The position numbers were made by a program, and so were the translations under genes. The notes beneath the pieces are model-generated. The model worked only from the letters and a program-made list of their open reading frames with translations. It was not told where the DNA came from and did not search any database. DNA of 64,000 nt, from contig JBEKFP010000001.1 of assembly GCA_050013255.1 (NCBI GenBank), positions 576,001 through 640,000 of the forward strand. Reading direction: 5' to 3'. Shown one piece after another: positions 1 through 64,000 of this stretch (positions are counted from its first letter, which is position 1; each line of letters opens with the position of its first letter). Source of the DNA: Candidatus Bathyarchaeia archaeon. GTDB taxonomy: Archaea; Thermoproteota; Bathyarchaeia; 40CM-2-53-6.

Positions 1-212
1 CGATGGATCCAGATTCCGGAACCAACGCTACCGACACCTTCATCGTAATAGTAAAGAGTCTCACGTTCCTCATCCGGAAAACCATGCCAGTGAGGAATCC
101 CAGGGGCAAAAGAATGTGTCAGGTCAACCCATCGCTTCGTTTTCAGAAGCTCGTAGACATCTAGAAGGCTCGAACTCTTCGTGGTTGCAGCACCTTCAGT
201 GAACACAGGCAA
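1..212 (-). CDS. Cyclase family protein (kynurenine formamidase-like), 5' part only; runs off the window edge
   Basis: Own translation of the minus strand from TTG at 212: ...LLKTKRWVDLTHSFAPGIPHWHGFPDEERETLY; the VDLTH..P motif is typical of the cyclase N-terminus. Not in the ORF track. Confidence 0.75.
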   Translation of the reverse strand, partial: MPVFTEGAATTKSSSLLDVYELLKTKRWVDLTHSFAPGIPHWHGFPDEERETLYYYDEGVGSVGSGIWIH

Positions 213-590
213 CTCCCGCCCGTTCGTTTGCTCGCTCGATATGAATCTTATTCAAGACCTGTTCGAAAACGGCTGTGATGTATTCTTTATCTCGAACTCC
301 AATTGAACCATCTCATCGTTGAATCAGCATAGGGCTTCCGGCGATCTCTTCCCTCAACAACCTGTCAGGTTCTGCTAGGGAACGCCACATCACCTTCTGC
401 AATTGCATGGTATACTCGATTTTTGCGAACGGACAGAATAAAACTTGGCAATGGTGAGAAAGTTCAATTACGAATGAACTCTTGGAAGGCTTGCTCAAGC
501 CGCGCTCCTTTGTGAGGTAGATTCTGGTCGGTAGAGATATGAACATGGAAAGTGGTTTAACAATGGTAAAGCTACCTCCTTGGTGACTTA

Positions 591-1421
591 ATGTCCGGCA
601 CCCAATTCGTTAAAATGAATGAGGAAGAGTTCGTCAAGGAGGCGGTTGGGATTGTGGAAAAAGCTCAGTCGCATGGAGTCTATCTTAGGATTCTGGGTTC
701 ACTTGCAACTTACATCTGCTCGCTGAACAATGGCTACGCCAACTTGTTCAAATCCCTTGAAAGGTTTGGAGAGGGAAAACCGCTCTTTACAGACTTAGAT
801 CTTGCAGGGTATAGCAAACAGAGTGGTGCGATTAACAAGTTTTTCCACGAGTTGAGTTTCAGGCCAGATACTATGGTCAATGGCATGTTCGGACATAAGA
901 GGTTAATACACTACCATCCCCAGAACAAGTACCATGTCGACGTGTTCTTGAACAAACTAGAATTCAGCCACGATGTTGAATTCGGCGAAAAGCCTGGCTC
1001 GGGAAGATTAGAGCTCGATTGGCCCACGATCACTGCCACTGACATCGTATTGGAGAAACTGCAAATTCACCAGATTAACCGAAAGGATCTGATTGATTTA
1101 ATCACGCTTCTCATGGCTCACGACGTTCACGAAAGGTTTGACAAGAACACTATAGACGGATCATACATAACGAAGATACTCTCGGACGATTGGGGATTCT
1201 GGCAAGATGCAACCACAAACTTCGGCAAAATGAAGATGCTAATGGAAGAGCTAACCGCGAATAACAAACTAACAACCGAACAAAGTCAGACGATTGCACA
1301 AAGAACAAACAAACTTCTCGGCATGGTCACGAACAGCCCCAAGACAAAGCATTGGGAGAAACGGGCAAAGACCGGCACAAAGAAGCTGTGGTATCGTGAA
1401 GTTGAAGATATCGTACGTTAG
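591..1421 (+). CDS. Conserved hypothetical protein, possible nucleotidyltransferase-like fold
   Basis: 276 aa ORF; LRILGSLA...TDLDL resembles the GS...DxD motif. Confidence 0.55.
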   Translation: MSGTQFVKMNEEEFVKEAVGIVEKAQSHGVYLRILGSLATYICSLNNGYANLFKSLERFGEGKPLFTDLDLAGYSKQSGAINKFFHELSFRPDTMVNGMFGHKRLIHYHPQNKYHVDVFLNKLEFSHDVEFGEKPGSGRLELDWPTITATDIVLEKLQIHQINRKDLIDLITLLMAHDVHERFDKNTIDGSYITKILSDDWGFWQDATTNFGKMKMLMEELTANNKLTTEQSQTIAQRTNKLLGMVTNSPKTKHWEKRAKTGTKKLWYREVEDIVR

Positions 1422-1516
1422 ATAATGAAAACGTCATAGTCACTATCGTGAGCATGAAACAGGAAGGGAGAAGTTGTGACAAGCGATCCCTTCTATGATC
1501 GGAAACCGGGCGAGAC

Positions 1517-2053
1517 TTACTCTTCGCTTGCTATCTGGGTTCTAACGCAGATACACTCGTCTTGGTAGCGTCCACAATTCGGACATCGCGGTCTACCAGT
1601 CAATGCTTCAATGCGTGGGTTGTTGATGAGCCCTTGGACTTCTTCCGGTAGATTAGGTTCGTAGAAGATTCGAAGAACCCAACGGGTAAGGTCCTTTTCG
1701 GTGACAATGCCAACCAGTTTGTCATTGTCTACCACCGGAAGTCGCCTCACCCCTAGCTTGAGCATGAGTTCGAAAGTACGCCAAATTTCCATGTTCGGTG
1801 TAGTTGTTTGCAGCGGTCTAGACATGAGGCTGCGCGCTGGAAGCCTGAGCAGGCTGTCTCCCCGTAGTGCGGCTCTAGTTATGTCGCGTTCAGTGATGAT
1901 TCCAACGGGTTTCTGTTTGTCCACAACGATTATGCTTCCAATATCGAATTTGACCATGAGCCGCAGCGCTTCTTCTACGCGCTCGCTGATATCCACCGTG
2001 ACGACCTTGGTCGTCATGATTTCAGAAAGAAACGCATGTTCTGGCTTGCTCAT
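1517..2053 (-). CDS. CBS-pair domain protein with C-terminal Cys-rich tail
   Basis: VGIITERDI and LPVVD..LVGIVTEKDL motifs; tail CPNCGRYQDECIC. Start at MSKPEH preferred; ORF extends to 2110. Confidence 0.85.
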   Translation of the reverse strand: MSKPEHAFLSEIMTTKVVTVDISERVEEALRLMVKFDIGSIIVVDKQKPVGIITERDITRAALRGDSLLRLPARSLMSRPLQTTTPNMEIWRTFELMLKLGVRRLPVVDNDKLVGIVTEKDLTRWVLRIFYEPNLPEEVQGLINNPRIEALTGRPRCPNCGRYQDECICVRTQIASEE

Positions 2054-2202
2054 TGAAATCAAGAGAAATTTCTTAGGTGGCCGTATAATAGACGAGTCAA
2101 CAATTTCCAACTATGAGAACTGAGGTCGGTTTGAATAGCTGTTTTGCCAATGCATTCTTCACGATTCCCAAGCAAACTCGTTAGGACCCCAGGTAGTTTT
2201 CC

Positions 2203-3246
2203 TTGGACCTAAGCCTCTATAAAACGGTCGTCAAGCCGGCCCTATTTCTGACGCCCCCCGAAACGGCTCACGGTATTGCTAAATGGTTCTTCAAACGGCC
2301 ACTGCTCTGGAATACGTTGAGTTGGCACTTACGCATTCAAGATGATCGGCTGCACGTAAGAGTTGGAAAACTCGACCTCCCTAACCCCGTGGGACTCGCC
2401 GCGGGTTTCGACAAGAACTGCGAGATGTCCGCGGCACTGTTTAACATGGGGTTCGGATTTCTCACATTGGGTACTGTTACCCTGAATCCTCGAGAAGGTA
2501 ACCCGAAACCTAGAATGTGGCGATACCCTCAGCGGTCGCTCGTAAACTCAATGGGGTTACCGAACGAAGGAGCGCACAAGATAGCGGTCACCCTGTCCAA
2601 GTGCAAACGCAGCCCGGGGCCGATAATTGTTAGTATCTCCGGGCTTAGCATCGACGAGTTTGTCGAATGTTATCGTGAACTGGAACCTCGGGCAGATGCC
2701 GTTGAGTTGAACATTAGTACTCCAAATACGGTTGGCGTAAGGATCTTCCAAGAACCTGATGTACTCACGAAACTGCTCAGTGCGGTTAGTAAGGTGAGAA
2801 ATGTTGGGAAACAGGTTTGGGTCAAGATTCCACCCTACTTCGATGTTAGACAACGGGAGAACGTTCACAACCTCGTGGACGCGTGTGTGAAGGCTTCTAT
2901 CGACGGGCTCACCGCAACTAACTCGAAACTCATCGACGAGCCTCGGGCCAGCATTGGGACAGGTGGGCTTAGTGGCCCATTAATCTTCCAAGACATGCTC
3001 AGAATAGTCACGGACGTTTACAATCACACTGGCGGAAAGGTCCCCATCAGCGCCTGCGGTGGCATATCCTCAGGCCTTGACGCCTGGCGGGCCTTGAAAG
3101 CAGGTGCATCTTCAGTCCAACTGTACACAGGGCTGATCTATGAGGGGCCTGGCGTCGTCTCAAGAATCAATCGAGACATACTCCGAATGCTTGAGAGCTC
3201 GAAGCTGAATTCGCTCAGCGAAGTAACAGGATCCGGCTTACGCTGA
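2203..3246 (+). CDS. pyrD: Dihydroorotate dehydrogenase, class 2 (quinone-dependent)
   Basis: PETAH, NPVGLAAGFDKN, GNPKPR, LNISTPNT, GGLSG, QLYTGLIYEGP motifs. Confidence 0.93.
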   Translation: MDLSLYKTVVKPALFLTPPETAHGIAKWFFKRPLLWNTLSWHLRIQDDRLHVRVGKLDLPNPVGLAAGFDKNCEMSAALFNMGFGFLTLGTVTLNPREGNPKPRMWRYPQRSLVNSMGLPNEGAHKIAVTLSKCKRSPGPIIVSISGLSIDEFVECYRELEPRADAVELNISTPNTVGVRIFQEPDVLTKLLSAVSKVRNVGKQVWVKIPPYFDVRQRENVHNLVDACVKASIDGLTATNSKLIDEPRASIGTGGLSGPLIFQDMLRIVTDVYNHTGGKVPISACGGISSGLDAWRALKAGASSVQLYTGLIYEGPGVVSRINRDILRMLESSKLNSLSEVTGSGLR

Positions 3247-3315
3247 AACTCAAAGAAAGAAATCATTCGCAAAGCCTTACTTAAGACGGTATGTCCCTCC
3301 CCACGATGATCATCG

Positions 3316-3912
3316 TTGCCACCCATTAACGGATCACTAAGTCCAGAATGGTACGCTGAAGACTTTGTGAAGCAACTTCACCTTGACGATGAAGTAGAGC
3401 AGAGATGTGAGTGGTCCTGCATCCTCTGGTCCAAGGACTACTGGGCTGCCAAGGCCCAGAAGACCCAGATAACATTGCAACAGATCAAAGACCCCCTCAC
3501 AAAGTCTACAAGGACTGAGAAGACCTACAGTCCGCTTTTCCTGGATTCTCAATTTGCGAACACCATAGCGCAGGTCTACGCGAAACTCTTTGGCACCGAG
3601 CAATCCTGCAGCGTGAAAATTTTCACTAATTGTCCCTTCATGGGACAACGCCAAGACTTGCTTAAGAGAGGTACCTTGGCCGGGGTTTTTGCTACGATCC
3701 TTCACAAAGCCACATCATACGCGATGCTTGAACGGCATCCACTAGATAGCGGCCTCATACACGAGGAGTATAGGGATGTTTATGGAATCGACCTGACCAA
3801 CTTCAAGGACTTGGAGAACTCCCTGAAGGATGGCAGGTTCGGAAAATTGTATGAGAACGTGGTGAAGAAAGCCAGAGAGCTGGCAGGAATACCTCAAGAG
3901 CCTGCCATTTGA
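3316..3912 (+). CDS. Hypothetical protein
   Basis: 198 aa ORF filling the gap; no family recognised. Confidence 0.55.
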   Translation: MPPINGSLSPEWYAEDFVKQLHLDDEVEQRCEWSCILWSKDYWAAKAQKTQITLQQIKDPLTKSTRTEKTYSPLFLDSQFANTIAQVYAKLFGTEQSCSVKIFTNCPFMGQRQDLLKRGTLAGVFATILHKATSYAMLERHPLDSGLIHEEYRDVYGIDLTNFKDLENSLKDGRFGKLYENVVKKARELAGIPQEPAI

Positions 3913-3926
3913 TAGCCACGGGAAAT

Positions 3927-4211
3927 CTATTCCTTAACTCCGTAGATGGAATATACCAAGATCAATAGACCTACAGCAACAACTGAATTTTCTAAGGCGT
4001 GAGCCAGAATTAGCTGGTAACCAAGCACCTCCACAATAAATTCCTCGATTAGAGAGCCCACGAGAATGACCATGAACCCGATCGACATAGCGAGCATAGA
4101 TTTGCTCTTGTTCCTGCGGTAAGCTCTCATGCTAACGTAAACCAGCACACCCCCGAGAGCGACAATAGCGGCCTCACTAGATAGAAGTACCAGATCGTCG
4201 AAACCGATCAT
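3927..4211 (-). CDS. Small 3-TM membrane protein (DUF7521-like partner of an HTH regulator)
   Basis: RAYRRNKSKSMLAMSIGF...GLLILVYSIY pattern; ATGA overlap with the regulator stop at 4208-4211. Confidence 0.75.
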   Translation of the reverse strand: MIGFDDLVLLSSEAAIVALGGVLVYVSMRAYRRNKSKSMLAMSIGFMVILVGSLIEEFIVEVLGYQLILAHALENSVVAVGLLILVYSIYGVKE

Positions 4212-4570
4212 TTCTCCGCCCTCATGGAACTCCACAGCCTAGTTAACTTGTTCACGACATCTTCGTTAAATGAAACGGTTAGCTCAACCTCTCCTGATTT
4301 GTACTCGGCGCGCATGTCCGTCACTGTGTTCCTATAGAGACCGAATTTTTTGCCGTCATTCGTGATGACTGTTCGTTCAACAGTAAGAAGACGGGCGTCG
4401 ACGAGCTCATTTATTCGCCGATACACGCTGCTCGGAGGCAAGGCACATTGATGGATGATCTCCATTGCTGAGCAAGGCTTCTCGGTAGTACTTCTTAGGA
4501 TTGCCAATGCACAATCATCCGCCATCGCCTGCAAGATTGTTTTCTTAAGGGCCGTATCCTGAATAAGCAA
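4208..4570 (-). CDS. ArsR-like winged-helix transcriptional regulator
   Basis: ILQAMADD..LAIL, SAMEII, PPSSVYRRINELVDARLL helix-turn-helix; divergent from the cupredoxin operon. Confidence 0.85.
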   Translation of the reverse strand: MLIQDTALKKTILQAMADDCALAILRSTTEKPCSAMEIIHQCALPPSSVYRRINELVDARLLTVERTVITNDGKKFGLYRNTVTDMRAEYKSGEVELTVSFNEDVVNKLTRLWSSMRAEK

Positions 4571-4577
4571 GGTAGAC

Positions 4578-4597
4578 GATTCCCAAACTTTGGAATC
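4578..4597. promoter_or_regulatory. Imperfect palindrome, candidate operator of the divergent promoter
   Basis: GATTCC-C-AAA-C-TTT-GGAATC between the regulator and the operon; TATA-like TTTAAG at 4621. Confidence 0.4.
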
Positions 4598-4675
4598 AGA
4601 TTTGATAGGCGTCTTCCTGATTTAAGTGTGCGCGCTCCACCCCCATCCCACTCATCCGCTCTGAGAGGCATCGGA

Positions 4676-5320
4676 TTGAAGAATGGATTTGTCGCGATCC
4701 TGCTTGTCCTAATACTGTTGATAGGGCTCGCTGCGGGTTGGCTTGGCGGGAGCATAGGCCTGGTAGGCAAGAACCTGTACTCCAACCAAAGTCAGACTGC
4801 CTCCGTAACTCCACCCGCAACGCTTGACACTACTAAAGTTGTCAATCTTGTTGTCATTCCGGATTGGGGAGGAACAGGCTATGACGCGTTTGTGGTTTCC
4901 ACGTCCGTCAATGGCACAGCTCCCGAACTCGCGACGAATGCGAGTGGCCCAGGACCTAACGACAATAACATAACCATCCACGCGGGCGTCTCAGTCACTT
5001 TTGTAATAACCAACATAGACACCGCAGTCCTCCTGAACTTCACGGGCCCCGCATCAACAGACTTCACTGTTTACAATGATACTGAGAACGGTCAAGTAGC
5101 GTCGCACTATAGTGCCGGGCAGTCGGTCTCCAGCCTTCCAATAAGCCACACATTCACAATCCAGAGCCTTAACGTCAACATCCCGATTCCTCCGGACACA
5201 GTTGTCACCTTCACCTACACGTTCGTCACACCGGGTGTCTACAAATACTTCTGCGAAACCCCTTGTGGACCGGGGATGGACCTTGCAGGATACATGATTG
5301 GATATCTAATTGTCACTTGA
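4676..5320 (+). CDS. Membrane-anchored cupredoxin-fold protein with atypical Cu ligands
   Basis: N-terminal TM; SHTFTI...YTFVTPGVYKYFCETPCGPGMDLAGYMIGYL. TTG at 4676 preferred; ORF opens at 4628. Confidence 0.8.
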   Translation: MKNGFVAILLVLILLIGLAAGWLGGSIGLVGKNLYSNQSQTASVTPPATLDTTKVVNLVVIPDWGGTGYDAFVVSTSVNGTAPELATNASGPGPNDNNITIHAGVSVTFVITNIDTAVLLNFTGPASTDFTVYNDTENGQVASHYSAGQSVSSLPISHTFTIQSLNVNIPIPPDTVVTFTYTFVTPGVYKYFCETPCGPGMDLAGYMIGYLIVT

Positions 5321-5373
5321 CTGGAATGAACCCATTGAATTATGATAATGCTCTCAAATTGCTTTGAGGGAAC

Positions 5374-6186
5374 TTGATGTCAAGACGACCACGAATTGAA
5401 CGTAGACAACTCCTGAAGGGCACGGCGGTCGCTACAGCTGGCCTGGTATTTTCTTCCCTCGTGAAAGGGTTGGAGCCCGTAAGTTCACAAACGTTAGAAA
5501 ATGCTTCTGCAATGAAAGGCTCAGCAAGACGATACGTCTTCGTTATCGACCTAGACAAATGTGACGGATGCAGGAAATGTACTGAGGGTTGTCACGCGGA
5601 GATGCATGTACCACCTGCCTGGGGAGATCCGAATTATGAGGGCAAGCAGCCTTGGATACAAGTCTTCGATTTCGCTGATGGGACCCATATGCCTGTTCCT
5701 TGTCAGAACTGTCAGAATTCACCCTGCACGAAAGTCTGCCCCGTCGGGGCGACTTACTACAGCGAAGACAACATCGTGCTGATAGACCAGAATAGATGCA
5801 TAGGCTGCAGAATATGCCTAGCATCATGTCCCTATGAGCGCAGATTCTTCAACTGGTACGACCCTCCAGTCACCGAAGAGGAGAAGAAGATACCGTATTC
5901 GCCTGACTACAACATCCCTCATAGGAGAGGTGTTGCCGAAAAATGCGTCTGGTGCAGACACAGAACTAAGATGGGTATGGTGCCTGCCTGCGTCGAAGCC
6001 TGCACAAGAGCAGGTATGAAGGCACTTTGGTTCGGCGATGCGGCTCAGGATGTGGTGTCCAATGGTGTAGATACGGCTAGGTTGAGTACTATGATTCAAG
6101 GGAGAGGCGCTTACCGGTTCAAGGATGAGTTGGGGACGAGCCCAAGTGTCCTATACCTTCCGCCCAGAGGAGGTACAATTACGTGA
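5374..6186 (+). CDS. Tat-exported 4x[4Fe-4S] electron-transfer protein (NrfC/DsrO/QrcC/ActB FeS-domain family)
   Basis: ERRQLLK Tat signal; CDGCRKCTEGC, CQNCQNSPCTKVCP, CIGCRICLASCPY, RGVAEKCVWC, PACVEAC. Confidence 0.92.
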   Translation: MMSRRPRIERRQLLKGTAVATAGLVFSSLVKGLEPVSSQTLENASAMKGSARRYVFVIDLDKCDGCRKCTEGCHAEMHVPPAWGDPNYEGKQPWIQVFDFADGTHMPVPCQNCQNSPCTKVCPVGATYYSEDNIVLIDQNRCIGCRICLASCPYERRFFNWYDPPVTEEEKKIPYSPDYNIPHRRGVAEKCVWCRHRTKMGMVPACVEACTRAGMKALWFGDAAQDVVSNGVDTARLSTMIQGRGAYRFKDELGTSPSVLYLPPRGGTIT

Positions 6187-8111
6187 GCTCAAGTTCGACA
6201 TCGAAAAGCGCCGCACTTTTCGGACCAATCAAGAGTCACTCTTCATCTTCCTATGCCCTAGGAAGCACTCTTCTCGCAATTGCTCTGTGGGGCGTTTACG
6301 CATACTATGTTCAAGTGACGACTGGACTGGGAGTCACAGGAATGAGGTCCGTCGTGTCATGGGCCTTCTACATAATCAATTTCGTCTTCTTCATAGGCAT
6401 AAGCCATGTCGGCGCTTTGATGTCTGCAATACTTAGACTCACAAATGCAGAATGGAGGAAACCAATCACTAGGATTGCCGAGGTGGTTACTTTCTCGTCA
6501 TTAATGATGGCGGTCATGATGCCATTGATCGATCTCGGGAGGCCAGATAGGCTGTTATACACGATTATTTTTGCTAGATTTCAGTCCCCGTTAACCTGGG
6601 ACTTTATGGCAATCGGAACTTACATGATCGGGAGCACCATCTTCTTGTATCTTCCGATGATTCCAGATATCGCATCATGCAGGGACAAATTGGAAGACGC
6701 GTCTAAGTTTCGCAGGTGGCTTTACGGGAAGCTCTCCTTAGGTTGGAACGGTTCATCCGATCAATGGAGACACCTTGAGAAGGCGATTAAGATGATGTCA
6801 ATCATAATCATACCCATCGCCATCTCGGTACACACGGTCGTATCTTGGGATTTTGCCATGCTGTTCAGAACGGGTTGGAACAGCACAATCTTCGGCCCGT
6901 ACTTCGTAGCGGGCGCATTGTTGTCCGGTGTTGCAACCGTAATTTTGGTAATGGCTTTTCTCACCAAGTACTATCATTTGGAAGGCTATATCACGAAACG
7001 GCACTTTGATAATCTCGGAAAACTCCTGATAGCCCTTGACATCATCGTCATCTACTTCACTATAAACGAGAATCTTGTCCCCGGCTACAAGTTCTTCGAT
7101 TCATCAAGCCCTGAAGGGCAATGGATGGCGTCCCTACTCTGGGGTCAGTACTCGACATTCTTCTGGGTTCAACTCATTGGCGGACTCGTGATTCCAGCAT
7201 TTCTGATAGGGCTACCTCGCACAAGAACTATAACCGGATATCTCGTCGCGTCATTGCTTGTCGACGTTGGGATGTGGATTGAACGCTTCAATATTATTGT
7301 GCCAACCCTAGCCCTTCCACAGCTAAGTTACTCATGGGGATCGTACGTACCGACTTGGGTGGAACTCTCAATTGTCGCCGGCACCTTCGCGGGTTTTACT
7401 CTCATCTACTTCGTTTTCAGCCGCCTGTTTCCGGTCATCTCAATCTGGGAAACGGAAGAGCCGAGTGAGGCAAATCCAACGGTCTTCTCGCCACCGTCTA
7501 TGAGGTTGACACTGCAAACTAAGTCTACATCGTCAATGGCGGCGTCCAAGAGAAGCTTCCTGAAATACGGAACGTTTGCAATCGTAGGTTTCGCATTGGG
7601 ATTTGCTCCAATACAAGTTCCAATCAGACCATTGAACTCAAGCGGAAATCGTTCTTCCGTCCCTGTGGTGCCTTTGTCGAACCTCGGGGTAAGTGTCTCG
7701 CTTGCCGAAGCAAAGAAAGCTATTGGGTTCTCAATTTCAAAGCCAACTAAACTTCCGCTAGGAAGCAAGCTGAAGGATGTGAGGGTTTTGGGAGGCAATC
7801 ATATCGTGTCGTTAATTTACGAGAATCCGTTGACCAAGCCACTTTCCTTGTACAATGAAGATGTTGCACTCGTCATCATTCAAGCGCAGGACTCGTTTAA
7901 TGTCACTTCTCCAGCTTATTTGCCGTCTGAATTTATACGAGTTAATGTCGCGGGAAACATTGGCTTCGCAAGAGAACCAAGCCAAGTTTCGGGTGGTGTA
8001 ACTGAGCCTGGCCAACTTCAATGGTGGATAAACGGTGTCCGTTACGCAATATTCGCTGACAGCACGATTAACGAGATGACGAAGACGGCCGAATCCATGG
8101 AGGCGCTTTAA
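6183..8111 (+). CDS. NrfD/PsrC-family quinol-interacting membrane subunit (ActC-like) fused to a C-terminal DUF4367-like domain
   Basis: NFVFFIGISHVG, DLGRP, SPLTWD, SVHTVVSWDFA, GWNSTIFGPYFVAGA, GMWIERF, YVPTWVE; GTGA overlap with the upstream gene; about 200 extra C-terminal aa. Confidence 0.9.
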   Translation: MSSSSTSKSAALFGPIKSHSSSSYALGSTLLAIALWGVYAYYVQVTTGLGVTGMRSVVSWAFYIINFVFFIGISHVGALMSAILRLTNAEWRKPITRIAEVVTFSSLMMAVMMPLIDLGRPDRLLYTIIFARFQSPLTWDFMAIGTYMIGSTIFLYLPMIPDIASCRDKLEDASKFRRWLYGKLSLGWNGSSDQWRHLEKAIKMMSIIIIPIAISVHTVVSWDFAMLFRTGWNSTIFGPYFVAGALLSGVATVILVMAFLTKYYHLEGYITKRHFDNLGKLLIALDIIVIYFTINENLVPGYKFFDSSSPEGQWMASLLWGQYSTFFWVQLIGGLVIPAFLIGLPRTRTITGYLVASLLVDVGMWIERFNIIVPTLALPQLSYSWGSYVPTWVELSIVAGTFAGFTLIYFVFSRLFPVISIWETEEPSEANPTVFSPPSMRLTLQTKSTSSMAASKRSFLKYGTFAIVGFALGFAPIQVPIRPLNSSGNRSSVPVVPLSNLGVSVSLAEAKKAIGFSISKPTKLPLGSKLKDVRVLGGNHIVSLIYENPLTKPLSLYNEDVALVIIQAQDSFNVTSPAYLPSEFIRVNVAGNIGFAREPSQVSGGVTEPGQLQWWINGVRYAIFADSTINEMTKTAESMEAL

Positions 8112-8112
8112 G

Positions 8113-9090
8113 GTGCGAAGTGCGCCTGCCCTAATTGTACTGTTCACATTCTTCTTAATCCTTCAATTCGCAAATGCAACAGCAGCGTCGAGTCAATTGA
8201 CGGACATTTCTGGAAACCTCACGGTCTTCAACCTCACGCCAAGCAGCAATGAAACAGGAGTTAGGTATTTCACAGTCCTCGTGAGCGCCTCAGGATTCAA
8301 CGGCTCGCCTAACCCATTCTACCTTCAGGTAATTCAGGGCGATCGAGTCGATATCCGGTTCATCTATGCCGACCAAGACCTCTCTTTCGATAACCCTCAC
8401 AAGATGCTCATTGGTGGATACAACATTGTGACGGGCAATGTTGATAGACAGATACCAGTACAGGAAGTGAATTTTACTGCAAGTCAAGTTGGGAGTTTTG
8501 CATTTTATTGCATTATTCCATGCTTCGGCATGGAGAACCTGCAGGGAGGCTTCCTCGTTGTGAGTGCTTCAACGCGGACAGCGCCCGTCTCAACTAACCT
8601 TAGCCAATTGAATGTCGCAGCACGTGGAAATGTCATCACCGTATCGGTACTTCTTGCCAATAAGAACGGAGCCCCTATATCTGGTGCAATCGTAGAATTC
8701 TCTGTAAGCAGCGACTTTGGTCAAGTGAAGATGGGCCAGAATACGACTGGCTCCGATGGAACGGCCCAACTTTCTTTTCCGTTGAGTACCCCCAGAGCAA
8801 TTTTTGTGACAGTACATTTTGCAGGCAGCGGTCAATACTTGCAAAGCCAGACGGCAATCTCGTTCATTCCTCCGCCTCAGCAAACCGAGCCAACCCTCGA
8901 GTCGCCTTATGTCAACGGACAGGCACCAAGCGTCGATATTCGACTCGCGGGTATCCTACCCGTCCATTCATTGATCATCGTAACAGTGGGTTTGATTGTT
9001 GTCCTATCGGTATGGTGCGTATACGCACTCGTCTTGAAGGAAGTAGTGGGGGTTTGGAAGGCTGGCAAAACAATGGAGGAAGACAAATGA
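8113..9090 (+). CDS. Secreted cupredoxin-like plus Ig-like domain protein with C-terminal TM anchor
   Basis: Signal peptide; QGDRVDI, NPHKML, GSFAFYCIIPCFGM; TTGSDGTA Ig-like motif; C-terminal TM. Confidence 0.72.
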   Translation: MRSAPALIVLFTFFLILQFANATAASSQLTDISGNLTVFNLTPSSNETGVRYFTVLVSASGFNGSPNPFYLQVIQGDRVDIRFIYADQDLSFDNPHKMLIGGYNIVTGNVDRQIPVQEVNFTASQVGSFAFYCIIPCFGMENLQGGFLVVSASTRTAPVSTNLSQLNVAARGNVITVSVLLANKNGAPISGAIVEFSVSSDFGQVKMGQNTTGSDGTAQLSFPLSTPRAIFVTVHFAGSGQYLQSQTAISFIPPPQQTEPTLESPYVNGQAPSVDIRLAGILPVHSLIIVTVGLIVVLSVWCVYALVLKEVVGVWKAGKTMEEDK

Positions 9091-9608
9091 ACGATAAGCA
9101 CCTAGCTGTAATTACACCGCTCATACTCCTCGCCATAATGGTGGCCTTCACACAGACTCAGATAGTGCCCATATGGCTCACCGACCACCGCTCATCACTC
9201 GAATCCTCGCTGCCCGATGTCTCGGGCCTGCAATTAGTGGGCTACAATTTCAACAGAGATCTCGTGCAAGTCTCAGTCACGCTATGGAACAGAGGTACCA
9301 GCCCTCTGAACATAACTGCAATTTACTTCGACAACGTGAAACTCATCAAAGGAACAGTTGGATCCCCAACAGATCCCACAATTATCGGGTCTACGCCTGA
9401 AGGAAACCTTTCGATTACTTCAAACGATATTGTGTTCCCAGCTAGCTCCCGGTGGAACATGTTCACCGGGGGCGGCAACATACCCATCATTCAGCCTAAC
9501 GGGTTCGTTACGCTTTTCCTAGGCGTCTCATCGCCTACGCCTGGCTCCATGCACACGCTGATTGTTCTCGCAGGAGCCCAAGAGTTCGTTTTCGAACTTC
9601 AGAGATAG
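9087..9608 (+). CDS. Membrane-anchored beta-rich hypothetical protein, last gene of the coupled operon
   Basis: ATGA overlap at 9087-9090, GGAGG at 9075; N-terminal TM; VTLWNRGTSPLNITAIYFD. Confidence 0.7.
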   Translation: MNDKHLAVITPLILLAIMVAFTQTQIVPIWLTDHRSSLESSLPDVSGLQLVGYNFNRDLVQVSVTLWNRGTSPLNITAIYFDNVKLIKGTVGSPTDPTIIGSTPEGNLSITSNDIVFPASSRWNMFTGGGNIPIIQPNGFVTLFLGVSSPTPGSMHTLIVLAGAQEFVFELQR

Positions 9609-9930
9609 CGTAACAAGTGGCTCTACGAGAATCCGAATGCCATACAATTACTGCTCACGCCCGCAGATAGAGAATAGGGAACTTTTCAGCACGACGGGCC
9701 CCAGCAACCGATTCGGCGACATGTTCAGAGGTGGCATAACTAATATTCCGAGCATTATTACATGGCACCTCGCCATCTTCCTTGCTTAGCCGCCCTGACA
9801 AAATGTAACGAGTAAGCCTAACCAAGGAAGATCTGTCATTTGTTATTGATTCTAATCCGCTACATCTCAAGGGTTCGGCGTCAGATTAATACAGCATGAA
9901 TACTTGACCGTGCCATAGGCGGATACAGGT

Positions 9931-10401
9931 TTGGCTCAAGGTCCAATTGCAGCGGTGGTTATGCAGTTGAGTTTGAGATATGTTAAGGCTAGCTTGATCT
10001 ACCTGGCTGTGGGAGGAACATTACTTCTCCTGACATTCGCTCACATCTTGCCGTTTGAAATGACGGCTTTCTACTTCATGCAACTGTATGGCTTCGTTGC
10101 AATGATGATTTTCGGCTTATCGTACCTCTTCGTTCCTTCATTTTCCCATGCCTTCCTGCACAGCCTACGCTTGGCGAAAATGCAATTCTGGCTGATGAAC
10201 CTCGGAATAATCGGAATGACCGTATCATTTTCAGGTTTGATCCCGTACAATCCCAACATAACATACCTCGTGGTCAGCTCCCTCGTCGTTCTCGTCCTAG
10301 CTTTGTACCTACACGCATACAACCTGTGGCGGACAATGCGAGGTTGGAAGGGCTCGCCGGGTGAAAAACTCGCCCGAGATGTTGCCGCCTCGAAACAATA
10401 A
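9931..10401 (+). CDS. 4-TM membrane protein resembling the C-terminal helices of heme-copper oxidase subunit I
   Basis: QLYGFVAMMIFGLSYLFVP...LAKMQFWLMNLGIIG pattern. Confidence 0.6.
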   Translation: MAQGPIAAVVMQLSLRYVKASLIYLAVGGTLLLLTFAHILPFEMTAFYFMQLYGFVAMMIFGLSYLFVPSFSHAFLHSLRLAKMQFWLMNLGIIGMTVSFSGLIPYNPNITYLVVSSLVVLVLALYLHAYNLWRTMRGWKGSPGEKLARDVAASKQ

Positions 10402-10457
10402 CCAAACAGTTGCGAACAAACAGGCAGGTAAGTGCCGTGTCACGACTGTTTCGGAGT

Positions 10458-10688
10458 ATGCTCGATAAATCATTCTTAATTCTTCTAGCGGCTCTCGTTG
10501 CAATCGCATTCTCACTATTCACGATTTTCCACTTCTTATTGCTCTCACAACTCGGCGAACCCGACGGTTTGACCGCATTTATTGTGGTTGCTTGTCTGTT
10601 AGTTGCTTGTTACGTGCTTGGGTTCATCGCGATGGCGTTTTTCGGGCTTTTCGTCTTAACGGAATTTTGGTGTCGAGGCAAGAGGTAG
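10458..10688 (+). CDS. Small 2-TM hypothetical protein
   Basis: Two hydrophobic helices, co-oriented with neighbours. Confidence 0.4.
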   Translation: MLDKSFLILLAALVAIAFSLFTIFHFLLLSQLGEPDGLTAFIVVACLLVACYVLGFIAMAFFGLFVLTEFWCRGKR

Positions 10689-10794
10689 CCATTGGTACGG
10701 GCAAGGGTCTTGTTGGTCTGCCTTCGAACAGAAGAAAGTATTCAAATACGGTGTGTTGATTCTAACGGCGTATATTTCAGGCCGTGTGTTGAGC

Positions 10795-12009
10795 ATGGTT
10801 GATGGTTGGTCCCCTCCCAAAAATGCGAAAATTTGGGGCCATTTGTTCAACGAAGTGGTCCGTGCAAAGCACTGCATGATGTGCGGCGCCTGCGTCGCCT
10901 CATGCCCGATTAATGTTCTCAACGTGAATGTAAATGAAGAACCAGTCATCAAAGGACCATGTGCCGCCTGCCAGGTTTGCTATTACAGCTGCCCCAGGCT
11001 GGAGTTTCCTTTGGATGAAATTGAGTACTACTTGTTCGGTAGGACTCGGAAACCCGAAGAAGAGTCACTGGGGATTTACAGGAATATTTACTCCGCGAGA
11101 GCGTTGGACGAGGAGATTTGGCATGCAGGCCAAGATGGCGGAACCGTAATAGCGCTAATGACCCACGCCCTCCAAATAGGACTGATTAACTCCTTCGCCA
11201 CATCAGACTTCACGAAATCTAACTCGGTCTTCGTTCTTGGCAACGGAATGACCCTCAAGACAGTGCCCGTAGTAGGGGATACTGCAGCCGACCTAATTCG
11301 AACAGCCGGTTCGAAGTACACTCATGGCGGCGTTCTCGGCGTCTTGTCCGACGCCGCCGCATCATACCCCGATGGGCGAGTTGGTTTAGTTGCCCTTCCG
11401 TGCGAACTACAGGGACTATGGCGAATGTACACATCGCTGCAGGCCACGGTGAAATTTGGTGGCTCTTGGATCAGAGGTGGAAGACCAGTTCTAACAGTTG
11501 GGTTGTTCTGCTCGAAAGTGTACACACACGACCAGCTCGTCACCGAATTTATCCAAAAGAAACATGGGATAGACCCTGCAAAGATTACTAGGACGGTTGT
11601 CAAGAGGAACCGGTTCAAAGTCTACGTCGGAGCCGACCCCGTCCTCGACGTTAACATCAAAGAACTTGAGCCATACATGAGCCAACCGTGCCATTACTGC
11701 ATCGACTACGTTGCCGAATTGGCGGATATTTCGGTTGGCGCAGTCGGTTCAGCTGACGGCTGGACAACCGTTATCGTGCGTTCGGAAATGGGACAGAAAT
11801 TATTCGATAGCGCGGTCAGGTCCAAGGTCATCGAAGCTGCTCCTATAGAAATGGTCAAACCCACCGGACTACCATTCCTTGTTAAGCTCTCTAACAAGAA
11901 GAAACGGGAACGCAACGCATACTACCTGAGGCGGGGGTTACGCGAAGGGTTCCTTGAGCAAAGAAAACATGAACTCCTCCAAATTACCCCTGTCCCGACA
12001 GCCCAATGA
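10795..12009 (+). CDS. Coenzyme F420 hydrogenase/dehydrogenase beta-subunit family protein (FrhB/FpoF-like)
   Basis: N-terminal 2x[4Fe-4S] (CMMCGACVASCP, CAACQVCYYSCP), GQDGG, AGSKY, LPC, GLFC, CHYCIDY.AELADISVG, GWTTVIVRS. ORF opens at 10753. Confidence 0.9.
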   Translation: MVDGWSPPKNAKIWGHLFNEVVRAKHCMMCGACVASCPINVLNVNVNEEPVIKGPCAACQVCYYSCPRLEFPLDEIEYYLFGRTRKPEEESLGIYRNIYSARALDEEIWHAGQDGGTVIALMTHALQIGLINSFATSDFTKSNSVFVLGNGMTLKTVPVVGDTAADLIRTAGSKYTHGGVLGVLSDAAASYPDGRVGLVALPCELQGLWRMYTSLQATVKFGGSWIRGGRPVLTVGLFCSKVYTHDQLVTEFIQKKHGIDPAKITRTVVKRNRFKVYVGADPVLDVNIKELEPYMSQPCHYCIDYVAELADISVGAVGSADGWTTVIVRSEMGQKLFDSAVRSKVIEAAPIEMVKPTGLPFLVKLSNKKKRERNAYYLRRGLREGFLEQRKHELLQITPVPTAQ

Positions 12010-12181
12010 ACTCCCAACCTACTACCTACCGAGCATAGAAAGAGTTCATTGAAACATGAACCATGCCAAACCACCCAACGCTTGAAATGGGTCGGAAATT
12101 TTCCACCAAGTAGGTTTGAGTTCTACCAAGTGGAAATAGGTTTATCAGGTTTCTTTGAGACTCTGCCTTGCGGATCGAATC

Positions 12182-12823
12182 ATGAGCCAAACAAAGGAAA
12201 CAAAGGAACCGAATCAACCGAGTCGCAGTTCCGGTAGCAAATTGACCATCGCCGGCCTCGCTCTTGTTGCTGTTCTCAGCTTAGCTTTTGCAGGTTACAC
12301 TGCTCTTAACCCTCACATGTCGACTGTTACTCAACAGCAATTGCTGACAAACACGCAGAGCTTCTACAATACGCAAACCCAGACGGCGACAAGCCTTAGC
12401 ACGGTAACCAGCGTCCAAGTGGTCACGCAAACAACAACTACTGGGTATGGTAATGGATATTATCAGAACTGTCCGTACTACGGATGCGCCTACCCACCCC
12501 AGAATTACAATCCAGCGTACAGCAACTACTACTATTATCAGCCTCCGTGTCAAGCAAGCAGCGCAAGTAGTAACGCCGTTTCATGCCAAGGATTCTTCTA
12601 CCAAGCCTCAAACGGATGCACAGTGCTGGTAATTCCGGTAAGGAATCCAGCCATTCAGGAGAGCTACGTCTACCAATACTATACGTTGCAAAATCTGTCC
12701 ACAACCTATCCCAATTGGACATGGGTAACTGTGAATGGACAACTATACCAGGGCAGCAACACAAGCTCCAACGGCGCAGCATGTCCCGGCAACTACATCA
12801 CCGTTAGCTCGATCTCGCAGTAG
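12182..12823 (+). CDS. Membrane-anchored Thr/Tyr/Gln-rich, Cys-containing surface protein
   Basis: N-terminal TM, Thr-rich linker, Tyr-rich segment, 6 Cys. Confidence 0.65.
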   Translation: MSQTKETKEPNQPSRSSGSKLTIAGLALVAVLSLAFAGYTALNPHMSTVTQQQLLTNTQSFYNTQTQTATSLSTVTSVQVVTQTTTTGYGNGYYQNCPYYGCAYPPQNYNPAYSNYYYYQPPCQASSASSNAVSCQGFFYQASNGCTVLVIPVRNPAIQESYVYQYYTLQNLSTTYPNWTWVTVNGQLYQGSNTSSNGAACPGNYITVSSISQ

Positions 12824-12907
12824 ACCGAATCAATCTATAGAAGCGAAACTATAGAGGCAAAACTTAGCGCCGGTTGCCCTCCCATTTCTTAGGTTTAGAT
12901 AGGTAAC

Positions 12908-14365
12908 TTACGACGCGTTGACTGTTACGCTCTTTATTCGCGTGTAATGGTTGATTGCTTGTAGGCCGCTTTCGTAACCTATCCCGCTATCCTTGTAGCC
13001 GCCAAACGGAGTCTGAGGGTACGCGACTAGGTAATCGTTTACTGCTACCACGCCAGCTTGAAGTTGGTTAACGAGCCGTTGAGAGAGTTTCAGATCATTA
13101 GTCCACAGACCCGCGTATAACCCAAACTTGGTATCGTTCGCCATCTGAACAACCTCCTCAACCGACTTGAATTTGAACACAGTTAACACTGGACCGAAGA
13201 TCTCTTCACATCCAATCTGCATGGTGGCGGTGACGTCTGTGAAGATCGTTGGTTTGAGGAAGTAGCCTTTACGCAAGGTTTGTTCTTGTGGTACAGTGCC
13301 TCCAGTAATTAGGCGTGCTCCGTCCTCACTCCCGGACTTGATGTAGTTCAGTACACGTTCTTTCTGGTCTTTGGAAACTAACGGGCCTAATTCGGTTTTC
13401 TCGTCTTGGCCAGGTCCAATCTTAATGAGTTCGGTCTGCTTCTTCAATTCGGTGAGAAATTTTTCGTATATCTCATAGTGAAGAAACAGTCGAGAACCGG
13501 CCCAACACATTTGCCCTGCGTTTGTGAAGATTGCGTACTTTGCCATTTGCACAGCCTTTTGAAAATCCGCGTCAGGGAAAACTATGTTCGGATTCTTCCC
13601 ACCCAATTCCAATAGAACTGGCGTAACATTCTTCGAAGCTGTTTCCATGATCTGCTGACCAGTTTCTGTAGAACCGGTAAATGTGATACCGTCTATACCA
13701 TGGTTGGAAATCAATTCCCTACCAGCCACAGATCCGGAGCCAGTTATGACGTTCAGAACGCCGTCAGGGATGCCTGATTTCTGAGCGTATTCTGCAATTT
13801 TGAGAAGTGTCAGCGGTGTCAATTCCGCAGGTTTCGCCACAATGGTATTTCCCGCGGCGAGCGCTGGAGCGATGCTCCTTGCGGCGAGGGCTAGTGGATA
13901 ATTCCATGGTATGATGTGCGCTGTCACGCCGACGGGTTCGCGGAGGGTGTATGTTAACCTGTTAGGCGTAACGGGAATCGTTTCGCCCTCGATTTTGTCC
14001 GCAGCGCCGGCCCAGTACTCGAAAGCGCGGACCGCCCAAGCCACGTCTCCCTTCGACTCTCGAATTGGTTTTCCTTGATTGAGGGTTTCAAGTTTCGCGA
14101 GCTCGTCAAAGTTTTGGCGCATCAACGCCGCTATTTGCATCAGCAACTTACCGCGTTTCGTTTGTTCCATGTCACGCCAGCTAGCGGCCTCGAGAGCTCT
14201 ACGCCCCACTTCTACGGCTTCGCGGATATCGTCCTTCGTGGCCCTTGGGACACGCCCTATCACATCCCCCGTTGCAGGATTTCTCAATTCGAACGTTTCT
14301 GTTGAGCTACCCGCTGTCCATTTTCCGTTCACAAAGAACTTCGAAGTCTCAGTTTGCATAGTCAA
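12908..14365 (-). CDS. NAD(P)-dependent aldehyde dehydrogenase
   Basis: PWNYP, FTGSTETG, LELGGKNP, NAGQMC, EEIFGP, PFGGYKDSG. Confidence 0.95.
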   Translation of the reverse strand: MTMQTETSKFFVNGKWTAGSSTETFELRNPATGDVIGRVPRATKDDIREAVEVGRRALEAASWRDMEQTKRGKLLMQIAALMRQNFDELAKLETLNQGKPIRESKGDVAWAVRAFEYWAGAADKIEGETIPVTPNRLTYTLREPVGVTAHIIPWNYPLALAARSIAPALAAGNTIVAKPAELTPLTLLKIAEYAQKSGIPDGVLNVITGSGSVAGRELISNHGIDGITFTGSTETGQQIMETASKNVTPVLLELGGKNPNIVFPDADFQKAVQMAKYAIFTNAGQMCWAGSRLFLHYEIYEKFLTELKKQTELIKIGPGQDEKTELGPLVSKDQKERVLNYIKSGSEDGARLITGGTVPQEQTLRKGYFLKPTIFTDVTATMQIGCEEIFGPVLTVFKFKSVEEVVQMANDTKFGLYAGLWTNDLKLSQRLVNQLQAGVVAVNDYLVAYPQTPFGGYKDSGIGYESGLQAINHYTRIKSVTVNAS

Positions 14366-14415
14366 AGATTACACACAACTGTTACGGCGCAAATCTGAAC
14401 CGAGCGGTTATGATG

Positions 14416-15048
14416 CTAGGCTAGTTTAGAGTTTGCTTGTGCCACTAGTTCGCTTAAGCTAGTTTCCTTGCAAAGCTCTGGAGGTAGGCCGCATAAACAT
14501 AACAGTGCCGAAATTATGTTCGCTTCATCGTCGATAGTTTTTCTGATCTCTGATTCAATCTTTTTCAGTTCAGTCTCCGTCTGCCTGAATGTATGACCTA
14601 TGAAGATTTTGGGTGTAAACCCGGCACCAATCTGCATGAACCTGCCCCCAATCAGCAAGAAGGGAATCTCTTTGTCCGAATTGAATTTGCGCACCAGTTT
14701 CTCATCAGTCTTCAATAGTTTCTGAAGAGGCTTGAACTCACGATCCTTGGTCTCCCGAGAGGCGAACTCGATGTGTGGGCTGTTATAGGAGGCCTTCGTG
14801 AAATCATAGGTCGGCAGGTTGAGGAATGGCTCATCCCTAGCTGCGCTCATTGTCTGTTTGAGGCCATCCCACTGCCCGAATTTCTGCAGAGCCCTAACTA
14901 TGGCCCAACGTTCCGCGGCGCAATATGGGCAGTATTCAGCGCCCATAAAGAAGACGTAGAGCTTCCCGCCACGTCTCATAACGTTCTCTGAGACCTCCAC
15001 AAACTTGCCCAGAACCTTAACCTGCCTGCTCATTGCTTGCTTACTCAT
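14416..15048 (-). CDS. DUF929 family thioredoxin-fold protein
   Basis: FMGAEYCPYCAAERW..ALQKFG, IPFLLIGG. ORF extends to 15087. Confidence 0.8.
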   Translation of the reverse strand: MSKQAMSRQVKVLGKFVEVSENVMRRGGKLYVFFMGAEYCPYCAAERWAIVRALQKFGQWDGLKQTMSAARDEPFLNLPTYDFTKASYNSPHIEFASRETKDREFKPLQKLLKTDEKLVRKFNSDKEIPFLLIGGRFMQIGAGFTPKIFIGHTFRQTETELKKIESEIRKTIDDEANIISALLCLCGLPPELCKETSLSELVAQANSKLA

Positions 15049-15379
15049 TGCTCTGCCGCGCCGCCACGGAATATTAATGGTTATCATTTATTCCTACCTG
15101 TACCTTTCGACAAAAACAAGCTAACTTTTCCTCTCTGTAAACTTTCAGGAACCTTAAACGCGCTCACCCGAAGAAGAGGCTCATCACCCACAAAAGTGTC
15201 AAAGGCGACGCTAAGAATGGATTAGCGTGTGTCTTCCCAAGTTTGAAAGACCGACAAAGGGTTAGTTAACTGCGCAGTCGATGGTTCCAAGGAGAAGGCT
15301 TTGGTTCAGTTATTCAGGACTGAGAAGTCAAAGGTCTTTTAAACTAAGGATCGAAAACATCTGTGTTGGAGGATTTGTT

Positions 15380-15826
15380 TTGCCAGTTGAGGTACCTGAG
15401 AAAGATACAATCGGCCAAGTGATGAGCAGCCCGGTCACAACGATGGACTCAAACGGTACGCTTGACCTTGCCGCGAAATTAATGGTTCAACACGATATAG
15501 GATCGGTTATTGTGGTCGATGGAAAGAACCCTGCCGGGATTGTTACTGAACGAGACGTAACGAAACAAGCGATCAAGGCAAGTAATGTACTCAAGATGCC
15601 AATCAAACAGGTAATGTCTAAACCACTTGTTACAACAACGCCTAGCATGTCTGTTCAAGATGCCTTGGAGTTGATGCTCACGAACAAGGTCCGCCGTCTA
15701 CCTGTTCTTGAAGGCAAAGAAATGCGAGGAATAGTCACGACACAAGATATCATGCGTTGGGTTCTCCGCGTTTCATATGAGCCCAATATACCAAAACACG
15801 TCAAAGCGATCTTGGAAATACACTAA
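15380..15826 (+). CDS. CBS-pair domain protein
   Basis: VMSSPV, GIVTERD, VMSKPL, RRLPVL; GGAGG plus TTG at 15380 (ORF opens at 15281). Confidence 0.88.
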   Translation: MPVEVPEKDTIGQVMSSPVTTMDSNGTLDLAAKLMVQHDIGSVIVVDGKNPAGIVTERDVTKQAIKASNVLKMPIKQVMSKPLVTTTPSMSVQDALELMLTNKVRRLPVLEGKEMRGIVTTQDIMRWVLRVSYEPNIPKHVKAILEIH

Positions 15827-15891
15827 GCGGCCTCAATTCCCAACTATCTGTTGCCTCTGGGCTTTGGGGAATTACACGGAGGACCAGAGCG

Positions 15892-17043
15892 CTGAAGGTC
15901 GCAATATTCGGTTCTGGTTTGATGGGTTCGGCAATAGCGCGGGACCTGGTTAGATCGAAAGTTGTTGACGAGGTCTCGGTTTACGATGTTGATCGAAAAC
16001 GCTTGAACGCATTGGCGCGGGGAGTGAACTCAAGCAAGCTGTCGGTCAAGGTTCATGATGTGCGCCGTCGTTCAAACACCGTCAGGCTTCTGAAGCGATT
16101 TGATGTTGGCGTAGGAGCTCTACCTCACGGGTTGAGTGAGTATGCTATCGAATCAACGATTCGGGCAGGAGTCAATTTCGTTGACCTGATCTTTGGATGG
16201 CGCTTCGGACAGAAGGAAGTCCATAGAGCAGCTCGGAGAAAAGGGATGACGATAATACCTGCGTGCGGGTTGGCCCCCGGCTTAACCAACATCCTCTCGA
16301 TGGCTGCAGCAGAGCAAATGAGTAAAGTTCACGAAGTTCACATAAAAGTCGGTGGCATCCCAGAACAGCCAAAGCCTCCGCTGAACTATCGAATCGTCTT
16401 CTCCTTTGAAGCAGTTCTTGAGGAGTACCTTCGGAAAGCAAGAATCGTCAAGAACGGAAGAACCACAGACGTCCCAGCTCTAAGCGGTCTTGAGATGGTG
16501 AGATTTCGCCCGCCGGTGGGGTATTGCGAGTGTTTCTACACCGATGGGCTATCCACCCTTGTACAAACAATGAAGGGAGTTCGTGAGATGGATGAAAAAA
16601 CAATTCGTTGGCCAGGCCATGTTGCCCAAATCAAGACGCTGATCGAGTGTGGACTACTCGAAAACGAACCTGCATACTTCGAAGGAAACCTTGTTGTCCC
16701 TCGCAAGTTTGTGGCCAAGATGTTGTCCGATCGAATCAACCTTGGCAACGAGAAGGATCTCACCTTGCTCAGAGTCGACCTAACAGGAACGAGGAAGAAT
16801 GAGAGAGTGCACCATCGGTATGAAATGATAGATCACTACGATGACAGACAGAGAATGACCTCCATGGCACGAACCACAGCCTTCCCATGCTCAATCGCGG
16901 CCCAAATGCTAGGTACAGGCAAAATTACTGAGAAAGGGCTTGTCCCCCCAGAAACAGCCTTTAGAGGAGAACTGCGCGCGACGTTCCTCAGATACTTGCA
17001 CCTGAGAGGAATGAAAATCAGTTCTAGAACCATGCGGCCGTAA
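15892..17043 (+). CDS. Saccharopine dehydrogenase / lysine 6-dehydrogenase family
   Basis: KVAIFGSGLMG Rossmann motif upstream of the track start; CGLAPG, VGGIP, KTIRWPGH, TSMARTTAFP; probable CTG start at 15892. Confidence 0.9.
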   Translation: MKVAIFGSGLMGSAIARDLVRSKVVDEVSVYDVDRKRLNALARGVNSSKLSVKVHDVRRRSNTVRLLKRFDVGVGALPHGLSEYAIESTIRAGVNFVDLIFGWRFGQKEVHRAARRKGMTIIPACGLAPGLTNILSMAAAEQMSKVHEVHIKVGGIPEQPKPPLNYRIVFSFEAVLEEYLRKARIVKNGRTTDVPALSGLEMVRFRPPVGYCECFYTDGLSTLVQTMKGVREMDEKTIRWPGHVAQIKTLIECGLLENEPAYFEGNLVVPRKFVAKMLSDRINLGNEKDLTLLRVDLTGTRKNERVHHRYEMIDHYDDRQRMTSMARTTAFPCSIAAQMLGTGKITEKGLVPPETAFRGELRATFLRYLHLRGMKISSRTMRP

Positions 17044-17181
17044 GAACTCGTCTAGTCCTCTTCCATGATTCGCCGAGAGAGTTTCTATTTTTAATGGATT
17101 TCGAAAACCGGTTCTGGTAACCGTTGATTTGTCTTATATCAAATCTCAAGGCATGGACAACGAAAGAAGTACGAGAGCTGG

Positions 17182-18039
17182 GTGCAAACAATGGTAGGTC
17201 TCGACAGAACAACTCGAATCGATACCGTCGGCGACGTCATGACGGGATGGGTAGTTACGGTTGGCCCCACGGATTCATTGTTGACTGCCCGAGACCTGAT
17301 GACCCGAAACCAAGTGTCTCAACTTGTAGTCGTAGATCAGCGTAACCGGCCTGTCGGCTTCATATCCAAACGTGCAATCGCTCGATTTCTCCTAGAGGAT
17401 TCGACAACACGCGGCCTAGAAGACATCCCAGTTTCAGAAGCCACCACCGATTCAATTCCGACCCTTAGGCTGGACTTCCCGGTTTTCAATGCCGCACGTC
17501 TTTTTGACACGGAAAACATCGCCTACGCTGTAATCAGCAACGATGATCCCCTTGCAGGAATTATGACGGAAACAGACCTCTGTCACTACTATTCGCAGAA
17601 GTGGCCTCACAAATTCAAGGTCGCTGATTTCATGACCAGAGATTTCATCTTCGCGAAAAGCAACTACCCTGCGGTACATGTAGCTCACGCAATAGTTTTC
17701 CGTCAGCCAAGCGTCCCCGTCATAGATGAGGAGCTAGTGGGCATCCTAACTCTATCGAACATCCTATCAATCAGAGAGAAGACACCCAAACCATCGAATG
17801 GAAGGTTGACCGGAACGCAAGAGAAGGATGTTGCGCTGATTACCACGAAAGAGCTGATGACGCCAAACCCAATTACAACCTACGAAGATACAGACTTGGC
17901 ACAGGCAGCGCAGATAATCATCACCAAGGGAATAGGAAGCCTCCCGGTAACAGACAAGGAACCGAATGTAGTAGGCCTTCTCACCAAACATGACATTGTC
18001 AAAGCACTCGGCACAATCGGCAGAAACCTGATTGCATAG
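17182..18039 (+). CDS. Four-CBS-domain protein
   Basis: Repeated CBS motifs (VGDVMT, GIMTETD, VADFMT, LMTPNP, VGLLTKHDI). Confidence 0.85.
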   Translation: MQTMVGLDRTTRIDTVGDVMTGWVVTVGPTDSLLTARDLMTRNQVSQLVVVDQRNRPVGFISKRAIARFLLEDSTTRGLEDIPVSEATTDSIPTLRLDFPVFNAARLFDTENIAYAVISNDDPLAGIMTETDLCHYYSQKWPHKFKVADFMTRDFIFAKSNYPAVHVAHAIVFRQPSVPVIDEELVGILTLSNILSIREKTPKPSNGRLTGTQEKDVALITTKELMTPNPITTYEDTDLAQAAQIIITKGIGSLPVTDKEPNVVGLLTKHDIVKALGTIGRNLIA

Positions 18040-18117
18040 GCCTGAATTAATCATGACTGATTACTAGGAGCACGCACACCAGTTTCGCTAAGATTCTTAC
18101 CGTTCAACCATTGGCGA

Positions 18118-18900
18118 TTATGCTCCGAATAGTCGCGGGATAAGGGACCCGACGAGATATCCGATTGCGGCGGAACCGCCTCCGATAAATAGCACTTGAA
18201 TCCCGCTACGGAGCAGCGCCATCCTAGCTAAACGCCCCTTTACCACGCCCAATACAAACAGAGCGAACGCAGTCGTTACGAGCGAGACTGGTAGTGCGAG
18301 AACCAAGGGCCACAGAAGATACGGCCATAGCGGTATGAGGGCGGCGCTAGCATAGGATGAACCTACAACGATTGCGTCCTTGGGCGCCGTATTCGTTTCT
18401 CCGTGTGGTAGGCCTAATTCCTTCTCTATCATTGTCTTGTTTAGAGAAGTAGTTGACCGAGCGATGATTTCGCTTGCCAGTTTTGCGTCTTCCGTGCTGA
18501 GTTCCTCTTCTCTCAATAGCATTTCGAGTTCCAGACGCTCCACTTCTGGATGGTCTCTGATTTGAGATGTTTCATCCTCGATTTCTGATCGGAACAATTG
18601 GTTCTCGGCCTGACTGGCTAAGAAGCTAGCAGTACCCATCGCGAGCGCCCCGGCAGCGGCCTCTGCTAGGCCACCAACTATGACTGTGACTGGGCTGAAG
18701 GCCGCAGCTGCTAAACCTGTAACAACGGCTAAGGGTACAAGTAAGCCGTCTTGGAATCCGAGAACAAGTTCCCGCACGCGTGAGAGGCGAGAGATCCTTC
18801 CCTTTTCGCTGAGGGCTCTAATCCGTAGTTCCTCTCCTGAGGTGGGGTGCGGAGGTCGTTTACTTCTGGACTTGAGCCGATGATTTGTGGGGTTAGTCAA
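18118..18900 (-). CDS. VIT1/CCC1 family Fe/Mn transporter
   Basis: RELVLGFQDGL, AGALAMG..LAS, ELGL, LIPLWPY. Confidence 0.9.
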   Translation of the reverse strand: MTNPTNHRLKSRSKRPPHPTSGEELRIRALSEKGRISRLSRVRELVLGFQDGLLVPLAVVTGLAAAAFSPVTVIVGGLAEAAAGALAMGTASFLASQAENQLFRSEIEDETSQIRDHPEVERLELEMLLREEELSTEDAKLASEIIARSTTSLNKTMIEKELGLPHGETNTAPKDAIVVGSSYASAALIPLWPYLLWPLVLALPVSLVTTAFALFVLGVVKGRLARMALLRSGIQVLFIGGGSAAIGYLVGSLIPRLFGA

Positions 18901-19135
18901 ATGATAACACCCAATGATCTGAGTTGGTCAAGTTTGACAACTACCAAGCTTCCTAGTTGACGTAGCTAGGATGGCGGTGCGGACCGCGGTTTAAGCTAGT
19001 TCACCAACTCCCGGTACTGATTGGGTGCGTTAGAGTTAAACTGGAATTCGAAACGCAAGAAAACTATGCGGTTTGAGATGTCAACTACCAGGCTCAAATA
19101 ACTGAAGATATCAGATTCATTTAACTCAAAGAGTC

Positions 19136-19780
19136 ATGCTCATCATGGACCTATTCCGCTTCGTCGCCACCGTAGTTGTAGTAACAGCTTCAGGCGCGCT
19201 TGCTCCTGGTCCGTTGTTCTTCGGTTTACTCATGCACAGTTCTAAGGAAGGGGCTCGGGCCGGTTTTTTCGCGGCTATCGGACATACGCTCGTGGAGTTT
19301 CCGCTAGTCCTTGCTCTCGCCATGGGCTTGCTCGCGGCCGCGAGTCAACCGATGATCAAAGGAGTGATCGGCGTGGTTGGGGGCGCGGGGTTAATTGGTT
19401 TCGGTGTGATGCAAATCTATGGAACGCTCAGGAGCAAACCCCGACCGGATGAAATTCACACGACGAAAAGCTTGCCCGCAAGTTCTCTCGTTCTTGGCTT
19501 GGTGCTGACCGGGCTTAATCCCTACTTTATTCTCTGGTGGCTAACGATAGGTTCAATTCTAATCGTCCAAGCTTTAGCTTTCGCAGCTATCGTCGGCGTA
19601 CTGGTGATGTATGCCTCACATGTCTGGATGGACTACGCATTTCTGACGGCGATAGCCCATCTAGGCAAGAAGGGTAAGGGGATTGTTGGTTCAAGATACT
19701 ACAAGCTCGTCCTCATCGCCTTTGGGTTAATCCTCACCTACTACGGTGCAACTTTCGTAATAGAGGCCGCCAAGGTGTGA
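19136..19780 (+). CDS. LysE family translocator
   Basis: SGALAPGP, GHTLVE, NPYFILWW. Confidence 0.88.
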   Translation: MLIMDLFRFVATVVVVTASGALAPGPLFFGLLMHSSKEGARAGFFAAIGHTLVEFPLVLALAMGLLAAASQPMIKGVIGVVGGAGLIGFGVMQIYGTLRSKPRPDEIHTTKSLPASSLVLGLVLTGLNPYFILWWLTIGSILIVQALAFAAIVGVLVMYASHVWMDYAFLTAIAHLGKKGKGIVGSRYYKLVLIAFGLILTYYGATFVIEAAKV

Positions 19781-19828
19781 ACACGGAACGATTCCGTGAG
19801 AGGTCACTAGTTTTCTGCAAGAAAGAAT

Positions 19829-21253
19829 CTAGGTTTCAGACCTCGATATTCTCGCAATCTTCGCCTTGTAAATGATACCAATTGCACTTAGACCTGAAGC
19901 TCCCATGATCAGTACACCTAGAATGTAAAGCCAGTAAGACAATCCACCGATCGAAGGATCGACAAAAGTCCATAAAGACGTCCCTAAGGTTGCTACTAAG
20001 ACACCAACACCGGCCAACCAACCAGTGGCACGCTTCATCGTCCCACCGACACCATAGTAGTCAACACCCAGAAGCACCAAAGCCATGGCCGCTAGTGTCA
20101 TAATACCGAACATTGGGTTGACATTTGCGAACACGTCGTGGTTCGCAGCCAAGGTCGAACCAAAAAGATCTTCATGGAACTCTATGTAAAACCCCTCAAT
20201 TACGCTGTTCACAACCGCAGCAACCCAGATACCAAGCAAAGTCAACCTGACGCTGTCCTTCCATGAACTCTTTCCGTTTAGCTTGGTCAACGCCAGAGGA
20301 ATCAGCGCGATCATAGCTCCGAGAGCAGTGATCGTCATTACTGTATCGTCCCCTGCCATACCATTCACACCGTCAGGCCCACTTTGGAAGAGAGTGGGAG
20401 GAGCAAAATTGAGTGCGGCCTCAAAAATGAAAATGACCGTGACCGCGACCAAGCCGATTGAAGTTATCCACAAACCAAGGCTGGCCACATTTCTCCTTGA
20501 CCCTTTCAAATCTGAAAACTTGAAACGTGTCGCGACTAAAGCAACAACTCCCGTCATAATGGCGATCCCCATATCATGCGAGTGAGGACCAGCCAGAGCG
20601 GCCACAAAGGTCCCCGCGTCCCCGAAAAATGGGATGAAAACAGAAAAAATACCCACACCAAAAATCATCATCCAAAGATTTAGGAATCCAATCATTCCTG
20701 CGATAAAAGCCGAACCTACGGAGAACAATGCTAGCCAGTAGCCCGCCCCAGCCTTTGAGTACACTGAGAAATCCTTCCTGCCCGGAAACATTCTGAGCAC
20801 GTATTGTGGCCACATACGAGGTGGGAATGCCTTCATTTTCGGCGCGTAAGTTCCGGCCTGCTTTCTTGGCATGAGTAGGAGTTGAACGAAGAGGGCGCCA
20901 CCCACGTCACCGATCAAGATGAACGCTACGACATACAAACCCAAAGGTATGTCAGGAAAACTCGCGTCAAGGGTCGGGCTCAAGTAAAAAACGCCGCCGG
21001 CTGCTGCAAAGACAACAGCGGCAAAAGCTCTGTAGGATATGGGAAAATCAATTGGAGGCTCGTATTTCTGAAGATTGAAAATTGAAATCACCAAATAGGT
21101 GGCTAAGGCGGCAATTCCTATACCTATTGAATGGAAAAATAATATGCCATAGTACGTATCCAACCCTGGAGGTAAACCGAGGAAGGCGTATAGGCCTGCC
21201 GTGACCACGATGACTAGGGTCGTCGCCCACATGAGCGATTTGAGCGACAACAT
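19829..21253 (-). CDS. Polytopic (about 12 TM) membrane protein with intramembrane His motifs
   Basis: Hydrophobic ORF (opens at 21367); FFHSIG, GPHSHDM, EFHED. Confidence 0.65.
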   Translation of the reverse strand: MLSLKSLMWATTLVIVVTAGLYAFLGLPPGLDTYYGILFFHSIGIGIAALATYLVISIFNLQKYEPPIDFPISYRAFAAVVFAAAGGVFYLSPTLDASFPDIPLGLYVVAFILIGDVGGALFVQLLLMPRKQAGTYAPKMKAFPPRMWPQYVLRMFPGRKDFSVYSKAGAGYWLALFSVGSAFIAGMIGFLNLWMMIFGVGIFSVFIPFFGDAGTFVAALAGPHSHDMGIAIMTGVVALVATRFKFSDLKGSRRNVASLGLWITSIGLVAVTVIFIFEAALNFAPPTLFQSGPDGVNGMAGDDTVMTITALGAMIALIPLALTKLNGKSSWKDSVRLTLLGIWVAAVVNSVIEGFYIEFHEDLFGSTLAANHDVFANVNPMFGIMTLAAMALVLLGVDYYGVGGTMKRATGWLAGVGVLVATLGTSLWTFVDPSIGGLSYWLYILGVLIMGASGLSAIGIIYKAKIARISRSET

Positions 21254-21504
21254 GTAGTTGTGGGTATAGGTAACTGCCCCTACTTCTTGAACAGCCTTCA
21301 ACAAGATCCCGCACGGGTTTACTCGGTAATTACTTAAGGTGTTCGCATGCTGAGTAAGTATGAACATAATCCGGATTGACGGGAAGTAGAGGGAGCCTGC
21401 TCTAATCTACCATGGACCTCCGTTCTGGATGCGGTTAGCGCGTAGAGTCCTTTCCCGGCATTGTTCGCTTTTATTGCTGGGAGTCGGAATCATCCCGGTT
21501 TACT

Positions 21505-21867
21505 ATGACTGCAACCAATCCTGCTCCCGTCAAACCATTCGTACCCATTGACGTACTAAACGAGATTGACATTCGAGTTGGGACAATTGACCTTGTTGAG
21601 GAAGTGAAAGGATCGGACAAATTGATGAAGCTGACTGTGAACTTCGGAAACCATAAAAGAAGCATACTGACCGGAATCAGAAAAGAACGCCCAAATCCGA
21701 AGGAGGTTGAAGGAAAACAGGCTCTATTCATCGTCAACCTCGAACCCAAGAGAATGTTTGGAGAACTTTCTGAAGGGATGCTCTTAGACATAGGGTATGC
21801 TGATGGAATTGTCCCTGTGCTTGCAGTGCCGGAACGGCCCGTACCTAATGGCGCGCGGGCCGGGTGA
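21505..21867 (+). CDS. csaA: tRNA-binding / export chaperone CsaA (Trbp111) family
   Basis: IDIRVGTI, KLMKLTVNFG, VNLEPKRMFGELSEGM, VPNGARAG. Confidence 0.85.
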   Translation: MTATNPAPVKPFVPIDVLNEIDIRVGTIDLVEEVKGSDKLMKLTVNFGNHKRSILTGIRKERPNPKEVEGKQALFIVNLEPKRMFGELSEGMLLDIGYADGIVPVLAVPERPVPNGARAG

Positions 21868-21933
21868 CTTCTTGGCTCAAACAATGAATTATAGAAAGAA
21901 AAGGTGGAGGAGAGTTGGGTGCTGAGTCTTAGC

Positions 21934-22479
21934 TTAGTGTTTGGAGCGCATTGCAATCAGATATCCTAATCCTCCGGCGAAGAATCCGATTAGGCCGAGA
22001 ATTAGAAAGATCGCTATTGGTTCACTGTAGTATTGTAGGATGTTCACATGTACTTGCCCTGTGTTCCATCCCATACCTCCGAACGTAGTAGGTTGCATGG
22101 CGGCACCACCAAGGTATCCACCTGCCATGGCTAGGAATGCCGCGCCCGCTACGCCGATGTTGCCGAGAACTAGATGTATCCAAGCCAATATTTTCGACGC
22201 GCCCTTGTAGGTCCTGCCTTGCACGGTCTCAATGAAGAAGTAAAACAGTGAAGTCACCGCGATCCCGACCACGCCGACTATCAAGTAGGTGAGGTATCCC
22301 ACGGTGAACCAAGTTCCTGCTTCCCCACTTGCGATTACTCTGGAGACTGCAACCGGCAACAAGCGGATTTGATCGCCGAAGCCACCTAGAAATGTAATGA
22401 CTGCTGCGGCTGCACCTTGGATCATTGCTGCGTATAGAAATAGACTGGCCATTTTGCTTTGGGCTCCTTTTGTTTGCAA
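21934..22479 (-). CDS. 4-TM hypothetical membrane protein
   Basis: Hydrophobic helices; LAWIHLVLGNIG; GGAGG upstream. Confidence 0.7.
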   Translation of the reverse strand: MQTKGAQSKMASLFLYAAMIQGAAAAVITFLGGFGDQIRLLPVAVSRVIASGEAGTWFTVGYLTYLIVGVVGIAVTSLFYFFIETVQGRTYKGASKILAWIHLVLGNIGVAGAAFLAMAGGYLGGAAMQPTTFGGMGWNTGQVHVNILQYYSEPIAIFLILGLIGFFAGGLGYLIAMRSKH

Positions 22480-22622
22480 TTTTATCCCTCCCTCAAAGTT
22501 GTGATGCGGTAAGTATCATCTAACCCCATTTAAGAGCCAAGTATATGTTTTCCATACGAGAAAATAAAAAATCAAATACGAGCCCCCAAACGACCCAGCG
22601 TTAACTGGGACCGTTCCAGCTC

Positions 22623-23333
22623 CTACTTAGCCCAACATTGACCTCGACTTGTGATGTCCAACTGCTCGATGAGTAACGGCAGATCGTTTACTGATCCTAG
22701 AAGGTAGTCTGGTTCAGCTTGAATCAATCTATCGCTCCGGAACGGCCCTGTAGCAACAGCAGCAGAACGTAACCCTGCCGCCCGCGCCGCCATGATGTCG
22801 ATGACACCATCGCCTACAAGAATGGCCTCTTCGGGTGTGACATTCATTTCGGTCAGAAGTTTTCGAACCGGGGCGCCGTCCGGTTTCATCTCTTCGCAGT
22901 CATCTCTCGTAACGATAGCGTCGAAGAAGGTTGTCAGTTGGCATCGCCTGAGAGTTATTTCTGTGCCAGCATGCCCGTTGTTCGTTACTAGTCCAATTCT
23001 CAGGCCGCGAGCACGGAGCACTTGGAGCGTCTCAACAGCACCGGGGTACAAGGTAACCTCGTTCGCGGCTTTGACTTCCATGTCTTCAAGGAGGTCGTAG
23101 AATCTTCGCCGGAGGCTTGTGAACCTATCAGTATCCAGTTCATCCTTCAGTTTCTTGAGGATAAGATAGAGGCTGAGTTGTTCACTCATTTCCGGCGTGC
23201 GCAGGTTTAGTTTGTCAACTTCCCGCAGTGCTTTGCGTCGGGCAGCCATGTAGTCGAGGTTGAACTTCGTTATCGTTCCATCCATGTCCATTACGATGCC
23301 TTTGATCGTCAAGCACTTGTCTTCCAGAAGCAT
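22623..23333 (-). CDS. HAD-superfamily hydrolase (phosphoglycolate phosphatase-like)
   Basis: DMDGT, VTNN, KPD, VGDGVIDI. ORF extends to 23387. Confidence 0.9.
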   Translation of the reverse strand: MLLEDKCLTIKGIVMDMDGTITKFNLDYMAARRKALREVDKLNLRTPEMSEQLSLYLILKKLKDELDTDRFTSLRRRFYDLLEDMEVKAANEVTLYPGAVETLQVLRARGLRIGLVTNNGHAGTEITLRRCQLTTFFDAIVTRDDCEEMKPDGAPVRKLLTEMNVTPEEAILVGDGVIDIMAARAAGLRSAAVATGPFRSDRLIQAEPDYLLGSVNDLPLLIEQLDITSRGQCWAK

Positions 23334-23385
23334 TGTCTGGCAACGACTAATAGTGGAATTCATTAAAGGTTGATGATGATTACCC

Positions 23386-23964
23386 ATGCCCTGGAAAGAG
23401 GTTGACCTAGCTAGGGTCCACAGATTGTTCTATCCGCAAGTTCCAGTCGTCATCACCTGCGAGTTTGATGGAAGAGTTGGGGGAATGCCTGCTATCTGGT
23501 GCATGCCCCTCTCGTTCAACCCTCCCTTGGTCGGAGTCGCCATCGCACCGGAACATGAGACCTACAGAATGATTATGGGCGCACGGGCGTTCGGTATCAA
23601 TTGGCTAGGTTTCTCTCATGCTGGACAGATTGGTGAGCTTGGTGAGACCTCAGCCAAAACCTACATTAACAAACTCTCGGCGGCCGGTTTCAAAACAATC
23701 AAAGGCAAGAGAACGTCCCAACCCCTAATCCAAGAAGCCTCCGCGGCCCTGGAATGCCGCCTCAACGAAACGCACCGAACCGGGACACATGAACTCGTGG
23801 TCGGCGAAGCAGTAGACGCAATGGCGAATAGCGACTTTGTCGACTACTGGAACCTCTCAAGATACACCCCCCTTCTCTACGTTGGGACAGTGAATGGTAA
23901 GGAAAAGAGCTGGGTCTTCAGATCAGTGCGTGGGAAGTCCGTGGAAGTCCCTCTCAGACACTAG
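23386..23964 (+). CDS. Flavin reductase-like (flavoredoxin) family protein
   Basis: LFYPQVPVVI, SFNPPLVGVAI, LECRL..GTHELVVGE. Confidence 0.88.
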   Translation: MPWKEVDLARVHRLFYPQVPVVITCEFDGRVGGMPAIWCMPLSFNPPLVGVAIAPEHETYRMIMGARAFGINWLGFSHAGQIGELGETSAKTYINKLSAAGFKTIKGKRTSQPLIQEASAALECRLNETHRTGTHELVVGEAVDAMANSDFVDYWNLSRYTPLLYVGTVNGKEKSWVFRSVRGKSVEVPLRH

Positions 23965-25325
23965 GTTCGAGCGAAGTTCTCCACAATCGTCCCTGCATAC
24001 TCGATTCCCCTGAAGAAATCCTCCACCACTTCAAACTCGTTCGGTGCATGCGCATGCGAAAATGCCGAGGCACATCCCGCCCAAACAGAATTTAGACCCA
24101 ACCTCTTCGTGAAGAGATAATCCGGGCCAGAACCTGCGGCGGTCGGAGACACAGACGCCTCATTCTTGAACACCTGTTTTGCAGCCGAGATGACTGCTCG
24201 AGCGATAGGTGCATCGATAGGGGTCTTCGAAGGTTCTACGCTGTTTAGCTTTACAACTTCAATGTCTCGGAAATTGTGCTTTCTCAGGTGTACTTCCAAT
24301 TTCTTGAGGAGGTCTTCAGGGTTTTGGTCATAGACCAACCTGAAGTCAAGTTTGGCCATGGCCTTGCTGGGGAGAACTGTTTTGGAGCCTTTCGCTGTAT
24401 ATCCGGTGATAAAGCCGCAGACATTGCAGGTTGGTTCGTAGAGGAGAACTCTCAGTGCCTCGAATCCTCTTCTTTCAAGCAAGAAAGAGGATAGGCCCAT
24501 CTCTGACTTATTCCTCTCTTCGTCGAACGGCATTTTCCTCAGGAGTTCAAGTTCGGCCGGAGTCGGTTTGTGTACTCGATCGTACCAACCATCAATCCTG
24601 ATCTTTTCATCACCTTGCTTAATCGAGCCGAGTGCCCAGATTATGCGCCACGCGGGATTCGGAGCCAGTGGGGCTAGGGAAGAGTGAAGATCGACCTTCG
24701 GCCCAGACGCATGGAGCTCGACGTAGAGTATGCCTTTCACACCCAAAACGACCTCAGGCCTGCCCGTTTCATCTATTCCTCCGTCAAAGCACACGTCAGC
24801 GTCAGCTTTCAACTTCAATCTATTTTCCTCCACAAAGTGCGGAAGATGAGGACTGCCGATTTCCTCCTCACCTTCGAAGAAGAATTTCAAGTTGACAGGC
24901 AATTCGCTATTGGTATTCCGATAGGCTTCCACCATTTTGACCAACGCCATTACGTTGTTCTTCGAATCGGAAGCACCGCGCGCAAAGATTTTCCCATTTT
25001 TCAACTCCGCCTCAAAGGGATCCGACTTCCATTCTTCTAGAGGCTCAGGGGGTTGTACATCATAATGACCATAGAACAATAACGTCTGCTTCGACTTCTT
25101 GTTCAGGACACTACCCAACAGGACTGGGTTCCCGTCGGGCTCGTCCACAAGTTCAGTTTCTATTCCTGCTTTTCGCATGAACCGTTCCAGAAGATTGGCG
25201 CATTCACGGATTCCGTGTGCCTGCGCCGAAACGCTCGGTTGCCTGAGCAATGTTCGAAAGTCCTCTAGTATCCTGTCTCGATTGCTGGTCACGTAGGCAG
25301 CGGCGCTACGATTCATCCTATCCAC
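23961..25325 (-). CDS. M20/M25/M40 family metallopeptidase
   Basis: YGHYDVQP, ARGASDSK, EGEEEIGS, DLHS, HAPNE. Confidence 0.92.
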   Translation of the reverse strand: MDRMNRSAAAYVTSNRDRILEDFRTLLRQPSVSAQAHGIRECANLLERFMRKAGIETELVDEPDGNPVLLGSVLNKKSKQTLLFYGHYDVQPPEPLEEWKSDPFEAELKNGKIFARGASDSKNNVMALVKMVEAYRNTNSELPVNLKFFFEGEEEIGSPHLPHFVEENRLKLKADADVCFDGGIDETGRPEVVLGVKGILYVELHASGPKVDLHSSLAPLAPNPAWRIIWALGSIKQGDEKIRIDGWYDRVHKPTPAELELLRKMPFDEERNKSEMGLSSFLLERRGFEALRVLLYEPTCNVCGFITGYTAKGSKTVLPSKAMAKLDFRLVYDQNPEDLLKKLEVHLRKHNFRDIEVVKLNSVEPSKTPIDAPIARAVISAAKQVFKNEASVSPTAAGSGPDYLFTKRLGLNSVWAGCASAFSHAHAPNEFEVVEDFFRGIEYAGTIVENFART

Positions 25326-25405
25326 TGGCCAAACTTTGGTGCCGACCTCGTTGAAAACGGTTTCTTATGTCAATAGGTGGCAGTTTTAATTGTTGGCGAG
25401 TTGGT

Positions 25406-25822
25406 TTGCTTGAACGAGTCGCTTTGGAATTCACTAGGGCTGAGAAGCGGTTCATCGATGATAATGATGTGGCAAGATTCGCTACAGTGGACCCGGATGG
25501 GATCCCGCATGTGGTTCCGGTCTGTTACGTCCATAGTTCGGACGCGTTCTGGGTGGCAACTGATTACGGGACAAGAAAATACCGCAATCTCCAGAGGAAC
25601 GATAAAGTCGCCTTACTTGTCGATGCTGGTAGCGCGTCTAATTGCGGCATACTCGTCCAGGGACGGGCTAAGACCTTCGATAGAGGGCCGGAGTTCCGTG
25701 AGATTTATGACGTTTTTCACAGGAAATTCGATTGGGTTCGTGAAATGCCTTGGAAGGAAGGTGAGGCACCTTTCGTCAGGATTGAACCAATACGGAAGGT
25801 GAGTTGGGGACCGAAACAGTAA
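25406..25822 (+). CDS. Pyridoxamine 5'-phosphate oxidase-like (PPOX, possibly F420-dependent) protein
   Basis: ARFATVDPDGIPHVVPV, KYRNLQRNDKVALLVD. ORF opens at 25367. Confidence 0.85.
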   Translation: MLERVALEFTRAEKRFIDDNDVARFATVDPDGIPHVVPVCYVHSSDAFWVATDYGTRKYRNLQRNDKVALLVDAGSASNCGILVQGRAKTFDRGPEFREIYDVFHRKFDWVREMPWKEGEAPFVRIEPIRKVSWGPKQ

Positions 25823-25957
25823 GACTATGCATTGCTGTGATGGGTGCAAATCTTAGAATAGTCTTAGCGGCCATTTGCCTGAGAATTTACAAGGTCTTGT
25901 TGAAATTTGCGTAGGCTTAATTTAGCGCCTTGCGGTGGGAGGTTTAGGTATTTGATT

Positions 25958-26188
25958 ATGAGCTATTGTGGTTGTGGTTACCCGTACAGCTATTCGTCGT
26001 ACCAGTACTCACCGTACCAGTACTCGCCGTACCAGTACTATGGCTATTCACCTTACATGGCGTACCCATCGTACGGCTACTATCCATCCTACGGCCTGCC
26101 GTTAGGCTACGTTTACAGCGAACCATTTGCCTTTGGTTACCCGCGCGGTGAACACCGCGTCGGCAACTGCCTAATGATCTGTCAGTAG
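25958..26188 (+). CDS. Small Tyr-rich low-complexity protein
   Basis: 76 aa, 21 Tyr, (SPYQY)n repeats; GGAGG upstream; synonymous variation among repeats supports coding. Confidence 0.65.
   Translation: MSYCGCGYPYSYSSYQYSPYQYSPYQYYGYSPYMAYPSYGYYPSYGLPLGYVYSEPFAFGYPRGEHRVGNCLMICQ
25994..26038 (+). repeat. 3 x 15-bp in-frame tandem repeat
   Basis: tcgtcgtaccagtac / tcaccgtaccagtac / tcgccgtaccagtac. Confidence 0.9.
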
Positions 26189-26298
26189 AGCAACAACTCT
26201 TCCTTCGCGTCTATGAGGCCGCAATGTGAATAGCAGCGTAAGCTCTAGACCGGCCGCCGATTGTTGGGTCCTAGAGTCTCATTGGGGTCCATTTCAAA

Positions 26299-27570
26299 AT
26301 GAGTGGCCACGAGTCACACAACGCACGTGACGTTAAGCTTCTGCTTGTTGCAATGGGCATTAACGCGTTACCTCTTGGTTACACGCTCGTCGTTTTGCCG
26401 ATCTATTTGAGCAACCTAGGTTTCTCAGGCGAGGTAATAGGTGCAATAACAGCTGCTTCGTCTTTTGCAAGCACGATTGGGCTGATACCTTTCGCGATTG
26501 CTGCCGACCGTTATGGTAGGAAGCCTTTCGTTGTTTGGGGCTTCCTATCGGCGACCTTGGCCTACATAGTCTTTGCATTTACCCGCGACTTGAACTCGTT
26601 GTTAATAGCTGGCGCAATTGGTGGAATTGGGTTAGCGGGTGGTTTCAGTACCGCAGTCTGGACGCCTGCGTGGACGGCACTCATTTCCGAAAAGGCGGGA
26701 GCGGAAGAGCGAACCAGAGTTTTCGCGTTGTCGCAAGGTATCTGGACGATTGCACTAACCGCTGGGTCAGCTGCGAGTGTTCTTCCAGCCTTCTTCCGCG
26801 CACAGTTCAGTTCGACGTTCCTAGCATCTTACGAGTATCCGTTTCTGATTTTTGTGGGCCTCTCGATTTTATCGGGTTTGGTTCTCTTACCAATTTCTGA
26901 GTCGAAAGTGATTCCGACAGGCCTCAACGACGGCCACCGATGGAACTTCCTTCCCAAGAAATCGCGTCCTCAAATCGCCAAGTTCTCAGCGACCTTAGGT
27001 TTGGTCGGGTTTGGATCCGGAATTGGCCTCCAGCTGCTTTCTCTCTGGTTCAATAAGGTGTATGGGACAAGTGAAACGACTCTCGGCCCATGGTTCGCGG
27101 TAGCCGAAATAACATCACTGATCGTTGTACCAATAGTTCCGAGATTAACGAAAAGCTTGGGCACCCCCAAGAGTGTTCTCATGACGCAGGGATTATCAGC
27201 CAGTCTGCTGGCGTCAATGGTTCTTGCGCCAACATACCAGTTCGCTGCATCCATCTTTATTGCGCGTAACTTCTTCATGAACTTGGCATGGCCAGTGCAA
27301 CAATCTTACTTGATGGGAACCGTAACGCCCGACGAACGGGCCTCCGCATCAGCGATAACTTACACAATCTGGGGGGTAGGAAATTCCGTTAGTCCGATTC
27401 TAGCAGGCTATTTCCTAAGCCAGGCTTCACCGCTCTCGCTCTCCGCGCCTCTACTAATCGGCGGAGCAGCATATTTGGCGGGTGCTGTAGGCTTTTACAT
27501 ACTCTTTCGCGGAATCCCGCCAGCAGAGGAGGTACTCCCCCTATCAAACATCGGTCATGAGGTCATGTAG
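26299..27570 (+). CDS. MFS transporter
   Basis: About 12 TM; ADRYGRK motif A. Confidence 0.92.
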   Translation: MSGHESHNARDVKLLLVAMGINALPLGYTLVVLPIYLSNLGFSGEVIGAITAASSFASTIGLIPFAIAADRYGRKPFVVWGFLSATLAYIVFAFTRDLNSLLIAGAIGGIGLAGGFSTAVWTPAWTALISEKAGAEERTRVFALSQGIWTIALTAGSAASVLPAFFRAQFSSTFLASYEYPFLIFVGLSILSGLVLLPISESKVIPTGLNDGHRWNFLPKKSRPQIAKFSATLGLVGFGSGIGLQLLSLWFNKVYGTSETTLGPWFAVAEITSLIVVPIVPRLTKSLGTPKSVLMTQGLSASLLASMVLAPTYQFAASIFIARNFFMNLAWPVQQSYLMGTVTPDERASASAITYTIWGVGNSVSPILAGYFLSQASPLSLSAPLLIGGAAYLAGAVGFYILFRGIPPAEEVLPLSNIGHEVM

Positions 27571-27585
27571 ACGAGGGGCTGAATC

Positions 27586-27969
27586 TCAAGCCTTAACAGG
27601 GACTAGTTTCTTGCCCTCCCAGTTGAAACCTAACTCCTTCAGCTCTTCCAAGAACCACCTTAGGTTTTCTTTCGGTTCATGAAACCTGTCGAAGAGCTCT
27701 TTCATGACATACCCGAGGAATGAGGCGAAGAGTTGCTTATCCTCGATGTACAGCCGGTTTAGGAATAACGACAAGCGGTCAAGCTCGTAATCTCCCGTGA
27801 GGACATCGGCATAGACATTTTCCCAAGCTTTCTCCAGGTTGAAATGCCGCACAGCTTCACGCATATACGGGAAAAGGTCAGTGAAATATTCGCGTAACAT
27901 TCCCTGGGAGCGAAAGACTGCCTGCACAAGTTTTCTAATTCTCATATCTACTTCTGGAATGCCGCTCAA
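27586..27969 (-). CDS. Hypothetical protein
   Basis: 127 aa helical ORF co-oriented with upstream genes. Confidence 0.6.
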   Translation of the reverse strand: MSGIPEVDMRIRKLVQAVFRSQGMLREYFTDLFPYMREAVRHFNLEKAWENVYADVLTGDYELDRLSLFLNRLYIEDKQLFASFLGYVMKELFDRFHEPKENLRWFLEELKELGFNWEGKKLVPVKA

Positions 27970-28008
27970 AGATCATCGATCCAACGAGTCTACAACCTTA
28001 GCTCCCTA

Positions 28009-29301
28009 TTATGGATAGATTTCCTTGAGCATGAGTTTTATTCGGTTTTCTACTTCGCTCGGTTCTACCGCGCCAGTTTCCGTAATGTATTCCGAAACGT
28101 CGTGGCTTGGCGTGATGTCGAAAAGGTCGTTTGAAGCCTGAACAGGTTCACCTAGAAAATCGGCCGTACTGAACTTCATCGACTCGCAGACACTGTAGAA
28201 GGGGATTCCCCGTTCTTTTGCTGCGGCAGCAATGCTCTTGGTTCCGACCTTGTGAAGTAGGGAACCATCCGTCAGGACGCTGTCAGCCCCAACCAACACG
28301 ATGTCAACACCTGAAATAACTGAACTAGCCGCTGAATCGGCGACGAGTTTCACAGGCACACCCAGACCCGCTAGGGCTTTAGCGAGCTTCCTTCCTTCCA
28401 TTCCCGGGTATGACTCTGTGGCATAAACCTCGAATTGTTTCCTACCCTTCATGCCTAGCTCCAACGCCCTTAGGACAGTGCTACTGTAGCTGTGGGTGAG
28501 GACATGGTCAGCTTCTGGCAATATAGCAACGGCGTTTCTCGAGGCGTCCTCCGAGGCGCCGCTTGACCGTTGAGCCATCCCCTCAGATAGCGAGCGGATT
28601 AACATCCCGTAATCGGCAGCGGAAACTGAGCCCTCCTTCCGGGCGGCCGAGAATAAGAACATGCCAACTAGATTTCTTACATTCGCCATAGCTGGTTGCA
28701 CTTTGCGCAACTTTAGCGCCGCAAATAGGAGGTTGCAGAACACCTCCTCAGTAGTTGTGGTCCCTGAAATTTCAGTGGTGGCAGCTAGTAGTTGAATTGC
28801 GCTCCGGCCGATTGTGCTTGCCCCGTGAACCTTATCCTTCGCAAGAGAGTCGACTCCTGCCATAACCTTGGTGAGCTCTTCTGGAGCGGAATGGAAGTTG
28901 CAGCGGACGCGGTCAAAGGTTTCTTCGAGTTTCGGGACCGTTTCATACGACCTTAGCTCATTAGGGTGAATCCATCTGCATTCTGCATTTTCCCAATCGA
29001 GCATAATTGTATTTGACCGTGTTTCAAACAGGAATGGGTGAACAATCCAGACAGTCTTCGTTTGCTCGTCATATGCGCGAAGGACTTCACCCGCCCTTAC
29101 CAAGTCGATATACTCTGGGGACAAGCCGAGCTCTTCTTGTATTTCGATTTGCGCGCGTTGTAGCGGATCTTCGCTTCCTTCCAGATAGCCACTTACCGCT
29201 GCCCATTTGCCCTTGTGTGTCCCAACCTTCTCGCTTCTTCTTAGTAGAAGGATTTTTTTATCGGCAATCAGAAACGCGGTTACGACGTTTTTGTATTCCA
29301 A
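28009..29301 (-). CDS. NUDIX hydrolase fused to an eIF-2B/ribose-1,5-bisphosphate isomerase-like domain
   Basis: GYLEGSEDPLQRAQIEIQEELGL NUDIX box; QPAMA, LTHSYSSTV, TESYPGMEG, VGADSV, HKVGT, FDITP. Confidence 0.88.
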   Translation of the reverse strand: MEYKNVVTAFLIADKKILLLRRSEKVGTHKGKWAAVSGYLEGSEDPLQRAQIEIQEELGLSPEYIDLVRAGEVLRAYDEQTKTVWIVHPFLFETRSNTIMLDWENAECRWIHPNELRSYETVPKLEETFDRVRCNFHSAPEELTKVMAGVDSLAKDKVHGASTIGRSAIQLLAATTEISGTTTTEEVFCNLLFAALKLRKVQPAMANVRNLVGMFLFSAARKEGSVSAADYGMLIRSLSEGMAQRSSGASEDASRNAVAILPEADHVLTHSYSSTVLRALELGMKGRKQFEVYATESYPGMEGRKLAKALAGLGVPVKLVADSAASSVISGVDIVLVGADSVLTDGSLLHKVGTKSIAAAAKERGIPFYSVCESMKFSTADFLGEPVQASNDLFDITPSHDVSEYITETGAVEPSEVENRIKLMLKEIYP

Positions 29302-29327
29302 TTAGCCACACTGAAAACTCTCTTTGC

Positions 29328-30698
29328 TCAATTCTTCAGGGAATCCAGCTGGGGCTGCGCAGTTTCCAATCGGTTCCACAGTTTCGCTGCGGCGCTTTGT
29401 GAGATGGATTGAGCTTTCTCTTCGTCGAAGGTGAGAAGTTGTTTATTCTTGACGATGAACTTACCGTTGACGAGTACGGTTTCAACATCGTCCCCATCTA
29501 CGGTATTGACCAGGTGGCCTACGACGCTGTTGGCGTTGAGCGGTGTTGGGAGTACGTTCGGTTTGATTACTATAAGGTCCGCCTTCTTCCCGGGCTCTAT
29601 GGACCCAAATTCCTTCTCCATGCCGTACAACTTTGCTCCGTTTACCGTCGCCATCTCTAAGACGGTGTAAGGGTCGATTGCGTTCGGGTTCTTATGGTAT
29701 ACTCGGTGCAATAAGTAGGCTGCACGCATGTTCTCGAACATGTCGAATATGTATCCGTCATTTCCCAAGCCCACGTTGATTCTCTTCTCTAGCATTCTAA
29801 GAACTGGCGCAACTCCAACAGCGTTCAACATGTTGCTCATGGGGTTGTGTGCGATACCGGTATTTGTTTGGGCAATGATGTTGATTTCATTGTCATCGAG
29901 GTTCACGCAGTGGGCTAAGACCACGTCAGGCCCAAGCAGTCCAACGTCACGTAACCTTTCCACGGTACGCTTACCATAATTCTCCAAGTTGTGGTGAAGA
30001 TCCCCCAGCCCTTCAGAGGCATGTATGGTAATTGGCACGTGGTACTTTGCCGCCAGCGCCTTTACTCGTTTGATGAGGTCGTCGGAGACAGTGAAGGAGG
30101 CGTGGATACTGAAGAGAGGTTTGGCTTTGCTTTCAGGTTTGGAATGCATTTTCTCTGCGAACCGTACGTTCTCCTGTACCCCCCTCGATCCTTCATCCTT
30201 TGAGTGTCGCTCGGTCGCTTCGAATGCTACAAAACCCCTAATCCCGACCTCCTCGACGGCGCGTGCAATATGGTCCAATACACCTGAGATTGAGTTGGGC
30301 CCTGAATAGGTGTCCGCGAAAGCCGTCACACCTGACTTGGCGAACTCAACCGAAGCAACCAAAGCGCTTGCGTAGGCATCCTCGAAATTCATCGCCTCGT
30401 CCACGGGCCACCAAACACGTTGAAGAATTTGCGTAAAATCTGAGGGCGGCGTTATCTTCAGTGCTGCTCCCCTCAGCAGCATGCCGTACAGGTGCGAGTG
30501 GCTGCAGACGATCCCGGGCATTACGATACGTCCGGACGCGTCTAAGACCTCAGCTGTACCGTGCTTCTTCTGAAGGTCGACAGTCTTCCCGATTTCCACA
30601 ACCTTGCCTCGCTCTATCGCGACGGTATGATCTTCCAATATCCGTCGGTGACTATCCATCGTGACTAAAACACCATTTCTTACGAGGAGGTCAACCAA
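29328..30698 (-). CDS. Metal-dependent amidohydrolase (SsnA / MTA-SAH deaminase family)
   Basis: HSHLY, HASFT, IHASE, LAHCV, HNPMSNM, GLGNDG. Confidence 0.9.
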   Translation of the reverse strand: MVDLLVRNGVLVTMDSHRRILEDHTVAIERGKVVEIGKTVDLQKKHGTAEVLDASGRIVMPGIVCSHSHLYGMLLRGAALKITPPSDFTQILQRVWWPVDEAMNFEDAYASALVASVEFAKSGVTAFADTYSGPNSISGVLDHIARAVEEVGIRGFVAFEATERHSKDEGSRGVQENVRFAEKMHSKPESKAKPLFSIHASFTVSDDLIKRVKALAAKYHVPITIHASEGLGDLHHNLENYGKRTVERLRDVGLLGPDVVLAHCVNLDDNEINIIAQTNTGIAHNPMSNMLNAVGVAPVLRMLEKRINVGLGNDGYIFDMFENMRAAYLLHRVYHKNPNAIDPYTVLEMATVNGAKLYGMEKEFGSIEPGKKADLIVIKPNVLPTPLNANSVVGHLVNTVDGDDVETVLVNGKFIVKNKQLLTFDEEKAQSISQSAAAKLWNRLETAQPQLDSLKN

Positions 30699-30799
30699 TA
30701 ATGAGGACCAACCTGAGGAGCAACACCATTCGATAAAATAGGTTGTGTTACCATCCTATTTGAAATGAAAAGGGCTGAGTCACTCTGGCTACTTCGAAG

Positions 30800-31396
30800 T
30801 TGCGAATAATTGGCTTGGGGGATTCCACGACGGCTGGCACTCCAGGTTTCCTTTCCCCACTTGAAGCCCCACCTAACGGCCGAGGCAATCCCGAAAGCCA
30901 ATACGCCTACTGGATGAAGAAAACCCATCCCGAGTGGACGGTGTTAAATCGTGGCGTCAACGGCCAGAGGTCAGATGAGATTCTGGCCAGATTCGAACGC
31001 GATGTTCTGTCGGAGTCAGCGAATTGCGTTGTGATCCTGGCAGGAGTCAATGACGTTTACCAAGGCGCACCCTTAGAATTTACAAAGAAACACCTGCTCA
31101 CAATGTATGAGAAAGCCATCGCTGCAAAGATTACTGCGGTTGCAGCCACAGTACTTCCCTACAACACGGCGTCGACTCGTGAAACAGAAGCGATCCGTGA
31201 CCTAAACAATTGGATAGCCAATACCGCGAATCGACTTGGAATTCTGTTCTGCAATACTAATCTGACAGTCAGGGATCCACGCAACAAAGACCGCCTGCTC
31301 AGTACACCGGATGGACTCCACCCCGATGTCTCTGGTTACCGTAAAATGGGCCAAGCTTTAGCTGAGACAATTGCTCGTAAAGCCAAAATCGAATAA
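30800..31396 (+). CDS. SGNH/GDSL hydrolase
   Basis: GDSTTAG, NRGVNG, GVND, DGLHP. Confidence 0.92.
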   Translation: MRIIGLGDSTTAGTPGFLSPLEAPPNGRGNPESQYAYWMKKTHPEWTVLNRGVNGQRSDEILARFERDVLSESANCVVILAGVNDVYQGAPLEFTKKHLLTMYEKAIAAKITAVAATVLPYNTASTRETEAIRDLNNWIANTANRLGILFCNTNLTVRDPRNKDRLLSTPDGLHPDVSGYRKMGQALAETIARKAKIE

Positions 31397-31518
31397 TTTG
31401 GCCACCGGACCCCCCTAAGCCCACACACGAAACTGTCAAAGCCACCTCCTCTTGTACCATGGTGGTGTGCCAGGCTAGTGCCACGGATTCCAAATCTCGG
31501 TAGAATAAGGGGAAGGTA

Positions 31519-32859
31519 TTGCAAACTATTCTAATTGAAAACGGTAAGGTTCTGCGGTCGGGTCGCCTCGCCAAGGCGAATATTGTTATCGAAAATGGAA
31601 GAATAAAATCCGTTGGTATCGCAGAACCCAAGCAGGTTGACAAGCGAATCGATGCGAAAGGTAGGCTCATCCTCCCAGGCTTAGTGGACGGCCATGCTCA
31701 TCTGCATGACCCTGCCTTCACGAATCGCGAGGACTTCACAACTGGTACTTCTGCGGCTGCAGCAGGGGGCGTGACGGCAGTAGTCGAGATGGTTCTTTCG
31801 ACCCCTGTCGACACCCCTGATCGTGTCAAGGCTAAGATCGAGCAGGGAAAACGAAATTCATTGATCGATTTCTCCCTCCACGCTGGGATGATGAACCTCA
31901 GCAACCTTTCTAACATAGCAACAATCGCGGCTTTGGGTGTTCGATCATTCAAGACCTTCACATGCAAACCTTACTACTCCGACGACCACACCCTCATGTC
32001 TCTGATGCGCGAGACCTCAATGCAAAATTCGATTCTGAACGTGCACGCTGAAGACGAGCAAACGGCTAACGAAAACCTTGACAGGCTTACTGCGGAGGGT
32101 AGGAAGGACCCAAAGGCGCATACTGAGTGGAAGCCAAATGTGGCCGAGGAGCGAGCGGTTAGGAAGGTTGTTGAATTCTCGCGGACGCTGAAGGCCCGAC
32201 TCCACATTTCTCACATGTCCACTCAAGAGGGCGTCGAAATTGTTCGGCAAAATAAGCGCCTGCGGGTCAGATTGACTGCAGAAACCTGTCCCCATTACCT
32301 AACCTTCACGCGTGGAGATATGAAGAAACAGGGACCGTACTTGAAGATGAACCCTTCACTGAAGGGGCCGAAAGATGTGCAGGCGCTCTGGGAGGGCCTT
32401 CGCGATGGAACCATTGACATGGTTACTTCGGAACATGCGCCCGGGGAACGCGTGGAGAAGGAAGTGGGATGGACCGATATCTGGAGGGCGTGGGGCGGCG
32501 TCCCAGCGATCGAAACCATGCTGCCTGTCCTGCTGAGTGAAGGAGTAAACAAAGGCCGAATCGGCCTAACGACTCTTCAGAAAATATGCTGCGAGAACCC
32601 GGCAAAGGTATTTGGCCTCTACCCTAGAAAGGGTGTAATTCAGAAGGACGCTGACGCGGACCTAGTTATCGTTGACCTTAAGGCAAAACGGACAGTTCGG
32701 GCTGAAGCTTTGCATTACAAGGTTGGATGGACTCCGTATGAAGGCTGGACCTTGAAAGGGTGGCCTATCCTGACTGTGCGTCGAGGAGAAATATTATACG
32801 AGGACGAACAAGTGGTAGGTGAACCCGGGGCCGCAGATTTCCTGCCCATGTCACTATAA
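31519..32859 (+). CDS. Allantoinase/dihydroorotase-family cyclic amidohydrolase
   Basis: DGHAHLHDP, AAAAGGVT, VHAED, HISHMS, AETCPHYL, KMNP, SEHAP. Confidence 0.88.
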   Translation: MQTILIENGKVLRSGRLAKANIVIENGRIKSVGIAEPKQVDKRIDAKGRLILPGLVDGHAHLHDPAFTNREDFTTGTSAAAAGGVTAVVEMVLSTPVDTPDRVKAKIEQGKRNSLIDFSLHAGMMNLSNLSNIATIAALGVRSFKTFTCKPYYSDDHTLMSLMRETSMQNSILNVHAEDEQTANENLDRLTAEGRKDPKAHTEWKPNVAEERAVRKVVEFSRTLKARLHISHMSTQEGVEIVRQNKRLRVRLTAETCPHYLTFTRGDMKKQGPYLKMNPSLKGPKDVQALWEGLRDGTIDMVTSEHAPGERVEKEVGWTDIWRAWGGVPAIETMLPVLLSEGVNKGRIGLTTLQKICCENPAKVFGLYPRKGVIQKDADADLVIVDLKAKRTVRAEALHYKVGWTPYEGWTLKGWPILTVRRGEILYEDEQVVGEPGAADFLPMSL

Positions 32860-32874
32860 ACTGGTCGAACCTCA

Positions 32875-33453
32875 ATGCTCTCACTCATTGTTCTGGCAGC
32901 GGGCAAATCCACTCGGATGCATGGCAGAAACAAGCTACTCATCAAGGTTGAAGGCCAGCCCATGATCCGCGGAGTGGTTGAAGCAGGACTCAAGTCCAAG
33001 GCGGATGAAGTGATCGTAATTCTCGGCTGGGAAGCCGAAAAAATCAAGAAAGCCCTCGAGGACCTCCCCTGCCGATTCGTTGTGAACAAAGACTACGAGA
33101 AGGGACAGAGTAGCTCCGTGAAAGCGGGACTGAAGGAAGTTGGCGAAACGACGCAGGCCATACTCATTCTACCGGGCGATGTAGCCAGGATAGATGCAAG
33201 CTCAATAAATCTGGTCATCGACGAATATGCTCGTCGAAAGGGCTCAATAATCGTGACGGCCTACAAAAGCAAGCCCGGACATCCGATTCTGTTTGATAGG
33301 CAGCTCTTCAACGAAGTCGAACAGATCGACGAGCAGTCATTCGGGTTGAAAGCAGTAGTTAAGAAACATGAAGAGGCAGTGCGATTCGTTGAGGCCGGCT
33401 CTTCCAATGTTCTGGGAGATGTCGACACGCCAGAAGATTTAAAGAGACTCTGA
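32875..33453 (+). CDS. Molybdenum cofactor cytidylyltransferase (MocA-like)
   Basis: LAAGKSTRM..NKLL, GQSSSVKAG, GHPILF, DVDTPED. Confidence 0.85.
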   Translation: MLSLIVLAAGKSTRMHGRNKLLIKVEGQPMIRGVVEAGLKSKADEVIVILGWEAEKIKKALEDLPCRFVVNKDYEKGQSSSVKAGLKEVGETTQAILILPGDVARIDASSINLVIDEYARRKGSIIVTAYKSKPGHPILFDRQLFNEVEQIDEQSFGLKAVVKKHEEAVRFVEAGSSNVLGDVDTPEDLKRL

Positions 33454-33479
33454 ATTCGTGGGCAGATCAAGACAACGTT

Positions 33480-36257
33480 CTATGGCATCCTGTTGCCCAG
33501 AACCTTTGACAGTTCACTCGCAACGAAACCCGACGAGCTAAGAGCGAGCACGATTAGCCATTCCACAAGGTTGAGACCTGTAACGCTGAAGATGCCTGCT
33601 AACACTTGAGTCTGGAAGATGAATGGCATGATAATTGCTTCTCCCAGGACGATTGCGACTAGTGGCTTGTTCCCTAGAGGACCAGCGGAGAAAAATGTCC
33701 GGTTGAAGGATCTGCAGCTCAAAGCGAAGAAGATTTCAAAAAACACTATTGTTGCGAAAACCATGCTTCGTGCCTTGAGTTCGGCGAAAGCAACAGGGTG
33801 AGCAAAGGTCCAACCGTAGCTGAACAGCCCATACGCGAAAGCTATCCCTACAAGTATTAGTAGTAGTATGGCTATGCCCGCCAACCAGCCGTGGACTGTT
33901 GCGAAGATACTCTCCTTAGGGTTTCGAGGAGGCTTCTCCATGAGAAGGGGATCGGGTGGGTCCGTGCCCAATGCCAGTGCAGGGAGGCCGTCCGTCGCCA
34001 AGTTGACGAACAGGAGGTGTTTCGCTAAGAGTGGAAGCGGGAGGGCCAATAGCCCTGCTGCGGCCATGACTAGGATCTCGCCGATGTTGGCGGAGAGCAA
34101 GTAGGTCAAATATTTCCTGATGTTCTCGTATATGCCTCGGCCCTCATAGACTGCGGAAACTATTGAAGCAAAATTGTCATCGGTGAGAATCATATCGGAC
34201 GCTTCTTTTGTCACGTCCGTCCCTGTAATTCCCATAGCCACACCAATGTCTGCTTTCTTGAGAGCCGGAGCATCGTTAATTCCATCTCCTGTCATCGCCA
34301 CCACGTTCCCCCTCCTCTTGAGTGCCTCAACGATGCGACTTTTATGTTCGGGCGAGGTGCGGGAATAGGCTCTCACGTTTTCAACAATCGAAGAGAACTC
34401 TTCTTCGCCCATTTTGTCCAGCTCTGCTCCGGTCAAAGCTAGGTCGCCTTCTTTCAAGATCTTCAGTTCTTTGGCGACCCATGTTGCGGTCAATTTTTGA
34501 TCCCCCGTTATCATTACCACGCGTATGCCCGCCTTCTCACAGAGTTTCACTGCCTCTGCTGCCTCGTCCCTCGGGGGGTCAATCATGGCCATCAGTCCGA
34601 GGAATGTCATGTCGCGTTCAATTCTTTCATCTATGATCTCGGGCAGCGCTTCCAAGAATTTGTATGCAACTGAGAGGACTCGAAATCCCTCCGCGGCGAA
34701 GCCATTGTTAGTTTGAAGTATCTTTTGTCTTGAATCTTGGTCTAGAACTACACTCGACGCTGAATGCGCAACTTTGCTGCATTTCTGTAGGATGATTTCT
34801 GGAGCGCCTTTGCTCGTGACTAGGTAATTGCCATGCTTAGTTGTGTGGGCGGTGGTCATCACTTTTCTTTCGGAAGTGAAGGGTACCTCGGCTACACGTG
34901 GAGATTCATTTCGCGCAGCTTCTACGTCTATTCCCGTCTTTGCGGCGGCTACGACCAACGCCCCTTCGGTCGGGTCACCAATTATCTTCCATGCGCCGTT
35001 TTGTTTTGTCAGGTTTGCATCGTTGCAGAGGACCCCGCATAGGCAGGCGAATCTAACGGTATCTTCTTTCGTCTGTGTGAGAGCGGGCTTGAATTCGCCC
35101 CGCGGCTCATACCCTACTCCCGTGACTTCGTATGAGTTGCCCTGAGCGTAGACTTTCTTTACGGTCATTTCCCCTTTAGTTAATGTCCCGGTTTTGTCTG
35201 TGCAGATGACTGTAGTCGAACCGAGCGTTTCGGTGGCTGGCAGATGCCTGACTATAGAGTTCCTGCGCGCCATTCGATAGACTCCTATCGCTAAGGCTCC
35301 TGTTACAACGGCGGGAAGCGCTTCCGGGACGGCTGCCACCGCTAGGCTCACGCCCCATAGAAACATGTCAAGAAGCGCGCGGCCGTGAAGTACGCCGAGT
35401 AGTGAGACTAGTGCAACGGTAACGAGAAGCACCTTAACCATCCAGTTGCCGAGCTCGTCCATTCGCTTCTCGAGCGGAGTTTGTTCTTGCTTGTCGGTTT
35501 CGATTAAGCGGGCTATTTTTCCAAATTCAGTTCCCATGCCCGTGGCGAAAACGACTGCCTTTCCGCGACCATAGGTCACGACAGTCCCTGAGAAGACTAT
35601 GTTCTGCCTTTCAGGTAGAGGAGCGTCGGCATGGAGAGCTTTAGTCAACTTGCTGACCGGCACGGATTCGCCTGTAAGAACCGCCTCGTTAACCTGCAGA
35701 TTCATCGCGTCTACTATTCTCGCATCCACCGGGACCTTATCGCCCGAGCGGAGAATTATGAGATCTCCAGGAACGAGCTCCCTCGCGGGAATAACATTCG
35801 CCTGACCATCCCTTACCACGGTCGCTGTCGGCGCAGCCAACTTCTTGAGAAACGCTAGGGACTGTTCCGCCCTGTACTCCTGGTAGAAACCCAGCCCAGC
35901 TTAGGCAAGAACAATTGCTAAGATTACTGCCGAATCCAGTGCTTCTCCTACTGCAAAGGAGATTACGGCTGCGACTATCAAGATGAGAATGAGAGTTTCC
36001 TTGAACTGAGACAAAAGTAGCTTCCACGAAGATGTATTCTTCGCTTCTGCTATCTCGTTCATACCGTAGAGATTAATGCGGAACCTGGCTTCATCGTCCG
36101 TGAGCCCCTGCTGCAGACTGGAGCCCAAGGTCTCCAAAGCGTCCGCCGCCTCTACAGCATGCCACTTTTCTCCGAAAGCTTCAGGGGTTCCGCTCAATTC
36201 CTGTCCGTCAGCAGTAAGACGTAATTCCTTCCCTTTTTGGTCTTTTACCACGTTCAA
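33480..36257 (-). pseudogene. P2-type (Ca2+-like) cation-transporting P-type ATPase interrupted by one in-frame TAA at 35901-35903
   Basis: ORFs 35901..36257 and 33480..35840 share a frame: AIVLA*AGLGFYQEYRAE; TGES, VPEALP, DKTGTLT, KGAPE, MITGD, GDGINDAPAL intact. Confidence 0.85.
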
Positions 36258-36297
36258 TGGGAGCAGCCGATCAAGGACGTTATATCGGCCACCTCAG

Positions 36298-36606
36298 GTG
36301 ATCGGCAACACCTTCACCCTCAGCGGCCCATCGAACCTGACTGAACTCAGCATAACACTGTCGGATTTGCTTTCCTCCGAGAAAGTGAAGGGCTACGAAG
36401 ACAAGACGGTACTCTTCCTCGACTCCGTATCAACGTTCTTGATCTACAATGACGCCAATATGGTAGCCAAATTTCTTCATGCCATTTCCGGCAAGGTGAG
36501 AACCCACAACATTAGGGGAGTATTTTTTTCATTGCATGAAGATATCACCAAGGGCGCGGTCGCCAGTACAGTTCAATTCCACGATAAAGTATTGGAAATT
36601 GGCTAA
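36298..36606 (+). CDS. Truncated KaiC/RecA-like (DUF7504/DUF835-type) C-terminal fragment
   Basis: PSNLTELSI, VLFLDSVSTFLIYN, FHDKVLEI; the 5' part of track ORF 36076 is antisense to the ATPase. Confidence 0.55.
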   Translation: MIGNTFTLSGPSNLTELSITLSDLLSSEKVKGYEDKTVLFLDSVSTFLIYNDANMVAKFLHAISGKVRTHNIRGVFFSLHEDITKGAVASTVQFHDKVLEIG

Positions 36607-36608
36607 CC

Positions 36609-36633
36609 CAACCCCAACGTGTGTTGTGGGGTT
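36609..36633. terminator. Possible hairpin between convergent genes
   Basis: AACCCCAAC-gtgt-GTTGTGGGGTT imperfect inverted repeat. Confidence 0.3.
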
Positions 36634-36634
36634 A

Positions 36635-37192
36635 CTATCTTAGATGCCACATTGATTGTGATGGGTCATCGTGGCTGGGGTGTTGTCCCTGCTCGAACAT
36701 CTTCATTGCTTCCTGGCGTTTTCGTTCAATTTCCTCGGGGGACATTTGAATTTGCATTGAGAGCGACCAAGCGTTGCCGAACGGGTCTGTCAGTTGGCCA
36801 TAGCGTTCGCCCCAGAACATGTCATCAAGTTGCATATCGACTCGAGCTCCAGCCTCCACAGTCTTCTTCCAAAGAGCGTCTACGGCCTTCGAGTAGATGT
36901 GAAGCGTCACCGATGAAGCTCCAAGCTCGCGTGGGTCCTTGTGCACTGCGCCTGGGAAAATATCGGATAGCATGACGATTGAATCGCCGATTTGAATGCG
37001 CCCATGGATCAATTTTCCGCCCGGCCCCTGCTCCCGCTGCAACTCCTTCGCGCCGAAAGCCTTCGTGTACCATTCAATCGCCTCCGCAGCCCCATTGATC
37101 GCAAGGTAAGGTGTAACTGTATGAAACTCCTTCGGAACTGGGTGAAATTTGCTCGATTTCGAAACTCGTTTCTTGGGTGTCTTCTTAGGCAT
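36635..37192 (-). CDS. VOC/glyoxalase (PhnB-like) family protein
   Basis: HTVTPYL, AIEWYTKAFGA, DMFWGERYGQLTDPFG. Confidence 0.9.
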   Translation of the reverse strand: MPKKTPKKRVSKSSKFHPVPKEFHTVTPYLAINGAAEAIEWYTKAFGAKELQREQGPGGKLIHGRIQIGDSIVMLSDIFPGAVHKDPRELGASSVTLHIYSKAVDALWKKTVEAGARVDMQLDDMFWGERYGQLTDPFGNAWSLSMQIQMSPEEIERKRQEAMKMFEQGQHPSHDDPSQSMWHLR

Positions 37193-37312
37193 CAGCTAAC
37201 CTCGGCTTTTCCGAACATTCAGTTCTAGAAATATAAGCTCAGTAGGGAGCCGCCTGACTCGGTAGGCATATTACATTCAAACCAATGCTCACGTCTGCGA
37301 GTTGTTCGAAGT

Positions 37313-37996
37313 ATGCAGTGCCCATCCTGCGGGAATTCGGTGCCAGATAATGTGAAGTTCTGTCCCAGCTGTGGTAAGAAATTGGACACCGCCAAAACAC
37401 CTGCGCCCGGAAGTGTTGGGTCTAGTTCAGTTTTTTCCGGTAAGGAGTACATAATTGAACAGAAGATTGTGGCACTAAGAGATACCTTCGGCATCAAAGA
37501 TAGAAACGGTAACCTTCTCGCTTACGTGAAAAAGAAAATTGTGAGCTGGGGACCCCAGTTCTACTTTGAAACGCCCGACGGTAACAGGTTAGGTGAGATG
37601 CGAGGAAAGGTGCTGACTGTACGGCCGACGTTTGAAATTTATGCCGCCCAAAGACTCGTCGCGGCCGTGAAGAAGAAAATTCTCAAACTGTTAGGCTCAG
37701 AGTGGTGGCTTGAGGATGGTTCGGGTACAGAGATTGCGCGAATTAAGGGGAACATAACTGAACATAATTTCTCAATTCAATCCCCCTCTGGAACAGAAAT
37801 CGCCCAAATCAACAAGAAGTGGGTTAGCGTTCGAGATTCATACGGCATCGAAATTCTAAGCGAAGAACTCACCCCGTACGTCATCATAGCTTACGCTATT
37901 GCGATGGATCACGCCGAATTCAAAGCCGGGAGAGGATTTGCAGTGGGATTAGCCGGGATTGGCGCAATGACGGATGGTTTCAAGCCCCAGTTTTGA
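37313..37996 (+). CDS. Zinc-ribbon plus LURP-one/scramblase (Tubby-C) domain protein
   Basis: CPSCG..FCPSCG; IEQKIVALRDTFGI, KKWVSVRDSYGIEI. Confidence 0.85.
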   Translation: MQCPSCGNSVPDNVKFCPSCGKKLDTAKTPAPGSVGSSSVFSGKEYIIEQKIVALRDTFGIKDRNGNLLAYVKKKIVSWGPQFYFETPDGNRLGEMRGKVLTVRPTFEIYAAQRLVAAVKKKILKLLGSEWWLEDGSGTEIARIKGNITEHNFSIQSPSGTEIAQINKKWVSVRDSYGIEILSEELTPYVIIAYAIAMDHAEFKAGRGFAVGLAGIGAMTDGFKPQF

Positions 37997-38008
37997 GGCG
38001 TGAACTTT

Positions 38009-38878
38009 CTATTTCTTCTCGGTCCAGTCGTAGAACCCCCGCCCGGTCTTCCTTCCGAGCAGGTTTGCTCGCACCATCTGTTTGAGTAGGTTGCTGGGGC
38101 GGAACTTCGGGTCGCCCGTTTCGTTTACCATAACATCCGCAATGAAGAGCGTTGTGTCGATGCCGACGTAGTCAAGCAATTTCAATGGGCCCATGGGCCA
38201 GTTCAGTCCGAGTACGCATGCCTTGTCAATGTCCTCCGGCTCGGCTACGCCTTCAGCTACGAGGAAAGCCGCTTCGTTGAGGGCTGGGACGAGGATGCGG
38301 TTTACAATGAACCCTGGCGTGTCCTTCTTAACAACAACTGGTTCCTTACCCAGCTTTGCGGTGACTTGTTTGATAGTCTCCACGGTCTCGTTTGATGTCT
38401 TCAAACCGCGGACGATCTCAATGAGCTTCATGAGTTGTGGTGGGTTGAAGAAATGCATACCGCAAACTTTCTCAGGCCTCTTCGTCGCGGCCCCGATCTC
38501 AGTAATGCTGATTGAAGACGTGTTTGAGGCGATTATTGCGTGAGCTGGCGCATATTTGTCAGCTTCAGCTAAGACCTGTTTCTTGAGGGCAGGGTTCTCG
38601 GTTACGGCCTCAATGACTAGGTCCGCGTTCTGTACAGTTTCTTTCAGGTCGAGCGTTGGGTGAATTCGATTGAGGATTTCTTTGGATTCATTCTCGCTCA
38701 TTGTACCCTTTTTGACGAACCGTTGGAGGCTGTCTCGAACCATTTTCATTCCGTTGTCGACAAATCGTTGCTCAATATCTCTCATGCTAACGTCAAATTT
38801 GCCGGTCTGTGCACAAACTTGTGCGATACCGTGTCCCATCAGGCCAGCGCCTAACACTCCTACACGCTTTACTTCCAT
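38009..38878 (-). CDS. hbd: 3-hydroxyacyl-CoA (3-hydroxybutyryl-CoA) dehydrogenase
   Basis: GAGLMGHG, EAVTE, SNTSSIS, GMHFFNP, PGFIVNR, PMGP, GRKTGRGFY. Confidence 0.92.
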   Translation of the reverse strand: MEVKRVGVLGAGLMGHGIAQVCAQTGKFDVSMRDIEQRFVDNGMKMVRDSLQRFVKKGTMSENESKEILNRIHPTLDLKETVQNADLVIEAVTENPALKKQVLAEADKYAPAHAIIASNTSSISITEIGAATKRPEKVCGMHFFNPPQLMKLIEIVRGLKTSNETVETIKQVTAKLGKEPVVVKKDTPGFIVNRILVPALNEAAFLVAEGVAEPEDIDKACVLGLNWPMGPLKLLDYVGIDTTLFIADVMVNETGDPKFRPSNLLKQMVRANLLGRKTGRGFYDWTEKK

Positions 38879-39074
38879 TCCAATCACAGCTAATAATCCG
38901 AACAAGAACCAAGATATGTTTTCCCATATGCGAAGCCTGGACATTCTACATAGGGTTCAGCCTGCTGGTCAAACAACAACGATGGCAAATGCATCAGTAT
39001 GTATCCCATCCCTAAGGTGCGAAATTTCAGATTAGCCCACTAACGACAACACTGCAGATTGATTTAGGATCATA

Positions 39075-39794
39075 CTAACTAGTTTGGACTCTGTCTTTTT
39101 TGCTTCGGCATCTTAGAATCATTAACGCCACTATTCCAGTAACCATGCCGACTATTATCGATTCAACTGGGAAGCCTGGAATGCTTGTTGACGGCGTGGT
39201 TGCGCTCGTGAATGTGCTTGTTGGGGTAATTGTACTGAGCAATTGTTGGGTCGACGTATAACTGCCAGCTGCTACGTAAGCCACCATGAATCCGTCCGCA
39301 TCTCGAGCATTGGAAAAGTTAACGAGGACAAGGTCCCACCTCCCAGAGCTGGGGAGAGCCGCATCGAAACTATACGCCATCGTGCTTAGTTGACTTGTGA
39401 TTGCATTTGCCCCATTCCCACAACTTCCTACCTTCAACCAACTTTGGTAGCTTGTGTCTTGTATGACATAGAAGTCAAGTGGGATGTCTGATGTGAAATT
39501 GCCAGCGACATATTGGCCTTGATTGCCCGTGAAAGTAAAATTCCACAACTCGCAGTGCAAATTCGTCCCCGCTGTCGAGATTACCTTGAAGGGACTGTTG
39601 ATCAGTTGTTGCTGTTGTGCCAGAGATGTAGTAACGCTGCTACCTACTGTGATCGTTTTTACTTGATTTACTTGGGTTGCGAACGTGACGTAATTCGCAC
39701 TACCGACAATTGCCAGCAATGATGGAATACATACGATCATGATGGCGATTGCGTATCGTACCTTCAAGAAACACACATTGAACCGAACTTTCAT
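39075..39794 (-). CDS. Secreted surface protein with PGF-CTERM-like anchor
   Basis: Signal/TM; Thr-rich linker; IPGFP, TM and basic tail. Confidence 0.7.
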   Translation of the reverse strand: MKVRFNVCFLKVRYAIAIMIVCIPSLLAIVGSANYVTFATQVNQVKTITVGSSVTTSLAQQQQLINSPFKVISTAGTNLHCELWNFTFTGNQGQYVAGNFTSDIPLDFYVIQDTSYQSWLKVGSCGNGANAITSQLSTMAYSFDAALPSSGRWDLVLVNFSNARDADGFMVAYVAAGSYTSTQQLLSTITPTSTFTSATTPSTSIPGFPVESIIVGMVTGIVALMILRCRSKKDRVQTS

Positions 39795-39891
39795 TGTTTA
39801 CCCTAAAAACAGTTTGCTTGGCGTTGAGAGCGAGCTTGCGGCACGCATCCACCTTAGTTACGTTTCTGGACTACTGACGCCGTAGGATTTC

Positions 39892-40329
39892 TCAAGTCAA
39901 TTTGGTTTTCGATTTAGCTGGAGGAACTGGCTGCTTGAGGTCGAATTGGTTTCCGTAGGCGTCCGCGAACTCGCAAAGCCATTCTCCCCACTCCATCCTC
40001 CTGGGAGGATACAGAAATCGTACGCCCTTTGACCGTAACCGGTCGTAGTCGGTTCGTATATTGTCGGTGAGAAATGTGATCCCTGTTGGGCCGGGCTCTA
40101 TACTGTTGTCCAACAACTCGCAGATGTGAATCCTTGTTAGTGGTCGACCTGGACCGAGTTCGATCCAATGACCCGGTCTATCGGGTGAACCTTGGACACT
40201 AGCATCCGTGTTAGGCTCGAACGGTCCAACGTAGGCCACCCGGAGGCCGAGAATATCACGATACCATTGAAGTGCCTTCTGCTTATCGGACACTACGACT
40301 GCGACTGTGTCGATGCCTGTGATTGTCAT
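39892..40329 (-). CDS. VOC/glyoxalase family protein
   Basis: VSDKQKALQWYRDILG, MEWGEW..FADAYGN. Confidence 0.85.
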   Translation of the reverse strand: MTITGIDTVAVVVSDKQKALQWYRDILGLRVAYVGPFEPNTDASVQGSPDRPGHWIELGPGRPLTRIHICELLDNSIEPGPTGITFLTDNIRTDYDRLRSKGVRFLYPPRRMEWGEWLCEFADAYGNQFDLKQPVPPAKSKTKLT

Positions 40330-40407
40330 GAAGGCCTATCGCCAACAGAGTCTGACTGATTCGCGGCTTAAATAACAAATCAGCATTCTTACTTTCGGGA
40401 TCCTGTC

Positions 40408-42024
40408 ATGTCTAAAGACAACTTTTCTCCTCTTGAGGATAAAGTGCTCAAGCATGTTTTTGCGCTTTACCCGCAGTTCGCTGTAGCTCTTGGGCTTCAC
40501 GAATACGACGGACTCTTACCGCGACTTTCGGAAGACTTTGTCAATGGATGGCTTGAGAAAGCGAACGAATTAGTCGGGAGGTTGCCTTCGATAGACCTTT
40601 CGAAACCAGTTAGTCGGAGGCCTCTTGACATGGAGCTCCTGAGAATGCTGCTCGAAGGAGCGCTATTCGACTTGAAGGATCTTCGCGTCTGGAAGGAGGA
40701 GCCCCTTACCTACGTGAGACCGTTGAACATTCAGCCCTATATTATTCGAGAATATGCACCAGTCGAGGCCCGAACCAAAGTCATCATTAAGCATTTCAGA
40801 TCTATACCTGAATTCCTGCGGACTGCGCGCGACAACTTGGAGCCTGTTCTGCCCAAGCCTTCGGTAAAGTTTGCACAAGACATCACGAGCGGTTTACCTT
40901 CGCACTTCAATGAGGCCGATAAGCTCCTGAAAGATGCGCCGGAGCAACTTCGAAGCGACTATAGCATGGCCAAGAGAGGGGCCCTTAAAGCTATACAGGC
41001 GTTCGCAAGGGCTTTGCAGGAAGATTACCTTCCGAAGGCAAAGGAAGAGTTCGCTCTCGGTGAAGTAAAACTCGCCAGACTCATGTGGGTCCTAGATCGT
41101 TTAGATCAGCCCCTGAAAGAACTCCTTAAGACGGGATTAGATGACCTCGCGCAGAACAAAGAAGCCTTCATTGAAACAGCCAGAAGGATAGACCCTTCGA
41201 AGTCGCCGCGAGACGTTATGAAGCAAGTTGGGTTCGACCATTCAAAGGCCGATTCGCTGATTAAGGATACGCAGAACCTGCTGGAGGAAATCCGTTCATT
41301 CACTGTTCAGAAAGACATCGTGACGTATCCCTCAGAAGAGCGATGTGTAGTTGCTGAAACGCCAGGATTCGCGCGTGAACTGTACACGGCCGCGATGGAT
41401 CCACCTGGACCATTCGAGGAAGGCTCAACCCGTGCCATCTACTACGTAACTCCTGTTGACAGCCGTTGGAGTGAAGAACGTAAGGAGGAGTGGCTTCGCC
41501 ACTTAAACACGGCCTCCCTGAAAGAGATCTCAATTCATGAAGCCTATCCCGGACATTACTTGCATTTCCTACACCTTAAGAATCTCAAAACCAAAACATC
41601 GAAGGCTTTCATCTCCTACGCCTTCACTGAGGGTTGGGCCCATTACTGCGAGGAGATGATGATAGAGCAAGGATTTGGAGAAGGCGACCTTAAAGTCAAA
41701 TTAGCCGTCCTCCAGGCAGCGTTACTTCGAGACTGCCGCTACATATGCTCAATAAAGATGCACTCGGGGCAATTCACTCTGAAAGAGGCAACTCAATTTT
41801 TCATCGATAATGCCTTCTTGGATCAACTACCCGCAGAGCGCGAAGCTCAACGCGGCACCATCGACCCAGGATACTATTCGTATACGCTGGGCAAACTCTT
41901 CATCAAGAAAACCTATCGCAGTTATCATTTGGCACACCCGACGCTAACACTGAAGAGTTTCCATGACTCGCTCCTCTCCTGGGGCGCACCACCAGTCGGT
42001 TATCTGGAAAAACTCATCGCATAA
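40408..42024 (+). CDS. DUF885 family (putative metallopeptidase)
   Basis: HEAYPGHYLH, FTEGWAHYCE, YYSYTLGK. Confidence 0.9.
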   Translation: MSKDNFSPLEDKVLKHVFALYPQFAVALGLHEYDGLLPRLSEDFVNGWLEKANELVGRLPSIDLSKPVSRRPLDMELLRMLLEGALFDLKDLRVWKEEPLTYVRPLNIQPYIIREYAPVEARTKVIIKHFRSIPEFLRTARDNLEPVLPKPSVKFAQDITSGLPSHFNEADKLLKDAPEQLRSDYSMAKRGALKAIQAFARALQEDYLPKAKEEFALGEVKLARLMWVLDRLDQPLKELLKTGLDDLAQNKEAFIETARRIDPSKSPRDVMKQVGFDHSKADSLIKDTQNLLEEIRSFTVQKDIVTYPSEERCVVAETPGFARELYTAAMDPPGPFEEGSTRAIYYVTPVDSRWSEERKEEWLRHLNTASLKEISIHEAYPGHYLHFLHLKNLKTKTSKAFISYAFTEGWAHYCEEMMIEQGFGEGDLKVKLAVLQAALLRDCRYICSIKMHSGQFTLKEATQFFIDNAFLDQLPAEREAQRGTIDPGYYSYTLGKLFIKKTYRSYHLAHPTLTLKSFHDSLLSWGAPPVGYLEKLIA

Positions 42025-42079
42025 CAGTTAAGGCTTAAGCGCAAGCCAGTTGCCTTTCTTGTCGACCCAGAACAGCGGG

Positions 42080-43429
42080 CTACTTGAGTTGCGCAGCTAC
42101 CTCTTTCACAGCGCCCTCGAATACTTCTAGGCCAGCGTCAATTGTTTCATGTGTTATGATGAGGGGGGGAGCGAATCGCATCGTTGACCTACCGGCGGTG
42201 ATGATTGCTAGGCCACGTTTGAAGCATTTGTTCATGATGTCCAGAATTTCTTGAGCGGCGGGTTCCTTTGTTTCCCTGTCCTTAACGAATTCTACACCGA
42301 CCATGAGCCCTTTGCCCCGGATGTCGCCTATGATCGAGTATTTTTGTTGCATCTCTTTCAGGCGTTTCATCAGATAAGCGCCTTGGCGGGTTGCATTTTC
42401 GAGGAGTTTCTCATCCTTTATGATTTCAATTACTTGGAGCCCGGCCGCGCAGGCTATGGGGTTGCCGCCAAAGGTGTTGGCGTGCGAGCCTCCTTCCCAG
42501 TCCATTATTTCCTCTTTGGCTATGGTTGCCCCGATTGGCATGCCTGATGCGAGCGCCTTAGCTGCTGTCACCACATCGGGCGTGACTCCCCAATGTTCGA
42601 TGGCGAACCATTTTCCTGTCCGTCCCATTCCTGACTGGATTTCATCATCCACGAGAAGAATGTCGTATTTGTCGAGGATTTTCTTGAGGCGCTGGAAATA
42701 GTTGTCTGGAGGGACCACGTATCCTCCTTCGCCTTGGATAGATTCGATGAACATAGCGGCTGTGTCTTCGGGGGGATGAAACTTCTTCAGCACTTCCTCT
42801 TCAATGAAGTCGACACACCACATATCACATTCGGGATAAGTGAGCCCGAAGGGACACCGGTAGCAGTACGGGTACGGAACATGGGTAACTTCCTGCCCCA
42901 GCGGGAAGAAGTGTCGCCTCTGCACTGGCTTGCTCGAAGTCAGACTCATTGTTCCGAAGGACCTGCCATGGAATGACCCCGTGTACGCCAAGAAGAGTGG
43001 TTTCCGAGTATGCCACCGCGTCATCTTCATCGCGGCTTCGTTCGCTTCGGCCCCGCTATTAGAGAAGAAAACTTTCTTCCGGAACATCCCCGGCGTAATT
43101 TTGGTAAGCTGTTCCCCGAGGTCAACGATTGGTTTGTAGTAGAAATCGGTCCACGAATAATGGATTAGCTTCTCAGCCTGGTCTTTGATCGCCTTGACGA
43201 CGCGCGGGTGGCAATGGCCGACATTGAGGACCACTAAACCGGAATTGAAGTCCACAAATTCATTACCGTCCACATCCTTAACATAGCATCCGGCCCCTGA
43301 TTCTGCGACGAGAGGATACCACCTAACAACCGAATGCGACAGAATGTTCGTGTCCTTCTCAAGAAGTTCACGTGCCTTCGGGCCAGGCGGCGTCACAAGG
43401 ATTTTCGGTTTTTCGAGTTTAGCTGCCAA
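42080..43429 (-). CDS. Class III PLP aminotransferase (4-aminobutyrate/acetylornithine type)
   Basis: NSGAEANE, FHGRS, IQGEGG, DEIQSGMGRTG, AKALASG, NTFGGNP. TTG at 43429 preferred; ORF extends to 43531. Confidence 0.93.
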   Translation of the reverse strand: MAAKLEKPKILVTPPGPKARELLEKDTNILSHSVVRWYPLVAESGAGCYVKDVDGNEFVDFNSGLVVLNVGHCHPRVVKAIKDQAEKLIHYSWTDFYYKPIVDLGEQLTKITPGMFRKKVFFSNSGAEANEAAMKMTRWHTRKPLFLAYTGSFHGRSFGTMSLTSSKPVQRRHFFPLGQEVTHVPYPYCYRCPFGLTYPECDMWCVDFIEEEVLKKFHPPEDTAAMFIESIQGEGGYVVPPDNYFQRLKKILDKYDILLVDDEIQSGMGRTGKWFAIEHWGVTPDVVTAAKALASGMPIGATIAKEEIMDWEGGSHANTFGGNPIACAAGLQVIEIIKDEKLLENATRQGAYLMKRLKEMQQKYSIIGDIRGKGLMVGVEFVKDRETKEPAAQEILDIMNKCFKRGLAIITAGRSTMRFAPPLIITHETIDAGLEVFEGAVKEVAAQLK

Positions 43430-43579
43430 GTTTAGTGCCTCGAACTTGAAGACGCTTGGCCTGAGAATTGTAAAAGCCTTCCGTTCACATGCCGCAGATG
43501 CAAGTGAGGCAACACAACACGCCAAAGTCACGGTTTGTTTTACAATGGTATAATGCTCAGCGCCTTCCGTCCAGACGAG

Positions 43580-44281
43580 TTATTTCTGAAGCAAGACTCT
43601 AGAGTTATCAGACATCGTTAGTTCATGCCATCTTCGGTCAAATTGCATATTTCTCATAGTTCTGATTCGCATGAAGTCACGCGTTTCCTCGCCAACATCC
43701 TCAACCTTGAAATCGACGATTCCATCAACCGCCGCTTCGAGTTGCTTGTAAGCCCAGTTGCTATGAATTCCAGCCATGAAGCCGATTATCTGGGTCATTT
43801 GCCTCGGTTTGGCCATTGGAATGGGTCGGGTTAAGTACAATTCAACCCAGTTCTTCTCATCGTTGAATCTATCAAGAACTGAACTGTTGTCCGCTATAAC
43901 GAGAAATTCAGGTGCGGGTGATTCGACCATCGCCTCCCTTGCTATCCAAATGCTAAGGTCGGCGACTTTCAACGATTCGGGGGCGAACTTTTCCTTGGAT
44001 TTCTGACCCAGCGAGAGTGTGTAGAAGTCAGTAATCCATAGTCTGTCCTTCTGTTCCATATCCTCAACTGGAAGCCCTAACCCCCGAAGTTGAAAGCGGA
44101 CATCATTAGGTGATTGGGAATGTGCAATGTAGCTAACACTACCACCGGTCCTCAGCCATACTGCTGCAATTGTGAGCGACGCGTTGTACCATTGTGATGC
44201 AGGGTCAAATTCGACGAGAATATTGGTTCCTGGAGAGACCGGCCCCGTAGTCAAATCCTCGATCAATTCAAGGCGCGGCAC
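43580..44281 (-). CDS. RAD55/KaiC-like protein with degenerate Walker A
   Basis: ILVEFDPASQW in place of GxPGxGKT; AAVDGIVDF, RIRTMRN. Confidence 0.75.
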   Translation of the reverse strand: MPRLELIEDLTTGPVSPGTNILVEFDPASQWYNASLTIAAVWLRTGGSVSYIAHSQSPNDVRFQLRGLGLPVEDMEQKDRLWITDFYTLSLGQKSKEKFAPESLKVADLSIWIAREAMVESPAPEFLVIADNSSVLDRFNDEKNWVELYLTRPIPMAKPRQMTQIIGFMAGIHSNWAYKQLEAAVDGIVDFKVEDVGEETRDFMRIRTMRNMQFDRRWHELTMSDNSRVLLQK

Positions 44282-44430
44282 GTCAAGAACACACGCCGAT
44301 CATACTAAGCACGGGAAGTTCTGGTTTTCGGTTCGCCTTGATAAGTTGGCGTGAACACGCACGACAATATTAGACCCCTTAAGGTACGAAGTAGCGAAAA
44401 GTAGAGTTTCCATCTCAGCGAGCTGAATTC

Positions 44431-44874
44431 ATGTTGAAGGGAAAAGCATTCGCATTCTTCACTTCTAGAACAATTATCGTTCACATTGCCACCTACCTAC
44501 TTGCCGGCATGGTGGCCTACTGGATTCAGTGGAGTGGAGTGTATGGGGGGCCTGCGATGCAAACGTACATGAAACCCGCAAGCGAATACGCCGCATGGGT
44601 TATTCCTTCTCAGATTCTGAGAGGTTTCATATTGGCGGTAGCGCTTTACCCGTTTCTCGGCAGAATTCTTGAAATGAAACGCTGGGGTTGGCTGTCCGTT
44701 TCTTCGCTCTATCTCCTAATTGGTACAATAGCGGGAAGCGGAGGTGTTATCGAACACATCGTCTTCACTACCACTCTCGTAACTTTCACTTTGGCAACGC
44801 TCCCAGAGATAACCGTACAAGGATTGCTGTTCGGATACCTGCTAGTGTCTTGGGAACGACGATCTCGTAAATGA
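44431..44874 (+). CDS. Hypothetical 4-TM membrane protein
   Basis: Hydrophobic ORF; QILRGFILAVALYPF. Confidence 0.65.
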   Translation: MLKGKAFAFFTSRTIIVHIATYLLAGMVAYWIQWSGVYGGPAMQTYMKPASEYAAWVIPSQILRGFILAVALYPFLGRILEMKRWGWLSVSSLYLLIGTIAGSGGVIEHIVFTTTLVTFTLATLPEITVQGLLFGYLLVSWERRSRK

Positions 44875-44887
44875 AATTCAGTGATCA

Positions 44888-45643
44888 ATGATGGTAGCAA
44901 CCCCAGAATACGGCAACTGGGTTTCAAAGAGATTCATCTATACACCGGGTTTAGTAGGCCTCACGTTTTCCGCGTTCGCTCTTGTTCTCCCCGCCTTGCT
45001 GATCATTGCTGGACTGGTCTTCATAGTTGCGGCCTACTTTGCATACGCTCGATACCTGTTCGCGCGCGATGGAAGAAATATGCAAGACCGGGTCGTTGAA
45101 TTGGTGCTTGCAAATCTGGACTGGAATGGGGAGGGCCAGGCATTGGATATAGGCTGCGGAAGTGCCGCCCTGACAATCAAACTCGTTAAGAAGTATCCCA
45201 AGGCTCGAGTCATAGGGATTGATTATTGGGGCGAGAGATGGGAATTCTCGAAGGAGATGTGTGAGAGGAATGCTGAGATCGAAGGGGTGCGTGATCGTGT
45301 GGCCTTCCAGAAAGCCAGTGCTTCAAGCTTGCCATTTGCCGACGGATATTTCGATGCGGTGATCAGCAATCTCGTATTTCATGAAGTGAGTGACGCTGCG
45401 GATAAGCGAGATGTCATTCGAGAAGCTTTGCGCGTGCTTAAGAAAGGCGGGAAATTCACTTTTCAGGATCTGTTTTTGATGAAGCGAGTATACGGCGACA
45501 TTGGCGACCTGATCGCTACCGTTCGTGGTTGGGGCATAAGAAAGGTGGAATTTGTTCGGACACGAGACTCGGTTTTCATTCCATTGGCCCTAAAATTGCC
45601 GTTCATGGTGGGAGCAATGAGCATTATCACTGGAAAGAAATGA
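44888..45643 (+). CDS. Class I SAM-dependent methyltransferase with N-terminal TM hairpin
   Basis: LDIGCGSA, LPFADGYFDAVISN, RVLKKGG. Confidence 0.92.
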   Translation: MMVATPEYGNWVSKRFIYTPGLVGLTFSAFALVLPALLIIAGLVFIVAAYFAYARYLFARDGRNMQDRVVELVLANLDWNGEGQALDIGCGSAALTIKLVKKYPKARVIGIDYWGERWEFSKEMCERNAEIEGVRDRVAFQKASASSLPFADGYFDAVISNLVFHEVSDAADKRDVIREALRVLKKGGKFTFQDLFLMKRVYGDIGDLIATVRGWGIRKVEFVRTRDSVFIPLALKLPFMVGAMSIITGKK

Positions 45644-45684
45644 AATGAGGGAACGAGCTGTGATTCAGCCCGAGTCCCGGAGCA

Positions 45685-45752
45685 TCCTCAGTTTGGCTGT
45701 CAGCTGAGAACGTTGGGTCAATTATCAACTCGTCAGGCTTAGCGTCCTTCAC
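45685..45752 (+). repeat. 68-bp perfect direct repeat, copy 1 (intergenic)
   Basis: Identical to 46391-46458. Confidence 0.95.
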
Positions 45753-45755
45753 TAC

Positions 45756-46169
45756 TCATATTCCTAATGCGGCACTCAACGAGAAGGCGCCTGCGCCGAG
45801 AACGATCATGGTCATTGCAAGCAGAATGTATGTCACATCAGTTTCGTATGCTGAAGCATTCTCCCCGATAAGATAAGGTGCTTTCATCTTAGTCTTCTTC
45901 AAGGCGATGTTTCCAATCATCTCTAGGGCGATGAAGAAGGCTACTATTGGGACTAGGAACCCGAGGATGAGTGCTATTCCTCCAAAGAATTCAAGCACGA
46001 TTACAGCAACCGTAGCGGCTGCCGGAACACCGAGACCCCCGGTCCATTTGAGAGTCGCTTGAGGATTCTTCAGCTTCGGGTACCCGTGCATTACGAATGT
46101 TGCTCCTACAACCACTCGGAGTAGTAACGTTAGGTAAGGCGTGTAAAACATTAGCATATCAAGTAACAT
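45756..46169 (-). CDS. DoxX family membrane protein
   Basis: LLRVVVGATFVMHGYPKL, LEFFGG, GAGAFSL. Confidence 0.9.
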   Translation of the reverse strand: MLLDMLMFYTPYLTLLLRVVVGATFVMHGYPKLKNPQATLKWTGGLGVPAAATVAVIVLEFFGGIALILGFLVPIVAFFIALEMIGNIALKKTKMKAPYLIGENASAYETDVTYILLAMTMIVLGAGAFSLSAALGI

Positions 46170-46347
46170 GTACCATCACAAACTGCACAGATTACCACTC
46201 GATTATTAATGCTTATCAGCAGAAGAACGACAACCAACCAAGAGCAAACGCTAAGCGGGGGACGAGGCTCACGAGCAACTCACCCCTACCGGAACCACCA
46301 TAGTTCCAAGTCGTAGGTGTATTGGAAAATGAGGGCGGGTATGAGCA

Positions 46348-47262
46348 TCAGACCATTTTGCGGATTTGCTCAAGATTTCTCAGGAAGCCTTCCTCAGTTT
46401 GGCTGTCAGCTGAGAACGTTGGGTCAATTATCAACTCGTCAGGCTTAGCGTCCTTCACCGCTCGGATGTCTTCTTTGATCTGGTCTAGGTTACCGGAACA
46501 GAAGTTTCTTTCTTTTCCGAGAGGTTGTGGTCTAACGTCAATGTTGTATCGGGCCACGATCTTGAAGGCGGCCGGGTCGCGGCCAGCGCTCTTAACCATA
46601 CCCTTGATTTGGACCGACATCGACGTCAGTTGATCAACAGAAACGCCTACTGGCATCCAACCATCAGCGAAGGTTGCTACACGTTTCATTGCCAAAGGTG
46701 CAAACGCTGCCATGTAGATAGGGGGGTGTGGCTTCTGCACCGGTTTGGGCTGGATAATGGATTTGGGAAGTTGGAAGTATTTTCCGTGAAATTCAACTGG
46801 GTCCGTTGTCCAGATTGCTTTGACGACTTTTAGAAATTCGTCTGCGCGTTTGCCTCGCCCTTTCAGCGACGTGCCGATTGCATCGTATTCGTCCTTGGAC
46901 CAACCTAGCCCGAACCCGACTTTCAGCCTCCCATTCGAGAGTTGGTCTAGTGTGGTTAACCGTCGGGCGAGTAGAACTGGGTTGTAGAATGGTATGTCAA
47001 GGACACTCGTGCCTAAGGAGACTCGGTTTGTGTGCGCAGCGGCAAAGGTCAAAGTTTCAATCGGGTCGAAAACGCGTTTGTAGACGTCTGGAATCGGCCC
47101 ACCATAGTATGATGTCTGAGGATTTACAGGCCATAGGAGGCGCTCGGTCACCCAGAGCCCATCATAACCCAATTCCTCTGCACGCTTCGCAACTTTGATA
47201 ATCGTGCGAGGGTCCGCCACAGGTCCCAACTGAGGAAGAAAGAATCCTGTTTTCATTGACAT
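46348..47262 (-). CDS. LLM-class (probably F420-dependent) oxidoreductase
   Basis: AEELGYDGLWV, LGTSVL, LDQLSNGRL..GFGLGWSKDE, PKPVQKPHPPI, ADGW. Confidence 0.9.
   Translation of the reverse strand: MSMKTGFFLPQLGPVADPRTIIKVAKRAEELGYDGLWVTERLLWPVNPQTSYYGGPIPDVYKRVFDPIETLTFAAAHTNRVSLGTSVLDIPFYNPVLLARRLTTLDQLSNGRLKVGFGLGWSKDEYDAIGTSLKGRGKRADEFLKVVKAIWTTDPVEFHGKYFQLPKSIIQPKPVQKPHPPIYMAAFAPLAMKRVATFADGWMPVGVSVDQLTSMSVQIKGMVKSAGRDPAAFKIVARYNIDVRPQPLGKERNFCSGNLDQIKEDIRAVKDAKPDELIIDPTFSADSQTEEGFLRNLEQIRKMV
46391..46458 (+). repeat. 68-bp perfect direct repeat, copy 2 (inside the LLM gene 3' end)
   Basis: Identical to 45685-45752. Confidence 0.95.
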
Positions 47263-47452
47263 CCTTTCCCGCAAAGCTTTCAACCAATCTATAAACTGAT
47301 TGCAGCGAAGGCGATTTCAAGGGAACGACAAACCTAGCTATGTCCTGATCGTGAAGGAACCAAGAGAGAAGGAATTTCTTGCACCTGCAGCAACCTTCGT
47401 GCTGGCTGGGGTTAGACGCGCTGGCTGTCACGTTAGCTGCGTATTGACCGGG

Positions 47453-47812
47453 TCAGATTCTATCCAGTTTTTCTAATGTGCGCTCGTCCCGTAGGTTTCC
47501 TGTATTTAGTGTGGATGCTGGTTCGAATAGGAGAATGTGAGCTTCTTCTTCGGCGACGGGTCGGTGCTCCACTCCTCGCGGCACAACAATGAACTCTCCT
47601 TCCTCAAGCCACACGTGTTTATCGCGGAACTCCATTCGGAACCTGCCCTTTACGACCAGAAACATCTCATCCTCTTTTTCGTGGTGGTGCCAAACGAATT
47701 CACCTTTAAGCTTGTCAAACTTCACACATTGCCCATTCAGCTCAGCGGCAATGTAGGGTTTCCAGTATTCTTTGATCTGCTTAAATTTCTCAGCAAGGTT
47801 TACCTTCTCCAT
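47453..47812 (-). CDS. Cupin domain protein
   Basis: GEFVWHHHEKEDEMF, VPRGVEHRP. Confidence 0.92.
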   Translation of the reverse strand: MEKVNLAEKFKQIKEYWKPYIAAELNGQCVKFDKLKGEFVWHHHEKEDEMFLVVKGRFRMEFRDKHVWLEEGEFIVVPRGVEHRPVAEEEAHILLFEPASTLNTGNLRDERTLEKLDRI

Positions 47813-47900
47813 AAACCCCCCTCCGTTGACTGTATTACTCGCTAGGTACCTTGAAATGGTTTACATATCCCGAAATTATGCAGGGGCAGCTGAGTAAGCG

Positions 47901-48902
47901 TTGACTACGAAGATGCGATTACCACCACGAGAAGCTTTCTTCATCGCTGGCCTCGTGATCATATTGCTTCTGGCAGCCTTCATCATGAACGTTAGCGCCT
48001 CGGCGAAAACTGCCCAAACGACAACTACGAGAAACGTAATCATTGAATGGACGAAAAACCTGAGTGACCAGGATAGGTTCTATCCGGATTTCATAATAGT
48101 AAACCAGGGTGACACAGTTGCCCTCACATTCATCAACAATGATACGGTCGTTCATGATTTTGTAATTGGCCCTCCATACAATATTATGGTGAATGCTTCA
48201 GTCCCCGGCCTGCACGATGACATCACGGGCCAACTAATGACCTCGGCCGCAACACGAAACTCACCCGGGGTCGTCGTTTCAGGTACTCCGGGCAATGTTT
48301 CAGCCACGTATACCTTCATGGCAAAGTATGCTGGTATCTTTGAGTATGTGTGCACGTACCACATTCAGGTCGGCATGATTGGTTACATGGTCGTTCTCGC
48401 ACCAAATACATCCAGTATAACCCAACCCACAAGCCCCAATCAAACGGTGTCCCAAAGCTCAACGGTGATTCAGGTAAGCATCGACCCTGGGTCGGGTACT
48501 AACGTCAACTTGCCGGGCTATACGCCTACGGACCTGACGATTGTCATCGGAGTCAACAACACGGTGAAATGGACCAACAACGACATCATGCCACACACGG
48601 TTACTGCGACGGATGGAAGTTTTGATTCAGGGAACATTAACCCTAGCGGCACATACGTTTACACTTTCACTAAGGTGGGTGTTTACCAGTACACTTGCTC
48701 GTACCATAATTGGATGCATGGTACTCTGAATGTTGTGACTGAAACGATTGGCCAAGAATCCCAAGAACATGGAGAATTCAGCATCGTCCTGACGGCATAT
48801 GAGATCTACGGAATAATCGGATTCGGAATAGTTGCGTTACTAGCAATCATGATGGTAATTGGGAGGACAAAACGCGCAGGCGAGCGAACCACGACCGCGT
48901 AG
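47901..48902 (+). CDS. Tandem type-1 (blue) copper protein, membrane anchored
   Basis: Two plastocyanin-like sites: HDF...CTYHIQVGM and PHTVT...CSYHNWM; N- and C-terminal hydrophobic segments. Confidence 0.88.
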   Translation: MTTKMRLPPREAFFIAGLVIILLLAAFIMNVSASAKTAQTTTTRNVIIEWTKNLSDQDRFYPDFIIVNQGDTVALTFINNDTVVHDFVIGPPYNIMVNASVPGLHDDITGQLMTSAATRNSPGVVVSGTPGNVSATYTFMAKYAGIFEYVCTYHIQVGMIGYMVVLAPNTSSITQPTSPNQTVSQSSTVIQVSIDPGSGTNVNLPGYTPTDLTIVIGVNNTVKWTNNDIMPHTVTATDGSFDSGNINPSGTYVYTFTKVGVYQYTCSYHNWMHGTLNVVTETIGQESQEHGEFSIVLTAYEIYGIIGFGIVALLAIMMVIGRTKRAGERTTTA

Positions 48903-48962
48903 AAACTGGCTTCATCCATATCTCAAACGGCTTCGAGCATAGACATCGTTATTCCTTGAAAC

Positions 48963-49496
48963 TCAGACCTGCTTCAGGCTCTTCAGGTAGAGTTCTTGGC
49001 AATGCTCGATGACTTTTCTTGCGGCCTCTGCTTTTTCCCAACCTAACACTTTGACTTGTTTCCCTTCCAAGACCTTGTACGTTTCGAATAGGTACGCGAT
49101 TTCTTTGAGAATGTGCTCTGGCAGACTGTCCAAGTCGTGATATTCAGCGTACCTGGGATCGCCAGTAGGAACAGCCAAGATCTTATCATCCCTTTTGTTG
49201 TCGTCCAGCATCCGAAGCAGTCCCAGAGGCCTCGCTGACATTATGCATCCTGGAAAGGTAGGGCTCGTTACCAGGACGAGAATATCAAGCGGGTCACCAT
49301 CTTCATCGAGAGTCCGCGGGAGAAAACCGTAATCGCCGGGAAAATGCACCGCTGAGAAAAGCACGCGGTCAAGAACTATGGCTTTCTTCTTCACATCGTA
49401 TTCGTATTTGTTTTCAGTTCCTTTCGGGCTCTCAATAACTGCGTACACAACCTCTGGCGAGTTAGGCCCTGTTTCAAGGTCACGCAGGAAATCCAA
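48963..49496 (-). CDS. ppa: Inorganic pyrophosphatase (family I)
   Basis: KYEYD, DYGFLPRTL, DGDPLD, DDKILAV, YKVLE. Confidence 0.95.
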   Translation of the reverse strand: MDFLRDLETGPNSPEVVYAVIESPKGTENKYEYDVKKKAIVLDRVLFSAVHFPGDYGFLPRTLDEDGDPLDILVLVTSPTFPGCIMSARPLGLLRMLDDNKRDDKILAVPTGDPRYAEYHDLDSLPEHILKEIAYLFETYKVLEGKQVKVLGWEKAEAARKVIEHCQELYLKSLKQV

Positions 49497-49606
49497 TTGC
49501 GCTCTTCCTCATTTTCTTTGAATATGCGACGCTTCCTTAATGGGGCTTACTCACGTGCGCAAACCTCACAGTTACGACCATGCAAACCAATGATTGTTCT
49601 ACGGCC

Positions 49607-50239
49607 TTAGATACGGAGCCCTAGTAATATGACAACTCCAAATCCAATTATCACGAAATTTCCAACCGTGAATGTTGCTAGTTGTAGCTTCGCGGAAAGA
49701 TGCTTGTGCGCTATACCGCTGATCGATGCTAAGAAACTCTGCCAAGAGAACGAGGCAATGAAGGCCCCGGAGATGAAGAGGATTGCGTTTACGGAGGATG
49801 AGGAAAAACCCTGCATTCCTAGGATTAGAGCTGTGAAGTATGTTACGGTTACAGGGTTCAGAAGCGTTAACCCGAGAACCATTCCGTAGGTCTGTGGGCA
49901 ATTCGTAGTTCTAAGCCTGGGTTTGCGTGTTCGACCTGAGCGATTTCTTCCGTGATACAGCAACCATGCACCCAGCGCGATTAACCCTATTGCGCTTCCC
50001 ACGCGTAGGATAGGCGCGAAGGGTGCGAGAAATGAGACCAGTAGTGTACCTGCGAGAGCTGCGACCGTTGCATAAATCAGGTCCGCTGATGCAGCGCCAG
50101 CCCCCGCGCTTAAGGCAACCCTGAAACCTCGACGGAGGCCTAGCTCAAGGATTAGAATAGCAATTGGGCCAACTGGAATCGCGATACCGTACCCTGCGAA
50201 AACGCCACTCAGAAACGCATCGAAAGAAAAGCTGACCAT
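49607..50239 (-). CDS. LysE family translocator
   Basis: AIPVGPI, GAASADL, LTLLNP. Confidence 0.88.
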   Translation of the reverse strand: MVSFSFDAFLSGVFAGYGIAIPVGPIAILILELGLRRGFRVALSAGAGAASADLIYATVAALAGTLLVSFLAPFAPILRVGSAIGLIALGAWLLYHGRNRSGRTRKPRLRTTNCPQTYGMVLGLTLLNPVTVTYFTALILGMQGFSSSSVNAILFISGAFIASFSWQSFLASISGIAHKHLSAKLQLATFTVGNFVIIGFGVVILLGLRI

Positions 50240-50306
50240 TGACTGTGCCCAGAAGCGATGAAAGGACTAAGCGGAGATCGTATGCACTTTCCTAAGCCTG
50301 CGTCTA

Positions 50307-50331
50307 TGGTGCGGGCAACTGAATTTGAATC
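50307..50331 (-). repeat. tRNA-3'-end-like repeat
   Basis: Minus strand reads GATTCAAAT-TCAGTTGCCCGCA-CCA, about 11 nt after the Alba stop. Confidence 0.65.
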
Positions 50332-50342
50332 AGGTAGCTTAC

Positions 50343-50663
50343 TCATTCCGCTTGGACAGTTTCTTCCTCTTCGTAATCTTCTTCGTTCTCGCGGGTGAGA
50401 GTTATCTCTATTATTGAAATGTTTCCTCTAGTACCATCAAAGCGAGTGACATCCTCTGAACCCAAGTTTATGCTAACAATTTGAGCGTCCTTGAGGAAAC
50501 TTCGCTTCAGCATTTGCACCGTATCGATCGCTTTCTCTATCGCCTGCCCCCTCGCCCTAACCATAACTTCCCCATTTCCTGAATTGAAGAGGGTAACGCA
50601 TGCGGTTACGTAGTTCATGATGGGTTTCTTTCCGATTCGGACAAGGTTTGATTGTTCACTCAT
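50343..50663 (-). CDS. albA: DNA/RNA-binding protein Alba
   Basis: IGKKPIMNYV, VRARGQAIEKAIDT, ISIIEITL; acidic tail. Confidence 0.93.
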   Translation of the reverse strand: MSEQSNLVRIGKKPIMNYVTACVTLFNSGNGEVMVRARGQAIEKAIDTVQMLKRSFLKDAQIVSINLGSEDVTRFDGTRGNISIIEITLTRENEEDYEEEETVQAE

Positions 50664-50795
50664 ATTCTTACCATGGTTTTGTTCTGTTGGGCTAACTGTA
50701 AGGAAGTTGGGTGTTCAGGGATTTTGTAATGGTAAGTTCTTCCATCGGTTATTCGAGATTTAAACGTACTTCCGTACTTCATTCGCGCTGAGCAT

Positions 50796-51794
50796 TTACC
50801 CGCCTATTGTGTGCATGGGCCTAACATGTTCAAGTTTATCGAACTTTTTCAGTAGCGTTTCCACGCCGGGCGCCTTCTGGGAGACAGAGTCGCGCATGAA
50901 ACCTAAAATTGCGTCGTCAGAGCCCCCGTTTCTGAGTAAAGGCCTAAGGTCGAAGCCCGTCTTGTCGAAAAGGCATGGAACAATTTTCCCGTCCGCTGAG
51001 AGCCGTAACCTATCGCAGTCTGAGCAAAACGGCTCAGTTATCGAGGTAATCACCCCAATCTCGCCCTGGCCGTCTTTGAACCGGTAGATTTTCGCGGTGC
51101 TCCCAGTTTCCCTTGTGACGGGTTCAAGTTGGTACTGCTTCTGAATGGTTTGGATAATCTCTTTTCCGCTCACTACCTTCTCCATTCCCCAAAGGCGTTG
51201 CCCGTCGAAGGGCATGTATTCGATAAAGCGAACCGTAATCTCGCCGGCCCTTGCCAACCCAGCTAGATCGCCTATCTCGTCCTCATTGCAACCTCGGATG
51301 ATTACGGCGTTAATTTTGAGCGGTTGGAACCCGTTCTCCTTCGCTGCCCTGATGCCTTCTACGACTTTGTGGAAAACTCCGCCCCCTGTGATTTCGCTGA
51401 ATCGTTCGGGTTTGAGGCTGTGGAGGCTTACGGTTATGCTTTGCAACCCAGCCTTTCTTAGGGCCTCGGCCTTTTCGGCTAGGAGGAACCCGTTAGTGGT
51501 CATGCTCAGCGAGCTGATTCCTGGGACGTGCGCTAGCATTTCAACGAGTTTTTCGATATCCCTACGCATCAGTGGCTCCCCGCCGCTTAGGCGGACCTTT
51601 TCCACTCCTAGTTCTGCGAAGAGTGATACAACTCGCTCGATTTCCTCGTAGCTGAGTATCTCATTCCTGGGCAGCCACACGGGGGTTTTGGGCATGCAGA
51701 ACTGGCAGCGGAAGTTGCAACGGTCCGTAACGGATATGCGAAGCTTGCGCGCAATGCGCCCAAAAGAGTCTGTTAGGGGAACCACGTAACCCAC
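50796..51794 (-). CDS. moaA: GTP 3',8-cyclase
   Basis: LRISVTDRCNFRCQFCM, GGEP, TTNG, RFIEYM, FCSDCDRLR, C-terminal IGG. Confidence 0.96.
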   Translation of the reverse strand: MGYVVPLTDSFGRIARKLRISVTDRCNFRCQFCMPKTPVWLPRNEILSYEEIERVVSLFAELGVEKVRLSGGEPLMRRDIEKLVEMLAHVPGISSLSMTTNGFLLAEKAEALRKAGLQSITVSLHSLKPERFSEITGGGVFHKVVEGIRAAKENGFQPLKINAVIIRGCNEDEIGDLAGLARAGEITVRFIEYMPFDGQRLWGMEKVVSGKEIIQTIQKQYQLEPVTRETGSTAKIYRFKDGQGEIGVITSITEPFCSDCDRLRLSADGKIVPCLFDKTGFDLRPLLRNGGSDDAILGFMRDSVSQKAPGVETLLKKFDKLEHVRPMHTIGG

Positions 51795-51922
51795 GCCGTC
51801 GTTTGATCAGAATACTCGTAGGGAGTCATTTAAGCGATATCTCGAAGCCCCGTTCAGTTCACGGCTCAAACGGTTAACTTTCTTGAGCCACAACCCGTTG
51901 TGCATATGGCTTCTTGGAACCA

Positions 51923-52603
51923 CTAGTCTTTCTTTCGTCGTCGTATCGAAAGAACGACGAGGGCGACTATGAATAGAACGGCGAGAAAGATGACTGACTC
52001 GTAAAGTACATCGCTGGATACACTGAAAGCAGAAACGTTTTGATTTGAAATCGTCGGTGCAAACGTTGTCGAAGTTGACTCCGTAGATGATAGGTTTGAG
52101 GGCAGGTTACTCGCCATAAAGAATAGCGTCGTTGTAGTCTGCGAACTACTTTGGACAACAGAGGTAGTGCTTATCGTCATTTCATTCGGGAGTACCACGG
52201 ATAGTAGGAACGATGACCTGTAACTTCCTACTACGGACCCGAATAAGATCATGTAGGCGGTGGCGTAAACAGGGTACTGGCCGCTTGTTTGAGGTGCCGT
52301 GAATGTGTTTGTCACATCAACTCTTGCAGAATTTACGTTGTTAGAGCTAGTCGAGATGAGATTCTGATGACTGTCGAACAGGTCGATGCGGGCGCGTAGT
52401 GGGCCGACAGGGCAGGAATACAGGGTAACGGTGGTAGTGACGGTAACTGGCTGGTTGGCTGGGACTGGGTTGGGGTAGTTGAATGTGAGGAAGGCAATCT
52501 CGCATAGGTTTATGGCTTGAGCGTGCACGGCAGCATTGTTCCCAAGCAAGAGCAATAGACCGAGTAGGAACAGAGCGTACCGTGAAGCTGCCAAGTTGAG
52601 CAC
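51923..52603 (-). CDS. Secreted surface protein with C-terminal TM anchor
   Basis: Signal peptide, Ser/Thr linker, TM plus RRRKK. Confidence 0.7.
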   Translation of the reverse strand: MLNLAASRYALFLLGLLLLLGNNAAVHAQAINLCEIAFLTFNYPNPVPANQPVTVTTTVTLYSCPVGPLRARIDLFDSHQNLISTSSNNVNSARVDVTNTFTAPQTSGQYPVYATAYMILFGSVVGSYRSSFLLSVVLPNEMTISTTSVVQSSSQTTTTLFFMASNLPSNLSSTESTSTTFAPTISNQNVSAFSVSSDVLYESVIFLAVLFIVALVVLSIRRRKKD

Positions 52604-52678
52604 TTTCGACCATCTAGTTTACGATAGTTTACGATAAAACCGTTCTCCCTGTACGCAGTTTTATCTTCCCGAAGCGCA

Positions 52679-53881
52679 GTGGGGTGGGGGACTTTGGATA
52701 AAGGAAAGTCGGCTAAGGAACTCGGGCTTCGCAACGTCATCAGGCTTGGGTACGTAAGTCTCTTCACCGACATCTCTACCGAAATGATACTTGGCGTTCT
52801 GCCGGTTAACTTCATCATCAACCAACTTGGCGCAACCGCTGCCATACTTGGCCTAATCGAGGGGTCCGCTGAGGCTGCCAACAACATATTCCGAATATTC
52901 GCCGGCGTCCTCACGGACAAGATTGCTAAGCGAAAGCCAATCGTTGTGATTGGCTATGGGTTGTCCACTCTTGCCAAACCGCTCTTCGCGGTGGCCAACT
53001 CGTGGGGTCAAGCGTTTGCTGTGCGAGTTGTTGACAGGGCTGGGAAAGGGACGAGAACAACCCCTAGAGACGCACTCATCAGCGACTCGATTCCTAAGTC
53101 GCAGGCTGGGAAAGGCTTCGGCCTGCATAGTTCAATGGATCAGGTGGGAGCAGTCTTGGGTCCCATCTTATCATTCGTGCTGCTTCCTGTGATCGGCCTT
53201 CGAAACTTGTTTTGGATTTCTTTCATCCCTGGGGCTATTTCTCTAATCATCCTTGTGTTCTTCGTGGCCGATGCTCGAGGACGGATGAGACGAAGGACCG
53301 TGTTCGAAAACGCTAAGGCCGTACTGACGAGGGATTTCGTGCTTTTGCTGGTGGTCTTGGGAATCTTCGCGGTAGGTGCCTACAATTTCTCGTTCATTCT
53401 GTTAGAGGCCCAGTCTCTCGGTGTACAAGGGAACTTTATTCCCTTAGTTTACGCTTTGCTGAATTTTGCCACAGTCATAATCGCCTTTCCGGCCGGTATC
53501 ATTGCAGATAGGATTGGAAAGCTGCCCGTCCTCCTCCTAAGCTTTCTAGTCTTCATGGGCACCTCGCTTGCTGGGGTTGTTCTTGTTGGATATTGGGCCT
53601 ACGGACTCCTAATCGCCATTTTCTACGGTGGTTACCTATCCATTTCGGATACTGTGCAGCGGGCCATGGTCCCAGACTTTACCCGGCCGGAACTGAAGGG
53701 CACCGCCTACGCCTTCTATTACACAATAATTGCCATAGGATCCCTCGTTGCGAACTCAGTATTCGGAGCCCTATGGACTAGCCTAGGCGCGGGGGCGGCG
53801 TTCCAGTTCAGCATCGCAACCTCCGCGGTCGCAGTAGTAGCCCTAATCCTCTTTACCGTTCTCCACCAGCGTTCGGGATGA
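52679..53881 (+). CDS. MFS transporter
   Basis: VSLFTDISTEM, GLIEG, DRAGKGTRTTPRDALI. Confidence 0.92.
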   Translation: MGWGTLDKGKSAKELGLRNVIRLGYVSLFTDISTEMILGVLPVNFIINQLGATAAILGLIEGSAEAANNIFRIFAGVLTDKIAKRKPIVVIGYGLSTLAKPLFAVANSWGQAFAVRVVDRAGKGTRTTPRDALISDSIPKSQAGKGFGLHSSMDQVGAVLGPILSFVLLPVIGLRNLFWISFIPGAISLIILVFFVADARGRMRRRTVFENAKAVLTRDFVLLLVVLGIFAVGAYNFSFILLEAQSLGVQGNFIPLVYALLNFATVIIAFPAGIIADRIGKLPVLLLSFLVFMGTSLAGVVLVGYWAYGLLIAIFYGGYLSISDTVQRAMVPDFTRPELKGTAYAFYYTIIAIGSLVANSVFGALWTSLGAGAAFQFSIATSAVAVVALILFTVLHQRSG

Positions 53882-53946
53882 CTAACATGTTGTCGCCAGA
53901 AAACTACACCACATATTGAAACGACGCGAAAGAAACGTGAACTAAC

Positions 53947-54375
53947 ATGGATCAGCTGAGGGAAGGTATGGTCTTGTTCGTTTGTGTCGAAAACACCTTC
54001 CGCAGCGTCCTAAGCGAAGCCATATTCAACGCACACGCACCCAAAGGATGGCACGCTGAAAGCGCAGGCGTACAGCCCGCCGAAGCCATCAACCCCATTG
54101 CCATAGAACTTCTAAGCGAAGTCGGAATCGGACTTGGCCCTAAGAAACCTAGGCTTGTCTCACGGGAGTTGGTCGCTCGTGCTTGGCGGGTCATCACATT
54201 TGGTTGCGTGGACCGCTGCCCCATAGGGGCGATAGAAAAGTCCGAGGATTGGCCTATTCCCGGAAGTACTGGAAAGAGTCCCCAAGAGCTGCGTGCTATT
54301 CGGGATGAACTACAACGCCGCATTCTCAACCTGATTGAGGAAATTCAACGACACACACCAAATTCAGTTACGTGA
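53947..54375 (+). CDS. Low-molecular-weight PTPase / thioredoxin-type arsenate reductase family
   Basis: LFVCVENTFRS (CX5R), ESAG, GCVDRCP, EDW, IRDEL. Confidence 0.85.
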   Translation: MDQLREGMVLFVCVENTFRSVLSEAIFNAHAPKGWHAESAGVQPAEAINPIAIELLSEVGIGLGPKKPRLVSRELVARAWRVITFGCVDRCPIGAIEKSEDWPIPGSTGKSPQELRAIRDELQRRILNLIEEIQRHTPNSVT

Positions 54376-54425
54376 GGGACGCCCAAACAATATATTGAAC
54401 ACGGATACGGTAGCGGTGTAAACCA

Positions 54426-54677
54426 ATGCCCCGAAAAATACCATCCTCATACCTGCGCAAGTTGAACGAGGAGCAGAAGAAAGCTAAGGAAATCGCAGCC
54501 GAACAGGCAACGAAAAAACCGCGGCCAGTGGACCCAGATTCGGGGAAGCTGAAGGGTTTCACGATGATTTGTCAAACTTGCGGAAGCCGGGCTCGGTTTA
54601 CGGTGGATAAGTTTGGGTATGCGACCTGCGGCAACTGCAGAGCCATAGCAAGCTACAGACTCGGCCACTTAGCATAA
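54426..54677 (+). CDS. Small zinc-ribbon protein
   Basis: CQTC...CGNC; basic N-terminus. Confidence 0.6.
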   Translation: MPRKIPSSYLRKLNEEQKKAKEIAAEQATKKPRPVDPDSGKLKGFTMICQTCGSRARFTVDKFGYATCGNCRAIASYRLGHLA

Positions 54678-54712
54678 CGTGATCCGCAAGAAGACGACCG
54701 GGAAGAACTAGC

Positions 54713-54850
54713 CGGTTCAAATTACCCCGTTCGCACCACTCAAGCCACACACACACTTTTTTGACGACGAACGACGACGGTTCAAATTACGGTGCCCGCA
54801 CCAACGGTACCACACACACAACTACGCACGAACCTACGGTTCAAAATTCG
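54713..54850 (+). repeat. Tandem array of three degenerate tRNA-3'-end-like units
   Basis: CGGTTCAAA at 54713, 54778 and 54837; first two followed by N13-CCA; CACACACAC tracts at 54746 and 54811. Confidence 0.8.
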
Positions 54851-54951
54851 TTTGTTGGTATCGCATGATCGACGGTAACGAATTGACCAGACTATGAGGA
54901 CCATCTAGATACCTTCTTCATCGCAGCATCGCCACCGTACTCTAAGGATTT

Positions 54952-55155
54952 TCACCGCGTCGAGCTTTCGTAGATTTTCTTCTGTAGAGGACAATCGCAA
55001 CGGATGGTCAACTTGTCCTCGTAGAGCTCTAGCTGTCTCTCCTGAATTCCATATTCACGCATGCTCGGGTCCGTCATCTCAAAGCGCTTTCTCAACAGGA
55101 CAAACATGACAAGAGAGCTGGCTAGTATCTCCTCTGGCGTTTCAGCGTCATACAA
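54952..55155 (-). CDS. Short hypothetical ORF or gene remnant
   Basis: 67 aa ORF, no family recognised. Confidence 0.3.
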   Translation of the reverse strand: MYDAETPEEILASSLVMFVLLRKRFEMTDPSMREYGIQERQLELYEDKLTIRCDCPLQKKIYESSTR

Positions 55156-55451
55156 CAGTCGTAAACTTTCGATTCATTAACTGAAGATGACAGCAATGTT
55201 CTGTCTTGGGTCTAGTCGACGATCTATTTATGAATTCAACGTAGATCTTCTAGACCAATTCACATATGGCTGAACCAAAGAAACTGGAAGTTGCCAGGAT
55301 TATTACAGAGCAATGTTCCTGTAGCCGTTATCGTCTATCACAACATCAACCTTCAATTCATTCTTCGGGAATTGCTTGTAGCGTTGCTTGGATGAAGCGT
55401 ACATGTGCATTTAATTGCACGTAGTGGAACACCAGCAGTTGGGGTAAACGC

Positions 55452-56981
55452 ATGAAGCCAGCTTATGCGATCACTTCACTCGCGGTAATTGTGATGCTTC
55501 TCTGCGGGGTTCTTTTACCTCTGGCACCGACCACCGTTCGAGGGTCAGGGTCGAAAATTCAACACCTCATCTTCATCGTCCAAGAGAATCATTCGTTCGA
55601 TAATTATTTCGGAACTTATCCGGGTGCCAATGGATTCTCGCTTGGTGCAGCTATTCCACTTGATCCAAACCAGACAAGCTTGGGATATGTTCACCCGTTC
55701 CATTTGAACGTGACACAACCGATTATGATTTGGGGAGATGAACTTCCGCCTGGTGTGGCTGATCCAGACGATCTTCAGCCTGCGGCTAATTCATCTGCGC
55801 CGTTCCACCTGAACAGCGAATCAATTGGTGGAGATTTGCCCCATGTATGGTTGGTTGCGCACAGAGCTTACGATAATGGGAAGATGGATGGGTTCATTGC
55901 TGCGGAAGGCAGTATTCTGACGATGGGGTACTATGATAGGAGTGATCTACCCTACTACTGGGATTACGCGAACCAATACGTGTTGGACGACAACTTCTTC
56001 TCTTCCCTGATGGGTCCAAGTTTTCCGAACCATCTCTACATTGCCTCGGGAACAAACGGGCCTCTGAACAACTTACCTCCACTCTGCCTCCAAACTCACT
56101 GCAAGTGGATAGAGAACGGCAGAATACTCGACGATCCTCCGTCGGACTATGATTGGCAAGGCCTCTCTCTGGACTGGTCAACGCTTGCTCAGGAACTTAG
56201 TAGCGCGAACGTGCCTTGGACATGGTATGATGGAGAGGCTATACCAACGAAACCAAACATTTGGGATGTCCTACCCCTCTTCACCTACTTCCAGAACCAT
56301 CCTGATCAGCTAATTGAGCACGTTAAGAATACTCAAGCCTTCGTCAACGATACCCAGAACGGCCAGCTCCCGGCAGTCTCATGGATATTCCCTGGTGGCT
56401 GGGTTCCACCAACCTACCCCGCTGCATGCAAAGGTCAATCCACAAGCGAACATCCACCAGCGAGGAGTGACTGCGGAATGGATTACGTCTCATACTTAGT
56501 GAACCAAGTGATGAAGAGCCAGTTTTGGCAATCGTCTGCGATAATCATTACCTGGGATGATTATGGTGGCTTCTACGACCATGTTCCTCCGCCACAAGTC
56601 GACGCCTACGGCGAAGGCTTCAGAGTGCCAACTCTCGTAATCTCACCGTGGGCGAAACATGGGTTCACTGACCACACGCAATACGAACTTGCATCCCTCC
56701 TGCGGCTGGCTGAAGACAACTTCAACCTCCCAACTCTCGGTGTGAGAGATGTGAAAGCTAACGATATGATGAATTCATTCGACTTCAAGCAAGCCCCCCA
56801 ACCTACACTGATCGAGCCCGCAAACTTTGTAGGCCCAACACCAGAAACAACCACAACAACGCAGACAACCGCAATCCCTGAACCCAACCCGACTCAGACA
56901 TATCTTATTCTAGCCCTTGCAGTAGCGATTGCCGCTATTGTGCCGACCTACATAATACGACGGCGTACTGCAAGAAGTTAA
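55452..56981 (+). CDS. Secreted phosphoesterase / phospholipase C (alkaline-phosphatase superfamily) with C-terminal anchor
   Basis: [48 protein letters not shown]; IPEP, TM and RRR. Confidence 0.92.
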
Positions 56982-57202
56982 CATGGTGCCCGCGTCCTGA
57001 AAAGTCGACTACGGATTGTTCCCATATAGCCTTCTGCGTTACTTATGGTCTGCTCGAAATAGCTAGAGTGCGGTGGTTTCCACATGCGTTTGCCAGTGGG
57101 ACGCATTTCAGATCGTACGCGGATTCTGCATCACGTATATGAGAGTTGTATTGTAGCCGCTACCATTCAATTCTGTTTTTGTCGCGGAAGGTGCCGACGT
57201 GC

Positions 57203-57259
57203 GCACACACACGAAAATAGCGACGAAAGACGTCAGTTCAATTTCCATTGCCCGCACCA
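57203..57259 (+). repeat. tRNA-3'-end-like repeat with CA/GACGA leader
   Basis: CACACACACG..GACGAAAGACGTC-AGTTCAATT-TCCATTGCCCGCA-CCA. Confidence 0.7.
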
Positions 57260-57559
57260 TTGGACCCACACCTATGAAAAGTCTAATCCAGCATGCGATT
57301 CTTAGGTGGTTCTTCTGCGTGGCGTTCAGGCCTCGCTAACTATTCTGTCCGGGAGTTTATCCTTTTCTTCGATCTTTTCCTCCATTTTTTCTTGGTTGGC
57401 CTGAACGCGGCAATCACCTATTCGCGCGCTAGGGCGCATTCAAGGGGCCGCTCCGAAGACTGCCCATTCACACACCCGACCGATTTCGGTCATGTGGTTC
57501 TCGGGCTTACCAACCACGAGAAATACTCACACGCTAGAACTTAGGACTTTTCATCCTTT

Positions 57560-57614
57560 CACACACACTTTTTGACGACGACGGACGTCGATGGTTCATA
57601 TCAACAGCGTTCCA
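57560..57614 (+). repeat. Degenerate copy of the same repeat
   Basis: CACACACACTTTTTGACGACGA (near-identical to 54748-54770), then GGTTCATAT. Confidence 0.7.
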
Positions 57615-57638
57615 CTCGGTAGCTCAGGTTCTGGGGGC

Positions 57639-58382
57639 CTAGGTGGAGAACAATTTGTCTCTATCGAGCAAGAGTTCGTTTTCGGAGTATTTCTTGGCGT
57701 ACAATTTCCTTACGAGCAAGAAACGTCGCGGCCTCGCTCTTAGTTCTCTTTCATAGATCTCGATGACGCCGTCAAAGAGGTCGAGTATAGTCTGTGCCTC
57801 TTCTTTTGCTATAAGGGGGTTTAAGCTGGCTATAGTTGTGAATCCCTCGGTCTTCCGTTTGGCTATGAAATCCGATAGCCATTTCCGAGTGGTTAACGCC
57901 TTGTGTCTAAGAAGTATGTCAGAGAGTAAATCGAGGATTATGATTTTGCTGACATCCTTCCTTGCCTGATATTCGACCATCGGGCTTGTTAATGAGAAGG
58001 AGATGTTGAGTTCGCTTAGGTTCTCGACGCCGGGAATCTTGTAAAGATTCTTGCCTGAATGTTCTATTTTGTCGGCCTGTGGAGAAAATGCGTAGAAATC
58101 TTTCCCGTAACTGCGCAAGTAGTCCCCCGTTCTTTCGGTGTCGGATGAAAGATAGAAGACGGGGGTTGACGTTGAAAGTGCTGTGCCGATGATTTTTCTA
58201 AGTAGGAAGTCCCGCTCGTCATAGGCCGGAGAAACGACCACTACTCCGTACCGTTCGGGGATACCGCCGCCGAGCAGGCCATCCAAGTCCGTGTAGCCCG
58301 TTGAAATGATGCCTTCATGTTTCAAGCTTGCTACCGCGGGAGGAGATTTTCTTCTTCTCGCAACAACAAGAACACCGGCCAC
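57639..58382 (-). CDS. RAD55/KaiC-like domain protein with degenerate Walker A, probably 5'-truncated
   Basis: ISTGYTDLDGLLGGGIP, SPAYDERD replacing the P-loop, LFDGVIEI; begins in a TM remnant followed by RRRK. Confidence 0.75.
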   Translation of the reverse strand: MAGVLVVARRRKSPPAVASLKHEGIISTGYTDLDGLLGGGIPERYGVVVVSPAYDERDFLLRKIIGTALSTSTPVFYLSSDTERTGDYLRSYGKDFYAFSPQADKIEHSGKNLYKIPGVENLSELNISFSLTSPMVEYQARKDVSKIIILDLLSDILLRHKALTTRKWLSDFIAKRKTEGFTTIASLNPLIAKEEAQTILDLFDGVIEIYERELRARPRRFLLVRKLYAKKYSENELLLDRDKLFST

Positions 58383-58412
58383 TATGACAACGGCGACAAC
58401 GAAGAGTTGTAA

Positions 58413-58694
58413 TCAGCCGAAGAATTCCTTTGGGGTCACCGCGACTTCGTATGTATTTGGAACGAACGGTAGCTTCAGCTTCGACACTTCAGCGTAGAAA
58501 ATTCTGCCGGCTTCGTTAAGTCTCTCATATTTGTCAACATGGAATATGTAGAGAAGCGTGCCTGACTGGGGAAAGTATGGGCCGTCTATTTTTCCTCCGA
58601 CCGCCTTCTCAATTTTGGAATGGATCTCGTTCATCTTCGCTAAGTCTTTCTGAAGGTCCTCTCCTTCGTAGTCTAATCTGACGAGAATTATCAA
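58413..58694 (-). CDS. Hypothetical protein
   Basis: 93 aa ORF co-oriented with the cupin gene. Confidence 0.6.
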   Translation of the reverse strand: MIILVRLDYEGEDLQKDLAKMNEIHSKIEKAVGGKIDGPYFPQSGTLLYIFHVDKYERLNEAGRIFYAEVSKLKLPFVPNTYEVAVTPKEFFG

Positions 58695-58715
58695 TTCGTT
58701 CTCACTCTTCGTACA

Positions 58716-59087
58716 TCACTGCTTTGTTTGCTTGGCGTAGTCAATCATGCCTTGAAAGTCAACTACAACCGCAGGTTCATTGCCCACGACCCATGCGTCG
58801 TGGCCAGACGGGAGAAGCGAGATGTCTCCTGCCTTACAGTCCTTCTCGGTGCCGTCGTCCATTACTACATGAAGAACGCCGGAAACATGGTACTGGAAGT
58901 GTGGTGCTTCACAACTTTTCGTTTTCGCTATTGGCTTGACGGAGGTTGACCAACGCCATCCGGGCTGGAAAACTCCACGCCCAACGACAGCCCCACCAAT
59001 TTTCACCAATTCAAGCTTGCCCTTTTCGAAATTCCTGGTTTCGTCAGGAGAGTTCAGACTCTTTAGTTCCATTTTCTGCATATGCAT
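58716..59087 (-). CDS. Cupin domain protein
   Basis: PDETRNF, FQPGWRWS, CEAPH, GHDAWVVG. ORF extends to 59120. Confidence 0.88.
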   Translation of the reverse strand: MHMQKMELKSLNSPDETRNFEKGKLELVKIGGAVVGRGVFQPGWRWSTSVKPIAKTKSCEAPHFQYHVSGVLHVVMDDGTEKDCKAGDISLLPSGHDAWVVGNEPAVVVDFQGMIDYAKQTKQ

Positions 59088-59247
59088 CACAAATTGACGT
59101 CTACATAGGTATGCGACCACGCATAATTAGCATTTGCATCTAGCAAGTTTCTGTCGATGGGTAGGACGGTCCGATTGCACATGAAATGACTCTTTCTTAA
59201 TCGAATTGCCCTGTTCGCGAGAGATTCTCTCTGTGTTCTAGCTAGTC

Positions 59248-60324
59248 TCACGAAGCCTTAGCCTGCTTCCGTTTTCGCAAAAGACTTGCAGCACAGACCG
59301 CAACTGTGAGTAGGACAAGAAACGAAGGAAGTGGAAACTCAGGAATTGCGAAACCCTGTGGAGCTTGGGCCAATCCTATCTGTGGACCCGTACCAGCACC
59401 TATCCCGTCATAGTAGACCATCAAGCCATCTCCGACAGCTAGGTTGGCTTGCTCCACGCCTGCAAAATCCCAAGTACCTTGCGCTCCAGGGCTTAGAATC
59501 GGATTGGGAGAATACCGCGTCCATGTTGCTCCGTCGGGTGAGGTCGCTAACCCAATCTGGGGGAGTCCATTGTTCGGTCCCAAGCCTGAATACCACAGCC
59601 AAAAGGTGGTTCCGTTAAAGTACACTGACGGTGAATAGACTGAACCAGAGTCCCAAGCGGTAGGATCCGATGAGGGGAAGAAAACAGGGTGAGGCCATTT
59701 GCTCCATTTGAGTCCGTCGAATGATGTTGCGTAGAGAATACTTGTGAACTGGGTCGAATTCGCGTTTTTTCCTGTGTACCACATGTTGTACGTGAGCCCT
59801 AATCTGATCACGTAGGGGCTTGCTATGTATCCTTGGTCAATCGCGGTTGCAGTCAAGACTGGGTTGCGGGAATTCTTGGTCCATGAGACTCCGTCCTTAG
59901 AGGTTGCCAGACCCACAGCACCACTTGCGAAGGCGGTGGGGTTGCTTCCTCTGTACCACATCATGAAGAAGGTCCCGTTCCAGAGAACAGAGCCCAAGGC
60001 AACCGAAGACCTGTCCCAGGCACCGGGTAGACCGGGTTCCAAAACAGGGCCAGCGAGCTGGCTCCATGAAATCCCATCCTTTGAAGTCGCATATCCGACC
60101 CCACTGCTCCCGGACCGACCGCCATTAAACCACATTCGGTAGATCTTGCCGTCATAGATTACCCTGGGAGTAGTTGTATAGTCGGCATCCCACTGATTCG
60201 ACGTAGGGCCAAGCACAGGGTTACTTGGGGATTTCACCCATTGTGCATCACCAAAAGCATTTGGCAGTAGAAGGACGAAGATGAAAAAGAGCGCCACCCC
60301 CAGTAACCTTTTTTTCATATGCAA
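59248..60324 (-). CDS. Secreted five-bladed beta-propeller glycosidase-like protein (GH130/43/32 clan-like) with PEF-CTERM-like anchor
   Basis: Repeats of MW(Y/F)xG..IGxATSxDGxxW..NPVL; IPEFP, TM and RKRK. Confidence 0.8.
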   Translation of the reverse strand: MHMKKRLLGVALFFIFVLLLPNAFGDAQWVKSPSNPVLGPTSNQWDADYTTTPRVIYDGKIYRMWFNGGRSGSSGVGYATSKDGISWSQLAGPVLEPGLPGAWDRSSVALGSVLWNGTFFMMWYRGSNPTAFASGAVGLATSKDGVSWTKNSRNPVLTATAIDQGYIASPYVIRLGLTYNMWYTGKNANSTQFTSILYATSFDGLKWSKWPHPVFFPSSDPTAWDSGSVYSPSVYFNGTTFWLWYSGLGPNNGLPQIGLATSPDGATWTRYSPNPILSPGAQGTWDFAGVEQANLAVGDGLMVYYDGIGAGTGPQIGLAQAPQGFAIPEFPLPSFLVLLTVAVCAASLLRKRKQAKAS

Positions 60325-60544
60325 TAACCGTCTGCCTCTAATTGCAAAGAAGTAACTTGAAAATCTTGTACTCAGGGCATTAGCGCCCTTAGCCTGACAC
60401 GTTGAAGACCGTCAAGTTGAGGTTGGCCTCTTTCCCTGACGCTTTTGAACTTGAGATGAGGCACAACTTAGATCGAGCTGCTTTTCCCATATCTATCTCC
60501 AATGGTTCGAACCACGGAATTCGAACGTGTAACTCTGCACTCAG

Positions 60545-61219
60545 TTAGGAAGGGGGAGCCAGTTCTAGGACTTCCAGTTCTGAATTCCTCCTTAGGCGCA
60601 TATCAAAGACTTCTTCGAAATTCCTGTGCACTTCATTCTTGACAAGGCCGAAGTCCATCTCCCTACTAAGTAGAGCTTTCATTGAGGTCATCGTTGAGCC
60701 TGGGAATCCACAAGGGGTTATCATCTGGAAATAATTCAGGTCGGTGTTTACATTGAGTGCGGCTCCATGGAAGGTAACCCAGTTTCGAACTGCCGCTCCG
60801 ATTGAAGCTATCTTCTTTCTGCCAACCCAAACGCCCGTCTGCTCTCCGCGCTCTCCGGCAATTCCGAACTTGGCGAGGGCCCGGATTAGCGTCTCCTCGA
60901 TGTTCCGGAGAAACCCATGGATGTCCCGCTGGCGTGCATTTAGGTCTAGGATCGGGTACCCGACCAACTGGCCCGGGCCATGGTAAGTCCATTGGCCGCC
61001 TCGCTCTATCCTGAAGACCGGGACACCCTCCACGGTTGCTGGGACTTCGCCTGCAATGCCCTTCCCCACTGTGAAAACATGCGGGTGCTCCACCAACACT
61101 AACGTGTCCGGTATGGCTTTCTTAACTCGAAGCTCGAGCAGCTTGCGCTGCAGGTTCCAGACTTCCGCGTAATCCCGCGAGCCTAGGTCTAGGAGATTTC
61201 CTTCGATTGTTGTAGGCAT
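60545..61219 (-). CDS. lipB: Lipoyl(octanoyl) transferase
   Basis: VEHPHVFTVG, RGGQWTYHGPGQLVGYP, KIASIG, HGAALN, PCG. Confidence 0.93.
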   Translation of the reverse strand: MPTTIEGNLLDLGSRDYAEVWNLQRKLLELRVKKAIPDTLVLVEHPHVFTVGKGIAGEVPATVEGVPVFRIERGGQWTYHGPGQLVGYPILDLNARQRDIHGFLRNIEETLIRALAKFGIAGERGEQTGVWVGRKKIASIGAAVRNWVTFHGAALNVNTDLNYFQMITPCGFPGSTMTSMKALLSREMDFGLVKNEVHRNFEEVFDMRLRRNSELEVLELAPPS

Positions 61220-61264
61220 CGAGGCATCTCACAGTGCATTTGGAAGCGCGTGGTGTCGAATCAA

Positions 61265-61813
61265 TTAGAGGTACCCTGCCCTTTCCAGTATGTCGCGATG
61301 CCCCCGCGCAAGCTTCATCTTACGAACCTTCGCGGTTGGAAGGAAGCGCATTTCGGACCACCACGGCCTAATCTTGGGTAGCTGCCGGATTCGCATCTCG
61401 TATACGAAGCAAATGTCCCAGTGCCGGAATTGTCTCCCCGACCGCTTGTACCCGGGATGCCCAGGTGTCTGCGGTCTAACATGAGATTGCACCATGACGA
61501 AGCTAGGGGTTCCCGTAAGGCCGGCCCACTGGTGGGCGATTCGGCGGGCGGCGTGGTCGGGCGGCTCTTCCATCAGAAGATGAGTAGCAGGAAGCAACCA
61601 TGCGCCTTCTTTCCCAATCTCGCCCGCATGGCGTTTTGGAAAGCCGCCTTTCTCAGGCCATGCGTCATGTGCCTTCGGACGGCCGAGGAGTATTGAATCG
61701 CCTTTGCGGGCAACTATGAAAGCTGATAGGCATAAACCAGCTGGAGGCGTGTGGGTCATCCAAGACGGAGTTCGAGGGCCTATTCGCGCCCATCGCACAC
61801 TTACAGGTCGCAT
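61265..61813 (-). CDS. Degenerate NUDIX-fold protein
   Basis: ILLGR, WLLPATHLLMEEPPDHAARRI, HWDICFVY. Confidence 0.6.
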   Translation of the reverse strand: MRPVSVRWARIGPRTPSWMTHTPPAGLCLSAFIVARKGDSILLGRPKAHDAWPEKGGFPKRHAGEIGKEGAWLLPATHLLMEEPPDHAARRIAHQWAGLTGTPSFVMVQSHVRPQTPGHPGYKRSGRQFRHWDICFVYEMRIRQLPKIRPWWSEMRFLPTAKVRKMKLARGHRDILERAGYL

Positions 61814-61830
61814 CTGAATTCCTTCAGTTA

Positions 61831-63222
61831 TTACTTTTGTAGAATATGAATTGCTTTTCCTTTTGCGGCTTCCGCGGCTTCCATGATGCTTTCCGGCAAG
61901 GTTGGGTGTGGGTGTACTGTCAATCCAATGTCCTCCAAGGTCGCGCCCATTTCAATCGCCAGCGCAGCCTCGCTGATCATATCCGACGCTTCGGCGCCAA
62001 CAATGTGAACGCCCAGAACAATGTCTGAACTTTTGTCCGCAACTATTTTCGCGAAGCCCTCGGTTTCTCCGGCGAGCATTGCGCGGCCCAGAGCTGTGAA
62101 AGGAAACTTTCCAACAATTGGATCATAGCCCTTCTCTTTTGCTTGAGCTTCAGTGAGGCCAACCGTTGCAATTTCGGGGTCCGAGAATATTACGCCGGCG
62201 ATCGCGCGGAAGTCTGCTTCACTGTTCATGCCTGCGATGGCTTCGGCTGCTACGATGCCTTGCTTCGAGGCTTTGTGGGCTAGCATTGGTGGGCCGACTA
62301 TGTCGCCTATGGCGTAGATGCCGGGCACGTTGGTTTGCATTTTCTTATCGACCTGAATGAAACCGTGGGCATCTGTCTTCACGCCGGTCGCTTGCAGTCC
62401 AATCTGGTCGCTGTTCGGGCGCCTTCCCACCGTAACCAAGACTTTGTCAGCATCGAACGCCGCTTCCTTGCCGTCTTCCAATTCAGCGTAAACTTTCCCG
62501 CCGCGAAATTCTTTAGCCTTCGATTTTACGTGGTAATCCACGCCAAGTTTGCGGAGGGAACGTTCTACGACTCTCACTAGTTCTATGTCCGTTCCTGGGA
62601 GAAGTTGCTCCAACATTTCGATAATCGTGACCTTGCTTCCGAGTTGGGTGTACATGGTTCCCATTTCTAACCCCGTGACGCCTCCGCCGATTATGACGAG
62701 GTTCTTTGGGATCTCTTGAAGCGCGAGGGCTTCGGTTGAGCTGATTATGCGTGTCCCATCAAACCTGAAGGTGGGAAGGTCGAAGTAGCGTGAGCCAGTA
62801 GCTATCACAACATCCTTTGTCTCTATGCTTTCGATCCCAGCGGTGGTCTTCACTTCAAGTTGCTTTGGGCCTGTGAAGGTGCCTACTCCCTTGATGATTT
62901 TGACATTATTCCCCTTGCACAGGTATTCGACGCCTTGCGTTAGCCGGTCGACTACGCTCTGCTTCCACGCCTGCACCTTAGGAAAATCGACCTTAAGGCC
63001 GGTCACTTCGAGGCCGATCTGTTTGGCGGCTTCGATCCTCTTCTTCAGTTTAGCTACGCGGATGAGCGCTTTGGAGGGGATGCATCCTATATTCAAACAA
63101 ACTCCGCCGAGTTGATCCTTTTCGATTAGAGTTGTTTCTTTCCCAAGCTGGCCTAGCCTGATGGCGGCTACGTACCCGCCCGGTCCTGCTCCGAGAACGA
63201 CAACTTCTGTTTTCTGCGCCAT
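61831..63222 (-). CDS. lpdA: Dihydrolipoamide dehydrogenase
   Basis: GAGPGG, GGVCLNIGCIPSK, GRRPN, AIGD, HPHPTLPE. Confidence 0.96.
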   Translation of the reverse strand: MAQKTEVVVLGAGPGGYVAAIRLGQLGKETTLIEKDQLGGVCLNIGCIPSKALIRVAKLKKRIEAAKQIGLEVTGLKVDFPKVQAWKQSVVDRLTQGVEYLCKGNNVKIIKGVGTFTGPKQLEVKTTAGIESIETKDVVIATGSRYFDLPTFRFDGTRIISSTEALALQEIPKNLVIIGGGVTGLEMGTMYTQLGSKVTIIEMLEQLLPGTDIELVRVVERSLRKLGVDYHVKSKAKEFRGGKVYAELEDGKEAAFDADKVLVTVGRRPNSDQIGLQATGVKTDAHGFIQVDKKMQTNVPGIYAIGDIVGPPMLAHKASKQGIVAAEAIAGMNSEADFRAIAGVIFSDPEIATVGLTEAQAKEKGYDPIVGKFPFTALGRAMLAGETEGFAKIVADKSSDIVLGVHIVGAEASDMISEAALAIEMGATLEDIGLTVHPHPTLPESIMEAAEAAKGKAIHILQK

Positions 63223-63300
63223 TCTAAACCACGATTCCGTGTTTACTTTGTCGAGTTCGTTATCGTATTGAAGGCTGGTATTTAGCTCGCTTTCCTCACG

Positions 63301-64000
63301 TCAACGCTGGAAGATTTTACTGTAGGTTAGTCCAAGCACAGCGAACACGAGCGTGACCGATAGGAGCACTCCGACGAACGGGAGGATGGCGAGCGAGATG
63401 GCTAGGGAGATCCAGGGCAGAATTCTGCCTCCTCTTCTGCCTTTGAGGAGCTTTATGCCCGCGACTGAACCAATGACGTAGACTATAATCGCAGCTCCGC
63501 TTGGAATCAGAAGAGCAGTCTCTAGGTCAACATTTAGGAAATAGAAGATGCCTATGACCGAGAGTGCGAGCCCCGAGAGGAGAGTGAGCGAGCGGGTGGG
63601 TGCTCCGGTTCTACCGTCCACGTTTGCGAGGTATTTCGGGAACCCACCGTCCCTTGCAACGGAATAGATTACTCTCGACATCCCAGTCATGTAGGCGTTT
63701 ACGGTGCTGAAAATGATGAAGACTGCAAGGATTGCTGTTCCCGGTGCTCCATAAATCCCTAGGACGTTTGAAAGGATAGCCGCGAATGGGGCGACGCTTC
63801 CCCCTGCTTTGTAGGCGAGCGTCCCAACGGTCATGAGAGCGACTGAAACGTATAGTGCGCTGATTATGATTACGCTAAGCATTATGCTCCGGTGGAAGTC
63901 GCGCTTAGGATTCTCAAACTCTTCCGCCACATTGGACACATTTTCGTAACCGAGGTACGACCAGAAAATTAGTGCGGCAGACACTCCAATCGGGATGATG
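63301..64000 (-). CDS. APC-family amino acid permease, 3' part (starts outside the window)
   Basis: FWSYLGYE, AEEFENPKRD, SRVIYSVARDG. Confidence 0.88.
   Translation of the reverse strand, partial: IIPIGVSAALIFWSYLGYENVSNVAEEFENPKRDFHRSIMLSVIIISALYVSVALMTVGTLAYKAGGSVAPFAAILSNVLGIYGAPGTAILAVFIIFSTVNAYMTGMSRVIYSVARDGGFPKYLANVDGRTGAPTRSLTLLSGLALSVIGIFYFLNVDLETALLIPSGAAIIVYVIGSVAGIKLLKGRRGGRILPWISLAISLAILPFVGVLLSVTLVFAVLGLTYSKIFQR

Follow-up and report, generated by a model that had tools for sequence, protein, structure and literature searches.

Subunits of the NrfD family are catalogued in complexes with haem, Mo-bisPGD or NiFe partners. The stretch of DNA analysed here (64,000 nucleotides, the window), from a Candidatus Bathyarchaeia archaeon, carries an iron-sulfur (FeS)/NrfD gene pair in one operon with two cupredoxin genes, and it raises the question by which route electrons would leave such a module. 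A preliminary description had proposed a quinol:cupredoxin oxidoreductase in which copper proteins replace cytochromes as the electron exit. Our analysis indicates that the operon very probably encodes a copper-linked FeS/ActC-type complex; the full reading, in which sequence comparison suggests that electrons would pass from quinol through the cupredoxins to an oxidase, has in our judgment slightly better than an even chance. The ActC-type core, the syntenic cupredoxins and the absence of a Mo or haem partner in that proposal stand; the module is not a member of alternative complex III (ACIII), and the electron flow stays a conditional part of the model.

The module consists of five ORFs on the + strand, all co-oriented and all present (Table 1), and the ORFs and junctions read from the sequence agree with the earlier account of five genes of which the last four are tightly coupled. 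At the FeS/NrfD junction GTG 6183 overlaps TGA 6184-6186 (GTGA) just after a GAGGAGG; the NrfD gene ends in TAA at 8111, leaving a gap of 1 nt before the cupredoxin B start GTG at 8113, with GGAGG ahead; and the genes for cupredoxin B and the small subunit overlap at ATGA 9087-9090, again with GGAGG ahead. The FeS ORF opens at TTG 5374 and its start codon is most likely ATG 5377; the cupredoxin A gene starts at TTG 4676 or GTG 4628. The divergent regulator pair noted before is recognised by Pfam as HTH_20 and DUF7521.

Table 1. Features of the module and its divergent neighbours, in window positions.
Feature	Positions	Strand	Characteristics
DUF7521 small membrane protein	3927..4235	-	Pfam DUF7521, E 7.3e-19; gene overlaps that of its partner, the regulator
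HTH_20 winged-helix regulator, ArsR-like	4208..4570	-	Pfam HTH_20, 29.3 bits (cut-off 27); divergent from the module
Cupredoxin A	4676..5320	+	N-terminal membrane anchor and predicted CuA-type (COX2/NosZ-like) cupredoxin
Tat-exported FeS subunit (NrfC/DsrO/ActB2-like)	5377..6186	+	16 Cys; RRQLLK Tat motif
ActC-type NrfD subunit	6183..7500	+	10 transmembrane helices; predicted quinol site and proton-path residues
NrfD subunit C-terminal extension	7545..8111	+	Twin-arginine-like motif, eleventh helix, ~150-residue alpha/beta domain predicted outside the membrane
Cupredoxin B	8113..9090	+	Signal peptide, predicted CuA-type cupredoxin, Big_1 stalk, linker, C-terminal membrane helix
Small subunit	9087..9608	+	N-terminal anchor, beta-rich outer domain

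The FeS protein (270 aa) has Fer4 and TAT as its only domains. Its 16 Cys fall into four Cys groups and therefore point to 4x[4Fe-4S]; with its own Tat motif at 5401-5418, this agrees with its description as a Tat-exported 4x[4Fe-4S] protein. The paralogous FeS subunit of the genome's Mo operon, unlike that of the module, has no Tat signal. Against the NCBIfam model DsrO the protein scores 176.5 bits, under the cut-off of 200, and in the PDB it matches PsrB (E 1.3e-25) and the FeS domains of ActB, with which it shares an insert between Cys groups III and IV. Cys group III, CIGCRICLASC, has all four Cys, whereas in ActB of 6F0K and 8K9E the second Cys is missing from the corresponding Cys-poor [3Fe-4S] motif. 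Judged from the motif, a [4Fe-4S] cluster by the quinol site in place of the high-potential [3Fe-4S] of ACIII would resemble quinone-reducing or low-potential systems.

The membrane subunit belongs to PF03916 (111.1 bits, cut-off 25.8, E 1.1e-31, residues 51-376). We take as ActC-type a subunit with ten helices (eight core helices plus helices A and B) whose nearest likeness is to the solved ActC chains. In a phmmer search of the PDB the four ACIII ActC chains are the best matches (E 3.6e-68 to 2.4e-63), ActF follows at 2.3e-8, and PsrC is not found at E 0.01. The AF2 model places 10 helices ahead of residue 425; in Foldseek it aligns with ActC at TM 0.79-0.83, with ActF at 0.64-0.69 and with PsrC at 0.53, and identity to ActC over ~400 aligned columns of the fold alignment is ~31-35%. 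The NrfD motifs quoted in the preliminary description (NFVFFIGISH, SPLTWD, LSLGWNGS, SVHTVVSWDFA, STIFGPYFVAGA and GMWIERF) all lie where it placed them. Functional residues agree as well: 19 of the 23 quinol-site and proton-path positions of R. marinus ActC (PMC8076601, Table 2) are retained, including 16/19 in the proton half-channels (13 N side, 6 P side), where T100 is replaced by A, Y323 by T and E338 by G (with a Glu adjacent). Among the quinol-site residues, Ser164, Asp169 and Asp253 are retained and do not vary across 69 long homologues; at His139 this genome has Asp, as do 35/69 of these homologues, and the other 34/69 have His. H97, S103, R114, R119, E122, T125, S164, D169, Y176, S180, D191, D197, H247, D253 and Y270 (all R. 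marinus numbering) are invariant or nearly so in the same 69, and E394 and R395 show no variation in the long family. By sequence, fold and functional residues the subunit is thus of the ActC type, as first read from its motifs.

Two parts of the module lie outside this core. The C-terminal extension of the NrfD subunit carries the twin-arginine-like SKRSFLK at 7545-7565, and the AF2 model gives it a helix (456-473) and a folded domain (498-637, pLDDT 82-90). Across 46 homologues the motif has the consensus SRRxFL, R457 does not vary, and neither Cys nor His is conserved in the extension; the domain has no match in Pfam or the PDB, and an Atlas lead to DUF4367 is weak (score 0.77). The small fifth subunit likewise has no Pfam or PDB match. 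It shares only structural residues with its positional homologues in three related loci (L003, L021 and L022), and since conserved Cys and His are absent, its role is probably structural.

Both cupredoxins appear from their ligand patterns to be CuA-type (COX2/NosZ-like) proteins, for which copper binding is predicted. Pfam recognises the cupredoxin domain weakly (Cupredoxin_1, 22.6 bits, under the cut-off of 27). Cupredoxin A, anchored through residues 21-39, matches the CuA region of NosZ. Its candidate ligands are H174, C209, C213 and M217 (numbered from GTG 4628), the last three in the metal loop CETPCGPGM at 5252-5278; H174, C209 and C213 are invariant in an alignment with its orthologues and the genome's own COX2, and position 217 is Met here and His in 4/4 orthologues. 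Cupredoxin B comprises a cupredoxin domain (residues ~50-151) and an Ig-like Big_1 domain (161-251); AF2 models both beta domains at pLDDT 83-93, with a beta-sandwich at 50-151 and a helix at 283-324. The candidate ligands here are H96, C133, C137 and M140 (loop CIIPCFGM at 8509-8532). H96, C133, C137 and G139 do not vary among 14 homologues, column 140 holds either Met or, as in the HR01 and Caldarchaeum copies, His, and hhalign relates the protein to the cupredoxin A/COX2 alignment with a probability of 98% (E 5.5e-14). Both proteins thus possess the cupredoxin fold, upstream His and two bridging Cys (Cx3C) of a CuA site, but the second His and axial Met of the full Cx3Cx3Hx2M are incomplete here, Met taking the His position in both. 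The exchange falls exactly on the second-His column in both families, and the only complete motif among them is the canonical CTIPCGPGHSQM of one cupredoxin A orthologue (L023), a full Cx3Cx3Hx2M. Neither of the two operon cupredoxins is of the blue-copper type.

The five-gene order with a divergent regulator recurs in archaeon HR01 (L003), a Thaumarchaeota MAG (L021) and a Caldarchaeum MAG (L022), and the order is partly kept in two further loci (L023 and L024). An HTH gene lies divergently upstream in L003, L022 and L023 too, and the HTH_20/DUF7521 pair adjoins the module in L023 and L024. The synteny check proposed beforehand therefore came out in favour of the module, both cupredoxins accompanying the FeS/NrfD pair in distant archaeal lineages. 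A Mo-bisPGD subunit is absent from the operon and from all five syntenic loci (L003, L021-L024). The nearest relative found among bacteria (L002, 47% identity) has for neighbours a Mo-like subunit, a c-type cytochrome and an EB_dh haem protein. In a sample of 400 genomes of the phylum there are five carriers besides this genome, and COX1 occurs in 5/5 of them against a base rate of 131/400, a co-occurrence that reflects some three lineages, of which two belong to families whose sampled genomes are all aerobic.

Partners and acceptors were sought in the rest of the genome. Its single Mo-bisPGD gene (PF00384) lies ~700 kb from the module as part of a complete operon that includes FeS, NrfD and TorD genes of its own; this second of the genome's two NrfD genes encodes a 37% identical paralogue, also ActC-like but with a weaker match (1.8e-37). 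One carrier, G098 (93% complete), has the module without any PF00384 match. Neither cytochrome c maturation genes (CcmF/CcsA, Cytochrom_C_asm) nor multihaem ORFs were found in the genome, so the searches for a cognate Mo subunit and for a haem partner suggested at the outset yielded no candidate. The term "cytochrome-free" holds for the operon, with CxxCH in 0/5 proteins as claimed, but it is not specific to it, the whole organism being without cytochrome c. NirK, multicopper oxidase and the NosZ catalytic domain were also not found in the genome. The terminal oxidase asked for exists: a CuA-bearing haem-copper oxidase is encoded here, with the full CuA motif CTQFCGTGHYTM in COX2, and also in 5/5 other carriers, and its CuA is the likely acceptor of the module. 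In this genome it lies on another contig, without genetic linkage to the module, in a bin with an estimated contamination of 8.55%. Many CuA proteins are encoded besides, as are three Rieske/cytochrome b pairs, one of them beside a canonical CuA cupredoxin. A quinone pool is implied by the quinone-dependent PyrD (TIGR01036, 228.7 bits, cut-off 200), the nearby class 2 enzyme to which the preliminary description had pointed, together with SDH and the Rieske/cytochrome b pairs. Within the class Bathyarchaeia, generally taken to be anaerobic, this host seems to be one of the rare members that respire oxygen.

We propose that the five gene products most likely form one membrane complex; besides this assembly, the model infers that the proteins bind copper, in which direction electrons flow, which copper protein comes first, and that protons are pumped. 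The ActC-type subunit would bind quinol at the outer face of the membrane, beneath the Tat-exported 4x[4Fe-4S] protein, and the two membrane-tethered CuA-type cupredoxins would be the electron exit, replacing the haem subunits ActA/ActE or a Psr-type Mo-bisPGD subunit. Electrons would pass from quinol through the FeS chain to the CuA site of cupredoxin B, which its Ig-like stalk may raise to the distal cluster, then to the CuA site of cupredoxin A and/or anchored blue-copper carriers and on to the CuA of the haem-copper oxidase. Retention of the ActC proton-path residues suggests that quinol oxidation is linked to the release or translocation of protons, a coupling also proposed for ACIII. Against the full reading, quinol-to-copper transfer is already covered by the three Rieske/cytochrome b pairs; the module is therefore not the sole quinol oxidase and fills no empty complex III slot. 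Also counting against it are the [4Fe-4S] cluster predicted at the [3Fe-4S] position of ACIII, Met at the second-His position of both cupredoxins, Asp for the quinol-site His139, the location of the oxidase on a different contig and the small number of lineages behind the co-occurrence with COX1.

Electrons might instead run the other way, with a Qrc-like cupredoxin:quinone reductase that receives them from a donor at the outer face or outside the cell and passes them via copper and FeS centres to the quinone pool. Clusters that are all [4Fe-4S], like those of QrcC, PsrB and HybA and unlike the [3Fe-4S]-containing ActB, would suit this direction, as would the restriction of NCBIfam matches to QrcC, QrcD, DsrO and DsrP and the presence of three Rieske/cytochrome b pairs that already oxidise quinol. 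CuA centres, however, lie ~250 mV or more above menaquinone, and on such potentials quinone reduction from CuA would be strongly uphill; moreover, searches of the neighbourhood and of the genome recognised no oxidising enzyme of the outer face, the module is restricted to oxidase-bearing genomes, and the ActC-type residues tied to quinol oxidation are conserved. We regard the reverse direction as distinctly unlikely. The same adjective, without the adverb, fits a quinol-driven reductase acting on an outer-face substrate, perhaps a metal ion (Cu(II), Fe(III)), or on an unrecognised partner enzyme, with the cupredoxins or the NrfD C-terminal domain and small subunit as the reactive site and perhaps a tie to ArsR-like metal sensing. 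The conserved, divergent ArsR-type HTH gene and the two conserved outer domains without a known fold match would fit such an enzyme, but these domains have no conserved Cys or His, CuA centres serve electron transfer and not catalysis, and HTH_20/DUF7521 is a generic pair.

The cupredoxins might also have no part in the electron exit. It is most improbable that the FeS/NrfD pair is an ordinary NrfCD-type anchor for a Mo-bisPGD or multihaem partner encoded elsewhere, with the cupredoxins as bystanders: translational coupling and synteny across lineages tie the cupredoxin genes to it, the FeS subunit bears its own Tat signal, the sole Mo subunit comes with a separate FeS/NrfD pair and a chaperone, G098 carries the module without a PF00384 match, and no cytochrome c maturation gene was found in the genome. 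These points outweigh, in our view, the Mo-like subunit and haem proteins beside the bacterial relative and the ActC-like character of the Mo-operon paralogue. A role in copper handling or CuA assembly is very unlikely too. Cx3C loops with Met or His provide good binding sites for Cu(I), a metal-type regulator adjoins the operon and the many CuA proteins of the genome need metallation, so the cupredoxins could be Cu(I) chaperones or thiol-disulfide proteins reduced by quinol via the FeS chain; yet their upstream His and loop align ligand for ligand with redox-active COX2 CuA sites, the conserved proton-path residues would be unexpected in a chaperone system, and Pfam domain calls reveal no Sco, PCuAC or TlpA-type gene in the operon.

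If quinol-to-copper transfer is the true function, the copper-only exit would be an additional module type among NrfD-family complexes, and it would help to explain how quinol is linked to CuA-type oxidases in archaea that make no cytochrome c. The mechanism by which ActC-type subunits use quinol oxidation to move protons, still unresolved for ACIII, could then be studied in a minimal core of two subunits. For copper-site tuning, the exchange of His and Met at a ligand position of CuA offers a natural experiment, and an oxygen-respiring Bathyarchaeia host bears on the ecology of soil archaea. More tentatively, and somewhat short of an even chance, the module could represent a third type of "complex III" that conserves energy as a quinol oxidoreductase free of haem and molybdenum. 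In it, an ActC-type subunit that translocates protons and a chain of [4Fe-4S] clusters would feed binuclear CuA on stand-alone anchored cupredoxins, natural His-to-Met variants included, and an internal twin-arginine signal may direct insertion of the membrane subunit's eleventh helix and outer domain.

Among known systems, ACIII (ActABCDEF; 6F0K, 6BTM, 6LOD, 8K9E), a quinol:cytochrome c/HiPIP/auracyanin oxidoreductase, shares with the module the ActC-type subunit, an FeS protein resembling the ActB2 domain with its insert, and redox centres that all face outward. In contrast to ACIII, the module has no ActA (pentahaem) or ActE (monohaem) and no CxxCH, no second NrfD subunit (ActF) and no ActB1, the Mo-bisPGD-like domain fused to the FeS domain in ActB; it has [4Fe-4S] at the [3Fe-4S] position, adds two CuA-type cupredoxins, one of them on an Ig stalk, as well as an outer domain fused to the C-terminus of the NrfD subunit and a small beta subunit, and resides in an archaeon. 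Membership of ACIII is therefore rejected, the likeness being limited to the ActB2/ActC core. Two reports on Chloroflexi (PMC7439408, PMC10873879) name the copper protein auracyanin as a known ACIII acceptor, and a 2021 survey of 15 NrfD-family complex types (PMC8076601) mentions copper nowhere; we found no published description of such a haem-free, copper-linked ACIII-like complex. PsrABC and other Mo-bisPGD/NrfC/NrfD enzymes (Ttr, Dms, Arr) also place a 4x[4Fe-4S] protein on an NrfD-family anchor, but the module has no Mo-bisPGD subunit, its FeS protein has its own Tat signal, and its membrane subunit, with 10+1 helices, is distant from PsrC. DsrOP (DsrMKJOP) and QrcCD (QrcABCD) provide the best and only NCBIfam matches, and like the DsrO score given above those of QrcC (134/400), DsrP (117.2/350) and QrcD (61.4/570) are below the curated cut-offs; Tat-exported FeS proteins and 10-helix NrfD subunits are common to these systems and the module, which differs in having no DsrJ, DsrK, DsrM, QrcA or QrcB, in a genome without cytochrome c maturation. 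With the CuA domains of COX2 and NosZ the cupredoxins share the fold, upstream His and Cx3C loop, ligand for ligand, but they are stand-alone anchored subunits and not part of an oxidase or NosZ, and the cupredoxin B family has the spacing Cx3Cx2(H/M) with no Met at +3. In Sulfolobales and Thaumarchaeota, Rieske/cytochrome b passes electrons from quinol through a copper protein to a haem-copper oxidase without cytochrome c, the same role as proposed here for the module, performed by unrelated machinery.

The module is an operon of five same-strand ORFs for cupredoxin A, an iron-sulfur (FeS) subunit, an NrfD subunit, cupredoxin B and a small anchored beta protein, in a host genome of 2.46 Mb (three contigs, completeness 100%, contamination 8.55%), of which the window is G000:C1:576001-640000. 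Among named records the closest is a MAG labelled Candidatus Bathyarchaeota, with 93% identity in NrfD. The GTGA and ATGA overlaps and the 1-nt gap reported in the preliminary description could all be read from the sequence, with a GGAGG-type site before each of the three junctions as it had claimed. Its account of the surroundings also held: upstream lie a divergent regulator pair, comprising genes for an HTH_20 regulator and, overlapping it, a DUF7521 membrane protein, and a class 2 PyrD, a quinone-dependent dihydroorotate dehydrogenase exceeding two curated cut-offs. Downstream, at a distance of 1.1 kb, is the gene of an FrhB/FdhB-family protein with no evident link to the module.

The membrane subunit (Pfam NrfD, 111 bits) contains every motif previously quoted for it, and was assigned by ranked PDB sequence matches, fold matches and NCBIfam scores. 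The four PDB sequences that match it best are all ActC chains, one from each of the four solved structures of alternative complex III (ACIII, ActABCDEF, a quinol oxidoreductase), at E 3.6e-68 to 2.4e-63; ActF matches at E 2.3e-8, and PsrC gives no match at E 0.01. Ten helices precede residue 425 in the AF2 model, which was built from 46 homologues (pLDDT 74) and superposes with TM 0.79-0.83 on ActC, 0.64-0.69 on ActF and 0.53 on PsrC. When the R. marinus ActC residues (PMC8076601, Table 2) were transferred through a HMMER alignment, three of the four quinol-site residues (Ser164, Asp169 and Asp253) and 16 of the 19 proton-path residues were found to be kept, and the mapped positions are essentially invariant across 69 homologues with the C-terminal extension; the His139 column of these homologues is divided between His (34/69) and Asp (35/69), the window protein having Asp. 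The second NrfD of the genome, encoded in a molybdenum operon, is a 37% identical paralogue whose best match is also ActC, far more weakly (E 1.8e-37), indicating that ActC-likeness is a trait of a wider archaeal clade and no proof of ACIII function. Neither the C-terminal domain of NrfD nor the small fifth protein has a Pfam match at E 0.1 or a PDB match at E 5, a weak Atlas match to DUF4367 (score 0.77) being the single lead from these searches; both lack conserved Cys or His and are taken to be structural parts. A twin-arginine-like motif, SKRSFLK, stands directly before the eleventh helix of NrfD; its consensus in 46 homologues is SRRxFL, with R457 invariant, and Tat may insert this helix together with the outer domain once Sec/YidC has placed the first ten helices.

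The FeS subunit features a Tat motif (RRQLLK) and 16 Cys in four groups. Its best model is DsrO at 176.5 bits, below the cut-off of 200, with QrcC, TtrB and NrfC next, and in the PDB it matches PsrB as well as the ActB FeS domains. It shares with ActB an insert of about 25 residues between Cys groups III and IV that PsrB lacks; in group III, however, it retains the second Cys (CIGCRIC), which is missing from ActB, so four [4Fe-4S] clusters are predicted instead of the [3Fe-4S] of ACIII. The FeS paralogue in the molybdenum operon has no export signal of its own; the Tat signal of the window protein fits export without a molybdenum subunit.

Cupredoxin A possesses an N-terminal anchor and a domain matching the CuA region of NosZ, and is alignable with the genome's own COX2, with His174, Cys209 and Cys213 invariant. 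Position 217 is Met in the window and His in all four orthologues; the orthologue in L023, a short-NrfD relative, has a complete canonical CuA loop. Cupredoxin B is predicted to consist of a signal peptide, a cupredoxin domain (residues 50-151), an Ig-like domain (161-251), a linker and a C-terminal helix. Among 14 homologues, His96, Cys133, Cys137 and Gly139 are invariant and the residue after Gly139 is Met or His, the latter in the archaeon HR01 and Caldarchaeum copies. The two families align by hhalign with 98% probability and their ligand columns coincide. That the Met/His swap falls in both exactly at the second-His column speaks for a metal-ligating role of this position and for a CuA-type site in each protein, with the sites of the Met variants possibly still binuclear. 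Foldseek with the two-domain model of cupredoxin B matched nothing beyond generic multi-cupredoxin enzymes (multicopper oxidases and NirK, TM about 0.25), supporting the fold class and not the subtype, which rests on hhalign.

The synteny expected from the preliminary description is borne out, since cupredoxin A, FeS, NrfD with its extension, cupredoxin B and the small protein recur in archaeon HR01, a Thaumarchaeota MAG and a Caldarchaeum MAG (NrfD 57%, 69% and 60% identical, respectively), each with an opposite-strand regulator upstream. Relatives with shorter NrfD forms (53-54% identical; L023 and L024) retain the FeS, NrfD and Ig-protein genes and the DUF7521/HTH pair, of which both have two to three copies around the module; L023 retains PyrD as well, in an upstream region like that of the window. 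In L024 two large proteins without Pfam match occupy the position of cupredoxin A, and the Ig-domain gene is followed by one for TatA. Of 400 genomes sampled from the phylum, five, belonging to two families, were found to encode a full-length cupredoxin B; searching 1.84 billion cluster representatives with a profile recovered dozens of full-length clusters (300-400 residues). Among bacterial NrfD proteins the closest one found (47% identical) is from a Deltaproteobacteria MAG; its gene cluster joins the same core to a further uncharacterised exit module, showing that the ActC-type core appears with varied exit modules.

Features of the module, its host genome (G000) and relatives (L002, Deltaproteobacteria MAG; L023 and L024, short-NrfD relatives)
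Feature	Location	Strand	Description
Upstream region	window 2203-4570		PyrD (quinone-dependent), unannotated ~190-residue protein, HTH/DUF7521 pair
Five-gene operon	window 4628/4676 to 9608		
FeS gene start	window 5377		ATG, most likely start
GTGA overlap	window 6183-6186		
1-nt gap	window 8112		
ATGA overlap	window 9087-9090		
SKRSFLK motif	window 7545-7565		NrfD residues 455-461
FrhB/FdhB-family protein	window 10753-12009	+	F420-dependent oxidoreductase beta-subunit-like, with 4Fe-4S dicluster
Tandem type-1 cupredoxin protein	window 47901-48902	+	333 residues, two amicyanin/plastocyanin-like domains, C-terminal membrane helix
CuA-type cupredoxin	G000:C2:236143-236940	+	
CuA-type cupredoxin	G000:C2:226151-226747	-	
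CuA-type cupredoxin	G000:C1:1260201-1260704	-	
COX1	G000:C2:699213-701300		
Upstream region, L023	L023:1813-5584		as window 2203-4570
Large proteins, L024	L024:2959-5792		429 and 515 residues
Bacterial cluster, L002	L002:3-5744		Mo-bisPGD-like subunit, separate FeS protein, ActC-type NrfD, 88-residue protein, c-type cytochrome, EB_dh haem-domain protein

Other partners for the module were sought in the host genome. A molybdenum subunit encoded elsewhere is rejected, because the sole PF00384 gene belongs to a complete operon that supplies FeS, NrfD and TorD-like genes of its own (MobA/MobB adjoining), leaving no free subunit, and another carrier, G098, has no PF00384 match. The cytochrome-free character claimed earlier is upheld by the lack of CxxCH in all five proteins; a genome search for cytochrome c assembly genes gave none, and a CxxCH scan returned a single 66-residue ORF with two motifs. 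As acceptors, NirK, multicopper oxidase and NosZ were considered and none was found in the genome, which yielded neither a Cu-oxidase_3 protein nor a NosZ catalytic domain. The terminal oxidase search gave one haem-copper oxidase operon (COX2, COX1, CtaA, COX3), whose COX2 has a complete CuA motif and thus requires a donor of electrons on the outer face. COX1 and a single cytochrome b occur in each of the five other carriers, an association that is suggestive and not statistical since the carriers represent only about three lineages. COX1 is present in 131 of the 400 sampled genomes and in only one of 56 from families f2-f12, of the same order or class as the host, which appears to respire oxygen, a rare trait in its class. 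The scores of its COX1 resemble those of family f24, which also includes module carriers; joint horizontal acquisition of respiratory genes could lie behind this.

The module could be taken for the only complex III of the organism; this is rejected, as the genome encodes three Rieske/cytochrome b pairs, neighboured by SDH, by a canonical CuA cupredoxin with a UbiA-family gene, and by an EB_dh protein, respectively. The module is therefore one among several candidates for quinol oxidation. Of three further CuA-type cupredoxins, one is a cupredoxin A paralogue also without the second His (CLTPCGFGPTGM), another has the canonical CTIFCGAGHGDM loop and adjoins a Rieske/cytochrome b pair, and the third has a CNIFCPVHPYM loop. 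The tandem type-1 cupredoxin (loops CTYHIQVGM and CSYHNWM) is a candidate anchored carrier between the quinol oxidases and the oxidase. Together with the Rieske/cytochrome b pairs, these cupredoxins indicate that a copper-based electron chain on the outer face is a general feature of the organism.

We propose that the ActC-type subunit would oxidise quinol at its outer-face site and that electrons would then climb the four [4Fe-4S] clusters to the CuA domain of cupredoxin B, which, judging from the architecture of Psr and ACIII, the Ig stalk and C-terminal helix would hold near the height of the distal cluster. From there cupredoxin A and/or the anchored blue-copper protein would pass them to the CuA of the oxidase, and the conserved proton-path residues suggest coupled proton movement. 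The analysis establishes the parts list, the conserved ligands, the shared gene order and the genomic context; complex assembly, metal content, electron direction and proton pumping are inferred. A copper-linked FeS/ActC-type complex is very probable. The quinol:cupredoxin interpretation advanced earlier stands as the best current explanation, and we favour an oxidoreductase of this kind feeding the oxidase with modest confidence, the direction from quinol to copper being tempered by the all-[4Fe-4S] chain and by Asp at the His139 position.

The full-text literature searched, most subscription journals lying outside its scope, yielded no account of cupredoxin subunits in an NrfC/NrfD or ActB/ActC module, and a survey of the NrfD family mentions neither copper nor cupredoxin (PMC8076601). 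The module is NrfD-family and ACIII-like and is not a member of ACIII. ACIII is known to reduce a blue-copper protein, auracyanin, but the electrons arrive there through its haem subunits.

Follow-up and report, generated by a model that had tools for sequence, protein, structure and literature searches.

The degenerate copies of a tRNA 3′ end that lie between accessory genes in a 64-kb stretch of DNA from an uncultured peat archaeon (the window) most likely represent the landing pads of family-2-like casposons and of Cas1-less derivatives of these elements, together with stubs of the element ends. The support is drawn from the anatomy and enrichment of the copies, from duplications and inverted ends elsewhere in the genome, from casposase homology and from synteny breaks, all of which were established directly.

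Anatomy of the tRNA-Leu-like module

An earlier note on this DNA had described four intergenic copies with exact tRNA geometry and two more decayed ones, and had held that the motif should exceed a shuffled background. The four exact-geometry copies were verified in position and strand. When up to two mismatches were allowed, the pattern of the note matched four times in the window, compared with 0.03 matches expected, and at most once in any of 100 shuffles. The decayed copies at 54838 and 57593 are in register, each behind a CA-repeat tip and an ACGAC-rich spacer, but have lost the CGCACCA core. The intergenic position was borne out for all copies.

The conserved unit consists of a tip, a spacer, an 18-nt leader, a 14-nt core and the next tip. 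This longer unit, and the genome-wide and genus-wide family that it forms, had escaped the earlier note. The leader mimics the T-loop side of host tRNA-Leu, and the core begins with CGCA, corresponding to the last bases of the tRNA body and the discriminator, and then CCA; host tRNA-Leu genes terminate in the sequence imitated by leader and core together. A CA-repeat tip usually stands behind the core. Positions in the leader and core are strongly conserved, whereas the 5-nt stretch between them varies freely, and there is no covariation. Judged from sequence, these conserved blocks fit a putative protein-binding and cleavage site.

The copies do not behave as tRNA sequences. Pairing across the T-stem averaged 2.51 of 5 positions, compared with 2.58 of 5 with shuffled partners and 4.41 of 5 for the real tRNA ends of the genome, and the leader, with its unpaired T-stem, is consistently unlike any real host tRNA. 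No 5′ tRNA half accompanies the copies, and neither ARAGORN nor Rfam called a tRNA in the window. The earlier description of unpaired T-stems and an absent 5′ half was therefore accurate, and a tRNA or tRNA-like RNA was rejected as the identity of the copies on the same observations.

A tRNA-derived RNA element, retained as a processing, 3′-end or terminator signal, would accommodate the intergenic location of the copies, often behind a gene in the same orientation, as well as the CCA at the 3′ end and the T-run (54757-54762, 57569-57573) found behind two of the window's four CA tips. However, T-stem pairing does not rise above that of shuffled sequence, no RNA-family match was obtained, and copies occur in both orientations relative to neighboring genes and also between convergent genes. 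In addition, the conserved blocks around a freely varying gap fit a protein-binding and cleavage site. The RNA-processing signal raised by the earlier note is thus unsupported by pairing or RNA-family searches, and a retained RNA role is very improbable; any terminator activity of the T-run may be a by-product. The copies are DNA modules and do not represent RNAs.

Probable casposons and their target sites in the genome and genus

Approximately 47 non-tRNA copies of the module are present in the 2.46-Mb genome, and all 18 sampled congeners carry copies. A census of junctions in the genome returned 29 of the leader-core-tip type, 23 of the GT-end-core-tip type and 14 in which a GT end and core are followed by no tip. 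In a looser count, leader plus CGCA occurred 78 times, compared with 22 in the reversed genome, and GT-repeat plus CGCA 37 times, compared with 1.

Two elements in the genome encode a Cas1-type casposase. The first (16.3 kb, C1:1330271-1346549) has ∼60-nt inverted ends starting with the CA repeat and is flanked by a perfect 14-bp direct duplication of the CGCA core, with the leader directly before the core on one side; it also carries a unit of its own ∼205 nt inside its end. The second (11 kb, C3:228092-239043) has the same type of duplication behind a leader, with GC-rich inverted tips. The casposase genes lie at C1:1333420-1334640, with a product of 407 amino acids, and at C3:231179-232381, with a product 60% identical to the first. 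Residues 4-402 of the 407-residue protein align with the Methanosarcina mazei casposase 6OPM (E 3.9e-74), and this alignment takes in the catalytic E/H/E blocks and the C-terminal region, which is an HTH in family-2 casposases. The original definition of a self-synthesizing casposon places PolB within the element. Here, the ten largest ORFs of the 16.3-kb element contained no PolB domain, and neither Cas1 element has PolB; all PolB genes of the genome lie on contig C2, and none of the protein-primed type was found.

Similar boundaries were observed in the genome around elements that do not encode Cas1. Genome-wide, sixteen core pairs with no more than one mismatch delimit a minimum of 12 elements (0.6-16.3 kb), with leader, core and tip on one side and GT-repeat and core on the other, and several of these have non-consensus cores that are present exactly twice in the genome. 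At least 10 elements of 0.6-14 kb lack Cas1 and show inverted tips with a perfect or near-perfect 14-bp core duplication; the CA/GT tips are 9-13 nt long, and many of these elements carry ordinary genes. Inverted tips combined with such a core duplication are the signature published for the family-2 casposons of M. mazei. The same sites are shared by at least three types of element end.

The resemblance to a tRNA 3′ end, and the location of some copies 100-250 bp downstream of real tRNA genes, could also be read as attachment-site scars of tRNA-targeting tyrosine integrases, successive elements having each left a partial tRNA 3′ end. The genome does encode three such integrases, and two of the genes lie a few hundred bases away from ordinary tRNA genes. 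However, the integrase genes are on C2 and C3 only, and the contig of the window, on which the earlier note had suggested looking for a tyrosine recombinase next to the best-conserved copy, has none. Furthermore, complete elements show inverted CA/GT termini and CGCA duplications of exactly 14 bp, with no longer att identities, and the copies, whose leader is unlike every host tRNA, have additional non-tRNA flanks (tip and spacer) in common. Archaeal integrative elements with tyrosine or SSV-type integrases resemble the present system in that their target stems from a tRNA 3′ end and in that they leave partial tRNA-like copies behind in the chromosome, but they differ from it with respect to the 14-bp duplications, the inverted tips, the Cas1 enzyme and the unpaired T-stems. 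The scar explanation is already largely refuted, and its remaining probability is minimal.

An independent miniature repeat of 60-65 nt, propagated by homologous recombination, replication slippage or an unknown transposase and merely targeted by casposons, is a less remote alternative but still an unlikely one. Sites persist in genomes without a detectable casposase: a match was absent in 8 of the 18 congeners, including the 98%-complete G018, which has 23 sites. The diversity of end types at the same sites is likewise compatible with such a repeat, as are tandem units without identical flanking cores; given these non-identical cores, the unit itself is not a duplication-flanked insertion. 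Against this, the unit starts with a CA tip as found at casposon ends and occurs as the terminal part of duplication-flanked elements, one of the Cas1 elements carries the unit within its end, and no other candidate enzyme was found. A REP or MITE-like repeat was dropped as an identity after the Cas1 element proved to have this tip, core and leader as well, together with a 14-bp duplication; as regards a MITE in particular, the units of 60-65 nt stand between differing cores and have no second inverted end.

Junctions and synteny in the window

Six sites, A to F, were mapped in the window. Site A (50300-50331, minus strand), a landing site that is solo or empty, comprises a leader at 50331-50314 and a CGCA core at 50313-50300, lies between the stop of an Alba gene and the start of a LysE gene, and has no CA-repeat tip behind it. 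The remaining sites are on the plus strand. Site B (54714-54745) has its leader at 54714-54731 and its core at 54732-54745, and it is the first sequence past a synteny break behind a Zn-ribbon gene. Its core is abutted by an element-end stub (54746-54778) made up of a CA-repeat tip (54746-54756) of the same type as the Cas1 element termini, a T-run and an ACGAC-rich spacer. Site C (54779-54810; leader 54779-54796, core 54797-54810) follows 65 nt after site B and is abutted by a CA-repeat tip (54811-54820) and degenerate spacer extending to 54837. Site D (54838-54855) is a decayed leader with a one-base insertion and no CGCACCA core behind it.

The second cluster opens with an inverted CGCA-type 14-mer (57190-57203), which reads on the minus strand as a right-end junction (GT-repeat and then core) and directly abuts the next tip, an arrangement common genome-wide. 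This tip and its spacer (57204-57234, CA-repeat at 57204-57212) lead into site E (57235-57266; leader 57235-57252, core 57253-57266). Core E is in turn abutted by a multi-copy element of ∼300 bp (57267-57559) with short inverted ends of its own, copies of which stand beside the same core type at C1:197618 (90% identical) and in many congeners. A further tip, T-run and spacer (57560-57592, CA-repeat at 57560-57568) precede site F (57593-57610), a decayed leader whose core is lost.

Sites A-F represent left-hand junctions only. For cores A, B, C and E, no partner copy with up to two mismatches was found in the expected context in the genome, and a search of the window for GT-repeat right ends found none. 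Given the absence of partner cores and of a GT-repeat right end, no segment of the window is demonstrably a bounded, duplication-flanked insertion. Neither a Cas1 casposase nor any other recombinase is encoded in the window.

Sites B-F are contained in a variable island of 5.8 kb (54698-60471) between convergent Zn-ribbon and lipoate-ligase (LplA/B) genes. It also holds a 67-aa ORF, a phosphoesterase gene of the PLC/AcpA family (55452-56981), a KaiC-like ATPase gene, two small ORFs and a GH130-like gene. Homology to relatives stops at 54680-54697, just before site B. Most relatives lack the island. It is missing in G018 and G033, in which 23-35 bp separate the two flanking homology blocks, and in G004 and G014 other inserts, 0.8 and 3.5 kb long, stand in its place. 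In 19 of 24 metagenome loci with both genes, the Zn-ribbon and lipoate-ligase genes are no more than 138 bp apart, and just downstream of the lipoate-ligase gene, two more distant metagenome lineages have sites of this kind in tandem. The empty allele of G018 and G033 contains no leader-core; therefore, it was not a canonical target that received the first pad there.

Site A coincides with the second of two synteny breakpoints at sites, the other being at B. It is conserved in G014, whereas at the same spot G004 has leader, core and tip followed by ∼130 extra bp and a second core, and G018 and G033 have a pyrophosphatase gene. The att-like sites proposed in the earlier note agree with these differences in gene content at the sites among relatives. 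Its observation that plus-strand copies flank the phospholipase C gene on both sides also stands, but the gene is not a clean cassette: no sites were found in the flanking sequence examined for its closest homologues (G002, G003, G008, G009 and G032). Together with the lack of a matching partner core for any site of the window, this led to rejection of the gene as a bounded portable cassette. In an exact-protein look-up, the island arrangement was identical in all 22 population contigs examined, and the Cas1 element occupied one locus in all 23 examined. Given this invariance, there is no sign of current movement.

Proposed mechanism and relation to known systems

We infer that a Cas1 casposase made the junctions of the window, in the following order of events. 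The casposase, encoded elsewhere in two copies, would bind the leader and make two cuts, one where leader meets core and one 14 bp further along on the opposite strand. It would then join an element with CA-repeat-tipped ends to the target, such that the core would be duplicated. Many elements have a spare leader-plus-core ∼33 nt inside one tip, and each insertion would therefore bring a new pad with it. Insertion into the new pad, or mobilization from the outer tip, could then generate tandem units of 60-65 nt. In the window, target-proximal stubs alone would have survived, with B, C and D heading, and E and F interrupting, the species-specific 5.8-kb island, and solo pad A sits where relatives differ. 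The att-like sites with a recombinase in trans envisaged by the earlier note are retained insofar as the targets are DNA sequences derived from a tRNA 3′ end and the enzyme is encoded elsewhere; the enzyme is taken to be a Cas1 casposase in place of a tyrosine integrase.

The closest known systems are the family 2 casposons of M. mazei, which comprise MetMaz-C1 and tRNA-Leu casposons. In published M. mazei casposons, the 14-bp duplication starts with CGCA and covers the final 4 bp of tRNA-Leu, and tRNA sequence further upstream is also required in the target (PMC4779613, PMC6977970). The present system shares with this family a full-length Cas1-type casposase alignment (6OPM) and a 14-bp CGCA duplication at the end of a tRNA-Leu-type sequence, the latter being found in the elements of the genome but not at the window's own sites A, B, C and E. 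The systems are also alike in their inverted termini, in the use of one site in tandem, in solo ends beside CGCA and in excision that leaves a single empty target (PMC10359463). By contrast, besides the absence of PolB from both Cas1 elements, real tRNA-Leu genes here are unoccupied and the ∼47 dispersed mimics serve as sites, many natural Cas1-less elements with ordinary genes are present, and a spare landing pad lies inside element ends. A literature search found no description of natural non-autonomous casposons, of casposons in this lineage, of dispersed tRNA-Leu mimics as sites or of pads inside element ends.

Two further systems invite comparison. At the CRISPR leader-repeat junction, a Cas1-family enzyme (Cas1-Cas2) likewise acts at a duplicated segment behind a leader-like sequence, and repeated leader-proximal insertion builds arrays. 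Here, however, Cas2 is lacking, gene-sized segments or end stubs are inserted and not spacers, the duplicated segment is 14 bp long, and each unit, not each array, has its own leader. Integron cassette arrays (IntI, attI, attC) resemble the present arrangement in their short conserved sites between accessory genes and in an enzyme that can act in trans, but the window's contig has no tyrosine recombinase, an attC-type hairpin is lacking, the duplications and inverted tips are those of transposition chemistry, and the phospholipase C gene of the window is not a portable cassette.

Casposons have been proposed as the ancestors of the CRISPR adaptation machinery, and most of what is known about their biology comes from Methanosarcina and Aciduliprofundum. 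In the present lineage, dozens of movable decoys appear to have received a copy of the casposon target logic (CGCA, a tRNA-Leu end and 14 bp), with the real tRNA-Leu genes left untouched, and the decoy sites are used by enzyme-less elements with ordinary genes. In practical terms, the motifs flag likely rearrangement points for annotation in this genome group. If the pads are active, they would constitute a natural analogue of a leader plus repeat, and Cas1 site choice and array growth would become directly testable questions. More tentatively, a portable pad and a trans-acting, polymerase-less casposase could form a working gene-capture platform in which ordinary chromosomal genes, such as those for LysE, the pyrophosphatase or the phosphoesterase, were moved and stacked by Cas1 chemistry, a possibility that we consider rather doubtful; if true, it would be a naturally occurring intermediate linking transposons, integrons and CRISPR arrays.

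Anatomy and distribution of the repeat

The four tRNA-3'-end look-alikes described in the earlier note lie at the coordinates and on the strands claimed: site A at 50331-50307 on the minus strand and sites B, C and E at 54714-54738, 54779-54803 and 57235-57259 on the plus strand. A search with the pattern proposed there, allowing up to two mismatches, returned exactly these four matches in 64 kb, far above the 0.03 expected from shuffled sequence. Two copies described as decayed (D at 54838 and F at 57593) are preceded, in register, by the upstream sequence typical of the good copies, although each has lost the core. The claim that the T-stems do not pair and that no 5' tRNA half exists was confirmed: neither ARAGORN nor Rfam detected a tRNA in the window, and across the 47 non-tRNA copies of the genome 2.51 of 5 T-stem positions are paired, compared with 2.58 with shuffled partners and 4.41 in the genome's real tRNA ends.

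Alignment of the copies revealed a conserved unit longer than previously recognized. A CA-repeat tip, corresponding to an element terminus, is often followed by a short T- or A-run, then by an ACGAC-rich spacer, an 18-nt leader (GGTTCAAATT, five free positions and GCC) and a 14-nt core beginning CGCACCA, after which the next CA-repeat tip follows directly; tandem units have a period of 60-65 nt. Almost no variation is seen in the leader and the first seven core positions, in contrast to the five positions between them, which vary freely. Such a combination of invariant leader and core with a free 5-nt gap fits a site recognized and cleaved by a protein, not a folded RNA. T-runs behind two tips of the window could form putative archaeal terminators as a side effect, but a role for the repeats as RNA, including the RNA-processing signal suggested earlier, finds no support in pairing, tRNA or RNA models or orientation and is very improbable.

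In the genome (2.46 Mb in three contigs, the window being C1:576001-640000), the strict motif has 47 copies outside tRNAs, and a profile search yielded 51 matches below E 1e-3 and 69 at E <=0.1, core-plus-tip half copies included. Copies were present in all 18 sampled congeners (1 to 43 each), with zero matches in the reversed control. Other families of the same order gave 0-4 matches per genome, with one exception of 16, and ordinary tRNA ends account for at least some of these few matches. Most tRNA genes of this genome contain introns; in intron mode, ARAGORN predicts spurious tRNAs with 'introns' of 1-2 kb by fusing landing-site copies or far-apart halves (for example, at C1:1237017-1237264 and C1:308733-310426, on the contig carrying the window).

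Cas1 elements at leader-core sites

The genome encodes two Cas1 proteins, which are 60% identical. The first is carried by a 16.3-kb element (C1:1330271-1346549) with ends consisting of ~60-nt inverted repeats that start with a CA repeat. A CGCA core is duplicated at its two flanks as a perfect 14-bp direct repeat; one of these core copies comes directly after the 18-nt leader, and the other leads into a neighbouring element's tip. The second Cas1 element (C3:228092-239043) shows the same leader-core duplication, but has GC-rich tips. Pairing of junctions by core across the whole genome gave 16 pairs, corresponding to at least 12 elements of 0.6-16.3 kb with leader-core-tip at one side and GT-repeat-core at the other. 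Several elements use unusual cores that the genome contains exactly two times, which rules out that a consensus was reused by chance.

Residues 4 to 402 of the 407-aa Cas1 align with the Methanosarcina mazei casposase 6OPM (E 3.9e-74), the C-terminal part included. In M. mazei, the 14-bp casposon duplication starts with CGCA and extends over the final 4 bp of tRNA-Leu, a further ~30 bp of the tRNA on the upstream side is required, and tandem integration, solo ends beside CGCA and excision leaving one empty target are reported (PMC4779613, PMC6977970, PMC10359463). Here, the sequence imitated by leader and core is the 3' end of the host tRNA-Leu genes, which have a long variable arm and a T-arm; no tip was found after these genes. 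The combination of Cas1-element anatomy, homology to 6OPM, the M. mazei parallel and tRNA-Leu likeness leads us to read the repeats as casposase landing sites. As judged by sequence anatomy, they are decoy tRNA-Leu ends and the CA repeats are element termini; we infer that the casposase acts at these sites.

The earlier proposal of att-like sites served by an enzyme in trans thus holds insofar as these are landing sites for an enzyme encoded outside the window, but they are transposition targets and end stubs rather than integrase att sites, and the enzyme would be a Cas1 casposase instead of the tyrosine integrase suggested. That the repeats are scars of tyrosine integrases is extremely improbable: the 14-bp duplications and inverted tips contradict it, and none of the three integrase genes shares the window's contig, two being separated by a few hundred bases from ordinary tRNA genes.

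Of the 18 congeners, 10 gave casposase matches. Many sites (23-43) were present in five of the six with a full-length casposase, the sixth (G010) having only four, and congeners without a match had 1-23; because the genomes are related, this comparison is descriptive only. Persistence of sites without detectable casposase (23 sites and no match in G018) and their use by at least three end types favor an alternative in which a mini-repeat spreads independently and casposons merely exploit its sites. This alternative is unlikely.

A 5.2-kb element (C1:716105-721324) has a third kind of inverted end (~34 nt, starting GGGGATATTACATA) and occupies a leader-core site with a ~12-14 bp duplication; a further solo end of this kind lies at C1:254421. 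A real tRNA at C1:1132371-1132760, assigned to Gln by ARAGORN, has its CGCACCA end encoded; a degenerate CA-type tip comes 14 nt after this end and another landing site ~235 nt downstream. This may be a case of a genuine tRNA gene serving as target.

Stubs and breakpoints in the window

The four CA tips of the window (54746, 54811, 57204 and 57560) and all plus-strand leaders share one orientation. Given that the 64 kb contain no GT-repeat right end and that each of the cores A, B, C and E occurs only once in the genome, the window holds target-proximal stubs only. It also contains no recombinase gene, and is a decayed, peripheral example of the family. In the island between the Zn-ribbon and lipoate-ligase genes (54698-60471), site B, a tip, a spacer, site C, a second tip and spacer and decayed site D precede a 67-aa ORF and the phosphoesterase gene (the phospholipase C of the earlier note). 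There follow an inverted core-like 14-mer, tip, spacer and site E, then a ~300-bp multi-copy element, and finally a tip, spacer and decayed site F.

The ~300-bp element (57267-57559) also occurs at C1:197649-197948 and on many contigs of three congeners (G002, G003 and G014). It carries short inverted ends of its own together with a conserved 83-codon open frame (57293-57544) without a Pfam match, and adjoins a casposon-type 14-nt core in the copies examined; the nearest full copy is 90% identical, and shorter relatives (78-95 nt) terminate in a GT-repeat tip. A separate dispersed repeat of 40-65 nt (53875-53921), between MFS transporter and phosphatase genes, has two partial copies in the genome (C1:844285 and C1:948234) and 85-89% identical copies in G004, G011 and G014.

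Between species, breakpoints coincide with the motif at sites A and B. Stable synteny was the outcome that the earlier note had named as counting against its reading, and the finding passes this check at the between-species level. Site A is kept in G014, and G004 has leader-core-tip, ~130 extra bases and a second core at this spot. In G018 (L006 1500-2137) and G033, the spot between LysE and Alba holds an inorganic pyrophosphatase gene and no site. In the present genome this gene (48963-49496) is on the other side of LysE and site A (50240-50342 region) takes its former position; neither G004 nor G014 gave a DNA match to the gene.

At site B, homology with four congeners runs through the Zn-ribbon gene, ends at 54680-54697 and resumes at 60472-60603, before the lipoate-ligase gene. 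The flanking blocks are only 23-35 bp apart, without leader-core, in G018 and G033; unrelated inserts of 0.8 and 3.5 kb separate them in G004 and in G014, the closest relative (flanks 92-94% identical). Given that the two genes lie <=138 bp apart in 19 of 24 metagenome loci carrying both, the ancestral state was probably the empty one, to which this species has added its 5.8-kb island. This island is composite: its GH130 gene, beside the ligase, is the sole part common to one metagenome contig, and the phosphoesterase, absent at this locus from G014, shares 82-87% identity with genes in G002, G003 and G009, near which there are no sites. Two lineages at greater distance (L018, 1940-2070; L062, 716-790) have leader-core-tip units in tandem just past the ligase gene, in opposite orientation, which implies that the gap is a recurrent landing spot. 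At its end, the ligase frame of L062 overlaps the core, and its last codons run into the element tip. Within the species nothing moves in the contigs read: the arrangement is the same in 22 of 22 exact-phosphoesterase contigs, and the Cas1 element occupies one locus in 23 of 23.

Differences from known casposons

Unlike known casposons, both Cas1 elements lack a family B polymerase; the three PolB genes of the genome all lie on another contig (C2), and no protein-primed PolB was found. The cargo of the 16.3-kb element (C1:1332295-1346549, L013) is defence-like, comprising AIPR, an N6/N4 DNA methylase, a DndB-like and a HATPase-like protein, without polymerase. Also in contrast to known casposons, many elements lack Cas1 and carry ordinary genes, and several element ends contain a spare, inward-pointing leader-plus-core, that of the 16.3-kb element lying ~205 nt inside one end. 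We found no paper that describes portable target mimics, natural casposons lacking the enzyme, or any casposon from this lineage. The 60-65-nt units are not themselves flanked by duplications. A portable landing pad within element ends would explain their tandem arrangement in either of two ways: a new element could insert into the pad of the previous one, or mobilisation from the outer tip could carry the pad along.
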